From contig OZ024764.1 in assembly GCA_964016885.1 (NCBI GenBank), positions 14,570,001-14,634,000 of the forward strand: a stretch of DNA of 64,000 nucleotides, in the 5' to 3' direction. The translations under genes and the position numbers were made by a program. Positions 1 through 64,000 of the stretch are shown here, piece by piece. The notes beneath the pieces are model-generated. The model did no database searches, was not told the DNA's origin, and saw only the letters and a program-made list of their open reading frames with translations. The stretch is from Eledone cirrhosa (Eukaryota). Positions within the stretch are counted from its first letter, which is position 1. Every line of letters begins with the position of its first letter.

Positions 1-252
1 TCTCGGGAATTTTACCCGCCTTAGATAGATATTACATGTTGACTCCCCCCTCCTCCCACCACCACCACCTTCCTCCCTCCTTTGCTGTGTTTTATTTGTT
101 GATGTTGTTGTTTTTTTCATGACACCCCTACCCTCCAACCCCCACATAAATGTGACGTCATATCTCCTTCAAGGCATTAATCATATTTTTTCCTTCTCTC
201 TCTCTCTCCCCCCTCTCTTTCTCTCTCCCTCTCGCTCTCTGTTTTCTCTCTT

Positions 253-341
<89 letters not shown>

Positions 342-371
342 TGCTCTCTCTCTCTCTGTCTTTCTCTCTTG

Positions 372-411
<40 letters not shown>

Positions 412-421
412 TGCTCTATCC

Positions 422-464
<43 letters not shown>

Positions 465-830
465 ACTGCCACCACTGTCATGTCATCATGTCATCTCTCT
501 CTCTCTCTCTTTCTCCCTCCTGCTCATTGCTTTTCAAAATCCTGTGAACCACCACCACCACCACCACCACCACCACCACCACCACCAACTACTACCACAA
601 CAACAACCACCACCACCACCACCACCACCACCACCACCGTCGACATCACAATGTTCGACTCCGGGGTAAGGAAAAAAAAAAAAAGAAACGGTTACTACAG
701 AATGAACTATCTCTTGGTGTTGTGGTCAACGTTGTTTTGGTTCGGTCAGCATGGGTCTGGAGAATGTTGTTGTTGTTGTTGATGTAGTAGTAGTAATAAT
801 AGTTGTTGTTGTTGTTATTTATTCTAAACA

Positions 831-2618
831 TTAACCCTTTAGCGTTTAAACCGGCTAAATCCGGCCAGAAACTCTCACCTCTTTCTGTTCAAGCTGGCTG
901 TAACTGGCCACTCATACTGAGGTTTAGGTATTGTTCTCAAAATAGATATCATAATCTCATAGGTTCGGTATTATGTGAGGTAAAGCCTTTACCGTGAAAA
1001 TACAATAGTATATATAGAGTAATGTAAATGTTATGTGGGATATTATGTGAGGTAAAGCCTTTACCGTGAAAATACAATAGTATATATAGAGTAATGTAAA
1101 TGTTATGTGGGATATTATGTGAGGTAAAGCCTTTACCGTGAAAATACAATAGTATATATAGAGTAATGTAAATGTTATGTGGGATATTATGTGAGGTAAA
1201 GCCTTTACTGTGAAAATACAATAGTATATATAGAGTAATGTAAATGTTATGTGGGATATTATGTGAGGTAAAGCCTTTACTGTGACAATACAATAGTATA
1301 TATAGAGTAATGTAAATGTTATGTGGGATATTATGTAAGGTAAAGCCTTTACCGTGAAAATACAATAGTATATATAGAGTAATGTAAATGTTATGTGAGG
1401 TATTATGTGAGGTAAAGCCTTTACTGTGACAATACAATAGTATATATAGAGTAATGTAAATGTTATGTGGGATATTATGTGAGGTAAAGCCTTTACTGTG
1501 ACAATACAATAGTATATATAGAGTAATGTAGATGTTATGTGAGATATTATGTGAGGTAAAGCCTTTACTGTGAAAATACAATAGTATATATAGAGTAATG
1601 TAAATGTTATGCGAGATATTATGTGAGGTAAAGCCTTTACCGTGAAAATACAATAGTATATATAGAGTAATATAGATGTTATGTGAGATATTATGTGAGG
1701 TAAAGCCTTTACTGTGAAAATACAATAGTATATATAGAGTAATGTAAATGTTATGTGAGATATTATGTGAGGTAAAGCCTTTACTGTGAAAATACAATAG
1801 TATATATAGAGTAATGTAAATGTTATGTGAGATATTATGTGAGGTAAAGCCTTTACTGTGACAATACAATAGTATATATAGAGTAATGTAAATGTTATGT
1901 GAGATATTATGTGAGGTAAAGCCTTTACTGTGAAAATACAATAGTATATATAGAGTAATGTAAATGTTATGTGAGATATTATGTGAGGTAAAGCCTTTAC
2001 CGTGAAAATACAATAGTATATATAGAGTAATATAGATGTTATGTGAGATATTATGTGAGGTAAAGCCTTTACTGTGAAAATACAATAGTATATATAGAGT
2101 AATGTAAATGTTATGTGAGATATTATGTGAGGTAAAGCCTTTACTGTGACAATACAATAGTATATATAGAGTAATGTAAATGTTATGTGAGATATTATGT
2201 GAGGTAAAGCCTTTACTGTGAAAATACAATAGTATATATAGAGTAATGTAAATGTTATGTGAGATATTATGTGAGGTAAAGCCTTTACCGTGAAAATACA
2301 ATAGTATATATAGAGTAATATAGATGTTATGTGAGATATTATGTGAGGTAAAGCCTTTACTGTGAAAATACAATAGTATATATAGAGTAATGTAAATGTT
2401 ATGTGAGATATTATGTGAGGTAAAGCCTTTACTGTGACAATACAATAGTATATATAGAGTAATGTAAATGTTATGTGAGATATTATGTAAGGTAAAGCCT
2501 TTACTGTGAAAATATAATAGTATATATAGAGTAATGTAAATGTTATGTGAGATATTATGTGAGGTAAAGCCTCTACTGTGAAAATATAATAGTATATATA
2601 GAGATGCTAAAGGGTTAA
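831..2618. mobile_element. piggyBac-type MITE with internal 72-bp tandem array (~22 units)
   Basis: TTAA-CCCTTTAGC ... GCTAAAGGG-TTAA termini; 72-bp unit from ~970 to 2600. Confidence 0.85.
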
Positions 2619-2930
2619 ACAGTATCTTACCAGTGTATTTTTTCTTTGTTTTCTATATTATTAATATTGTTGTTATTGTTGTAATATGTTTGAAACAATT
2701 GCTGATGTCATAGTTATTATTATTATTGTTGTTGTTATTGTTGTTATCTAATTTTAACACTCTTGCCAAGGATTTTGTTTTAGTTTTCAATATCATTGAC
2801 AGTAGAGCATTGGACACTATGCTTTGCAGCATAGCCCTTTACGTACTGAGTTAAAATCCTGCCGAGATTAGCTTTGCCTTTCATCCTTACGGGTCGATAA
2901 ATAAAGTACCAGTAACACCCTGGAGTTGAT

Positions 2931-3655
2931 TTAACCCTTTAGCATTTACATTACTCTATATTTACTATTGTATTTTCATGGTAAGGGCTTTACCTAATAT
3001 AATATCCCACATAATATCAAATCTATGAGATTTTGAAATAGTGTATTTTGGGAACAATACCTTAACCCTTTACCATTTACATTACTCTATATATACTATT
3101 GTATTTTCACAGTAAAGGCTTTACCTCACATAATATCTCACATAACATTTACATTACTCTATATATACTATTGTATTTTCACAGTAAAGGCTTTACCTCA
3201 CATAATATCTCACATAACATTTACATTACTCTATATATACTATTGTATTTTCACAGTAAAGGCTTTACCTCACATAATATCTCACATAACATTTACATTA
3301 CTCTATATATACTATTGTATTTTCACAGTAAAGGCTTTACCTCACATAATATCTCGCATAACATTTACATTACTCTATATATACTATTGTATTGTCACAG
3401 TAAAGGCTTTACCTCAATTAACATCGAATCTGAGATTTTGATATTATTTATTATGAGAACAATACCTTAACCTAAGCATGAGTGGCTAGTTACTGCCAGT
3501 TTGAATAGAAAGAGGTGAGAGAATTTTGACTGGTTATGGCCAGTTTAGATGCTAAAGGGTTACTGTTGGATAAACAGCTGGTTATGGCCGGTTTGAACAG
3601 AAAGAAGTGAGAGAATTCTGGCCAGATATGGCCAGTGTACATGCTAAAGGGTTAA
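2931..3655. mobile_element. Self-nested piggyBac-type MITE inserted in a SINE
   Basis: TTAA duplicated at 2931-34 and 3652-55, with SINE sequence continuing on both sides; a second MITE end at the internal TTAA near 3062; ~5 units of the 72-bp repeat. Confidence 0.85.
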
Positions 3656-3854
3656 TTGACTTTCTTTCTCCCTTAAAAGTCTTGGCATTGAGCCTAAATC
3701 AGAAACTGTTGTTGTTGTTCTGTAGTCTTGACATCAACAACATATTGCTTGGGTTTGTTTTTTAATCTTCGATGTTGTTGTTATTGTTGTTGTAATGTTT
3801 GTTTTGTATTGGTGTTGTTTTTTTGCAGTTTTTCATCTTTATGTGTAACCTTTG

Positions 3855-4335
3855 AAGGTGCATGACCTAGTGGTTAGGGCATTGGTCTTGTGATCATAAG
3901 GTCATGGGTTGGATTCCTGGGCCGGTGGAGCTTTGTACTTTATGCTACTTTATTTTATGTTTCTCTTTCTACCAGGTGTTGTGACTGACAGATAGTATCA
4001 GTAATGGAAAGACCAATGGAAACATTGTTTCCTTGGTCTGATCTGATGATCAGCTTCTTTCTTCTACCAGGTGTTGTGACTGACAGATAGTATCAGTAAT
4101 GGAAAGACCAATGGAGACATTGTTTCCTTGGTCTGATCTGATGATCAGCTCCTTTCTTCTGCCAGGTGTTGTGACTGACAGATAGTATCAGTAATGGAAA
4201 GACCAATGGAGACATTGTTTCCTTGGTCTGATCTGATGATCAGCTCCTTTCTTCTGCCAGGAGTTGTAACTGACAGATAGTATCAGAAATGGAAAGACCA
4301 ATGGAAACATTGATTCCTTGGTCTGATCTGATCAG
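3855..4335 (+). mobile_element. Decayed tRNA-derived SINE with 95-bp internal tandem (~4x)
   Basis: A-box-like acctagtggttagg and a B-box-like segment; 95-bp unit shared with 10815-11370. Confidence 0.7.
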
Positions 4336-4506
4336 TTGTCATTGTGTTTTATTGCATGTACTTCTACCACTTGAAAATGCTTCCTGTGTGTAATAATGTT
4401 GCGTTATCTGTAAATGTCATCGCATTTGATACCTCTCTTTGTGTGTAATGTATTTTATGTCATTTACTGTTTCCTCTGTGGAAATACTTGTTTTATGTGT
4501 GTTTTG

Positions 4507-4542
<36 letters not shown>

Positions 4543-4709
4543 CTTCTCAAGGGCATAAAAAACTAAAGAGTGTTCCTTACGTGACCCAGAAGGTGTTTTA
4601 AAGATAACTTCACTAAAGAATGTTCCTTACCTGACCCAGAAGGGGTTTTAAAGATAAATTCACATCACAGTTCATTCTTCGTAAAGCACATTTATTGTTT
4701 TTGCAGTAG

Positions 4710-4772
<63 letters not shown>

Positions 4773-4776
<4 letters not shown>

Positions 4777-5250
4777 GATAAATCTACCAAAAGTTTACGG
4801 TAGTGTCCAATCCGTATGAAGAACTCAATGTAATCCGGATATCATGGAAAGAAGAGATGCATTCAAAAATCACTTTCGGTGAAAGATAAACGGAATACAG
4901 AGTCAAGATAAAATATTTAAAAAATAATGGAATAAAACAATGAAACAGTTCCTTATATTAAACAAAAAAAGTTCATTATTTAACGATCGTTTCTAGGACA
5001 TATATGTGTTAGAATTGGCATGCATATTCAAAAGATCTATGTACAAAATTATACAAACTATCAAAGACAATATACATACCTTCACATATATATGCTGTCT
5101 TCAAAAATAATTTGTATAATTTTGTACATAGATCTTTTGAATATGCATGCCAATTCTAACACATATATGTCCTAGAAACGATCGTTAAATAATGAACTTT
5201 TTTTGTTTAATATAAGGAACTGTTTCATTGTTTTATTCATTATTTTTTTA

Positions 5251-5260
<10 letters not shown>
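4773..5260. mobile_element. TA-flanked foldback fragment, probably Penelope-like
   Basis: Arms of ~150 bp (4908-5057 vs 5110-5260) are inverted; 4773-4965 recurs almost identically at 25317-25508. Confidence 0.55.
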
Positions 5261-5281
<21 letters not shown>

Positions 5282-5548
5282 CCATATGTAGTTGTCGGAC
5301 AAGAGAAATGCATGCCAACCAAGTATGTTTTCAGTTGATACTCAGTTTTTCCATGATGGTAATATTATTAATTGTAGCAGATTTAGTTCCTTCACTTCAA
5401 TCTTCAACCTTTTTGAAAACGATCAAAAGATATATATGCTTCCATCCCCATGAAAATATCCTCCACACCACAAAGTCCCATTTGACAAAACACCCCACCC
5501 CCACATGGGGACCAAATACTCAATGTGTTCTTGCTGTTGTTTCATCAG

Positions 5549-5666
5549 ATACAGCGCTCAGTTGAAGGAGATTGAATTGGAGAAGAAGGCCCTCATCAAC
5601 CAAGTAGAGTCAAAATCAGGGGCCCTACAAGAGAAAGAGTCTGCATTTTCCGGTCAATCTGATCAG
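5549..5666 (+). CDS. CLIP1: CLIP-170/CLIP-190 family coding exon (coiled coil); first exon visible in the window
   Basis: Acceptor ttcatcag and donor CAG|gtat. Reads (R)YSAQLKEIELEKKALINQVESKSGALQEKESAFSGQSDQ and ends in phase 0, matching the exon at 6842. Confidence 0.75.
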
Positions 5667-6841
5667 GTATGTATCCCCTTTCGTATGTGTAAGACCCCTT
5701 TAATTGTCTATGGTCCCCTTCATTAATGTAACACCTCCTTTTGTTTATGTAAGACCTTTCTTCTGAGTAAACTTCCTTCATTTATGTCAGCTCCCTTGTT
5801 TGTGTAAGACCTCACCATTTATGAAAAATCTCCTTAATTTGTGTAAAGGCCCTTCAGTTGTGTAATACCTCTTCTTTAAGCTCCTTCCATTTGTGCAAGC
5901 TCCCTTCGTTTATGTAAGTTCCATTTTGTGTAAGCTCTCTTCGATGTGTAAGACCTCTTCATTTGTATAAGCTCCCTTTATTTGTATAAGCTACCGTCAT
6001 TTGTATAAGCTCCCGTCATTTGTATAAGTTGCCTTCGTTTTTATAAGTTCCCTTCGTTTATATAAGCTCACTTTGTTTGTATAAGTTCCCAAAATTTGTA
6101 TAAGCTCCCTTTGTTTGTATAAGCTCCCTTCGTTTATATAAGCTCCCTTCATTTGTATATGATATCTAATGTTGAAAGAGATAGAAGGCTAAACAATGCA
6201 AAATGGACTGTAAGATGAGGTAACGAAAAGTAAAAGTTACCTGGTAATCTTTTTGTTTTTTGTTGTTCTTCTTCTTTCTGTCCAATATTTCGGGACCTAA
6301 AAGTACTTTCTTCAGGGTTTAAGGAACTTTCAGTGGATAATATTCCAATTTCCTCTCTTGGGATTAAATTTTGATTTTGATTTTGATTTAAATTTTTCTA
6401 AGTCGTTTTCAAGTGGTTTTTTTTTATTGTTATTTCACTTTTCTCGAGAATGATATCATCATCATCATCATCATCATCACCGTTTTACGTCCGTTCTTCC
6501 ACGCTAGCATGGGTTAGACGGGTTGTCCTGTTGTGGGCAGTAGCCGGTTGGCTGACCATGCCTTGCTCATATGGGAACTGATTCTAGCTTGATTTCTACA
6601 GCTGGATGCCCTTCCTAACACCAACCTCATTTACAGTGAGTACTGGGTGCTTTTTTGCAGTGGGAGGTTGTGAGGGCATAATGTCTATATGCTTCAGCTT
6701 CGGCTTGTACCCGTGGGGGTGGTCGGGTGTTTGCCAATATAGTATTTCACAAAATCAATTTTCTTTTTTGTACGAGATGTTTAGTTTGTGTGCGTGTAGG
6801 TGTGTACTGAGTTCTAATCTATTGTTTATTTGTTATTACAG

Positions 6842-7730
6842 GTGAAGGAACTACAGAAAGAAAACAGCCGATTAAAAGAAAGTTCAGAATCTCTGAGTAC
6901 AGAAAACCAACAAATGTTGGAGACGGTGAAGGCCTTAGAGGAACAAATGGCTGAGAAGAGTGCTACACCAGCCCTTGAAAACCAGCAACTGTTGGAGAAG
7001 GTGAAGGCCTTAGAGGAACAAATGGCTGAGAAGAGTGCTACACCAGCCCTTGAAAACCAGCAACTGTTGGAGAAGGTGAAGACTTTAGAGGAACAATTGG
7101 CCGAGAAGAGTGCTACACCAGCCCTTGAAAACCAGCAACTGTTGGAGAAGGTGAAGACTTTAGAGGAACAATTGGCCGAGAAGAGTGCTACACCAGCCCT
7201 TGAAAACCAGCAACTGTTGGAGAAGGTGAAGACTTTAGAGGAACAATTGGCCGAGAAGAGTGCTACACCAGCCCTTGAAAACCAGCAACTGTTGGAGAAG
7301 GTGAAGACTTTAGAGGAACAATTGGCCGAGAAGAGTGCTACACCAGCCCTTGAAAACCAGCAACTGTTGGAGAAGGTGAAGACTTTAGAGGAACAAGTGG
7401 CTGAGAAGAGTGCTACACCAGCCCTTGAAAACCAGCAGTTATTAGAGAAGGTGAAGACGTTAGAGGAAGAATTAACACAAAAGAGTGCTACATCGGCCCT
7501 GGAAAACCAGCAGTTATCAGAGAAGGTGAAGGGCTTAGAGGAAGAATTAACACAAAAGAGTGCTGCATCGGCCCTGGAAAACCAGCAGTTATCAGAGAAG
7601 GTGAAGGGCTTAGAGGAACAATTGGTGCAGAAGAGTGCAGCCCCAGTCCTGGGGGCACAATTTGCAGAGAAGACTGCTACACCGGCCAATCATTCCTTAG
7701 CTAATGGAGATGCCAGTGTTTCTATCGAAG
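6842..7730 (+). CDS. CLIP1: CLIP1-family coding exon, coiled coil with 10 x 25-aa repeat
   Basis: Acceptor ttattacag and donor GAAG|gtaatt. 889 nt open, VKELQKENSRLKESSESL...DASVSIE; starts in phase 0 and ends in phase 1. Confidence 0.85.
6902..7651 (+). repeat. Coding minisatellite, 75 bp x 10 (ENQQLLEKVKTLEEQLAEKSATPAL)
   Basis: Period of 75 nt read directly (gactttagag at 7081 and 7156); central copies are identical. Confidence 0.95.
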
Positions 7731-8015
7731 GTAATTATGTCTTTCTTTACACAACCTTCAGCTCCTCCTACCTGCAGTTTTACCTGTCATTCATCATCAT
7801 CATCATCATTATCGTGACCCCTAACCCTTTTCAGGGTCATTGGGTTGGGTCACTGCAAGTGCCCAACGCTGCACCAACTATGGTTAACCCTGTATCAAAC
7901 TAGGACTCCGCCCCTTTAAACCTTACTGTAAACTCTATCTCTCTCTCCCTTTCTATCTCTCTCTCTCTCTATATATATATATCTCCACCACTCCCCTACA
8001 CACCTTTTGAACTCT

Positions 8016-8048
8016 TACCTGAAGAAGGGCTTATGCCCGAAACGTCGT
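8016..8048 (+). ncRNA. Penelope-type minimal hammerhead-like motif
   Basis: CTGAAGA-aGGGCttatGCCC-GAAACGTC; stems I and III are nearly absent; TA-flanked with a downstream AATAAA. Confidence 0.5.
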
Positions 8049-8269
8049 CCTCCACCTACCCCCCACTCTCCTGAGCGTGAATCTAATAAACATTTGTCGT
8101 ACTGCCTCTCTGTTCTGTCCCTGTTCAATTTTTTATTATATATATATATATATATATATATGGGACGAGCTGATAAATTCCGACCTCACAAGCTTACACC
8201 TCTCCAAGACAATGTCACTGGACCGAGACCTTTGGCGGTACTCAGTAATAGAGAAGACCCGCCTTACCT

Positions 8270-9000
8270 AAATACAAAGTAAAAACCTACTACAGTCAGT
8301 AGGCATCTCTATCAAAACACACCCCCGTCCCACCACCTCCACCCCATCCACACCGCCCCTTTCAATGTAAAGTTATGTTGGTCCCACAACATCCAGGCCG
8401 AAACAAATGAGATTGTGTAGGGGTCACGACAAAAAAACACACAGTCCACGCTGTAAATGTGGCCGTGTAGGCAACACGGTAAAAACCTCCCAGCCCCACA
8501 CTGTAAATGTGGTTGGTGTTTGGAAGGGCATCCAGCTGTAGAAAACCCGCCAGACAGTCCACGCTGTAATGTGGCCGTGTAGGCAACACGGTAAAAACCT
8601 CCCAGCCCCACACTGTAAATGTGGTTGGTGTTTGGAAGGGCATCCAGCTGTAGAAAACCCGCCAGACAGTCCACGCTGTAAATGTGGCCGTGTAGGCAAC
8701 ACGGTAAAAACCTCCCAGCCCCACACTGTAAATCTGGTTGGTGTTAGGAAGGGCACCCAGCTGTAGAAAACCCGCCAGACAGTCCACGCTGTAATGTGGC
8801 CGTGTAGGCAACACGGTAAAAACCTCCCAGCCCCACACTGTAAATGTGGTTGGTGTTAGGAAGGGCATCCAGCTGTAGAAAACCTGCCAGACAGTCCTAT
8901 GCGAGCAAGACAACCACTCTTGCCTCAAGTGGGAAAACCCCCGTCCAAACCCATGCAAGCGTGGAACACGGACGCTAAACCTGATGATGATGATGATGAT
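8270..9000 (+). mobile_element. SINE/retroposon with (GAT)n tail and ~122-bp internal tandem
   Basis: gttggtgttaggaagggcatccagctgtagaaa motif and tail ccatgcaagcgtggaa..ggacg..(gat)n; reverse-oriented copy at 13292-13972. Confidence 0.75.
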
Positions 9001-9148
9001 ATACTTTGGGAGGGTCATGTTGCCAATAAGAAACACACGCGTGTGCATGTGTTTCTTATTGGCAACATGACCCTCCCAAAGTATAACAATATCGGTTTCA
9101 ACACACGTTTTCAGATAAAGAATCTTGCTAAACAAATTCTGAAACGAA

Positions 9149-9183
<35 letters not shown>

Positions 9184-9269
9184 ATCTCTCTCTCTCTCTA
9201 CCTCTCTCTCTCTCTATATATATATATAATCTCTCTCCCTCTCTCTCTATATATATATAATCTCTCTCC

Positions 9270-9306
<37 letters not shown>

Positions 9307-9445
9307 ATCTCTCTCTCCCTCTCTATCTCTCTCCCTCTCTATCTCTCTCTCTCTATATATATATATATATAATCGCTCTCTCTCCCTCTCTATCTCTAAA
9401 TCTCTCTCTCCCTCTCTATCTCTCTCTCTATATATATATATATAT

Positions 9446-9522
<77 letters not shown>

Positions 9523-9863
9523 ATCTCTCTCTACCTCTCTATCTCTCTCTCTCTCTATATATATATATATAATCTCTCTCTCTCCCTCTCTATATATAAT
9601 CTCTCTCCCTCTCTCTCTCTCTATATATATATATAATCTCTCTCTCCCTCTCTATCTCTATCTCTCTCTATATATATATAATCTCTCTCTCCCTCTCTCT
9701 ATATATATATAATCTCTCTCTCCCTCTCTCTATATATATATAATCTCTCTCTCCCTCTCTCTCTCTCTATATATATAATCTCTCTCTCCCTCTCTCTCTC
9801 TCTATATATAATCTCTCTCTCCCTCTCTATATATAACCTCTCTCTCCCTCCCTCTCTCCACAG

Positions 9864-9913
9864 AAAATGCTGTTTTAGAGCTGAAGAAAGAAAAGGAGGA
9901 ACATATAATTGAA
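9864..9913 (+). CDS. CLIP1: CLIP1-family small coding exon
   Basis: Pyrimidine tract plus ccacag acceptor, donor GAA|gtaagt. Reads (E)NAVLELKKEKEEHIIE; phase 1 in and phase 0 out fit both neighbours. Confidence 0.85.
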
Positions 9914-10696
9914 GTAAGTTTTTCTGCTTCTTTAACTGTCTGTTACTGTACCTCTAGGTGGACTGTGCCATGTGTCACCTATGTATCTGTAGATGAACTG
10001 TGTTGGGTGTCATGAGGTGCTACCTGGTATCTCTGTACAGCTAGGTGGACTGGACTGGACTGGACTTTTGTCCTTCCTAGATAGACTGTAGCACTGTCAC
10101 ATCATAGCTCTATACTCCAAGATGAACTGTTTCATGTGGTACTGGTTGGTACCTCTATCCCAAGGTAGACAGTGTTATGTGGTACTAGATGTTACCACTG
10201 TACAGCTAGGTGGACTGTACTTTTGAAAGGCAAAGTTGCCCTAGATGAGATTTGAAGTCAGAGAGCAGAAAACCGGAACAAATACCGTAAAGCATTCTAT
10301 CTGACGTTCTGTCAATATATTATATATGTCATATAGAAATGACTCCTACAGGACTAGAACTGTTTCATCATCATCATCATAGTTTATATATCTGTTTTTT
10401 TCCATGCTCGCATGGGTTGGATGGGTCTTTTTCAGCACAGCATCTCTTCGCTCGCTGTGTTCCTTCTTCCTCTCTTCTATGAGTTTCAGCGATTTGAGAT
10501 CAGCTCTCACCATCTCCGCCTATCAAGAATGATTTCAAACAAATGAAACAGTTCTAGTCCTGTACAAGTCATTTCTATATTAAATAAGTATGTCTCTTAT
10601 CTTCTCTGTCAATATATTGAGTACTTTATTTAACTGGGGTTTTTTCCAATCCCCCTTTCAGAAAACCATTCTTGATTATATATTCATAACTTTAGT

Positions 10697-11410
10697 GAAG
10701 TCACATGGCTTAGTGGTTAGAGAATTGGATTCGCAATCATAAGGTTGCGAGTTCAATTCCCAGACCTGGTGATGCATTATGTCCTTGAGCAAGACACTTT
10801 ATTTCACATTGCTCTTTCTGCCAGGAGTTGTGACTGACAGATAGTATCAGTAATGGAAAGACCAATAGAAACATTGTTTCCTTGATCTGATCTGATGATC
10901 AGTTCCTTTCTTCTGCCAGGAGTTGTGACTGACAGATAGTATCAGTAATGGAAAGACCAATGGAAACATTGTTTCCTTGGTCTGATTTGATGATCAGTTC
11001 CTTTCTTCTGCCAGGTGTTGTGACTGACAGATAGTATCAGTAATGGAAAGACCAATAGAAACATTGTTTCCTTGGTCTGATCTGATGATCAGCTCCTTTC
11101 TTCTGCCAGGAGTTGTGACTGACAGATAGTATCAGTAATGGAAAGACCAATAGAAACATTGTTTCCTTGGTCTGATCTGATGATCAGCTCCTTTCTTCTG
11201 CCAGGTGTTGTGACTGACAGATAGTATCAGTAATAGAAAGACCAATAGAAACATCGTTTCCTTGATCTGATCTGATGGCCAGCTCCTTTCTTCTGCCAGG
11301 TGTTGTGACTGACAGATAGTATCAGTAATGGAAAGACCAATAGAAACATTGTTTCCTTGGTCTGATTTGACCACCTCCACTTGGTAAGCATATGTGGTCT
11401 GGGATTTTGT
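10697..11410 (+). mobile_element. tRNA-derived CORE-like SINE with 95-bp internal tandem (~6x)
   Basis: tggcttagtggttagag (A box), gagttcaattcc (B box), CORE-like tccttgagcaagacact, then the array. Confidence 0.8.
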
Positions 11411-11503
11411 CAATTGTTAAACAAAATTAAAAAATCATTTTTATTTGATGTGTTAAAGGCCTGAACATCACACCATCTTGTTTTAATTGTCTATTTTTCA
11501 CAG

Positions 11504-11622
11504 ATTGAGTTACTGAAGTCCGAGATTGTCTATCTTCACATGCAGAACGAGAATCTAAAGTCTCAGGTGAATGTTCTACTGAACGGGGATGGTAAAGATG
11601 ACAACATTAACGCTGATGCAAG
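11504..11622 (+). CDS. CLIP1: CLIP1-family coding exon (end of coiled coil)
   Basis: Acceptor tttttcacag, donor AG|gtaac. IELLKSEIVYLHMQNENLKSQVNVLLNG resembles the CLIP-170 segment IDFLNSVIVDLQRKN (from recall). Phase 0 in, phase 2 out. Confidence 0.88.
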
Positions 11623-11966
11623 GTAACACATTCTCGCATCATCTCATATAGCTACACACACACACACATACATGCACATATATATACACACGCATATATA
11701 TATATATACACATATATATCCTCACACATATATACTCATACATATACACATATATACACACAACATATATATATAAATATATACTTACACATAAAAATAT
11801 ATACATAATAAACAACAATATGAACGGGCTGGAGGTTCCTGTAAGGATCGTCTAGTTTCTTGAAACCTTTGGTAATGGAATAATTATATTGTGTTGTTTA
11901 TTATGTAATTAATATATTTATTTATCTAGAAATTACATGAATCAAAGTTCTGTTCAAACCATTTAT

Positions 11967-12015
11967 TAGCTTACAATTGTTTCGTCCAAACCGAGGTTTG
12001 GAGTCTTCAGAGCAA
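11967..12015 (-). ncRNA. Minimal type I hammerhead
   Basis: Minus strand GCT-CTGAAGA-cTCCAAACCtcGGTTTGGAc-GAAA-CAATTG-TA-AGC. Confidence 0.65.
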
Positions 12016-12367
12016 TTTTTCAATGATTGTTTACATACATGACCTCCTTTCCAACACAAGAGACATCCAGATACATATGTATATATCGAGGCACAGTGGG
12101 GTGACATCCATTATAATATTTTAGCATGGCAATTTACATTCAAAAATTAAAATCATATTAAAAGAAAATTAAAACATAATTAAAGTTAAAATGCAACATC
12201 GGCAGTTTACGAAGATAATGCAAGAGGATAGTTAGAAGTAGTTAGTGTATGCAATAGTTACACGTGGGGCATGCACGTGTGTCTTATTTATATAAGATTA
12301 TTGTGCGGCAAGGTGTTATATGCAATACAAGCACTTTAAGCACTTTAATACTATTTATTTATATATA

Positions 12368-12404
<37 letters not shown>

Positions 12405-12717
12405 ATAATAAATGTGAAGACTAAAATCCAGCGAGTGCTCGATAAGGATAAATATATATCAAATATATATATGTGTGTGTGTACACATATATATATACAC
12501 ACATAAATGTGTATATAACGCACACACACACATACCTACAGGTAAATACACATATGTTCACTAAACGTACGTCAACCAAAACACAAAGTACATATATACA
12601 CACCTTACATACGTGCAAACACGCATACACACATGCAAACACAAAATACACATATACACATGTAGCAGTGTGTGTATATATATTTATATTGTTGTACAGT
12701 TATTACAATATAGCTTA

Positions 12718-13294
12718 CTAGCAGTGGTACCCGGCGTTGCACGGGATAAGGTATTGTGAAATATATAACCGGCTTAGCTAAGCTTAGTATTGCCACAACC
12801 ACGGCTGGCAAAGAAGTAAGGGTCTGGAGGTACGTAAGTAAGCAACACTGTGGCTTAAAACGTGAGGAAGAAGTTGTGTGCACTTACCAACTGTTTGGGG
12901 AATGAGTGTGAGATTTGTCTTGAGCAAGGGTGGCAGAATAACTGGAGGCAGCAGACAGCAAGACATACAGACATATATTATAAGGGCGCATTCTGGACGC
13001 AGAGCGAATTGTGGGAAGTGACGTAATGCAGACAGCCAGACATACAGACAGATATTATAAGGGCGCGACGTTATATGTATGTATCTATCTAAAAGGAGAA
13101 AGACTAAGAATTATAGAGAGAGATCGCTAAATCGCCTAATGCGGTCCCTAGGGCATTGAAAATTTGAAATTTTTTTTTTTTGCTCAGAACACTCCCTGAA
13201 ACAAATGTGTAAAGTTTGAAAACAGTCGGTTGGGTGGTTCCGAGTTTTAGGGATTCAAATTCACACACACACAGACAGACATCCTCAGTTTTAT
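12718..13294 (-). mobile_element. Non-autonomous Helitron-like element
   Basis: On the minus strand: 5' ataaaactgaggatgtctgtctgtgtg, 3' hairpin cccgtgcaacgccggg then CTAG-T; termini shared with 62442-63052. Confidence 0.7.
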
Positions 13295-13972
13295 CATCAT
13301 CATCATCAGCATTGTTTAACGTTCATCTTCCACGCTTGCATGGGTTTGGACGAGAGTTTTCCCACTTGAGGCAAGATTGGTTGTCCTGCTCATATAGGAC
13401 TGTCTGGCGGGTTTTCTACGGCTGGATGCCCTTCCTAACACCAACCACGTTTACAGTGTGGACTGGGAGGTTTTTACAGTGTTACCTACACGGCCACATT
13501 ACAGCATGGACTGTGTGTTTTTTTTGTCATGACACCTACACGTCTGGCGGGTTTTCTACGACTGGATGCCCTTCCTAACACCAACCACGTTTACAGTGTG
13601 GACTGGGAGGTTTTTACAGTGTTACCTACACGGCCACATTACAGCATGGACTGTGTGTTTTTTTTGTCATGACACCTACACGTCTGGCGGGTTTTCTACG
13701 ACTGGATGCCCTTCCTAACACCAACCACGTTTACAGTGTGGACTGGGAGGTTTTTACCGTGTTACCTACACAGCCACATTACAGCGTGGACTGTGTGTTT
13801 TTTTGTCGTGACACCTACACGACCTCATTTGTTTCGGACTGGATGTTGTGGTACCAACATAACTTCACATTGAAGGGGGTGGTGTGGATGGGGTGAGGGT
13901 AGTGGGACGGGGGTGTATTTTTGTTAGAGGTGCCTACTTACTGACTGTAGGTTTCACTTTGTACTTAGGCAA
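13292..13972 (-). mobile_element. Same retroposon family as 8270-9000, reverse orientation, ~140-bp internal tandem
   Basis: Reverse-complement similarity along the whole length; (CAT)n at the left end. Confidence 0.75.
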
Positions 13973-14020
13973 TATATATATATATTACTGTTGTTATCGT
14001 TGTTGTTGTTGTTGTTGCAG

Positions 14021-14184
14021 GAGAGAACCTATAACGACACTGCGACTATTCTGTGATATCTGTGAAGAGTTTGACAAACACGACACTGAGGACTGTCCCC
14101 ATCAGACCATGAGTGATAGCCCTCCCTGTACACAGTACCATGGGTCTCCGAAGCAGGAGCGCGACTACTGTGAAATATGTGAAG
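14021..14184 (+). CDS. CLIP1: CLIP1-family exon: zinc knuckle 1 and first half of zinc knuckle 2
   Basis: Acceptor gttgcag, donor GAAG|gtaagt. [47 protein letters not shown] matches the CLIP-170 C-terminal metal-binding region (RLFCDIC..FD.HDTEDCP.Q). Phase 2 in, phase 1 out. Confidence 0.95.
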
Positions 14185-14197
14185 GTAAGTTTTACAT

Positions 14198-15845
14198 CAC
14201 ACCACCACCACCACCACCACCACCACCACCACCAGTACCACTACCAACACCACCACCACCATCTCTATCTACTACAACCACTACCACCACCACCATCTCT
14301 ATCTACTACAACCACTACCAACACCACCACCACCATCTCTATCTACTACAACCACTACCAACACCACCACCATCTCTATCTACTACAACCACAACCAACA
14401 CCATCACCATCTCTATCTACTACAACCACTACCACCACCACCATCTCTATCTACTACAACCACTACCACCACCATCATCTCTATCTACTACAACCACTAC
14501 CACTACCACCACCATCATCTCTATCTACTACAACCACTACCACTACCAACATCTCTATCTACTACAACCACTACCAACACCACCACCATCTCTATCTACT
14601 ACAACCACTACCACCACCATCATCTCTATCTACTACAACCACTACCACTACCACCACCATCATCTCTATCTACTACAACCACTACCACTACCAACACCAT
14701 CTCTATCTACTACAACCACTACCAACACCATTACTTATTCCACTACCACCAACACTACTTATTACTATCCACTACTACCACCAACACTACCTCAACTACT
14801 ACCAACACCCCACCTCTTTTATCACACTCCCCCTTACCTCTAGTCATACACTACCACCACACTACCTCCTCTACACCTTTACAGACACCATCACACTACC
14901 ACCACACCACCACCCCAATACCACCACACTACCACCCCAATACCACCACACTACCACCACCACACTACTACCCCACTACTACCACCCCACTACCACCCCA
15001 ATACCACCACCACACTACTACCCCACTACTACCACCCCACTACCACCCCAATACTACTACCCCACTACTACCACCCCACTACCACCACCACACTACTACC
15101 CCACTACTACCACCACACTACTACCCCACTACCACCACCACAACACTACCACCACACCACCACAACACTACCACCACACTACTACCCCACTACCACCACC
15201 ACACTACCACCACCACCACACTACCACCACCACACTACCACCACCACACCACCACCCCACTACCACCACCACCCCACTACCACCACGACACTACTACCCC
15301 ACTACCACCACCACACTACCACCACCACCACACTACCACCACCACCCCACTACCACCACCACACCACCACCACACCACCACCACCACTACTACCACCACA
15401 CACTTTAGTTCACTGTGAACAACACCTCATCACACACCTCGACACCATAATACAACAGAAAGCTCACTACCACCACACCACCACCACCACCCCACTACCA
15501 CCACACTACCACCACACTACCACCACCACACTTCCACCACACTCTTTAGTTCACTGTGAACAACACCTCATCACACACCTCGACACCATAATACAACAGA
15601 AAGCTCACTACCACCACACCACCACCACCCCACTACCACCACACTACCACCACACACTTTAGTTCACTGTGAACAACACCTCATCACACACCTCGACACC
15701 ATAATACAACAGAAAGCTCACTACCACCACACCACCACCACCCCACTACCACCACACCACCACCACACTACCACCACACACTTTAGTTCACTGTGAACAA
15801 CACCTCATCACACACCTCGACACCATAATACAACAGAAAGCTCAC
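14198..15845. repeat. (CAC/TAC)n low-complexity region with higher-order units
   Basis: accatctctatctactacaacc units, then ~4 copies of a ~120-140-bp unit at 15400-15845. Confidence 0.9.
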
Positions 15846-16651
15846 CTAGATCGGAGTTTTATTAAATGGTAATAGGTCGTAGATGTGTGTCTGTGTGTAT
15901 GTATATATATGTGTGTGTGTGTATCCCTGTATATATGTGTGTATGTATATATATGTGTGTGTGTGTATCCCTGTATATATGTGTGTGTATATGTATGTGT
16001 GTATCTTGTATATATATATATGTGTGTGTGTGTGTGTATCTCTATATGTGTGTATATATGTATGTGTGTATCTCTATATATATGTGTATGTGTGTATCCC
16101 TGTATATATGTGTGTGTATATATATATATATGTGTGTATATATATATATGTATGTGTATATATATATATATATATCTATATATATGTATCTCTCTCTCTA
16201 TATATATATGTGTGTGTATATATATATATATATGTGTGTGTATGTATGTATATATATAAATATGTGTGTGTGTGTATCTGTATATATATGTGTATTTCTA
16301 TATATATATATGTGTGTGTATCTCTATATATGTTTGTGTGTGTATGTATATACATATGTGTGTGTATCTCTATATATGTTTGTGTGTATATATATATATA
16401 TGTATATGCATGTTGTGTGTGTGTGTATACATGTGTTGTGTATGAGTGTATATATATATATATATATATATATACAAACATGTATATACTTGAAAATAAA
16501 AAGTATGGGTTAGTATTTAGCAACAGGAAGTACATCTGGTTGTAGAATGATTGCCTCAATAAAAACTTGTCCAACCCATGCCAGTATGGGGGAAGGGGGG
16601 TAGGGGAACAGATCTGATGAAAACGAATAGTAATGTATCTCAATATATATA

Positions 16652-17672
16652 TAGATTGGCTTGTAACATATATTCCCGCCGTTGTAATAAAACTTCTTAA
16701 TGGAAAAACGGCGGGAATATATGTTACAACCCTATATATATATATTGGGTTGTAACATATATTCCCGCCGTTCTAATAAAAATTCTTAATAGAAAAACGG
16801 CGGGAATATATGTTACAACCCAATCTACATATTTTTGGGTTGTAACATATATTCCCGCCGTTCTAATAAAAATTCTTAATAGAAAAACGGCGGGAATATA
16901 TGTTACAACCCTATATATATATATTGGGTTGTAACATATATTCCCGCCGTTCTAATAAAAATTCTTAATAGAAAAGCGGCGGGAATATATGTTACAACCC
17001 AATCTCTGTATATTGGGTTGTAACATATGTTCCCGCCGTTCTAATAATATATATATTGGGTTGTAACATATATTCCCGCCGTTCTAATAAAAATTCTTAA
17101 TAGAAAAACGGCGGGAATATATGTTACAACACTATATATATATATTGGGTTGTAACATATATTCCCGCCGTTCTAATAAAAAATTTAATAGAAAAACGGC
17201 GGGAATATATGTTACAACCCTATATATATATATTGGGTTGTAATATATTCCCGCCGTTCTAATAAAAATTCTTAATAGAAAAACGGCGGGAATATATGTT
17301 ACAACCCTATATATATATATTGGGTTGTAACATATATTCCCGCCGTTCTAATAAAAATTCTTAATAGAAAAGCGGCGGGAATATATGTTACAACCCAATC
17401 TCTGTATATTGGGTTGTAACATATGTTCCCGCCGTTCTAATAAAAAATTTTAATAGAAAAACGGCAGGAATATATGTTACAACACTATATATATATATTG
17501 GGTTGTAACATATATTCCCGCCGTTCTAATAAAAAAATTTAATAGAAAAACGGCGAGAATATATGTTACAACCCTATATATATATATTGGGTTGTAACAT
17601 ATATTCCCGCCGTTCTAATAAAAATTCTTAATAGAAAAACGGCGGGAATATATGTTACAACACTATATATAT
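16652..17672. repeat. Tandem array (~11-12x) of an ~80-bp palindromic Tc1/mariner-type MITE
   Basis: Unit TATTGGGTTGTAACATATATTCCCGCCGTT-spacer-AACGGCGGGAATATATGTTACAACCC, separated by short (TA)n runs. Confidence 0.8.
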
Positions 17673-18198
17673 TGTATTGCTCACATTTATCTGCGCTTTG
17701 CTGTCTCTCTCTTCCTCTCTCTCCCTCACTCTCCCTCTCCACCCCCCTCTCTCTCTCTCTCCCTCTGCCTGTACACACCTTCACTTTTACAAACCACGAA
17801 ATGGTTTCCCTGTTTCCTTTGGAAGGTAAGTGAAATTTTCACTTGTTAACCCCCTCTCATTTCTCTCTCATATGACACACTGTCCTAATCCCCACTCACC
17901 CCTTTAAAAACTAAAAGACATATAAGTCTGTCTGTCTGTCCATCAGTCCTTTTGTGACGTTTCTTCTACAAAAAAATTCCTGGGATAACAGATTTTTTTA
18001 AAATATATAATAATAATAATAAACCACCTGTTATTTACACCAGGTTTATATGAATTAATGTCTTTTACTGCTGGGTTTCAAACTGATTTTATATTTCCAC
18101 ACCTACACACCCCTTCTGCAGACCTTCTGGTTGACTCTATAATGTGTTAAACCCTCCTCCCCAGAGTAAACAGTAAATTGTTTCGGTTCTACAGGGTT

Positions 18199-19133
18199 TT
18201 AACCCTTTAGCATTTAAACTGGCAGAATTTTGTTGCCTTTCTTTGTTCAAACCAGCCATAACCAGCCACTTATACTTACGTTCAGGTATTGTTCTCAAAA
18301 TAAATAATATCAAAATCTCATAGATTCGATATTATGTGAGATAATTAACTGAGGTAAAGCCTTTACCATAAAAATACAATAGTATATATAGAGTAATATA
18401 AATGTTATGTGAGATATTATGTGAGGTAAAGCCTTTACTGTGACAATACAATAGTATATATAGAGTAATGTAAATGTTATGTGAGGTATTATGTGAGGTA
18501 AAGCCTTTACTGTGACAATACAATAGTATATATAGAGTAATGTAAATGCTATGTGAGATATTATGTGAGGTAAAGTCTTTACTGTGAAAATACAATAGTA
18601 TATATAGAGTAATATAAATGTTATGTGAGATATTATGTGAGGTAAAGCCTTTAATGTGACAATACAATAGTATATATAGAGTAATATAAATGTTATGTGA
18701 GATATTATGTGAGGTAAAGCCTTTACTGTGAAAATACAATAGTATATATAGAGTAATGTAAATGTTATGTGAGATATGTGAGGTAAAGCCTTTACTGTGA
18801 AAATACAATAGTATATATAGAGTAATGTAAATGTTATGTGAGATATTATGTGAGGTAAAGCCTTTACTGTGACAATACAATAGTATATATAGAATAATGT
18901 AAATGTTATGTGAGATATTATGTGAGGTAAAGCCTTTACTGTGAAAATACAATAGTATATATAGAGTAATGTAAATGTTATGTGAGATATTATGTGAGGT
19001 AAAGCCTTTACTGTGAAAATACAATAGTATATATAGAGTAATGTAAATGTTATGTGAGATATTATGTAAGGTAAAGCCTTTACTGTGAAAATATGATAGT
19101 AAATATTGAGTAATGTAAAAGCTAAAGGGTTAA
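18199..19133. mobile_element. piggyBac-type MITE with ~10 x 72-bp array
   Basis: TTAACCCTTTAGC ... GCTAAAGGGTTAA termini; same internal sequence as 831-2618. Confidence 0.85.
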
Positions 19134-21029
19134 ACACAATATTGCGTTATCTAAATGTAATGTGTAATATAAAGACTTTTTTCAAACCCACGGTTGAAAA
19201 CAAAATTTCTCTTATCCCACCACCCATATGTTGCCCTATAAATGTAGCAAAAAATGCTTGTTAACCTACTGTTGAAACATTTCTGTTGATTACCCAGGGA
19301 TAAAACAAAATTTGTTTGCCCCAACATTGAAACAAAATTTGTTAACCCATGACTGAAACAAAATCTGTTGACCCAGGAGTGAAGCAAAATTTATTAGCCT
19401 AAATGTGAGGCAAAATTTGTAGACCCACAGGTGAAACAAAATTTGTAAGATAAAGTTTGTTGATCCAGAGGTGAAACAAAATTTGTTGACCTAGAGGTGA
19501 AGCAAATTTTATTGACCCAGTGGGAGGCAAAATTTGTTGATCCAGAGGTGATACAAAATCTGTTGACCCAAATGTGAAACAAAATTTGTTAGCCTATGGG
19601 TGAGGCAAAATCTGTTGACATTGAGATGAAACAGAATTTGTTAGCCCAGATGGGAGGCAAAATTTGTTAACCTGACATTGAAATTAAATTGACGTTATCC
19701 CAATGTCCAAACAAATTTTTAAGCCCAAAAGTGTGTTTAACCCTCGTCTCCCTTTCTACAGTCACAGAGGGCACCCCATTCCCTCAAACTGACGCCCAAG
19801 CCCCTCTTAGCCAATAGTATAATTACTAAACTTATTTCTGTTGCTGTTGTTATTGTTGGGCTAACAATTTTCTAGCATGTGTTGGAATGCTGTAGCTATA
19901 TTTAGCCTACTAAATGCTTCCGCCATCATGTTTGTTAACCTACATTCTCTCATCAAATCATTGAAATGGGCAATGGGTGTAAGCAAAGGCCAGTGGATTA
20001 ACCAATTAGTTTTACTTGTAATCATGAGATTTATTAAGATATTTAATTCAAGTTATGAACCAAAGGATTGATGAAGTTCAAGCCATTTGTTTATTTCTGA
20101 GATCATTTCAGTTTATTGAAATGCAATTGTAGTAATCTGTAACAATTTACTGATTAATGAATTTATTAATTTATTAATTATATTGACAAAGATCATAATT
20201 AGGATCTATGACATTAAGATACTCAAATACTGAGGCTTGACTAACCATTTCCTTTTAGTGCTGGTCACTGTTGTGAACTCTGATGTCATCCTTGGTCTCT
20301 GGTTGACCACAGAGAGGTGGAAGATAACCAAATACCAGGGCTTCACCGACTACTTCCTTCCTTTTCCTGATGAGGTAGAACCACAAGCAAGATGGTTGGA
20401 TAGCAACCCTAATTTTTGTTGGTCTTGCTCGTAGATCCAGCTGGATCATTTGGTGATGATTGCTTTCAATTGGTCAATCACTCTTGAAGGCGTGTCTGAG
20501 GGCTCTGCCCCCAGAACCATTCCACTGCAAAGTGGAATGATAGGGGAACAAAAGCACCCAGCCCACACTGTAAATGAGGTTGGTGTTAGGAAGGGCATCC
20601 AGCCATAGCAAAGTTAACCTCGGTAGGATTTGAACTCAGACCGTAAAGAGACGTAACTCTATGCTGCATAGCATGGCGTCCGACCCTCTACTGATACTGC
20701 CAATCCATAATAAAGCCAAAAATCTATTATTATCTGTAACTTTACCTTTCATCCTTACGGGATCAATAAAATAAAGTACCAGTCACACACTCGGATCTAT
20801 TTAATCGACTTTCCCTTCCCCCAAAATTGATGGCCTTATCCCTATTCCACTGCAAAGTGGAATGATAGGGGAAAAAAAGCACCCAGCCCACACTGTAAAT
20901 GAGGTTGGTGTTAGGAAGGGCATCCAGCCATAGAAATCAAGCCAGAATCAGTTCCCGTCCCACCCTTACAAGCAGGGAAAAGCGGACGTAAAATGATGAT
21001 GATGATGATGATGACACTTACTACAGGTG

Positions 21030-21420
21030 TTTGATTAATGTATAGGCATTTGATTACAGCAATGATTTTCTCTGGGAGGCTGGTGCCTCATAAAATTTTA
21101 AAGATTATAGTTTTGTCCACACTGTCGAAAGCCTTCTTGAAATCGATGAACACAGCAAATACCGGAAGGCACCATTCTTCATGCATTTCAAGTAAATGTT
21201 TTAAAGTATTTATTTGTTCAGTGTAGCTGCAAAATGACCTAAAACCACTCTGAGTGTTGCCAATGTCACTATCAAAGCTTCTTCTTAGTCAATTCAGCAG
21301 TAATCAGTTGCACAGCTTTGCAGTACGATATACCCCTATAATTTGACATGTCGCACAAGTCACCTTTTTTGGGGGCAGAAGCACTATAATAGACTTTCTC
21401 CAATTAACAGGAGGTGATGT
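21030..21420 (-). pseudogene. Degraded non-LTR (RTE-like) reverse transcriptase fragment
   Basis: Minus strand reads QSGFRSFCSYTEQINTLKHLLEMHEEWCLPVFAVFIDFKKAFDSVD (RT motifs), with stops upstream. Confidence 0.85.
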
Positions 21421-21434
21421 GAACTGAACAACTT

Positions 21435-22572
21435 GTGGTCTATTTTTCATCATAGTCCTTAGAAAGAAACAATGCTGTTATAAATAAGATTTGAAATCAA
21501 TACATGCAAGATTTCACAGCTCTAGCATCACTCCTTCATAGGCTGACCAAGATACTCTCATGGAATGACCACATGTGGTCTATTTTTCATCATAGTCCTT
21601 AGAAAGAAACAATGCTGTTTTAAATAAGAAGATTTGAAATTAATACATGCAAGATTTCACAGCTCTAGCATCACTCCTTCATAGGCTGACCAAGATACTC
21701 TCATGGAATGACCACATGTGGTCTATTTTTCATCATAGTCCTTAGAAAGAAACAATGCTGTTTTAAATAAGAAGATTTGAAATTAATACATGCAAGATTT
21801 CACAGCTCTAGCATCACTCCTTCATAGGCTGACCAAGATACTCTCATGGAATGACCAAATGTGGTCTATTTTTCATCATAGTCCTTAGAAAGAAACAATG
21901 CTGTTTTAAATAAGAAGATTTGAAATTAATACATGCAAGATTTCACAGCTCTAGCATCACTCCTTCATAGGCTGACCAAGATACTCTCATGGAATGACCA
22001 AATGTGGTTTATTTTTCATCATAGTCCTTAGAAAGAAACAATGCTGTTTTAAATAAGAAGATTTGAAATCAATACATGCAAGATTTCACAGCTCTAGCAT
22101 CACTCCTTCATAGGCTGACCAAGATACTCTCATGGAATGACCAAATGTGGTTTATTTGTCATCATAGTCCTTAGAAAGAAACAATGCTGTTTTAAATAAG
22201 AAGATTTGAAATCAATACATGCAAGATTTCACAGCTCTAGCATCACTCCTTCATAGGCTGACCAAGATACTCTCATGGAATGACCAAATGTGGTTTATTT
22301 TTCATCATAGTCCTTAGAAAGAAACAATGCTGTTTTAAATAAGAAGATTTGAAATCAATACATGCAAGATTTCACAGCTCTAGCATCACTCCTTCATAGG
22401 CTGACCAAGATACTCTCATGGAATGATCAAATGTGGTCTATTTTTCATCATAGTCCTTAGAAAGAAACAATGCTGTTATAAATAAGAAGATTTGAAATCA
22501 ATACATGCAAGATTTCACAGCTCTAGCATCGCTCCTTCATAGTTGGCCTATGAATTTTCAGCCTACCCTCAT
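21435..22572. repeat. 143-bp tandem array (~8x) derived from a mariner-type MITE
   Basis: Period 143 (ggctgacc at 21541, 21684, 21827); ends in the right TIR cctatgaattttcagcctaccctcaTA. Confidence 0.85.
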
Positions 22573-22704
22573 ATATACATGGTTGGAGTTTGGGTCAGCG
22601 TACCCAGCTCTAGAAACGAAGCCAAAATACAGATCTGTATGAGAAGACATGAGTTGTGTCACCTGACTTGTTTCATAATGTGACAACTCATCTAAAAAAA
22701 TTTT

Positions 22705-23361
22705 TTAACCCTTTAGCATTTGCATTACTCTATATTTACTATTGTATTTTCATGGTAAACACTTTATCTCATATAATTATCTCACATAATATCAAATCTA
22801 TGAGATTTTAATATTATTTGTTTTGAGAACAATACCTTAACCCTTTAGCATTTACATTACTCTATATTTACTATTGTATTTTCACAGTAAAGGCTTTAAC
22901 TCAAATAATATCTCACATAACATTTACATTACTCTATATATACTATACTCTATATATACTATTGTATTTTCATGGTAAAGGCTTTAACTCAAATAATATC
23001 TCACATAACATTTACATTACTCTATATATACTATTGTATTTTCATGGTAAAGGCTTTACCTCACATAATATCTCACATAACATTTACATTACTCTAAATA
23101 TACTATTGTATTTTCATGGTAAAGGCTTTACCTCACATAATATCGAATATATGAGATTTTGAAAGTAATTATTTTGAGAACAATACCTTAACATCAGTTT
23201 GAGTGACCAGTTACAGCCAGTTTCAACAGAAAGAGGTAGAGAATTCTGGCCGGTTTGAACATTAAAGGGTTAAGTATGAGCAGCTGGTTTTGGCCTGTTT
23301 GAACAGAAAGGGGTGAGAGAATTTTGGCCGAATACGGCCGGCTTGAATGCTAAAGGGTTAA
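22705..23361. mobile_element. Self-nested piggyBac-type MITE
   Basis: Outer TTAA at 22705 and 23358; inner TTAA at 22837 and 23270; same layout as 2931-3655. Confidence 0.85.
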
Positions 23362-24152
23362 ATCATCTTGTGTGTGTGTTTTGTATGTGTACTTATGTCT
23401 TTTGTATGTTTGTGTGTGTGTGCCTTTTGTATGTTTGTGTGCGTGTGCCTTTTGTTTGTGTGTGTGTGTGTGCCTTTTGTATGTTTGTGTGTGTGTGCCT
23501 TTTGTATGTTTGTGTGTGTGTGCCTTTTGTATGTTTGTGTGTGAGTGTGCCTTTTGTATGTTTGTGTGCGTGTGCCTTTTGTATGTTTGTGTGTGTGTGT
23601 GCCTTTTGTATGTGTTTGTGTGTGTGTGCCTTTTGTATGTTTGTCTGTGTGTGTGCCTTTTGTATGTTTGTGTGTGTGTGTATGCCTTTTGTATGTTTGT
23701 GTGTGTGCCTTTTGTATGTTTGTGTATGTGCGTGTGCCTTTTGTATGTTTGTGTGCGTGTGCCTTTTGTATGTTTGTGTGTGTGTGCCTTTTGTATGTTT
23801 GTGTGTGTGCCTTTTGTATGTTTGTCTGTGTGTGCCTTTTGTATGTTTGTGTGTGTGTGTATGCCTTTTGTATGTTTGTGTGTGTGTCAGTATGTGTTTA
23901 TGTGTCGGTATGCCCTTTATCTATGGGGATAAGGCAGCCAGCCGTGTAGGAATGTGTCAGAATGATTTCTAGGACAGTGCGGGGCGGGGCGGGGGGGGGG
24001 GGGGTATCTACTGACCTCCACACACACACACACAACCACCACAAACACCAACAGTGCTACCACTGCAACTACTACCTAAACCAACACCGACCCTCTCTTA
24101 CTTCCACCATTACTGTATCATGGCTGACGTAGTGCTTGACAACAGTTACAGC

Positions 24153-24184
<32 letters not shown>

Positions 24185-24308
24185 TGTGTGTGTGTGTTTA
24201 CATATATATGTATGTGTGTGTGTGTGTTTACATATATATGTATGTATATATGTGTGTGTGTGTTTACATATATATGTGTGTGTGTGTGTTTATATATATA
24301 TATGGATG

Positions 24309-24343
<35 letters not shown>

Positions 24344-24558
24344 TTATATATGTATATGTGTGTGTGTGTGTTTATATATGTATATATATATATATGTGTG
24401 TGTGTTTATATATGTATGTATATGTGTGTGTGTGTGTTTATATATGTATGTATATATATATGTGTGTGTGTTTATATATGTATGTATATATATGTGTGTT
24501 TATATATATATATGTGTGTGTGTTTATATATGTATGTATATATATATATGTGTGTGTG

Positions 24559-24591
<33 letters not shown>

Positions 24592-24614
24592 GTGTGTGTG
24601 TGTGTTTATATATA

Positions 24615-24645
<31 letters not shown>

Positions 24646-24753
24646 GTATGTGTATGTATGTATATATATATATATATATATGTATACAATCATAGACATG
24701 TTTCAGAGAATTTCTGAAAATTCACTATATATATATATGTATGTGTATGTATG

Positions 24754-24800
<47 letters not shown>

Positions 24801-24844
24801 CAGAATATTAATAAATGAAGACGTTCACATAATCAAAATATATG

Positions 24845-24906
24845 TTTTATTATATATATTTCGAAGGTACTGTGCTGTTTTTTCAGTACGTCCTCATCAG
24901 ATAAAA
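24845..24906 (-). ncRNA. Minimal type I hammerhead ribozyme (inverted copy of 24961-25022)
   Basis: Reverse complement gives the same core and stems. Confidence 0.75.
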
Positions 24907-24960
24907 TACATGAATTAATGTATGACATACCTCAACTGTGCTGATGGTTCAATTCCAGTA

Positions 24961-25022
24961 TTTTATCTGATGAGGACGTACTGAAAAGACAGCACAGTAC
25001 CTTTGAAATATATATAATAAAA
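24961..25022 (+). ncRNA. Minimal type I hammerhead ribozyme
   Basis: TTTTAT-CTGATGA-(GTACTG/CAGTAC stem II)-GAAA-TATATA-TA-ATAAAA; palindromic stem III. Confidence 0.75.
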
Positions 25023-25800
25023 CATATATTTTGATTATGTGAACGTCTTCATTTATTAATATTCTGAATAATATTATTAACTCCAGAAAACTTCCTTGTA
25101 GAGTGCTTTTAATCTATTGTAAAACTATATTCATTGAGTAATCAATGAACCATATTAATCTTTGGTTATATATATATATGTATACAGAGAGAGAGAGAGA
25201 ACACTGGAAGGTAATATCCGTAGTGGTAGAGCACTCAGTCCATGGGACAAGTTTGGTAGAAGTAGTAATACAACATTGTTCTCGGTTGTATTACTACTTC
25301 TATATATATATATATATGTAGATAAATCTACCAAAAGTTTACGGTAGTGTCCAATCCGTATGAAGAACTCAATGTAATCCGGATATCATGGAAAGAAGAG
25401 ATGCATTCAAAAATCACTTTCGGTGAAAGATAAACGGAATACAGAGTCAAGATAAAATATTTAAAAAATAATGAATAAAACAAAGAAACAGTTCCTTATA
25501 TTAAACAATATATATATATATACAATACATTAACAGAGAAAGCCTTAAGCTATACTCTGACTGGCTACCATCTCACTCAACAAACATTAGGATATACCTT
25601 AGTATAATCCCAATTTTATGTTTGGGGTGCTAACTATATGTATTTTGCGGATAGCCAGTTGTATTATTTTATATGAGACATACTCCCTTTCCAAACAATT
25701 GTTTCATTATAAGTTTGGGGTGCTAACTATATGTATTTTGCGGATAGCCAGTTGTATTATTTTATATGAGATATAATTAAAATTAAAATATATCTCCCTT

Positions 25801-25922
25801 TCCAAACAATTGTTTCATTATAAGTTTTCTACAAGTTGGGAGAATGTGTCCGGGTTATGTAGAAGCCTGCACATTTTTCTGTAAGAACATATGCAGGTGG
25901 GCACTTATAAATCATCAGTGGA
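25801..25922 (-). ncRNA. Type I hammerhead with large branched stem II
   Basis: Minus strand TCCA-CTGATGA-T TTATAAGT...ACTTATAA T-GAAA-CAATTG-TT-TGGA. Confidence 0.65.
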
Positions 25923-26025
25923 TGCCCGTCAAACATTGATATAAGAAAAAAATCTCTTACCGATGTCATTTTTCGTGTTAGCAATTGTCCCTCCTCGCAT
26001 CATAATGACCGCCAAATTTGAAATT

Positions 26026-26095
<70 letters not shown>

Positions 26096-26611
26096 TTTAT
26101 ATATATATATAATATATATATATAGAGAGAGAGAGAGAAATACATACATACATACACATATATACACACACTTCAAATACAAACAAAATATATTTATATA
26201 TAAAACAATTCTTTTTTTTTTTTTTAATTAAATTTATTTTTTGCAGGTACAAATTCTCTGATATTTAAAATATGAAAATCTTCTCTTTTCTTTTCTACTT
26301 TTTTTTTTTACAAAAATATGTATAATAAAAAAAAAAAAAATGTAAATGGTGTTATGTTTAAAAATTGTTTCTGGTCTGCTAAGTTAAGGGGCAAGCAAAT
26401 GGGGTTAGGTTAGATTGGTTTGGTTTGGTTTGGTTTGGTTTGGTTGATTGTGGGTTTTCATATATCTTCTTCTTTGCTCAATTATTCCTGAGAGGGTCAT
26501 GAGAGACAGCGTCCTTAAACACAGTGGGTCCTATCAGAAGCAACTGTTTCCAACTGGTCCAGTTGATCCCCAAGGAAGCTAAGCCAAGCTTATGTGTTTG
26601 TATGTATATAT

Positions 26612-27060
26612 ATATCTATCTATCTATCTAAGGCGGGTAAAATTCTCGAGATCCATGGACGAGTTCTCTCCAGCGGTCTCTGTCCCTCATTATCGCTGCC
26701 ATATCCTGCATCTCCAACAGACCAGTGTCTGTCCTTAGGGCATCAACATATGTTAACCTTGGTCTTCCTCTTCTAGTGTGTCCATGTAGGGGCTCCCAAA
26801 GGAGCACTGAGTGCAGTGTCAACTCTGGATGTCGGTGAGCATGTCCAGCCAACCTCAGTCTCCTCTGTGTCACTTTTGAGCTGACTTTTGGGATGCTCCC
26901 ATACAGCTCTGAGTTCTTCATCCTCAGTGTATACTGATTAATGTTCAGAGCCATCCTCAGCATTCTCGTGTAGCACCCATCCACCATCTGAGTGAGTCTC
27001 TTGGTCAGTGTCCAAGTCTCAGACCCATACAGCAGCACAGACTCCACTACAGCAATGAAG
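26612..27060 (-). mobile_element. RTE-clade LINE 3' end (5'-truncated)
   Basis: ESVLLYGSETWTLTK...RRLRLAGH..RH...LLWEP..G.TRRGRPRLTY...DRDRWR is a typical RTE C-terminus; (TAGA)n tail. The same 3' end occurs at 1-30 on +. Confidence 0.92.
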
Positions 27061-27091
<31 letters not shown>

Positions 27092-27097
27092 AATAAC

Positions 27098-27285
27098 AGG
27101 CGGTGGATTGGCAGTATCGGTAGAGGGTCGGATGCCATGCTTTCCAGCATAGTTACGTCCCTTAACGATCTGAGTTCAAATCCCGCTGAGGTTAACTTTG
27201 CCTTTCATCCTTACGGGGTCGATAAAATAAAGTACCAGTAATGCACTGGGTAATTGCTGGCCTTGTGCCAAAAAGTAGAAATAAT
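27098..27285 (+). mobile_element. tRNA-derived SINE (Meta-domain-like)
   Basis: tggcagtatcggtagag (A box), gagttcaaatcc (B box), ctttgcctttcatccttacggggtcgataaaataaagtacc; many copies (near 2800, 30430, 32720, 46490). Confidence 0.85.
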
Positions 27286-27501
27286 TATAAAATAACAGGA
27301 GGCTGGACTGGTGTAATTCCTTAACAGTTTTATTATACTATGATCATTTCAATGACCGGGTTCAGTATGAATCCGGTGACATCATCAGGTATTCGAAATA
27401 TAACAAAGGAATATAATAGACAAAATCCATGGGGCTGAAAATCAGAGACATGATTGACCATATGGAATGACCAGTTCCATCTAGTGGTGAAGCAACAAAC
27501 T

Positions 27502-27573
<72 letters not shown>

Positions 27574-27578
<5 letters not shown>

Positions 27579-27758
27579 AAGGAATTGGGGTAAGGAACCA
27601 AATGAACCATAACACACCAGAGTACTCAATACTTAGGGTAGTAGAGTGGGAAATAGGAAAAAGTATGACCCCGACGGCAGAGCTCAAGCCATTTCGACGG
27701 CTATTTCAGAAATAGCCGTCGAAACGGCTTGAGCTCTGCCGTCGGGGTCAAACTTTTT

Positions 27759-27762
<4 letters not shown>
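27574..27762. mobile_element. TA-flanked foldback repeat, probable Penelope-like tail
   Basis: Hairpin gaccccgacggcagagctcaagcc...ggcttgagctctgccgtcggggtc; related copies near 28046-28232, 45728-45938, 55707-55812 and 63311-63452. Confidence 0.7.
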
Positions 27763-27800
<38 letters not shown>

Positions 27801-27882
27801 CAAAGGGATATACTATCCAGGTAAAACTTGAACCGTTAAGGTCTCATTCCTGGATATGTCAATATTTATAAAACAAACTTTG

Positions 27883-27943
27883 TATTTTATCTGATGAGGG
27901 CGTACCAAAGTTTTGGTACCCTTGAAATATATATAATAGAATA
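27883..27943 (+). ncRNA. Minimal type I hammerhead ribozyme
   Basis: TATTTTAT-CTGATGA-GGGCGTACCAAA gt TTTGGTACCCTT-GAAA-TATATA-TA-ATAGAATA. Confidence 0.78.
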
Positions 27944-27986
27944 AATATGGTTTTATAAATATAGTTTCTATTTATTAATATCATTG

Positions 27987-28020
<34 letters not shown>

Positions 28021-28226
28021 CCGTTATATATATATATCTATATATAACAAAGGAATTGTGGTAAGGAACCAGATGGACCATAACGCACCAGAGTACTCAA
28101 TACTTAGGGTAGTAAAGTGGGTAATAGGAAAATGTATGACCCCGACGGCAGGGCTCAAGCCATTTCGATGGCTATTTCAGAAATAGCCGTCGAAACGGCT
28201 TGATCTCTGCCGTCGGGGTCACACAT

Positions 28227-28266
<40 letters not shown>

Positions 28267-28269
<3 letters not shown>

Positions 28270-29558
28270 GTTATGCAAGAAATGCTTAGGATTATCCTGG
28301 CTGCAGTAATGGTTAATTACTACACTGGATAGAGTTGACGTACGGTGAGGGGTTACTCAACGAGTTATGGAAGAATAGTTGAAGAAACTCAGTTCCTGAT
28401 CCTTCTGTATTCCGGAGTGTAGATAAAGAATGAATAATAACAGGTAGACATCATAAAAAGGTAATTTATTCTGTGTGCTTCCAAATGTTTCCACGGTGGT
28501 TATACAGCCTAGTTATGCTATGTGCAAATTTATAACTATTTGCAAAACTCAATTATCAAATGCTGTGACCACTGTTTCCTCAGAGCAGAATGGTTAAAAT
28601 GTAAAATGTAAATACCCTTAAGTGAGGTTATTGAGGAAGATAGAGTAGAAAAGAAGGGAAGAGGGAGAGAGAGAGAGATATGCTTGGGTTGGAGAAATGG
28701 GAGAGAGTGGTTTGTAGAATACAGATATCTTAATCAAAATGTTGTGGTAGGGGTTTTATTATACTGGTTACTCTCAAAGCGACAACCTTAAGCTTGATAG
28801 TTAAGGTTGGAATTATTTATTGCCACAGAGGGCAGGTTCATAGATGTGGAGAGGGAGGGAGGTGGGGCGAGAGATAGAGAGGGGACAGACAAAAGCTATG
28901 GGATGGGTGTACATCGAGTTCATAGTTGTAGGCTACAAAGTGCACTTAAGTGTCCATTTATAGTGATAAGCAGGGTACTGTCTTGTAGTGTGGGGGTGGG
29001 GGATATAGTTAAGAAGTTGTTATTGAGAGAAATTAGCGAGAAAGCAATGTTAAGTTATTTTATAGTGAGAGAATTTAGCCTTCAGTTTGTGGTTGCAGTA
29101 TAATGATCGTTCGATTCTGTCATTTAGTAATTTATTTTGGGATTTTAAGATGTAAAAGAGTTCAAGGTTACATAACCTGCAGTACTTCAATCCACTCCGA
29201 TATGCACTAGCGCTGGAAAGTATATCCCATTTCAAGGTGAACTGTTGGTTGCGTTCATGGAGTTGCCAGGTCTTATTGGCGAGTGTGATCACAAAACGGT
29301 GATTAGGATGTTTAATTGAGAATCGATGACGATACCAGCGAGATTTACAGGAGGTAGTGGTAGACCCGATGTAATACCATTTCTGGTCGTTCGCTTTGAC
29401 AGTGCATTGATAAACAATGTTGGACTTTAGGCATTTATTCTTCAATGGACATCTTTCAGGTAGGTGGCAGTTACAGTTTTTATTGTGGGTAGCAGGTATA
29501 CCATGGATAGGTTAGGATAAATTACCTTTTTATGATGTCTACCTGTTATTATTCATTC

Positions 29559-29565
<7 letters not shown>
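28267..29565 (-). mobile_element. Penelope-like element 3' fragment (GIY-YIG endonuclease plus pLTR), Naiad-like
   Basis: Minus strand CNCHLPERCPLKNKCLKSNIVYQC...YYIGSTT...RWYRH...CRLCNLE...LLNDRIE...CNH; short inverted pLTR segment at 29519-29565; flanked by (TA)n. Confidence 0.85.
29050..29500 (-). pseudogene. Penelope-like GIY-YIG endonuclease domain, RT absent
   Basis: NIVY and YYIG motifs, catalytic R and E, LLN motif, CxCx5C linker. Confidence 0.85.
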
Positions 29566-29604
<39 letters not shown>

Positions 29605-29608
<4 letters not shown>

Positions 29609-30135
29609 GTATAGGATTATCCAAGATGTAGTGATGGTTAATTACTACACTGGATATGGTTGACGTACGGTAAGAGGTTACTCTACGAGTTATGGAAGAA
29701 TTGTTCAAGAAACTTAGTTCCTGATCCTTCAGTATTCCGGAGTGTATATAAAGAATGAATAATAACAGGTAGACATCATAAAAAGGTAAAACAATAAAAC
29801 CCCTACCATAACATTTTGATTAAGATATCTACAAGCCACTCTCTCCTACTTCTCCAACCCCTGCATATCTTTCCTTCTCTCTCCTTCTTCCCTACTTTTC
29901 TCTCTTCCTGTTCCACTCTATCTTCCCCAACAACCCCACTTAAGGGTTTTTACATTGTACATTTACCATTCTGCTCTGAGGAAACAGTGGTCACAGCATT
30001 GGATATTCGAGTTCTGCAAATACTTGTGAATTTGCACGTAGCGGAACTAGGCTGCAGTACCACCGTGGAAACACTTGTAAGCACACGGAATAAATTACCT
30101 TTTTATGATGTCTACCTGTTATTATTCATTCTTTA
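29605..30135. mobile_element. Penelope-like pLTR copy with inversion
   Basis: 29605-29790 repeats 28290-28465; 29790-30135 is the reverse complement of ~28420-28760. Confidence 0.8.
29968..30091 (+). ncRNA. Hammerhead with ~85-nt stem II inside a Penelope-like pLTR
   Basis: TGCT-CTGAGGA-aacaGTGGT...ACCACcgtg-GAAA-CACTTG-TA-AGCA; a mutated copy lies on the minus strand at 28468-28592. Confidence 0.65.
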
Positions 30136-31155
30136 TATATATATATATATATATGTGTATATTCTTTGCACATTATTCCTGAGAGGGTTTGGGGGGCAGA
30201 TTCCTTAAACACTCCTTCTAGCAGGTACTATCAGAAGCAACTGTCTCCAACTGATACATTTGGATCTCCATGCGAGACCAGTCAAGCTTATGGATGTGAT
30301 ACGACCATCTTACTCGAGGTCTACCCCTGGGTTTCCTGCCAGTTGGTTTTGCTCGTAAAATCTGTCCAGCGATTCTCTCCTGAGACATTCTAACCACATG
30401 TTCATAGTATCATCCTCATATTATTATGAGGGTGGACGCCATGCTTTCTAGCATAGTTACGTCCCTTTACAGTCTGAGTTCAAATCCCGCCGAGGTTAAC
30501 TTTGCCTTTCATCCTTACGGGGTCGATAAAATAAAGTACCAGTAATGCACTGGGTAATTGCTGGCCTTGTGCCAATAGTAGAAACAATTATTGCGGGGTA
30601 GATAAAATAAAGTACCAGTAATGCACTGGGTAATTGCTGGCCTTGTGCCAAAAGTAGAAACAATTATTGCGGGGTAGATAAAATAAAGTACCAGTAATGC
30701 ACTGGGTAATTGCTGGCCTTGTGCCTAAAGTAGAAACAATTATTATGAGGATGGTCAATTAGCAGAAGTCAGTAGAGCATCAGATAACATACTTTGCAGC
30801 ATAGAGTTATGTCCTTTTATGTTCTGAATTCAAATCCTACTCCACAAAAAATTGTTGGCCTTGTGCCTAAATCAGAAACCATTTTTTTTTTTTTTTTTTG
30901 TTTCATTTGTTTACTATGTACCGTTGCTCTAGCTGTGCCTTGCCTTTCTTTAGTTAAGGGCCAAGCATGTAGGTTGCAATATATAGTTACATTCTAGGTT
31001 CAAATCTTGCCGAGGTTAGCTTTGCCTTTCATCTTTACGAGTTCGCTAAAATAAAATACCTGTAATGCACTGGGGATGGGTAAAATCAGAAACCATTATT
31101 ATCATTGTTGTTTCATTTATTTACGATGTTATCATTGCTCCAGCTGTGCCTTTTA

Positions 31156-31504
31156 TTGCAAGGGTCAACTGAAAAGTTCATAGGCTGACCAAGATACTCT
31201 CATGGAATGACCAAATGAGGTTTATTTTTCAACATAGTTCTGGAAAGAAACACAATGTAGTTATTAATAAGAAGAATTGAAATTAATACATGCAAGATTT
31301 CACAGCTCTAGCATCACCCCTTGATAGGCTGACCAAGATACTCTCATGGAATGACCAAATGAGGTTTATTTTTCAACATAGTTCTGGAAAGAAACACAAT
31401 GTAGTTATTAATAAGAAGAATTGAAATTAATACATGCAAGATTTCACAGCCCTAGCATCACTCCTTTAAAGTCAGTCTATGAACTTTTTTCAGCCGACCC
31501 TTGT
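31156..31504. mobile_element. Mariner-type MITE with a two-unit internal duplication
   Basis: TIRs caagggtcaactgaaaagttcatagg and ctatgaacttttttcagccgacccttg. Confidence 0.75.
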
Positions 31505-31743
31505 TTATATTATCTTACTTCATTTAAACCAGTTCACTCTATAGTTAAATATATTTACCACTTTGCCTTTGCTTTTCTCTCTCTCCCCTCCCTCTTCCCC
31601 TCCTCGGCCTGTCCCCCACCCTGACCGGTGGGGGGGAGACGTTGGGGGGTAGGGAAAAGGGGGTTTACTACTTCACCACACATCTAACTTGCTTTTTTTG
31701 TCTTGTTTTTTTTTTTTTTTGTTTTTTTTTTCTGCCTTTCTAG

Positions 31744-31790
31744 CATTTGGACACCGGACCTTCGACTGTGATGTGGACGAGACGTTTTGA
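31744..31790 (+). CDS. CLIP1: CLIP1-family canonical terminal coding exon
   Basis: Long poly-T tract plus ttctag acceptor. Phase 1 gives (A)FGHRTFDCDVDETF*, completing the second CCHC knuckle and the acidic-aromatic ETF end typical of CLIP-170. Confidence 0.93.
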
Positions 31791-32890
31791 GCCTTCAGTC
31801 CCCACCCCCGCCACCTCTTTTTATTATTATTGTTGTCCCACCCCCACCCCCCTCTCTCTCTCTTTTTCTCTCTCTCCTGGTCCTGTAGCCTCCTCCACCA
31901 CACCACCCAGTTTCTGTCATCTCCTACCACCCACCCACCCCCATCACCTTCCTTCACACACACGTTTTTTCGACCCCTCTAACCACCAACCCTCCCCATC
32001 TCTCTTTTTTTTTTTTCTTTTGTTTTTTTTTTTCCTCCAGGCCAGGAAAAAAAAAGAAAAAAAACTCCGCCCAGCCAATCCCTGCAGGCCCTTCCTCCCC
32101 TCATACTCCTCCACCGCTGCCCACTACACCCCTTCTCCATCACTTAAGCCCCCCCCGCCCATAATCATCACCACCACCACCACCCACACCTCTCCTCTGC
32201 TTCTCTTTATCTCCCCCCCCCCTCCATGAGAGTAAAAAAAAAAGATTTCAACCTGGTCACCTCATACCTTCCGCCCCACGCCATCCCCTGCCTCCAGATT
32301 CCATCCAACCAACCCCCCCCCGCCCCGGCCCACTATACACCCCCACCCCCTCCCACTTCATCACCTAAGTGTCCCTCCCCCACCCACACACCCTACACCC
32401 CATCTCCACCGCCACCACCTAAATAAATGAATAATATACAAAAAGTTGTTTGTTTATTTTCCATAACTGCCTACAATAATAAAAATAATGAGACACAAAA
32501 CCCTGTTGCTGCATCACAGCTTCGTAACTCCGATACACAGACAATAACAACAATAATAACAATGAAAATTGTTTCTACTTTTGGCACAAGGCCAGCAAGT
32601 GCCCCAGTGTATTACTGGTACTTTTATTTTTATCCGGGTTCCCTCACACCCACCCGTAAAGATGAAAGGATGAAAGGCAAAGCTATTCCCGGTTGGAAGG
32701 GATTTGAACTGAGAACGTAAAAGGTGGAGCAGCTGACGCCATGCTCTGCAGCATAGAGTTGCGGCCCTTTGCGTTCTGAGTTCAAGTCCCGCTGGCTCAG
32801 GTTAGCTTTGCCTTTCATCCTTACGGGGTCGATAAAATAAAGTACCAGTAATGCACTGGGATAATTGCTGGCCTTGTGCCAAAAGTAGTA

Positions 32891-32922
<32 letters not shown>

Positions 32923-33124
32923 TACACTGTTGGCTGTATCAGCTCTATTCAAATTTTTTTTTTTTCTTTTTATATTTTTTTATAAATTTTATAAATTTAT
33001 AAATTTCCAAATTTTTTTTTTTCATTTCGCCCCTCCCCCCAGATTTTTTCCTCTCCCCATTTTTCTGGGGGGTGGAGGGCGCTGTTAAATTATTTCTTTC
33101 ATTCCTTTTCATTGTTTTGGTTTC

Positions 33125-33155
<31 letters not shown>

Positions 33156-33764
33156 GCGGGGTCTGGGAGGGGGTGTTGGTTCCTCTGTCACCGCCACCCC
33201 CACCACCCCCACCACCATCTACCTACAATTACTACTACTACTACTACTACTATCACTATTATTATTATTATTATAAATACTTCGACTACTCCTCTCCTCT
33301 CCACCACCTCCTCCTTCTTCACCACCTCCTCCTTCTTCACCACCACCACAACTACCACCACCTCCTCCTTCTTCACCACCACCACAACTACCACCACCTC
33401 CTCCTTCTTCACCACCACCACAACTACCACCACCTCCTCCTTCTTCACCACCACCACAACTACCACCACCACATCCTCCTCCTCCACTTTCGCTACATGG
33501 AGGTGTGTGTGGTAAGAAGGGAAGCGTTCGTCACTGTTTTTTTTTTTTTGGGGGGGGGGGGGGGGTGTCTTCCTTCCTCTTGCTAGTATCTCCTTCTTCT
33601 CCTCAACCACCCCCTTCCTCGTCTCCTCATCCATCATCTCTTTCCTCATCATCTCTTTCCTCATCATCCTCAGCCTCTCAAACTCTGCCTCATCCATTTC
33701 CAGTTTTGGTTGTACAGCAAAATAACCCTCACTTTTCATTCCAACTCACAGATATAAATCTATA

Positions 33765-33805
<41 letters not shown>

Positions 33806-33809
<4 letters not shown>

Positions 33810-34856
33810 ATCTAGGGTGGGTAAAATTCCCGAGATCCATGGACGAGTTCTCTCCAGCGGTCTCTGTCCCTCATTATAGCTGCCATGTCCTGCGTCTCCA
33901 ACAGACCAGTGTCTGTCCTTAGGGCATCAACATACGTCAACCTTGGTCTTCCCCTTCCAGTGTGTCCATGTAGGGGCTCCCACAGGAGCACTGAGTGCAG
34001 TGTCAACTCTGGATGTCGGTGAGCATGTCCAGCCAACCTCAGTCTCCTCTGTGTCACTTTCAAACTTTATATATATATATATATATCCTCGGTCTTCCCT
34101 CTTCCAGTGTGTCCATGTAGGGGCTCCCACAGGAGCACTGAGTGCAATGTCAACTCTGAATGTCGGTGAGCATGTCCAGCCAACCTCAGTCTCCTCTGTG
34201 TCACTTTCAAACTTTATATATATATATATATATCCTCGGTCTTCCCTCTTCCAGTGTGTCCATGTAGGGGCTCCCACAGGAGCACTGAGTGCAATGTCAA
34301 CTCTGAATGTCGGTGAGCATGTCCAGCTAACCTCAGTCTCCTCTGTGTCACTTTCAAACTTTATATATATATATATATATCCTCGGTCTTCCCTCTTCCA
34401 GTGTGTCCATGTAGGGGCTCCCACAGGAGCACTGAGTGCAATGTCAACTCTGAATGTCGGTGAGCATGTCCAGCTAACCTCAGTCTCCTCTGTGTCACTT
34501 TCAAACTTTATATATATATATATATATCCTCGGTCTTCCCTCTTCCAGTGTGTCCATGTAGGGGCTCCCACAGGAGCACTGAGTGCAATGTCAACTCTGG
34601 ATGTCGGTGAGCATGTCCAGCCAACCTCAGTCTCCTCTGTGTCACTTTCAAACTTTATATATATATATATATATCCTCGGTCTTCCCTCTTCCAGTGTGT
34701 CCATGTAGGGGCTCCCACAGGAGCACTGAGTGCAATGTCAACTCTGGATGTCGGTGAGCATGTCCAGCTAACCTCAGTCTCCTCTGTGTCACTCTCAAGC
34801 TGACTTTTGGGAGGCTCCCATACAGCTCTGAGTTTTTCATCCTCAGTGTATACTGA

Positions 34857-34860
<4 letters not shown>
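33806..34860 (-). mobile_element. RTE LINE 3' end with 147-bp internal tandem (~6x)
   Basis: Same family as 26612-27060; the unit includes a captured (TA)n run. Confidence 0.9.
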
Positions 34861-34905
<45 letters not shown>

Positions 34906-35210
34906 ATATATATAGGAAAAAGTTTAAGCCCAACGGCAGAGCTCGGGCCGTTTCGACCTATATTATTTATATATATATATATATAAATATATATATAGAT
35001 ATATGTGTAATACACAAACCCCTGTTGCTGCATCACAGCTTCATAACTTATATATATATTAGAAAGTGAGGTTTTTTTTACAAAATGAAAAATAACCGAG
35101 GTGTCCTACACGAGTGAAAGTATAAAGAAAAAAAGATGAAATCGAAAATGCAACTGGAGTCTTATTTTTAAAAATATATATATATTTATTTGGTTCCTTT
35201 ACTGGTTTCG

Positions 35211-35695
35211 CAGTTCTTCTGCTTTTCAAAAGTAGAGTTGAGATGGAGGGCCTGTGGTTTTCTCAGTTCTTCTGCTTTTCAAAAGTAGAGTTCAGATGGA
35301 GGGCCTGTGGTTTTTCTCAGTTCTTCTGCTTTTCAAAAGTAGAGTTCAGATGGAGGGCCTGTGGTTTTCTCAGTTCTTCTGCTTTTCAAAAGTAGAGTTG
35401 AGATGGAGGGTCTGTAGTTTTTCTCAGTTCTTCTGCTTTTCAAAAGTAGAGTTCAGATGGAGGGCCTGTGGTTTTTCTCAGTTCTTCTGCTTTTCAAAAG
35501 TAGAGTTCAGATGGAGGGCCTGTGGTTTTCTCAGTTCTTCTGCTTTTCAAAAGTAGAGTTGAGATGGAGGGTCTGTAGTTTTTCTCAGTTCTTCTGCTTT
35601 TCAAAAGTAGAGTTCAGATGGAGGGCCTGTGGTTTTTCTCAGTTCTTCTGCTTTTCAAAAGTAGAGTTCAGATGGAGGGCCTGTGGTTTTTCTCA
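35211..35695. repeat. ~58-59-bp tandem (~8x) inside a foldback element (35125-35832)
   Basis: Unit cagttcttctgcttttcaaaagtagagttcagatggagggcctgtggtttttct; the flanks are inverted copies of each other. Confidence 0.85.
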
Positions 35696-35841
35696 CATCT
35701 GAGAAAAACCACAGACCCTCCATCTCAACTCTACTTTTGAAAAGCAGAAGAACTGCGAAACCGGTATAGGAACCAAATAAATATTTTTTAAAATAAGACT
35801 CCAGTTGCATTTTCGATTTCATCTTTTTTTCTTTATTTATT

Positions 35842-35881
<40 letters not shown>

Positions 35882-36111
35882 TATATAAATAATATATAAC
35901 CTCTTCCAAACACCACCACCACCAATATTATTACTTCAACTACTATTGCCATGCCTGCAGCTCTCATACTCACACCTGCTAATCTGCCGAATTTGCTGCA
36001 AATGGGCTTGTAGGTTGGATACACTTCCTCCAACACAACCACCACCTTTAACATTTCTGCTACTACTATGACCAATCCCTAAAAACCTGCTGCTGTTTCG
36101 ATAATGCCATG

Positions 36112-37025
36112 CCCACAGCTGTCACACCCAAGGCTTTCACACCCACAGCTGTCACACCCAAGGCTTTCACACCAACAGCTGTCACACCCAAGGCTTTCAC
36201 ACCCACAGCTGTCACACCCAAGGCTTTCACACCCACAGCTTTCACACCCACAGCTGTCACGCCCACGGCTTTCACACCCACAGCTGTCACGCCCACGGCT
36301 TTCACAGCCACAGCTGTCACGCCCAAGGCTTTCACAGCCACAGCTGTCACGCCCACGGCTTTCACAGCCACAGCTGTCACGCCCAAGGCTTTCACAGCCA
36401 CAGCTGTCACGCCCAAGGCTTTCACAGCCACAGCCACAGCTGTCACGCCCAAGGCTTTCACAGCCACAGCTGTCACGCCCAAGGCTTTCACAGCCACAGC
36501 TGTCACGCCCAAGGCTTTCACAGCCACAGCTGTCACGCCCAAGGCTTTCACAGCCACAGCTGTCACGCCCACGGCTTTCACACCCACAGCTGTCACGCCC
36601 ACGGCTTTCACAGCCAAAGCTGTCACGCCCAAGGCTTTCACAGCCACAGCTGTCACGCCCACGGCTGTCACACCCACGACTGTCACGCCCACGACTGTCA
36701 CGCCCACGGCTGTCACGCCCAAGGCTGTCACGCCCACGGCTTTCACAGCCACGGCTGTCACGCCCACGACTGTCACGCCCACGGCTGTCACGCCCACGGC
36801 TGTCACGCCCACGGCTGTCACAGCCACGGCTGTCACGCCCACGGCTGTCACGCCCACAGCTGTCACGCCCACAGCTGTCACGCCCAAGGCTGTCACGCCC
36901 ACGGCTGTCACGCCCACAGCTGTCACGCCCAAGGCTGTCACGCCCACGGCTGTCACGCCCACGGCTGTCACGCCCACAGCTGTCACGCCACGGCTGTCAC
37001 GCCCACGGCTGTCACGCCCACACCT
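36112..37025. repeat. 15/30-bp GC-rich minisatellite
   Basis: acagctgtcacgccc and aaggctttcacagcc units, with a gradient of variants along the array. Confidence 0.9.
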
Positions 37026-37244
37026 GTCATGCCACTAAGTTGTTATGCTCACAGTTGACACACTCACAATTGATGCAGAGGTCTGCCACCCCCTCACATG
37101 GAGCCCCACCATCTCACATGGAGCCCCACCCCCTCACATGGTGCCCCACCCCCTCACATGGTGCCCCACCCCCGGCTCTGATCCTCCTTCCAGGCTTACT
37201 CTTCTGCATTCTTCGTCTTCTTCCAATGATCTCTTTTACCTTAC

Positions 37245-38830
37245 TCTCTCTCTCTCTACCTCTCTCTCTACCTCTCTCACTCTACCTCTCACTCTACCTC
37301 TCTCTCTACCTCTCTCACTCTACCTCTCTCTCTACCTCTCTCACTCTACCTCTCTCTCTACCTCTCTCTCTCTACCTCTCTCACTCTACCTCTCTCTCTC
37401 TACCTCTCTCACTCTACCTCTCTCTCTACCTCTCTCTCTCTACCTCTCTCACTCTACCTCTCTCTCTACCTCTCTCTCTACCTCTCTCTCTACCTCTCTC
37501 TCTACCTCTCTCACTCTACCTCTCACTCTACCTCTCACTCTACCTCTCTCTCTACCTCTCTCGCTCTACCTCTCTCGCTCTACCTCTCTCACTCTACCTC
37601 TCACTCTACCTCTCTCTCTCTACCTCTCTCTCTACCTCTCTCACTCTACCTCTCTCTCTCTCTACCTCTCTCACTCTACCTCTCTCGCTCTACCTCTCTC
37701 TCTCTACCTCTCTCTCTCTCTCTCTCTCTCTACCTCTCTCTCTCTACCTCTCTCACTCTACCTCTCACTCTACCTCTCACTCTACCTCTCACTCTACCTC
37801 TCTCTCTACCTCTCTCGCTCTACCTCTCTCGCTCTACCTCTCTCTCTACCTCTCTCACTCTACCTCTCTCTCTACCTCTCTCACTCTACCTCTCACTCTA
37901 CCTCTCTCTCTCTACCTCTCTCACTCTACCTCTCTCTCTCTCTACCTCTCTCACTCTACCTCTCTCTCTCTCTACCTCTCTCACTCTACCTCTCTCGCTC
38001 TACCTCTCTCTCTCTACCTCTCTCTCTCTCTCTCTCTACCTCTCTCTCTCTACCTCTCTCTCTACCTCTCTCACTCTACCTCTCTCACTCTACCTCTCTC
38101 TCTCTACCTCTCTCTCTCTACCTCTCTCTCTCTACCTCTCTCTCTCTACCTCTCTCGCTCTACCTCTCACTCTACCTCTCTCTCTCTACCTCTCTCTCTC
38201 TCTCTACCTCTCTCACTCTACCTCTCTCTCTCTCTCTACCTCTCTCACTCTACCTCTCTCGCTCTACCTCTCTCTCTCTACCTCTCTACCTCTCTCTCTC
38301 TACCTCTCTCTCTACCTCTCTCTCTCTACCTCACTCTCTACCTCTCTCTCTACCTCTCTCTCTACCTCTCTCTCTCTACCTCTCTCTCTACCTCACTCAC
38401 TCTCTCTACCTCACTCTCTCTACCTCTCTCTCTCTACCTCTCTCACTCTACCTCTCTCTCTCTACCTCTACCTCTCTCTCTCTACCTCTCTCTCTTTACC
38501 TCTCTGTCACTCTACCTCTCTCTCTCTACCTCTCTCTCTCTACCTCTCTGTCACTCTCTCTCTCTACCTCTCTCACTCTACCTCTCTCTACCTCTCTCTC
38601 TACCTCTCACTCTACCTCTCTCTCTCTACCTCTCTCTCTCTACCTCTCTCACTCTACCTCTCTCTCTACCTCTACCTCTCTCTCTCTACCTGTCTCACTC
38701 TACCTCTCTCACTCTACCTCTCTCTTTACCTCTCTCACTCTACCTCTCTCTCTCTACCTCTCTCTCTACCTCTCTCTCTACCTCTTTACCTCTCTCTCTA
38801 CCTCACTCTGTCACTCTCTCTCTCTCTCAC
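37245..38830. repeat. Polypyrimidine (CT)n-AC compound microsatellite
   Basis: ctctctctac units over ~1.6 kb. Confidence 0.95.
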
Positions 38831-39164
38831 CCTCTTCCCCTCTTCCTCCTCCCTGCCCTCCATCACACACATTAGCCAACATCAGACCCCCCCCACCCGA
38901 CCCCTGCCACTCTCTACGTCCAACAGCCCCCCCCCCCCGACACAGCCATTCCATCACCACCACCCACCACCACCACCACCCACCACCACTGCTGACTACA
39001 ACACCTTCGCCTAATATACCACTGCCGTTGCTGCCACCACCACGCCACCACGCCACCACACCATCATCCAGGATTCTACCAAGAGTAAAAAAACGAAATG
39101 ATGGTTGCTTTGTGACTTTATCTCTGCTGTTGCTGCTGCTGCTGCTGCTACTAGATTGACGATG

Positions 39165-39198
<34 letters not shown>

Positions 39199-39536
39199 TA
39201 AAAAGACTTTTATATTTGAACCTGATGTGATGGGAGTTCTGGTTCGAGTAAAAAAAAAAAAAAAACCCCAAAAAACTTTGAGATCATTCTTTCTCTTTGT
39301 TGTGTAATTATCTCCCCCTTTTTTACGCTCTCTATCTATCTATCTATAGATAGATAGATAAATACATACATACATCTATCTATCTATATCTATCTATCTA
39401 TATCTATCTATCTATATCTATCTATATATCTATATCTATCTCTCTATATCTATATATCTATCTATCTATATCTATATATCTATCTATCTATATCTATATA
39501 TCTATCTATCTCTATATATATCTATCTATATATATA

Positions 39537-39599
<63 letters not shown>

Positions 39600-39646
39600 A
39601 TCTATCTATATCTATCTATCTATCTATCTATCTCTCTATCTCTCTA

Positions 39647-39694
<48 letters not shown>

Positions 39695-40442
39695 TATCTA
39701 TATATCTATTTATCTCTCTCTCTTTCTATCTATCTATCCTATCTTTCTCTTTCTCCTTTTCTCTCCGTTTCTCTATCTATCTCTCTCTCTCTCTCTAACT
39801 CTCACTCTCTCTCTCTCTCACTCTCTCTCTCACTCTCTCTCTCACTCTCTCTCTCACTCTCTCTCTCTCACTCACTCACTCTCTCTCTCACTCTCTCTCT
39901 CTCTCACTATCACTCTCTCTCTCTCTCTCTCACTATCACTCTCTCTCTCTCTCACTCTCTCACACTCTCTCTCTCTCTCACACTCTCTCTCTCTCACACT
40001 CTCTCTCTCTCTCTCTCACTCTCTCTCACTCTCTCTCTCTCTCTCTCACTCTCTCTCAATCTTCCTCTTTCTCCTTTTCTCTTTCTATCTATCTATCAAT
40101 ATACATATATATATATGTATGTATATAGGTGTGTATATGTATGTATGTTGTATATATGTATATATATAGCTATGTATGTATTTATGTATATATATCTATG
40201 TATGTATGTATATATGTATATATATCTATGTATATATATTTATGCATATATATCTATCTATGTATGTATATATATCTATGTATGTATATATATATATCTA
40301 TGTATGTATGTATATATGTATATATATTTATGTATATATATATGTATGTATATGTATGTATATATGTATATATATTTATGTATATATATATGTATGTATA
40401 TATATCTATCTATGTATATATATGTATGTATGTATATATATG

Positions 40443-40481
<39 letters not shown>

Positions 40482-40672
40482 GTATATATATATGTATGTA
40501 TGTATATATATATCTATGTATATATATATATATATCTATGTATGTATATATATCTATCTATGTATGTATGTATATATGTATATATATCTATCTATGTATG
40601 TATGTATATATGTATATATATTTATATATCTATCTATGTATGTATATATGTATATATATTTATATATCTATC

Positions 40673-40703
<31 letters not shown>

Positions 40704-40708
40704 CTATC

Positions 40709-40739
<31 letters not shown>

Positions 40740-40744
40740 CTATG

Positions 40745-40775
<31 letters not shown>

Positions 40776-41900
40776 CTATGTATGTATATATATATGTATG
40801 TATATATATCTATCTATGTATATATATGTATGTATATATATCTATGTATGTATATATATATATGTATGTATATATATCTATCTATGTATGTATGTATATA
40901 TGTATATATATTTATGTATATATATATCTATGTATGTTTCTAAAGCTACTTTTGTAAATAACAAAGCTGTAATAATAATATTAATAATAATAATTGTTTT
41001 GATTTTGTACAGAATAACACCACACCACACCACACCACACCACACTACACCACACCACACCACACCACACCACACCACACCACACCACACCACACCACAC
41101 TACACTACACTACACTACACCACACCACGCCACGCCACACCACACCACACTACACCACACCACACTACACTACACTACACTACACTACACTACACTACAC
41201 TACGCTGCACTACGCTACACTACACTTCACCACACTTCACCACACTACACCACACCACTACACCACTACACCACCACACCACACTACACCACTGCACCAC
41301 CACACCACACCACACCACTACACCACTACACCACTACACCACACCACCACACCACACTACACTACACTACACTACACTACACTACACTACACTACACTAC
41401 ACTACACTACACTACACCACACCACACCACACCACACTACACCACCACACCACCACTACACCACCACACCACCACTACACCACCACACCACCATTACACC
41501 ACCACACCACCATTACACCACCACACCACCACACCACACCACACTACACCACCACACCCCTACACCACACCACACCCCTACACCACACTACACCACCACA
41601 CCCCTACACCACCACACCCCTACACCACCACACCCCTACACCACACCACACTACACCACCACACCCCTACACCACACCACACCCCTACACCACACTACAC
41701 CACACCCCTACACCACACCACACCACACTACACCACCACACCCCTACACCACACCACACCACACTACACCACACCACACCACCACACAACAAAATTGGTT
41801 CAAATGGTTTCCCTTTGCTTTTTTTTTAAAAAATAAAGTTGAATTTATTTTGATGAAGAAATTTGCTTTTATCCCAATTTATTGATGGAAATATATCATG

Positions 41901-44150
41901 TTGTGAACCCTAGGGACTTCTGTGTGTTCAATCTAAAGTGTAGGTTAGTCAAAGGGTTTTGTGAACCCCAGGGACTTCTGTGGGTTCAATCTAAAGTGTA
42001 GGTTAGTCAAAGGGTTTTGTGAACCCCAGGGACTTCTGTGGGTTCAATCTAAAGTGTAGGTTAGTCAAAGGGTTTTGTGAACCCCAGGGACTTCTGTGGG
42101 TTCAATCTAAAGTGTAGGTTAGTCAAAGGGTTTTGTGAACCCTAGGGACTTCTGTGGGTTCAATCTAAAGTGTAGGTTAGTCAAAGGGTTTTGTGAACCC
42201 CAGGGACTTCTGTGGGTTCAATCTAAAGTGTAGGTTAGTCAAAGGGTTTTGTGAACCCCAGGGACTTCTGTGGGTTCAATCTAAAGTGTAGGTTAGTCAG
42301 AGGGTTTTGTGAACCCTAGGGACTTCTGTGGGTTCAATCTAAAGTGTAGGTTAGTCAGAGGGTTTTGTGAACCCTAGGGACTTCTGTGGGTTCAATCTAA
42401 AGTGTAGGTTAGTCAGAGGGTTTTGTGAACCCTAGGGACTTCTGTGGGTTCAATCTAAAGTGTAGGTTAGTCAGAGGGTTTTGTGAACCCTAGGGATTTC
42501 TGTGGGTTCAATCTAAAGTGTAGGTTAGTCAGAGGGTTTTGTGAACCCTAGGGACTTCTGTGGGCTCAATCTAAAGTGAAGGTTAGTCAGAGGGTTTTGT
42601 GAACCCCAGGGACTTCTGTGGGCTCAATCTAAAGTGTAGGCAAGTCAGAGGGTTTTGTGAACCCTAGGGACTTCTGTGGGTTCAATCTAAAGTGAAGGTT
42701 AGTCAGAGGGTTTTGTGAACCCTAGGGACTTCTGTGGGCTCAATCTAAAGTGTAGGCAAGTCAGAGGGTTTTGTGAACCCCAGGGACTTCTGTGGGCTCA
42801 ATCTAAAGTGTAGGCAAGTCAGAGGGTTTTGTGAACCCTAGGGACTTCTGTGGGTTCAATCTAAAGTGAAGGTTAGTCAGAGGGTTTTGTGAACCCTAGG
42901 GACTTCTGTGGGCTCAATCTAAAGTGTATGCAAGTCAGAGGGTTTTGTGAACCCCAGGGACTTCTGTGGGTTCAATCTAAAGTGTAGGCAAGTCAGAGGG
43001 TTTTGTGAACCCCAGGGACTTCTGTGGGTTCAATCTAAAGTGTAGGTTAGTCAGAGGGTTTTGTGAACCCCAGGGACTTCTGTGGGTTCAATCTAAAGTG
43101 TAGGTTTGTCAGAGGGTTTTGTGAACCCCAGGGACTTCTGTGGGTTCAATCTAAAGTGTAGGTTAGTCAGAGGGTTTTGTGAACCCCAGGGACTTCTGTG
43201 GGTTCAATCTAAAGTGTAGGCTTGTCAGAGGGTTTTGTGAACCCCAGGGACTTCTGTGGGTTCAATCTAAAGTGTAGGTTAGTCAGAGGGTTTTGTGAAC
43301 CCCAGGGACTTCTGTGGGTTCAATCTAAAGTGTAGGTTAGTCAGAGGGTTTTGTGAACCCCAGGGACTTCTGTGGGTTCAATCTAAAGTGTAGGTTAGTC
43401 AGAGGGTTTTGTGAACCCCAGGGACTTCTGTGGGTTCAATCTAAAGTGTAGGTTAGTCAGAGGGTTTTGTGAACCCCAGGGACTTCTGTGGGTTCAATCT
43501 AAAGTGTAGGCAAGTCAGAGGGTTTTGTGAACCCCAGGGACTTCTGTGGGTTCAATCTAAAGTGTAGGTTAGTCAGAGGGTTTTGTGAACCCCAGGGACT
43601 TCTGTGGGTTCAATCTAAAGTGTAGGTTAGTCAGAGGGTTTTGTGAACCCCAGGGACTTCTGTGGGTTCAATCCACAGTGTAGGCAAGTCAGAGGGTTTT
43701 GTGAACCCCAGGGACTTCTGTGGGTTCAATCTAAAGTGTAGGTTAGTCAGAGGGTTTTGTGAACCCTAGGGACTTCTGTGGGTTCAATCCACAGTGTAGG
43801 CAAGTCAGAGGGTTTTGTGAACCCCAGGGACTTCTGTGGGTTCAATCCACAGTGTAGGTTAGTCAAAGGGTTTTGTGAATCCTAGGGACTTCTGTGGGTT
43901 CAATCCACAGTGTAGGCAAGTCAAAGGGTTTTGTGAATCCTAGGGGCCACTTGTGGATTCAATTCACTTTGTAGGTTAGTTGGTCATTTGTGAACCCTAG
44001 GTTGGGACCACTGGGTTCAATCCAGTGTAGGTTAGTCACTGTTTTGTGAACCCTATGGACCACCTAGGTTCAATCCACAGTGCTGGTTAGTCACTGTTTT
44101 GTGAACCCCAGGGACCACCTACGTTCAATCCACAGTGTAGGCCAGTTGCT
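41901..44150. repeat. 58-bp satellite (~35 homogeneous units plus a diverged tail)
   Basis: Unit tgtgaaccccagggacttctgtgggttcaatctaaagtgtaggttagtcagagggttt; period 58. Confidence 0.95.
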
Positions 44151-44663
44151 GCTTTAAAAGTGGGCCTATTAAACTATTAGATGAAATGGAGTGCTGTGTC
44201 TTCTATTGCAATTTATTTATGGAAATATATCTCAATATGGATTGGGTGCTTTTTGTTGTGTGACCAGCACAACCACCTTACAGAGTGAACTGGGTGCTAT
44301 TGCTATATATATATAGATGTATGTATGTATGTCATCATCATCATTTTACGTCCGCTTTTCCCTGCTTGCAAGGGTGGGACGGGAACTGGTTCTGGCTTGA
44401 TCTCTACAGCTGGATGCCCTTCCTAACACCAACCTTATTTACAGTGAGTGCTGGGTGCTTTTTTGCCGTGGCACCTCCACGACCACTTTGCAGTGGAATG
44501 ATAGGGACCCCAGTCCCTATCATCTCATTTCTACAGCTGAGTAAACTGGAGCAATGTGAAATAAAGTGTCTTGCTCAAGGAAACAACACATCACCCGGTC
44601 TGAGAATTGAACTCACAACCTTTTGATTGCAAGGCCAATGCTATAACCACTAAGCCATGTGCC

Positions 44664-44716
<53 letters not shown>

Positions 44717-44896
44717 AAAGGATAACAAGGACGATTGGTTACTCCTCCATTGCATTTATTGGTTGGTGACACGTGTTTCACCACTGATCAGCTCAAGGTT
44801 CAATCTGTATCGATCTTACCCGACTCTATAATCGGCAGCACGACGGACCCTTTAAAATGCTAGGGGAATCTGCAGTAACTCCAAGTTACACTCCCT

Positions 44897-44927
<31 letters not shown>

Positions 44928-44985
44928 CGTTATTCCTGGTTGAATCGGAGGTAACCACAGTAAGTAAGGTACTCAATACATTGCA

Positions 44986-45038
44986 GAGATTCCTGATGAT
45001 TTCTAAAGAATGAAACAGTTCTAGTCCTGTAGAATCTC
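44986..45038 (+). ncRNA. Type I hammerhead ribozyme
   Basis: Stem I GAGATTC/GAATCTC; CTGATGA; stem II TTC-taaa-GAA; GAAA; stem III ACAG/CTGT with an 8-nt loop; GUA triplet ending at 45031. Confidence 0.8.
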
Positions 45039-45049
45039 ATCTATATTAA

Positions 45050-45085
<36 letters not shown>

Positions 45086-45353
45086 AACAAGGGGAGAAGA
45101 ATACTGCATGGTTGCGCATGGATTACATATTATAAAATTAGTCCCTCATCAGTGATTTGCCAACCATCATTGGTATTTCATCACATTAAAAATCAAAATA
45201 TACATATATATATATATATACTTGTGTATAATGGTAGCTATGTTGCTTCCATAGGTGGTATGCCAAAATTAGCACTCAATATTCAGCAGAGTAGAGTGTG
45301 GATAGTATTAAAAAAAACGAGAAATCAGTGATGCATCTGGACTCAGTTTATTG

Positions 45354-45445
45354 CGTGTTACAATTGTTTCGCCGACAGGGGAGCTCGAGACGTGGTCCCT
45401 GTATGGATCTGGCTGATTCTACGGCTGCAGGTTCCTTCAGACACG
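45354..45445 (-). ncRNA. Degenerate hammerhead with long stem II
   Basis: Minus strand CGTGT-CTGAAGG(A)...GAAA-CAATTG-TA-ACACG; one core deviation. Confidence 0.5.
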
Positions 45446-45935
45446 GGTAGTTCGTTCGGAGCAAATTTTATCACTGGGGTGTTGTCATAAAAAAAAACAC
45501 CTTCAAAAAACCTCAACCTCTCCTGTCATGCCATTGGCTGTTGTTAATCCACGTCATCTTAAGTTCTGGTCACTATTTACTGCTCACAGGTCATCAGCCA
45601 TTTTCCGTCCAACACACTTCAATGGAGTCATGCTGGGTATATATATATATAAGGATGATGAGTCTAACCCATGCTAGTGTGGAAAGTGGACGTTAAACGA
45701 GGATGATGATGATATATATATATATATAACGAAGGAAATGTGGTAAGAAACCAGGTGGACCATAACGCACCAAAGTACTCAATACTTAGGGTAGTAGAGT
45801 GGGTAATAGGAACGAGTAGGACCCCGATGGCTGTGCTCAAGTCGTTTCGACGGCTAATTCTGGACTAAAATACATTTTAGTCCAGAATTAGCCGTCGAAA
45901 TGGCTTGAGCTCAGCCATCGGGTCCTGCTCGTTCC

Positions 45936-45968
<33 letters not shown>

Positions 45969-45973
45969 ATATA

Positions 45974-46020
<47 letters not shown>

Positions 46021-46067
46021 ATATATACGATATTAACAAATAGAAACTATATTTATAAAACCATATT

Positions 46068-46132
46068 TATTTCATTATAGATATTTCAAGGACACCAAGT
46101 TAAATTACGGTGTGCTTTCATCAGATAAAATA
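46068..46132 (-). ncRNA. Minimal type I hammerhead (family of 27883)
   Basis: Minus strand TATTTTAT-CTGATGA-AAGcACACC...GGTGTcCTT-GAAA-TATCTA-TA-ATGAAATA. Confidence 0.68.
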
Positions 46133-47052
46133 TAATATAGATCAGTTTTATAAATAAATATTGACATACCCTTAAAGAATGCAACCATTACTGTTGGAAG
46201 CTCCAGGAAAGCACACCATAATTTAACTTGGTGTCCTTGAAATATGTATAATGAAATAAATATGGTTTTATAAATATAGTTTCCATTTGTTGATATCGTA
46301 TTTTTACTCCAAATATTTGTTGAGTGCTTTATATCAGTTATAAAAATATTTGCTTGTTGTATCCCAACAATTTAAATAGAACTTTACATATATATATGTG
46401 TGTGTGTGTGTGTGTGTTAAGTATTTCCGTAGAAAGGGTAAAGGAAAAAGAGTTTGCTCTATGTATTGTACAGGGTTATTTAATTACATAGGGCGGTGGA
46501 TTGGCAGTATCGGTAGAGTGTCGGACGCCATGCTTTCTAGCATAGTTACGTCCCTTTACGATCTGAGTTCAAATCCCGCCGAGGTTGACTTTGCCTTTCA
46601 TCCTTACGGGGTCGATAAAATAAAGTACCAGTAATGCACTGGGTAATTGCTGGCCTTGTGCCTAAAGTAGAAACAGTTATTTAATTACATAATAAACAAT
46701 ACAATCTAATTATTTCATTACCGAAGGTTTCATGAAACGAGATGATTCTTGCAAGGAACTTCCAGTTCATTTGTCAGACCAAATAATTATATTGTCTGAC
46801 AAATGAACTGGAATGGAAGTTTTTTGCAAGAATCATCTCGTTTCTTGAATCCTTTGGTAATGAAATAATTAGATTGTATTGTTTATTATGTAATTATATA
46901 TCATCATCATCATCGTTTAACGTCCATCTTCCACGCTAGCATGGGTTTGGACGGGAAGTGTCCCATTCAGGCAAGATGTGGTCGGGTGACCGTGTCTCGC
47001 TCATATAGGACGGTCTGGCAGGTTTTCTACGGCTGGATGCCCTTCCTAACAC

Positions 47053-47100
<48 letters not shown>

Positions 47101-47154
47101 TATATACATATATATATATATATACATATATTTATATATATATATATATATACA

Positions 47155-47245
<91 letters not shown>

Positions 47246-47324
47246 TATATATATATACATATATATATATACACATATATATATATACATATATATATAC
47301 ATATATATATATACACATATATAC

Positions 47325-47393
<69 letters not shown>

Positions 47394-47448
47394 TACATAT
47401 ATATATACATATATATATATATACACATATATACATATACATACACGC

Positions 47449-47479
<31 letters not shown>

Positions 47480-47520
47480 TACATATACATACACACATAT
47501 ATATATATATATATATACAT

Positions 47521-47573
<53 letters not shown>

Positions 47574-47586
47574 TACATATATCACA

Positions 47587-47757
47587 CATGAGGGTTGGTT
47601 GAAAAGTTCATAGGCTGACCAAGATACTCTCATGGAATGACCGAATGTGGTTTATTCTTCAACATAGTCCTTGGAATGAAACAATACATGCAAGATTTCA
47701 CAGCTCTAGCATCACTGATTCATAGTCATCCTATGAACTTTTCAGCTGCCTCTCGTA
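47587..47757. mobile_element. Mariner-type MITE monomer
   Basis: TIRs gagggttggttgaaaagttcatagg and cctatgaacttttcagctgcctctcgTA. Confidence 0.75.
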
Positions 47758-47805
47758 TATTTATTTGTTGTTGTTGTTTTTTTTTTTTTTATTTGTTTTT
47801 TTCAG

Positions 47806-48803
47806 AAATTGGGATTGAATTCCTTGAGGGAGAAATTTGCCCCCATGGCAGAGTTGCACCTGTCGCAGAGGAGAAGGGTAGTGCCGGTGGTGGGGGTGAT
47901 GGTGGTGCTGTTGCTATGGCAACTACTACAGGTGGTGGAGGAGAGAAAAAGAGCAAGAAGAAGAAAAAGAATAATAAGGCCAAGTTCATAAAGGGGGGGG
48001 CCACTACCCCCTCCACCACCACCACCACCACCACCCCTCCACCCTTCAGAGACGGCGACGGTGGTGGTGGTGTGAGCTCAGTGGAAGAGGGGCTGAGGCT
48101 GCAGGAAAAGAACAACTCGCCGGCCACCACTACCTCCTTCACTCCCTCCCCACCGTCCACCTCCACCTCCCCTCCGTCTTCACCGCTGTCGCCCCACCAC
48201 CACCACCACCACCACCACCACGACAACTTGCCCGCCTCCGACGAAAACGTCGAGCTCGCCGAAATTGCGATGGAGGCCTCGTCCGAGATGCGGTTCATCG
48301 GCGACGACACCACGCTGGAAGGTGAGGACGCTTTGCTGTCGATAGAAGCCGACGATGGCGTGAGCGAGACGTCATTATCAACAGCTCCAGCAGCGGAAGA
48401 AGAGAAGAAGAAGAAAAGCAAGAAGAGTGTCAAGGAAGAGAAACTGAAGAAGAAAAAGAAGAATGGCGGCGGTGATGATGATGATGATGGTGGTGGTGGT
48501 AAAGTGGCAGAGGTGGGAGAGGACGGTGGTGAGGGGGACGATGGTGTGGTGATGGAAGCTGTTGAAGCTGACCTGAGTTTCCTGACTGCCCAGCCGGGTA
48601 GTACCGTGTCACCTGCCACCACCACCACCACCACCACCCCTCTGGGAACGCCACCAACACCGCCACCGTCACCACCACCACCACCACCACCCCCACAAAC
48701 AACAACAACAGCAGCAGCAGCAGCAGCAGCAGCGAAACCACCAACGGCCAAAATTGAAAGCCCTACAATCGCTGAAAAGGTTGATCATTGTATTATATGT
48801 TAA
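47806..48803 (+). CDS. Candidate alternative terminal exon (low-complexity, Lys-rich and acidic, ends CIIC*)
   Basis: Strong poly-T/ttcag acceptor; phase 1 start; ~330 open codons; GC/CpG-rich against AT-rich flanks; includes non-repetitive stretches such as DENVELAEIAMEASSEMRFIGDDTTLEGEDALLSIEADD. Confidence 0.6.
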
Positions 48804-49254
48804 GTTTGTTAAATTTTAACACCTGCCCTTTTCCACCCCTCTCTTCCACCCCTCTCTTCCACCCCTCACTTCCACCCCATCTCTTCCACCCCATCTCTTC
48901 CACCCCTCACTTCCACCCCATCTCTTCCACCCCTTCTTCCACCCTTCTCTTCCACCCCATCTCTTCCACCCTTCTCTTCCACCCCATCTCTTCCACCCCT
49001 TCTTCCACCCTTCTCTTCCAACCCTCTCTTCCACCCCCTCTTCCACCCTTCTCTTCCACCCCTCTCTTCCACCCCCTCACTTCCACTCCCACACTTCCAC
49101 TCCCTCACTTCCACTCCCTCACTTCCACCCCTCACTTCCACCCCTCTCTTCCACCCCTCTCTTCCACTCCTTACTTCCACCCCCTCACTTCCACCCCCTC
49201 ACTTCCACCCCTACTTACAGCCCTATTGCTTTTAAATGACTCTAAATCTGCAGC

Positions 49255-50268
49255 TGTGGGTGACGGCAGAATCGGTAGAGCGTCAAACACTGTGCTTTGC
49301 AGAATATGTGACCCTTCATGTTTTTACTTCAAACCCCGACTTTCTCTGAAAACCCCTAATTTGTGGCCTTGTGCCTAAATCAGAAAATGATCGTGGATTG
49401 GCAGAATCGGTAGAGCGTCAGACGCCATGCTTTGCAGCATAGAGTTATGGCCCTTTACGGTCTGAGTTAAAATCCCGCACCGAGGTTAGCTTTGCTTTTC
49501 ATACTTACAGAGGTCGATTAAAATAAAGTACCAGTAATACGCTGGGGGTTGATTTAATCAACTTTCCCGTCTCCCCCCCCCCAAAAAAAAAAATTGTTGG
49601 CGTTGTGCCTAAATCAGAAATAATTATTATTGTAGATTGACAGTACTCGGTAGAGCATCAGACACGCTACTCTGTGGTATAGTTAAGGCCCTTTATTATT
49701 ATGGCAGTATCAGTAGGGGGTCGGACGCCATGCTTTCCAGCATAGAGTTACGTCCCTTTACGATCTGAGTTCAAATCCCACTGAGGTTGACTTTGCCTTT
49801 CATCCTTACGGGGGTCTATAAAATAAAGTACCAGTAATACACTGGGGTAATTGCTGGCCTTGTGCCTACAGTAGAAACAATTATTACAGGGTCGATACAA
49901 TAAAGTACCAGTAATACACTGGGGTAATTGCTGGCCTTGTGCCTAAAGTAGAAACAGTTATTACAGGGTCGATACAATAAAGTACCAGTAATACACTGGG
50001 GTAATTGCTGGCCTGTGCCTAAAGTAGAAACAATTATTACAGGGTCGATACAATAAAGTACCAGTAATACACTGGGGTAATTGCTGGCCTGTGCCTAAAG
50101 TAGAAACAATTATTACAGGGTCGATACAATAAAGTACCAGTAATGTACTGGGGTAATTGCTGGCCTTGTGCCTACAGTAGAAACAATTATTACAGGGTCG
50201 ATAAAATAAAGTACCAGTAATACACTGGGGTAATTGCTGGCCTTGTGCCTAAAGTAGACACAATTATT
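49255..50268 (+). mobile_element. Head-to-tail cluster of the same tRNA-SINE with tandem 3' tails
   Basis: Several SINE heads, then ~6 copies of a ~77-bp tail unit. Confidence 0.8.
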
Positions 50269-50513
50269 ATTTTTATAGTTGTTGTTGTTGTTAATATTTT
50301 CTGCGACGTCTCCTCCTCCTCTTCACTCCATCCCCCTCTCCTCTTTTCTTTCCTTCCAGCTTAAAGCTTTAAATCATCATCATCATCTCTCTCTCTCTCT
50401 ATCCATCTCTCTCTCGCTCTATCTCTATCTATCTCTCTCTCTCTATATATATATATAAATATCTCTCTCCATCTCTCTCTCTCTATATATATATATAAAT
50501 ATCTCTCTCTCCA

Positions 50514-50549
<36 letters not shown>

Positions 50550-50592
50550 AATATCTATCTCTCCCTCCCTCTCTCTATCCATCTATCTCTCT

Positions 50593-50628
<36 letters not shown>

Positions 50629-50669
50629 CTCTATCTCTCTCTCTATATATATATATATATAAATATCTA

Positions 50670-50700
<31 letters not shown>

Positions 50701-50725
50701 ATATATATATATATATAAATATCTA

Positions 50726-50756
<31 letters not shown>

Positions 50757-51589
50757 ATATATATAAAAATCTCTCTCTCTATCTATCTATCTATCTCTCT
50801 CACTCTCTCTATCTCTCTTTCTCTTTTTCTCTCTCCCTGTACCTCCAAACCTCCGACCCCCCCCCCTCCCTGCTTCTAATCCTACCACCTCCAGCCCCCA
50901 CTCATACACCCCCTCCTTTCTACAAACCAAAGACCCCTCCTTTCTATAAACCAAAGACCCCCCCCCTCCTTTCTATAAACAAAATACCCCCCTCCTTTCT
51001 ATAAACCGAAGACCTCCCCCTCACCCTTTCCCCTAAAACTAAACTGCTCATCACCTCCCCTCCAACTCATCTCTCATTCAATCCATTATCTGCTGTGGGA
51101 TCCTCTCAGATTTTCGACAATGCAACCCCACCCCCAGCCAACCCTGCCATCTTAAGGTTCCTCATTCTTAGGCCCTGTCCTCTTAAGTTTCTTCCCTCTC
51201 AAAGCCTCTCCCTCAGGCCCTACTCTCATAAGACATCAGCCCAATAAGACCTGACCCACATAAGGTCCTGCATTCGTAAGTCCCTCCTCCTTGGGCCCTA
51301 CCCTCAAAAGACACCACCCTCAAGGCCCTGCCCTCAAAAGACACCACCCTCAAGGCCTTGCCTTCAAAAGACACCACCCTTAAGGCCACTCATTCGTAGA
51401 CCCCCGCCTTCATAACACTCCACCCACATAGACCCTGCGCTTGTGTTGCCCCACCCTCATAAAGGCCAAATCTGGTTAGTCCCACCCACACATGCCATGA
51501 TCCTAGGTTACAGAGGGATATGTTGCCCTACCCATGTATGTATATTTGACTGCTAAAGATTTGATATCCCACCAGTGTCTTTAGAGGGG

Positions 51590-53260
51590 TAACACTGTGT
51601 TAACCCACACCACCTGTACATTTAACACTGTTAACCCAGACCATCTGTATATTTAACACTGTGTTAACCCACAATGCTGTACACTTGACACTGTGTTAAC
51701 CCACAATAGCTGTATATTTAACACTGTGTTAACCCACAATAGCTGTACATTTGACACTGTGTTAACCCACAATAGCTGTACATTTGACACTGTGTTAACC
51801 CACAATACCTGTACAGTTAACACTGTGTTAACCCACAATAGCTGTACAGTTGACACTGTGTTAACCCACAATAGCTGTACAGTTGACACTGTGTTAACCC
51901 ACAATAGCTGTACAGTTAACAGTGTGTTAACTCACAATAGCTGTACATTTGACACTGTGTTAACCCACAATAGCTGTACAGTTAACACTGTGTTAACCCA
52001 CAATAGCTGTACAGTTGACACTGTGTTAACCCACAATAGATGTACAGTTAACACTGTCTTAACCCACAATAGCTGTACAGTTAACACTGTGTTAACCCAC
52101 AATAGCTGTACAGTTAACACTGTCTTAACCCACAATAGCTGTACAGTTGACACTGTGTTAACCCACAATAGCTGTACAGTTAACACTGTCTTAACCCACA
52201 ATAGCTGTACAGTTGACACTGTGTTAACCCACAATAGATGTACAGTTAACACTGTCTTAACCCACAATAGCTGTACAGTTAACACTGTGTTAACCCACAA
52301 TAGCTGTACAGTTAACACTGTGTTAACCCACAATACCTGTACATTTGACCCAAAATTCTCTGTATATTTGATTCAGCGTAAACCCTGAGTGCCCTTACGT
52401 GGGAAACAACACGTTTGCCTACCATATATAAAAATGTACCACGGGTGCCTTTAGAAGAGCAAATGTGCGTGTTATCCCACACCAGGGTTTATACAAGGGA
52501 ACCAACACACATTTGCGTACCAATCATAAACATGTACCATGGATGTCTTATACATGGGAGACTGTGTGTTACCCCACACCCGAGCCTGTACAGTTGGCAC
52601 AGTGTGTTACCCCACAAATATCCTGTCTATATAACCTGTTAGCCCACACCCAAGCCTGTACAGTTGGCACAGTGTGTTACCCCACAAATGTCCTGTCTAT
52701 ATAACCTGTTAGCCCACACCCGAGCCTGTACAGTTGGCACAGTGTGTTACCCCACAAATGTCCTGTCTATATAACCTGTTAGCCCACACCCGAGCCTGTA
52801 CAGTTGGCACAGTGTGTTACCCCACAAATATCCTGTCTATATAACCTGTTAGCCCACACCCAAGCCTGTACAGTTGGCACAGTGTTACCCACTAACATCC
52901 AGTGTATATAACATGTTACCCCACAAATTTCCTGTGTATATAACATATGTTAGCCCACCCTAGCCTGTACAGTTGACAGTGTTACCCCACTAACATCCAA
53001 TGTATATAACATGTTAGCCCACACCAGAGCCTGTACAGTTGACACAGTGTGTTACCCCACTAACATCCAATGTATATAATATGTTAGCCCACACCACAGC
53101 CTGTACAGTTGATACATCTGTTACCCCACTAATGCCCTGTGTATATAACATATGTTACCCCACACCAGAGCCTATACAGTTGACATAGTGTTTCCCCACT
53201 AACGCCCTGTGTATATAACATATGTTAGCCCACACCCGAGCCTCTGTATGTCACATAACA
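51590..53260. repeat. 33-bp minisatellite and derived ~69-bp dimeric units
   Basis: acactgtgttaacccacaatagctgtacagtt x ~23 up to 52345; related dimers at 52560-53260. Confidence 0.9.
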
Positions 53261-53872
53261 TGTTAACCTAACCAAGGCTTGTCTATTTAACCACAAATTT
53301 CCTGACATTAACACCTGAACAGGTGAAACAATATATGTTGTTAGTGACACCAAGAACTGTACATACGCCCTCTCGAACATGGGCACCCCATACCTCCCAG
53401 ACACAGCCTACTCCACCCTCTCAAACATGGGCCACTCCACCCTCTCAAACACAGCCTACTCCACCCTCTCAAACATGGGCCACTCCACCCTCTCAAACAC
53501 AGCCACGCCAAACCTCCCAAATACAACATACGTAACCGGTATGTTATCCCCCCCCCCACACACACACACGCACACACACACGCACACACACATACAGTGA
53601 CACCATGACCTGTACAGGTGACACAATATCTCAGGTTCACCCCAAAACCCTAAAAATAAAAATAAAAAACCCTTGCATATTTCGCTCCTTTCCCCCCCCC
53701 CCCAAAAAAAAAACAGAAAGGAGAGCTGAGAAGATCCCACAAATGCTGACCCCTTAAATTATATATACCCCCCCCCCCCGTCTTGCCCCCCCCTCCGTCT
53801 TGCCCACTCACTCCCCACCTCCACCCCATGCTGCTATGTAACAATAACTATGTTATCAACATTAGTTTGCTA

Positions 53873-54950
53873 TTTGGTAGTATCGGCAGAGGGTCGGACG
53901 CCATGCTTTGTAGCATAGAGTTACGGCCCTTTACTTTCTAAGTTCAAGTCCCGCCGAGGTTAACTTTGCCTTTCATCCTTACGGGAGTCGATAAAATAAA
54001 GTACCAGTAATACACTGGGGTAATTGCTGGCCTTGTGCCACAAGTAGAGACAATTATTATTACCAGTAATGCACTGGGGTCAATTTAATTGACTTCCCCT
54101 CTCCCAAAAAATTATTAGCCTTGTGCAATAGAGCATAGAGTTATGGCCCTTTACGTTCTGAGTTCAAATCCTGCCGCAGTTAGCTTAGCCTTTCATCCTC
54201 AATAAAATAAAGTACCAGTAATACACTGGGGAAATTGCTGGCCTTGTGCCAAAAGTAGAAATATTATTATTATTATTATTATTATCATCAGACACCCTGC
54301 TTTGTGGCATTGAGTTACGACCCTTTACGTTCTGAGTTCAAATCCCGCCAAGGTTAGCTTTGCCTTGCATTCTTAAAGGGGGTCGATAAAATAAAGTACC
54401 AGTAATACACTGGGGTTTGATTTAATCAACTTTGCTCTCCCTCCCTCAAAAATTGTGCCTTAATCAGAAACCTTTGTTTACAAGTGCAGCTTATTAGCAG
54501 TAACCGATGAGAGCGCCGGACATGTTTTGTGGCACAGAGTTATGGCCCCTTACAGTGTGAGTTCAAATCTTGTCGAGGTTAGCTTTGCCTTTCCTCCTTA
54601 CGGGGTCGATTTAATTGACTTTCCCTGCCCCCAAAATTGCTGGCCTTGTGCTTAAATCGGGAACAATTGTGATTTACAATTCCCACTGAAGCTAGCTTTG
54701 CCTTTAGTCCTTACGAGATCCACAAAATAAAGTACCAGTAATGCACTCGGGTCGATTTAATTAACTTTCTCCTTCCCTTGTGCCTAAATAATCAGAATCC
54801 TTTATTATTTTTTTTTTTCAAAATCCCACTGAAGTTAGTTTTGCCTTTCATCCTTACAGAGGTCGATAAAATAAAATACCAGTCATGAACTGGTGTCGAT
54901 GTAATCCACTTTCTCCTTCCCTTCAAATCGCTGGCTTTCTGCCTCTCTTA
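53873..54950 (+). mobile_element. Head-to-tail cluster of tRNA-SINE copies
   Basis: Repeated gagttcaaatcc B boxes and gtcgataaaataaagtaccag cores, all in the same orientation. Confidence 0.8.
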
Positions 54951-56147
54951 GAATGAATTGTTATTGTTGTTTTTGTTGTTATATTCAAAATAAAAATAAT
55001 TTTGTTTTTATTACATTTTTCTTTTTTTTCTTTCCTTTTTATATATGTGTGTGTCTGTATATATATATATATATATATATCACTGGTAACATGTATCCCA
55101 GTACAACCTGTCTCATGGTCGGGTCGTTGGCAACTAAAGTGGCAACCCCACCAAGGTTTCTTGGTGAGGAGGGTGACTTTGGACATCCTGCAGGACTAAA
55201 AACAAAACCTGTCAAAGGGCAAAGGAGCTCTTAAGAGTCAGTGGCCATCCAAAATCACCGGGAGAGATGACCCCTTAGCCTTTGTCAAGGCAGAATTCTA
55301 GAAGAAGGAAAACTCTGATATAACACCTGCAACCCTGATGGTATCCAATGATGTTGACTTGTTCTTCTTTTTGGTAAATATCATCTTGGTTAAGAGAGTG
55401 GGACTGGCTTTGTGCAGTGCCTTTGCTCACTATAAAAGCTTCACGGCACAGGCATTGCTTTATATCTGGAGATCTCTCTGCACTTGTCATCACATGGTAC
55501 CATGGGCCCAGCACTATGTGTCAATAATTGTCACAAGTGTAGTGTTTGTACCAGAGTTTTCAAGTCGCTGGCTGGACTAAGAAGTCACACTCGTTCAGCG
55601 CATCGGTAGGCGTTCTCCTACATGGATTTAAAGTAGTGGCCGTACTCGAAAACGAGTTGGCAGCCACTCATATATATATAAATGTATATGTATATATATA
55701 TATATATAGGAAAAAGTATGACCCCGATGGCAGAGCTCAAGCCTTTTCGACGGCTATTACTGGACTCTGGTGCGTTATGGTTCATCTGGTTCCTTACCAC
55801 AATTCCTTTGTTATGTATATATATGTAGATATGTATATATATATATATGTGGGTGTATGTGTATCTGTATATAGATATATGTATATATATATGTGGGTGT
55901 ATGTGTATCTGTATATATATATATGTGTGTGTGTATATATATATGTGTGTGTGTATGTATATATTTATGTGTGTGTATGTATGATATATATATATATATT
56001 GTGTATATATATACATGTGTATATATGTATATATATGTGTGTATATGTATATTGTATATAGTGTGTGTATATGTATATATGTGTGTATATATATATATAT
56101 ATATGTGTGTATATATATATATATATGTGTGTGTATGTGTATCTATG

Positions 56148-56184
<37 letters not shown>

Positions 56185-56264
56185 ATATATATATATATGT
56201 CCAAACCCATGCAAGCGTGGAAGATGGACGTTAAACGATGATGATGATGATGTTATATGATATA

Positions 56265-56855
56265 TGGAGGCACATGGCTTAGTGGTTAGAGCATTGGCCT
56301 TGCAATCGAAAGGTTATGAGTTCAATTCTCAGACCGGGTGATGTGTTGTTTCCTTGAGCAAGACACTTTATTTCACATTGCTTCAGTTTACTCAGCTGTA
56401 GAAATGAGATGATAGGGACTGGGGTCCCTGTCATTCCACTGCAAAGTGGTCGTGGAGGTGCCACAGCAAAAAAGCACCCAGCCCACACTGTAAAGTGGTC
56501 GTGGAGGTCCCACAGCAAAAAAGCACTCAGCCCACACTGTAAAGTGGTCGTGGAGGTGCCACGGCAAAAAAGCACTCAGCCCACACTGTAAAGTGGTCGT
56601 GGAGGTGCCACGGCAAAAAAGCACTCAGCCCACACTGTAAAGTGGTCGTGGAGGTGCCACGGCAAAAAAGCACTCAGCCCACACTGTAAAGTGGTCGGGG
56701 AGGTGCCACGGCAAAAAAGCACCCAGCACTCACTGTAAATGAGGTTGGTGTTAGGAAGGGCATCCAGCTGTAGAAATCAAGCCAGAATCAGTTCCCGTCC
56801 CACCCTTGCAAGCAGGGAAAAGTGGACGTAAAATGAAATGAGGAATGATGATGAT
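56265..56855 (+). mobile_element. CORE-like tRNA-SINE with 59-bp internal tandem
   Basis: A and B boxes, tccttgagcaagacact, (GAT)n tail; related copies at 44334-44665(-), 59900-60165(+) and 60575-60960(-). Confidence 0.85.
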
Positions 56856-57084
56856 ATATATATATATCTATCATCAAACTCTGATCTTTAAAATGTGTTT
56901 TTATTTTTCTTATCTCTGATTTAATTATTTTATTTAACTATTTCTAGTCACTTATTAGTTTGTCCTTTGGCCTTGATTGGTATAAAGGTATAGAGTGTGT
57001 GAGAGAGAGAGGAATGTGTGAGAAAGAGGGGAGTATGTGTTTTAGAGAGATAATTTTGATTAAAAAAATTTAAAAACAACAGTA

Positions 57085-58425
57085 TATTGTGTACTGTGCT
57101 TAGGTGCACTCCAACTCATCAAAAGTGCATGTTTAGTACATAGACTAGTGAACAGTGTATGAGTCATGATACACATGCATGTGTGTGTATGAGGGGGGAA
57201 TATCTGGCGTAGTGTTAGCAAATTTCGGGAATCATGGAAGTTTTGAAATATTCAGTGTCTCGACAGCTAACAACTGATGTAGGTAGTTGGTTCCATGGAG
57301 GTTTTAAAGGATGCAGTGTCTCAACAGCTAACAACTGATACAGGTATTTTGTTCCATGGAGGTTTTAAAGGATGCAGTGTCTCCACAGCTAACAACTGAT
57401 GAAGGTAGTTGGTTCCATGGAGGTTTTAAAGGATGCAGTGTCTCGACAGCTAACAACTGATGGAGGTAGTTTGTTCCATGGAAGTTTTAAAGGATGCAGT
57501 GTCTCGACAGCTAACAACTGATGAAGGTAGTTTGTTCCATGGAAGTTTTAAAGGATGCAGTATCTCGACAGCTAACAACTGATGAAGGTAGTTTGATCCA
57601 TGGAAGTTTTAAAGGATGCAGTGTCTCGACAGCGAACAACTGATGCAGGTAGTTTGTTCCATGGAAGTTTTAAAGGATGCAGTGTCTCGACAGCTAACAA
57701 CTGATGCAGGTAGTTTGTTCCATGGATGTTTTAAAGGATGCAGTGTCTCGACAGCTAACAACTGATGCTGATAGTTTGTTCCATGGAGGTTTTAAAGGAT
57801 GCAGTGTCTCGACAGCTAACAACTGATGCAGATAGTTTGTTCCATGGATGTTTTAAAGGATGCAGTGTCTCGACAGCTAACAACTGATGAAGGTAGTTTG
57901 TTCCATGGAGGTTTTAAAGGATGCAGTGTCTCGACAGCTAACAACTGATGCTGGTAGTTTGTTCCATGGAGGTTTTAAAGGATGCAGTGTCTCGACAGCT
58001 AACAACTGATGCAGATAGTTTGTTCCATGGATGTTTTAAAGGATGCAGTGTCTCGACAGCTAACAACTGATGAAGGTAGTTTGTTCCATGGAGGTTTTAA
58101 AGGATGCAGTGTCTCGACAGCTAACAACTGATGCTGGTAGTTTGTTCCATGGAGGTTTTAAAGGATGCAGTGTCTCGACAGCTAACAACCGATGCAGGTA
58201 GTTTGTTCCATGGAGGTTTTAAAGGATGCAGTGTCTCGACAGCTAACAACCGATGCAGGTAGTTTGTTCCATGCTTCAACAACTCTGACCGTGAAAAAAT
58301 GTTTCCAAAAGTCATGGGGGCTGTGCTGTTTTCTGACTTTGTTGGCATGTCCACGTGTGTTAGACACACAGAATTCAAAAAGGTGCTCAATGGTTGTTGT
58401 TGGCAAGATGGTTAATAATCTTGTA
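57085..58425 (-). mobile_element. CR1/L2-group LINE 3' end with 61-bp tandem (~17x)
   Basis: Minus strand TRGHANKVRK...KHFFTVRVVEAWNKLPASVVSCRDTASFKTSM is the CR1-type ORF2 terminus; its last 61 bp are tandemly repeated at 57235-58272. Confidence 0.85.
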
Positions 58426-58429
58426 GGTG

Positions 58430-59112
58430 TTTACCAACCGTCCATATCCAGTCAGAATTCTCACCTCTTTCTGTTGAAACCAGTTATAACTGGCCACTTA
58501 TACTGACGTATTTTTCTCAAAATAAATAACATCAAAATCTCGCAGATTCAATGTTATGTGAGATATTATATGAGGAAAAAACTTTACCACAAAAATACAA
58601 TAGTATATATAGAGTAATGTAAATGTTATGTGAGATATTATGTGAGGTAAAGCCTTTACTGTGAAAATACAATAGTATATATAGAGTAATGTAAATGTTA
58701 TGTGAGATATTATGTGAGGTAAAGCCTTTAGTGTGACAATACAATAGTATATATAGAGTAATGTAAATGTTATGCGAGATATTATGTGAGGTAAAGCCTT
58801 TACTGTGAAAATACAATAGTATATATAGAGTAATGTAAATGTTATGCGAGATATTATGTGAGGTAAAGCCTTTACTGTGAAAATACAATAGTATATATAG
58901 AGTAATGTAAATGTTATGTGAGGTAAAGCCTTTACTGTGAAAATACAATAGTATATATAGAGTAATGTAAATGTTATGTGAGATATTATGTGAGGTAAAG
59001 CCTTTACTGTGAAAATACAATAGTATATATAGAGTAATGTAAATGTTATGTGAGGTAAAGCCTTTACTGTGAAAATACAATAGTATATATAATGTAAATA
59101 CTAAAGGGTTAA
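58430..59112. mobile_element. piggyBac-type MITE (left end decayed) with 72/60-bp array
   Basis: Same internal sequence as the other copies; right end CTAAAGGGTTAA. Confidence 0.8.
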
Positions 59113-59266
59113 AAACTATTGGCGAAAATAGAAAGTAGTATAAAGATTAAAATAAGAGAAAATTCACTCAAAGAAGCCACCATCAATATCCACCACAGCT
59201 TTGAGCTATAAATATGATAAAGAAAGATAAAAACAAAATTAAGTAATGAGAAAATGGGGGGACGGT

Positions 59267-59472
59267 TTAACCCTTTAGCATTTACATTACTCTATATATA
59301 CTATTGTACTTTTGTGGTAAAGGCTTTACCTCACATAATATCAAATCGACAAGATTTTGATGTTATTTATTTTGAGAACAATACCTTAATGTAAGTATGA
59401 GTGGCCAGTTACAGCTGGTTTGAACAGAAAGAGGTGAAATAGTTCTGGCTGGTGTAAATGCTAAAGGGTTAA
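59267..59472. mobile_element. Unexpanded ~200-bp piggyBac-type MITE monomer
   Basis: TTAACCCTTTAGCATTTACA ... TGTAAATGCTAAAGGGTTAA perfect TIRs; single internal unit. Confidence 0.88.
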
Positions 59473-59858
59473 AGAAGAGCAGATCTAGCTGTATGGGAAA
59501 GTAGAGGAAAGGACTATAAATGCCATAAAAAGGGGTAAAAGCAAGGATTTGTGGGCCGCAGAAGAAAGGGTGGGGTGGTCAGTGTGATGCGCTCCAGGCC
59601 TAGAGCGGGGCGGTGTTAGGGCTGCGCCTCGCTGACATGTTGGGTAAAGAAACAGAGCGATTGCTGGTCCGGCAAAGGCAGCAGTGTGTGTGGCCTTGAT
59701 AAACGCTCACAAGCAAGAAACAGATTGTCTGTCACTGTCAGTTGTTATTTGCCGAGAATAAGTAAATGACAGAGTCACTACTTTAAAACTTATAGCGAAT
59801 GGTCTTCTAAATGTTTTAATTAAACATACGGTATATTGCCAAATATTCTATACATACA

Positions 59859-59895
<37 letters not shown>

Positions 59896-60959
59896 CTCAA
59901 GGATGTGTTGTTTCCTTGAGCAAGACACTTTATTTCACATTGCTCCAGTTTACTCAGCTGTAGAAATGAGATGATAGGGACCCCAGTCCCTATCATTCCA
60001 CTGTAAAGTGGTCGTGGAGGTGCCACATCAAAAAAGCACCGAGCACTCACTGTAAATGAGGTTGGTGTTAGGAAGGGCATCCAGCTGTAGAAATCAAGCC
60101 AGAATCAGTTCCCGTCCCACCCTTGCAAGCAGGGAAAAGCGGATGTAAATTGAAATGAAAATGAAAAAATATATATATACATACATATATATAGGAAAAT
60201 GTGTGAAATCCTAACTAGGTATATTTTAAAAAAGGAAAAGAATAACTTCACTTGTAGTTCTAAACAATTAAATTTAATTTTATATTATAATTTTACAATT
60301 TGTTTTGGTTTGGTAGATCTGTTAAGCTTTTTAACTTCGATATATACTTCGATATGCTTGCTGGGCATGCAAGAAGGTGTTTTTTTTTTTTGGGGGGGGG
60401 GGGGGTTGCCTGCAGCATATCACATAAATGGATATTTCATCTGAAGATATACCAAATACAAATGCATATATTACATCTTGGATTGCATAAGGGAACCATT
60501 GAAATAATTATAATGAATAAACGATTTATGTAATATCAGCATCTTTCTTAATGTTATTCTTATATATATATATATCATCATCATCATTTTTACGTCCACT
60601 TTTCCCTGCTTGCAAGGGTGGGACGGGATCTGATTCTGGCTTGATTTCTACAGCTGGATGCCCTTCCTAACACCAACCTCATTTACAGTGAGTGCTGGGT
60701 GCTTATTTGCCATGGCACCTCCACGATCACTTTACAGTGAGTGCTGGGTGCTTTTTTGCCATGACACCTCCACGACCACTTTGCAGTGGAATGATAGGGA
60801 CCCCAGTCCCTATCATCTCATTTCTACAGCTGAGTAAACTGGAGCAATGTGAAATAAAGTGTCTTGCTGAAGGAAACAACACATCACCCGGTCTGAGAAT
60901 TGAACTCACAACCTTTCGATTGCAAGGCCAATGCTCTAACCACTAAGCTATGTGCCTCC

Positions 60960-61014
<55 letters not shown>

Positions 61015-61429
61015 TTTTAATGATTTTGTCTAAAAGAATAAAAACTAATGATAAAATAAAAATATTTAAAAAAAGGAAGTCATTCCCTACTAAGAGTGTG
61101 AGACCCTAATCCACAGTTTATTTAGCTTATATGTATGTCCAACATTGGTTGGGAGTGTTTAAGGAAGAAGGGGGAGATGGGGGAGATGGACGAGAAAGAA
61201 GAAGTGGAACAGTGGGTTTGGTGAGGTGGGGAGGGGAGGGGGAGGGGGCAGGTGGAAGAAAGATAAGAAAGAGGAGAATAAGCAAGGAAGGTAGAGATAA
61301 GTGTGGAGGGTTTGTTAACCCATGAGGTGCGGGGGGGGGGGGCGTATGAAAGATAACGGAGAAATAAAAAGACAATTGATGCGGGGTGCAACATACAGAA
61401 TTTTTTTAGATTAAGAATTGTTACAAAGG

Positions 61430-62441
61430 TCATCGCCACCACCACCACTACCATCACCACCACCATCACCACCATCACCACCACCACCACTACCATCACC
61501 ACCACCACCATCATCACTACCATCACCACCATCACCACCACCACCACTACCATCACCACCACCATCATCACCACCACCACCACTACCATCACCACCACCA
61601 TCACTACCATCACCACTACCATCACCACCACCACCATCACCACCATCACCACCATCACCACCGCCACCACCACCATCACCACCACCACCACCATCACCAC
61701 CACCACCACCACCATCACCACCACCATCACCACCACCACCACCACCACTACCATCACCACCACCACCACCATCACCACCACCACCACCACCACTACCATC
61801 ACCACCACCACCACCATCACCACCATCACCACCACCACCACTACCATCACCACCACCATCACCACCACCACCACTACCATCACCACCACCATCACTACCA
61901 TCACCACTACCATCACCACCACCATCACCACCATCACCACCATCACCACCACCACCATACCATCACCACCACCACCACCACCACCACTACCATCACCACC
62001 ACCATCACTACCATCACCACTACCATCACCACCACCATCACCACCATCACCACCATCACTACCATCACCACCATCACCACCACCACCACTACCATCACCA
62101 CCACCACCACTACCATCACCACCACCATCACCACCACCACCACTACCATCACCACCACCATCACTACCATCACCACTACCATCACCACCACCATCACCAC
62201 CACCACCACCACCACTACCATCACCACCACCATCACTACCATCACCACTACCATCACCACCACCATCACCACCACCACCACCACCACTACCATCACCATC
62301 ACCACCACCATCACTACCACCACCACTACCATCACCACCACCATCACTACCATCACCACTACCATCACCACCACCATCACCACCACCACCACCACCATCA
62401 CCACCACCACCACCACCACCACTACCATCACCACCACCACC
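61430..62441. repeat. (CAC/CAT)n trinucleotide microsatellite
   Basis: Seen directly; the complementary (GGT)n run lies at 63500-64000. Confidence 0.95.
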
Positions 62442-63052
62442 ATATATAAAACTGAGGATGTCTGTGTGTGTGTGTGTCTGTGAGTTTGAATCCCTAAAAC
62501 TCGAGAAGTACCCAACCGAACTTTTTCAAACTTTACATGTGTATTACTTATGTTTAAGGGAGTGTTATGCACATAAAAAATTCAACTTTTTGATCCCCTA
62601 GGGCCCGCATTAGGTGAAAAACTGCGTTTTTTTCAGCTTTTTAGGGTTTTTTTGAGGTGTTACGTCAGACCGATTTCCTTGACATTGTAACTATATATTA
62701 GTCAGTCTCTTCTTCATACCGTAAGCAAAGAAAATCCAACTTTTTCATGGCCTAGGGCCCGCATTAGGTGAAAAACTTCATTTTTTCAGCTTTTTGGGGC
62801 TTTTTTGAAGCATTACGTCTAGCCAATTTTCCCAAAATTTCAAGGCATATTATCCCCTAGGGCCCGCATTAGGTGAAAACCTGCATTTTTTTTGCTTCAT
62901 CGAGGAAAATCTTAAACATTATCCAGCCATCAGAGTAGTCGGTTTATTTTCTTTACATATTGTCCAGGCATGCAGTTTTTCCACGATTAGGTCTGTTGGT
63001 GGCCCGCGTTCCAAAATACCTTATCCCGTGCAACGCCGGGTACCACTGCTAG
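62442..63052 (+). mobile_element. Non-autonomous Helitron-like element
   Basis: 3' GC hairpin CCCGTGCAACGCCGGG followed by CTAG|T; internal repeats of cctagggcccgcattaggtgaaaa. Confidence 0.72.
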
Positions 63053-63451
63053 TATATATATATATATATATTATATATTATATGTTCCCTTATGTAATTT
63101 ATCTTGTGAATCTATATCTATAATATGTTTAGTGCATTGAACATTGATTATGCTGCAATAGATTAACAGATTGGTACTTAATCATCTTCATTGTGCAGGG
63201 GTGGAGGGGGGCTGACATGCGGGCGAGGGTCCTCCTTGAATGAGGTCACCAAGTTTGTACCCAACAGCCACATCGCTTCACCTCATCTCAATATATATAT
63301 ATATATATATAGGAACCAGTAAGACCCCGACGGCTGAGCTCAAGCCGTTTCGACGGCTAAATACTGGTTCCTATTACCCACTCTACTACCCCAAGTATTG
63401 AGTACTTTGGTGTGTTATGGTCCACCTGGTTCCTTACCACATTTCCTTCGT

Positions 63452-63482
<31 letters not shown>

Positions 63483-64000
63483 CACAAAAATTATAACGTT
63501 GTTGGTGGTGGTGGTGTTTGTTTTGGTGGTTTTGGTGGTGGTGGTATTGGTGGTTTTGGTGGTGGTAGGTGGTGTGCTGATGGTGGTTTTGGTAGTGGTG
63601 GTGGTGGTGGTGGTGGTTTTGGTGGTGGTAGTGGTGGTGTGGTGTATGGTTGGTGGTGGTTTTGGTGGTGGTAGTGGTGGTGTGGTGGGTAGTGGTGGTG
63701 TGTGGTGTTGGTAGTGTAGTGTGGTGGTGCTGATGGTGTTGGTAGTGGTGGTGTTGGTAGTGGTGGTGGTTTTGGTGGTGGTGGTGTTGATGGTGTGGTG
63801 GGCTGATGGTGTTGGTAGTGGTGGTGTTGGTAGTGGTGGTGGTTTTGGTGGTGGTGGTGTTGATGGTGGTGGTGGTAGTAGTGGTGGTGGTAGTGGTGAT
63901 TGTGGTGGTGGTGGTGGTGGTGTTGATGGTGGTTGTAGTGGTGGTGGTGGTGGTTTTGGTGGTGGTGGTGGTGATGGTGGTAGTGGCGGTGGTGGTGGTG

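What the first reader, a model, noticed from the sequence alone, without database searches (positions are those of the whole stretch)
47806..48803. Candidate alternative last exon replacing the CLIP-170 ETF tail with a polybasic, CaaX-ending extension
Seen: a strong acceptor 16 kb beyond the DETF* exon, in the same phase (1) as the donor at 14184. Splicing 14184 to 47806 gives ...YCEICE-E-IGIEFLEGEICPH, i.e. C-x2-C-x12-C-x-H in place of the second CCHC knuckle. About 310 disordered residues follow, with two Lys clusters (KKSKKKKKNNK, KKKKSKKSVKEEKLKKKKK), ending DHCIIC*. Known: CLIP-170 knuckles and the ETF end bind CAP-Gly domains (autoinhibition, p150Glued), and C-terminal CaaX boxes direct prenylation. 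Inference: mutually exclusive terminal exons could switch this +TIP between a dynactin-binding form and a lipid-anchored membrane-microtubule linker.
Basis: partly seen in the sequence, partly recalled or inferred. Interest (0 to 1): 0.8.

Follow-up and report, generated by a model that had tools for sequence, protein, structure and literature searches.

The report
Mollusc CLIP-170 with lipid-anchor tail
In this octopod, as in gene models of many other molluscs, the microtubule-tip protein CLIP-170 has a second last exon that swaps its dynactin-binding end for a long acidic tail ending in a lipid-attachment signal, which would likely tie growing microtubule tips directly to membranes.

Summary
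The exon is real and belongs to CLIP-170/CLIP1. Splice sites, phase, the 331-codon frame and the terminal CIIC all check out. A contig in public run X1 has exactly the length expected of a spliced 14184>47806 mRNA (475 upstream letters; letters not shown). Four O. sinensis RefSeq isoforms end in the orthologous tail.

Long tails start at the same junction and end in CaaX in 27 mollusc species, this one included: a chiton, snails, bivalves and octopods. In one search, 55 of 67 named mollusc rows and 0 of 53 other rows end so. Five species have both tail types annotated.

All 27 tails are net acidic, the lysine clusters are absent in O. sinensis and lie 110 and 271 residues from the cysteine, and the C-x12-C-x-H spacing is not conserved. 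Prenylation is predicted (yeast screens), not shown; membrane tethering is inferred. Six literature searches and the scan's notes showed no description of this isoform.

The parts
5549..5666 (+). CLIP-170 coding exon (coiled coil)
   Evidence: tblastn with O. sinensis P0004, 64% identity; AG/GT ends
6842..7730 (+). CLIP-170 coding exon with a 75-nt (25-aa) tandem repeat, 9.8 copies at 6902-7638
9864..9913 (+). 50-nt CLIP-170 coding exon
   Evidence: best ungapped match to the 18-residue O. sinensis segment, score 47 against next best 11; AG/GT ends
11504..11622 (+). 119-nt CLIP-170 coding exon
   Evidence: tblastn 71% identity
14021..14184 (+). Last shared exon: zinc knuckle 1 and the CxxC half of knuckle 2; phase-1 donor for both last exons
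   Evidence: Pfam CLIP1_ZNF above cut-off; 89% identity to O. sinensis
31744..31790 (+). Proximal last exon, coding part: completes knuckle 2 (GH-x4-C) and ends DETF-stop; canonical CLIP-170 end
   Evidence: sequence; same pattern as the 15-residue tails; expression in this species not tested
47806..48803 (+). Distal last exon, coding part: acidic low-complexity tail (331 codons after the junction codon) ending in CaaX (CIIC) and TAA
   Evidence: orthologous to the O. sinensis X1-X4 tail; contig lengths in run X1
48789..48800 (+). CaaX box CIIC, with Asp two residues before the Cys
   Evidence: Cys at -4 in 27 of 27, I/V/L at -2 in 27 of 27, D/E at -6 in 26 of 27 species

Best explanation
The CLIP-170 gene has two mutually exclusive last exons, and the distal one replaces half of knuckle 2 and the ETF end with a long acidic, likely disordered spacer ending in a CaaX box that is predicted to be prenylated and would likely tether the microtubule-tip-binding dimer to membranes instead of to dynactin. 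Step 1, shown or nearly so: both exons splice in phase to the donor at 14184, and the distal junction matches a contig length to the base. Step 2, from mammalian data: p150Glued and LIS1 need knuckle 2, so the distal form should lose them, while head-to-tail autoinhibition through knuckle 1 may remain. Step 3, predicted: the cysteine is farnesylated (CxxS in 25 of 27 species); octopod CIIC may also accept geranylgeranyl. Step 4, inferred: there is no adjacent basic or palmitoylation signal, so anchoring would rely on two lipids per coiled-coil dimer (dimer state recalled), which favours internal membranes or reversible binding. The spacer (106-748 residues) evolves freely; only its two ends are constrained. 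The arrangement likely dates from the molluscan ancestor.
For: Junction: X1 record 4 lays on 47806-47999 at its positions 476-669. The 475 letters before equal 142+50+119+164, the spliced upstream exons counted from 7589, where a k=31 contig must start after the repeat. 30-letter overlaps between records 4/5 and 5/6 fit k=31. Orthologue: 4 of 4 full-length O. sinensis isoforms in the 6-member cluster end in the same 11 residues. Breadth: 55 of 55 long tails among the 120 rows listed end in CaaX; 55 of 67 named mollusc rows against 0 of 53 others. The 27 tails form 10 groups with no BLAST link between groups once the last 12 residues are removed, yet all keep C-x-[IVL]; the background chance of that is 0.002 per tail. 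Both tail types are annotated in Liolophura, Gigantopelta, Mya, Mytilus galloprovincialis and Ostrea edulis. Prenylation: all 9 motifs score above the cut-off of 3 in a yeast screen of all CXXX sequences (Ydj1 HM 3.6-5.0); CIIC has Ras HM 19.8, like Ras2 CIIS 19.6 (PMC10320760 supplement). Without farnesyltransferase CIIC scores 0.073 at 37 C, in the under-0.2 class of canonical geranylgeranylated motifs (PMC11304957). Knuckle roles: PMC2172020.
Against: No prenylation, localisation or binding experiment exists for any of these proteins. [quoted passage not shown] The junction letters were not displayed; X1 is one run whose kind is not on record and it may come from the assembled animal. The 20 residues before the CaaX are neutral or acidic in most species (net -5 to +3), which does not favour membranes. 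RefSeq models are predictions. Use of the ETF exon in this species was not seen, and no ETF isoform was in the O. sinensis cluster. Several molluscs show only ETF-type models (Biomphalaria 12 of 12, Physella 5 of 5, H. asinina 5 of 5 full-length, single models of Lymnaea, two Elysia, Solemya).
Confidence: 0.62

Rival explanations
1. The tail is prenylated, but the lipid docks into a protein rather than a bilayer, as farnesylated Spindly does on the RZZ complex. The distal isoform would then reach kinetochores or another scaffold without dynactin.
For: No adjacent membrane second signal and an acidic residue at -6 in 26 of 27 species. Spindly's CAAX farnesylation promotes RZZ binding, and CLIP-170 is listed among outer-kinetochore proteins (bioRxiv 10.1101/279398, passages).
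Against: No conserved surface besides the last six residues; spacer length varies sevenfold. No mitosis-specific evidence was obtained.
Confidence: 0.2
2. In octopods this is a replacement rather than a switch: the CaaX form is the working protein and the ETF exon is minor or silent. This is compatible with the best explanation on mechanism and differs only on regulation.
For: X1 record 4 appears to run through the 14184 junction unbroken, so no ETF branch survived in that graph (inference). All 4 O. sinensis isoforms seen carry the CaaX tail.
Against: The ETF exon keeps a good acceptor, GH-x4-C and DETF. Contigs drop rare variants. Clusters at 90% split isoform sets (O. edulis). Five other molluscs have both forms. 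RefSeq numbers long isoforms first.
Confidence: 0.25
3. The terminal cysteine is not prenylated and serves as a metal ligand, redox site or peptide-binding end; the isoform is simply a dynactin-blind CLIP-170, like vertebrate CLIP-115.
For: Octopod CIIC is also CxxC; nothing was measured.
Against: Cys is fixed at -4 with I/V/L at -2 and Ser last in 25 of 27 species across 10 unalignable tail groups, the textbook farnesyltransferase pattern; yeast scores are positive.
Confidence: 0.1
4. The frame at 47806-48803 belongs to another gene or is a chance open frame in repeat-rich DNA.
For: The window is about half tandem repeat (32,674 of 64,000 bases masked); the exon is rich in triplet repeats and has no Pfam family above cut-off.
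Against: Exact contig-length match; orthologous tail on CAP-Gly-bearing O. sinensis models; same junction and ending in 26 other species.
Confidence: 0.02

Closest known systems
CLIP-170/CLIP1 (vertebrates), CLIP-190 (Drosophila)
   Same: Same gene family: coiled coil, knuckle 1, and an ETF-type last exon; CAP-Gly domains in the O. sinensis orthologue. Domain roles from PMC2172020 and PMC4395129.
   Different: The distal isoform lacks half of knuckle 2 and the ETF end and gains an acidic tail with CaaX; none of 53 rows not named as molluscs had one.
RefSeq CLIP1-like isoforms of molluscs (e.g. O. sinensis XP_036370729.1, O. edulis XP_056001936.1, L. sinensis XP_064612124.1)
   Same: They are the same isoform, already predicted in public annotation.
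   Different: The names carry no note of the CaaX tail (one is called nesprin-1-like); no paper describing it appeared. The window's tail is longer than that of O. sinensis (332 against 184) and adds lysine clusters.
CLIPR-59/CLIP3
   Same: A CAP-Gly protein with a C-terminal membrane-targeting region (PMC2174080 abstract).
   Different: Separate gene with ankyrin repeats; its anchor is palmitoylation (recalled; search listing only), not a CaaX box, and there is no exon switch against an ETF end.
KRAS4A/4B and CDC42 alternative last exons
   Different: There both forms are lipidated GTPases; here the switch is between a protein-binding end and a lipid signal, with no adjacent basic patch.
Spindly (and, recalled, CENP-E and CENP-F)
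   Same: Long coiled-coil, microtubule-related proteins with a farnesylated CaaX end (for Spindly).
   Different: Unrelated sequences; their lipid acts in binding RZZ; no alternative ETF end.

Membership tests
CLIP-170/CLIP1 | Two N-terminal CAP-Gly domains | tested here: inconclusive
   Upstream of the window. Present in the O. sinensis orthologue (2 stretches), whose downstream exons match the window at 64-89% outside the repeat exon.
CLIP-170/CLIP1 | First CCHC zinc knuckle | tested here: met
   PF16641, 36.7 bits against cut-off 25
CLIP-170/CLIP1 | Second knuckle plus acidic-aromatic ETF end (gene level, proximal exon) | tested here: met
   Exon 31744-31790 in frame with the 14184 donor
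CLIP-170/CLIP1, canonical isoform | Second knuckle plus ETF end in the distal isoform | tested here: not met
   Replaced by the 332-residue tail
CaaX prenylation substrates | Terminal C-a-a-X with permissive a2 and X | tested here: met
   CIIC before the stop; 27 of 27 orthologues; yeast scores above cut-off
CaaX prenylation substrates | Prenyl group actually attached in vivo | not testable with these tools
   Needs labelling or mass spectrometry
KRAS4B-type polybasic plus farnesyl anchor | Basic cluster directly before the CaaX | tested here: not met
   Net charge 0 over the 20 residues before CIIC; clusters 110 and 271 residues away; absent in O. sinensis
CLIPR-59/CLIP3 | Ankyrin repeats before the CAP-Gly domains | tested here: not met
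   No ankyrin family in the Pfam scan of the orthologue P0004
Remodelled second zinc knuckle | Conserved Cys/His ligands supplied by the distal exon | tested here: inconclusive
   E-F-H-x-x-C in 17 of 17 bivalves; C-x-H or CCH at varying spacing in the chiton and two octopods; none in 3 Haliotis. Zinc binding not tested.

The most novel reading that the evidence does not exclude
Since their common ancestor, molluscs have carried a splice switch that turns CLIP-170 from a dynactin loader into a lipid-anchored plus-end tracker, a literal membrane-microtubule linker. Mixed dimers with one ETF end and one prenylated end could load dynein-dynactin onto specific membranes at microtubule tips, in neurons for example, with tissue-regulated exon choice.
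Probability: 0.3. Interest if true: 0.85.

Novelty: new variant of a known kind. Interest (0 to 1): 0.68.

Why it matters
CLIP-170 was named as a linker between membranes and microtubules, but the first membrane-targeting domain in the family was found on a different gene, CLIPR-59 (PMC2174080 abstract). A phylum-wide isoform of CLIP-170 itself that carries a prenylation signal makes the linker idea directly testable with one point mutation or a farnesyltransferase inhibitor. It also shows a way to uncouple plus-end tracking from dynactin by choice of last exon. Only the junction and the last six residues are held constant across four mollusc classes, which points to strong selection on the lipid signal. 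The isoform sits unremarked in public annotation of oysters, mussels, scallops, abalones and octopus.

Tried and rejected
No genome is held for this window, so upstream CAP-Gly exons and exon order in other molluscs were not checked. Searching the tail's middle (residues 138-200) against longer proteins gave 0 of 109 candidates, a weak search that missed even the O. sinensis orthologue. The ESM Atlas gave no usable hit. BLASTP of the tail against O. sinensis scored only the last 17 residues well; the middle blocks appear in the global alignment. The look-up of sequencing runs listed no holder on record as RNA, which is no evidence either way. Read laying did not show the loose end at 47806 (239 rows hidden; 47754-47805 skipped as repeat) and gave no depth over 48625-48822. 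X1 record 8 would end at 48851 if collinear, 9 letters short of the 48860 expected from the window: compatible with reading through the stop, not proof. X2 and X3 look like DNA (low depth, short overhangs; inference) and add nothing on splicing. Depth over 47600-47763 comes from a high-copy repeat. No fold or complex job was run: a single low-complexity chain folds poorly, and a failed complex is not evidence. Rejected: KRAS4B-type polybasic anchor; conserved C-x12-C-x-H site; separate gene. The scan's own notes held nothing on this gene and two loose analogies.

Full report
Observation. The window holds the 3' part of a CLIP-170/CLIP1 gene of an octopod; the closest named protein is O. sinensis CLIP1, 87-89% identical over the knuckle exon. 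Exons found: 5549-5666, 6842-7730, 9864-9913, 11504-11622 and 14021-14184, all with AG/GT ends. The donor at 14184 is phase 1. Two downstream acceptors fit it: 31744, which completes knuckle 2 and ends DETF, and 47806, which opens 331 further codons ending DHCIIC-stop at 48803. Of 71 pyrimidine-rich AG sites read in this phase, 8 give Cys at -4, and only 47806 and its internal twin 48052 give a product over 100 residues.

Is the distal acceptor used? Three public runs hold the exon, all from one study, none on record as RNA. In X1, record 4 is 731 letters long and lays on 47806-47999 at its positions 476-669; none of it is listed on 47600-47753, although the tool bridged a skipped repeat in other records. 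The spliced upstream exons give 164+119+50 = 333 letters. A k=31 contig must begin at 7589, the first unique 31-mer after the tandem repeat in exon 6842-7730, which adds 142 letters; the total is 475. This equals the unlaid part to the base. Neighbouring records overlap by 30 letters, as k=31 requires. I infer that X1 is RNA-derived and carries the 14184>47806 junction. Limits: the letters were not displayed, it is one run, and it may come from the assembled animal. Use of the ETF exon was not tested.

Orthologue. The four full-length O. sinensis RefSeq isoforms in the six-member cluster (the other two members are fragments without the C-terminus) all leave the shared sequence at the same junction and end in the same 11 residues as the window's tail. 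Three short middle blocks also align; the lysine clusters and the His run fall in gaps.

Breadth. A search with the O. sinensis C-terminus among 1.84 billion representatives returned three more full-length proteins with long CaaX tails, 3 of 31 rows of 400 residues or more: Haliotis rubra, Ostrea edulis and Ylistrum balloti. A profile of five mollusc proteins (four with the CaaX tail) found 2,513 proteins, of which the best 120 were listed. Among these, 55 have a long tail after the knuckles and all 55 end in C-x-[IVL]-x; they are 55 of 67 named mollusc rows, against 0 of 53 other rows. With cluster members the tail is seen in 27 species counting this one: 1 chiton, 7 gastropods, 17 bivalves and 2 octopods. 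Both tail types are annotated within Liolophura (4 CaaX, 1 ETF-type among 5 full-length), Gigantopelta (8, 1), Mya (11, 1), M. galloprovincialis and O. edulis. Only ETF-type ends were seen for Biomphalaria (12 of 12), Physella (5 of 5), H. asinina (5 of 5 full-length), and single models of Lymnaea, two Elysia species and Solemya; four partial snail rows lack the knuckles. H. asinina lacking it while three congeners have it suggests annotation gaps, so loss in heterobranch snails is not proven. The nemertean Lineus showed no CaaX among 19 models. Caveats: ranking favours molluscs, representatives favour long isoforms, and no annelid or brachiopod row was named, so 'mollusc-specific' is provisional.

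What is conserved. Tails run 106-748 residues, are all net acidic (-2 to -107), and are poor in order-promoting residues (15-21% in six checked). Without their last 12 residues they fall into 10 groups with no BLAST link between groups at E 0.001. Yet Cys is at -4 in 27 of 27, I/V/L at -2 in 27 of 27, Ser is last in 25 of 27 (Cys in both octopods), and D/E is at -6 in 26 of 27. The background chance of C-x-[IVL] is 0.002 per tail. Species are related, so the 10 groups are the fairer count. A shared junction and a shared six-residue ending suggest one origin before chitons and other molluscs split (inference; no tree was built). At the start of the tail all 17 bivalves have E-F-H-x-x-C, which could rebuild a variant knuckle; the chiton and octopods have C-x-H or CCH at other spacings; Haliotis has neither.

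Prenylation. In a yeast screen of all 8,000 CXXX sequences, all nine motifs seen here score above the authors' cut-off of 3 (Ydj1 HM: CIIC 3.62, CVIS 3.62, CVVS 3.81, CRVS 4.39, CTIS 4.45, CIVS 4.47, CTVS 4.79, CKIS 4.81, CKLS 4.98). CIIC has Ras HM 19.8, against 19.6 for CIIS and 8.4 for CVLS (PMC10320760: abstract, first part of Results, section 20 and supplement rows). The cut-off is permissive, since a majority of CXXX sequences react. CIIC's raw enrichment is low (0.59), like canonical CVLS (0.49) and CVIA (0.41). Without farnesyltransferase, CIIC scores 0.073 at 37 C, in the under-0.2 class that the authors describe as mainly canonical geranylgeranylated motifs, while CVIS, CVVS, CRVS and CKIS score 0.67-1.57 (PMC11304957: passages and supplement rows). 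So farnesylation is predicted across molluscs, and octopod CIIC may take either lipid. These are yeast reporter data on four-letter motifs, not on this protein.

Mechanism. In mammalian CLIP-170, p150Glued and LIS1 bind through knuckle 2, and the protein's own head binds mainly through knuckle 1 (PMC2172020: abstract and passages; domain summary in PMC4395129: passages). The distal form keeps knuckle 1 and loses half of knuckle 2 and the ETF end. It should therefore stop loading dynactin but may stay autoinhibitable. There is no basic patch or extra cysteine next to the CaaX in the window (net 0 over the preceding 20 residues; lysine clusters 110 and 271 residues away). A single farnesyl binds membranes weakly and CLIP-170 is a parallel dimer (both recalled), so two lipids on long flexible spacers are the likely anchor. 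I put the whole chain at 0.62: exon and junction about 0.97, prenylation about 0.85, membrane tethering as the main role about 0.75 given these. The main rival is lipid-mediated protein docking as for Spindly on RZZ (bioRxiv 10.1101/279398: passages; supplements not seen).

Comparison and novelty. The gene is an ordinary CLIP-170 orthologue; the distal isoform fails the canonical C-terminal features and is a new variant. CLIPR-59 is the known membrane-targeted relative, but it is another gene with another anchor (PMC2174080: abstract; palmitoylation recalled, listing only). The isoform exists in RefSeq predictions without comment. Searches for CLIP-170 with CaaX (25 of 32 listed), CLIP-190 isoforms (20 of 24), CLIP1/farnesylation/CAP-Gly (25 of 261), CLIP-170/mollusc/splicing (4 of 4), CLIP-170/prenylation/isoform (14 of 15) and CAP-Gly linker with mollusc terms (20 of 6,674, none holding the protein name) showed no title or abstract start describing it. 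I saw listings only, and most subscription journals are not in the library. The scan's notes held nothing on this gene and two analogies on other genes.

Verdict. Observation confirmed, interpretation partly supported and extended from one species to four mollusc classes. New variant of a known kind; interest 0.68.

Noticed in passing
window 6902-7638: A 75-nt unit repeated 9.8 times (94% matches) inside a coding exon lengthens the coiled coil by about 220 residues; each 25-residue unit holds a proline. O. sinensis has a single copy.
   Followed up: partly
window 48051/48052: A second in-frame acceptor inside the distal exon would give a 250-residue tail without the first lysine cluster. X1 record 4 reads across it from 47806.
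   Followed up: no
bivalve proteins, e.g. P0196, P0204, P0246, P0248: All 17 bivalve tails begin E-F-H-x-x-C, which with the shared CxxC gives C-x2-C-x3-H-x2-C, a possible variant zinc knuckle.
   Followed up: partly
P0234, P0231, P0229, P0224, P0047: Heterobranch snails (Biomphalaria, Physella, Lymnaea, Elysia) show only ETF-type ends; possible loss of the distal exon in that lineage, or an annotation gap.
   Followed up: partly
window 29053-29511, minus strand: Open frame with a weak GIY-YIG match below Pfam's cut-off, likely a retroelement fragment in the intron.
   Followed up: partly
window 26631-27152, minus strand: Open frame resembling the end of a LINE reverse transcriptase (recalled likeness); no Pfam hit.
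   Followed up: partly
window 47600-47763: High-copy repeat fragment just upstream of the distal acceptor (very high summed contig depth in all three runs).
   Followed up: no
window 32422, 32478, 32836 and 49517, 49822: Candidate polyadenylation hexamers after the proximal and distal exons; not tested.
   Followed up: no
P0055: A Haliotis rubra CLIP-170 isoform with the CaaX tail is named nesprin-1-like in RefSeq.
   Followed up: no
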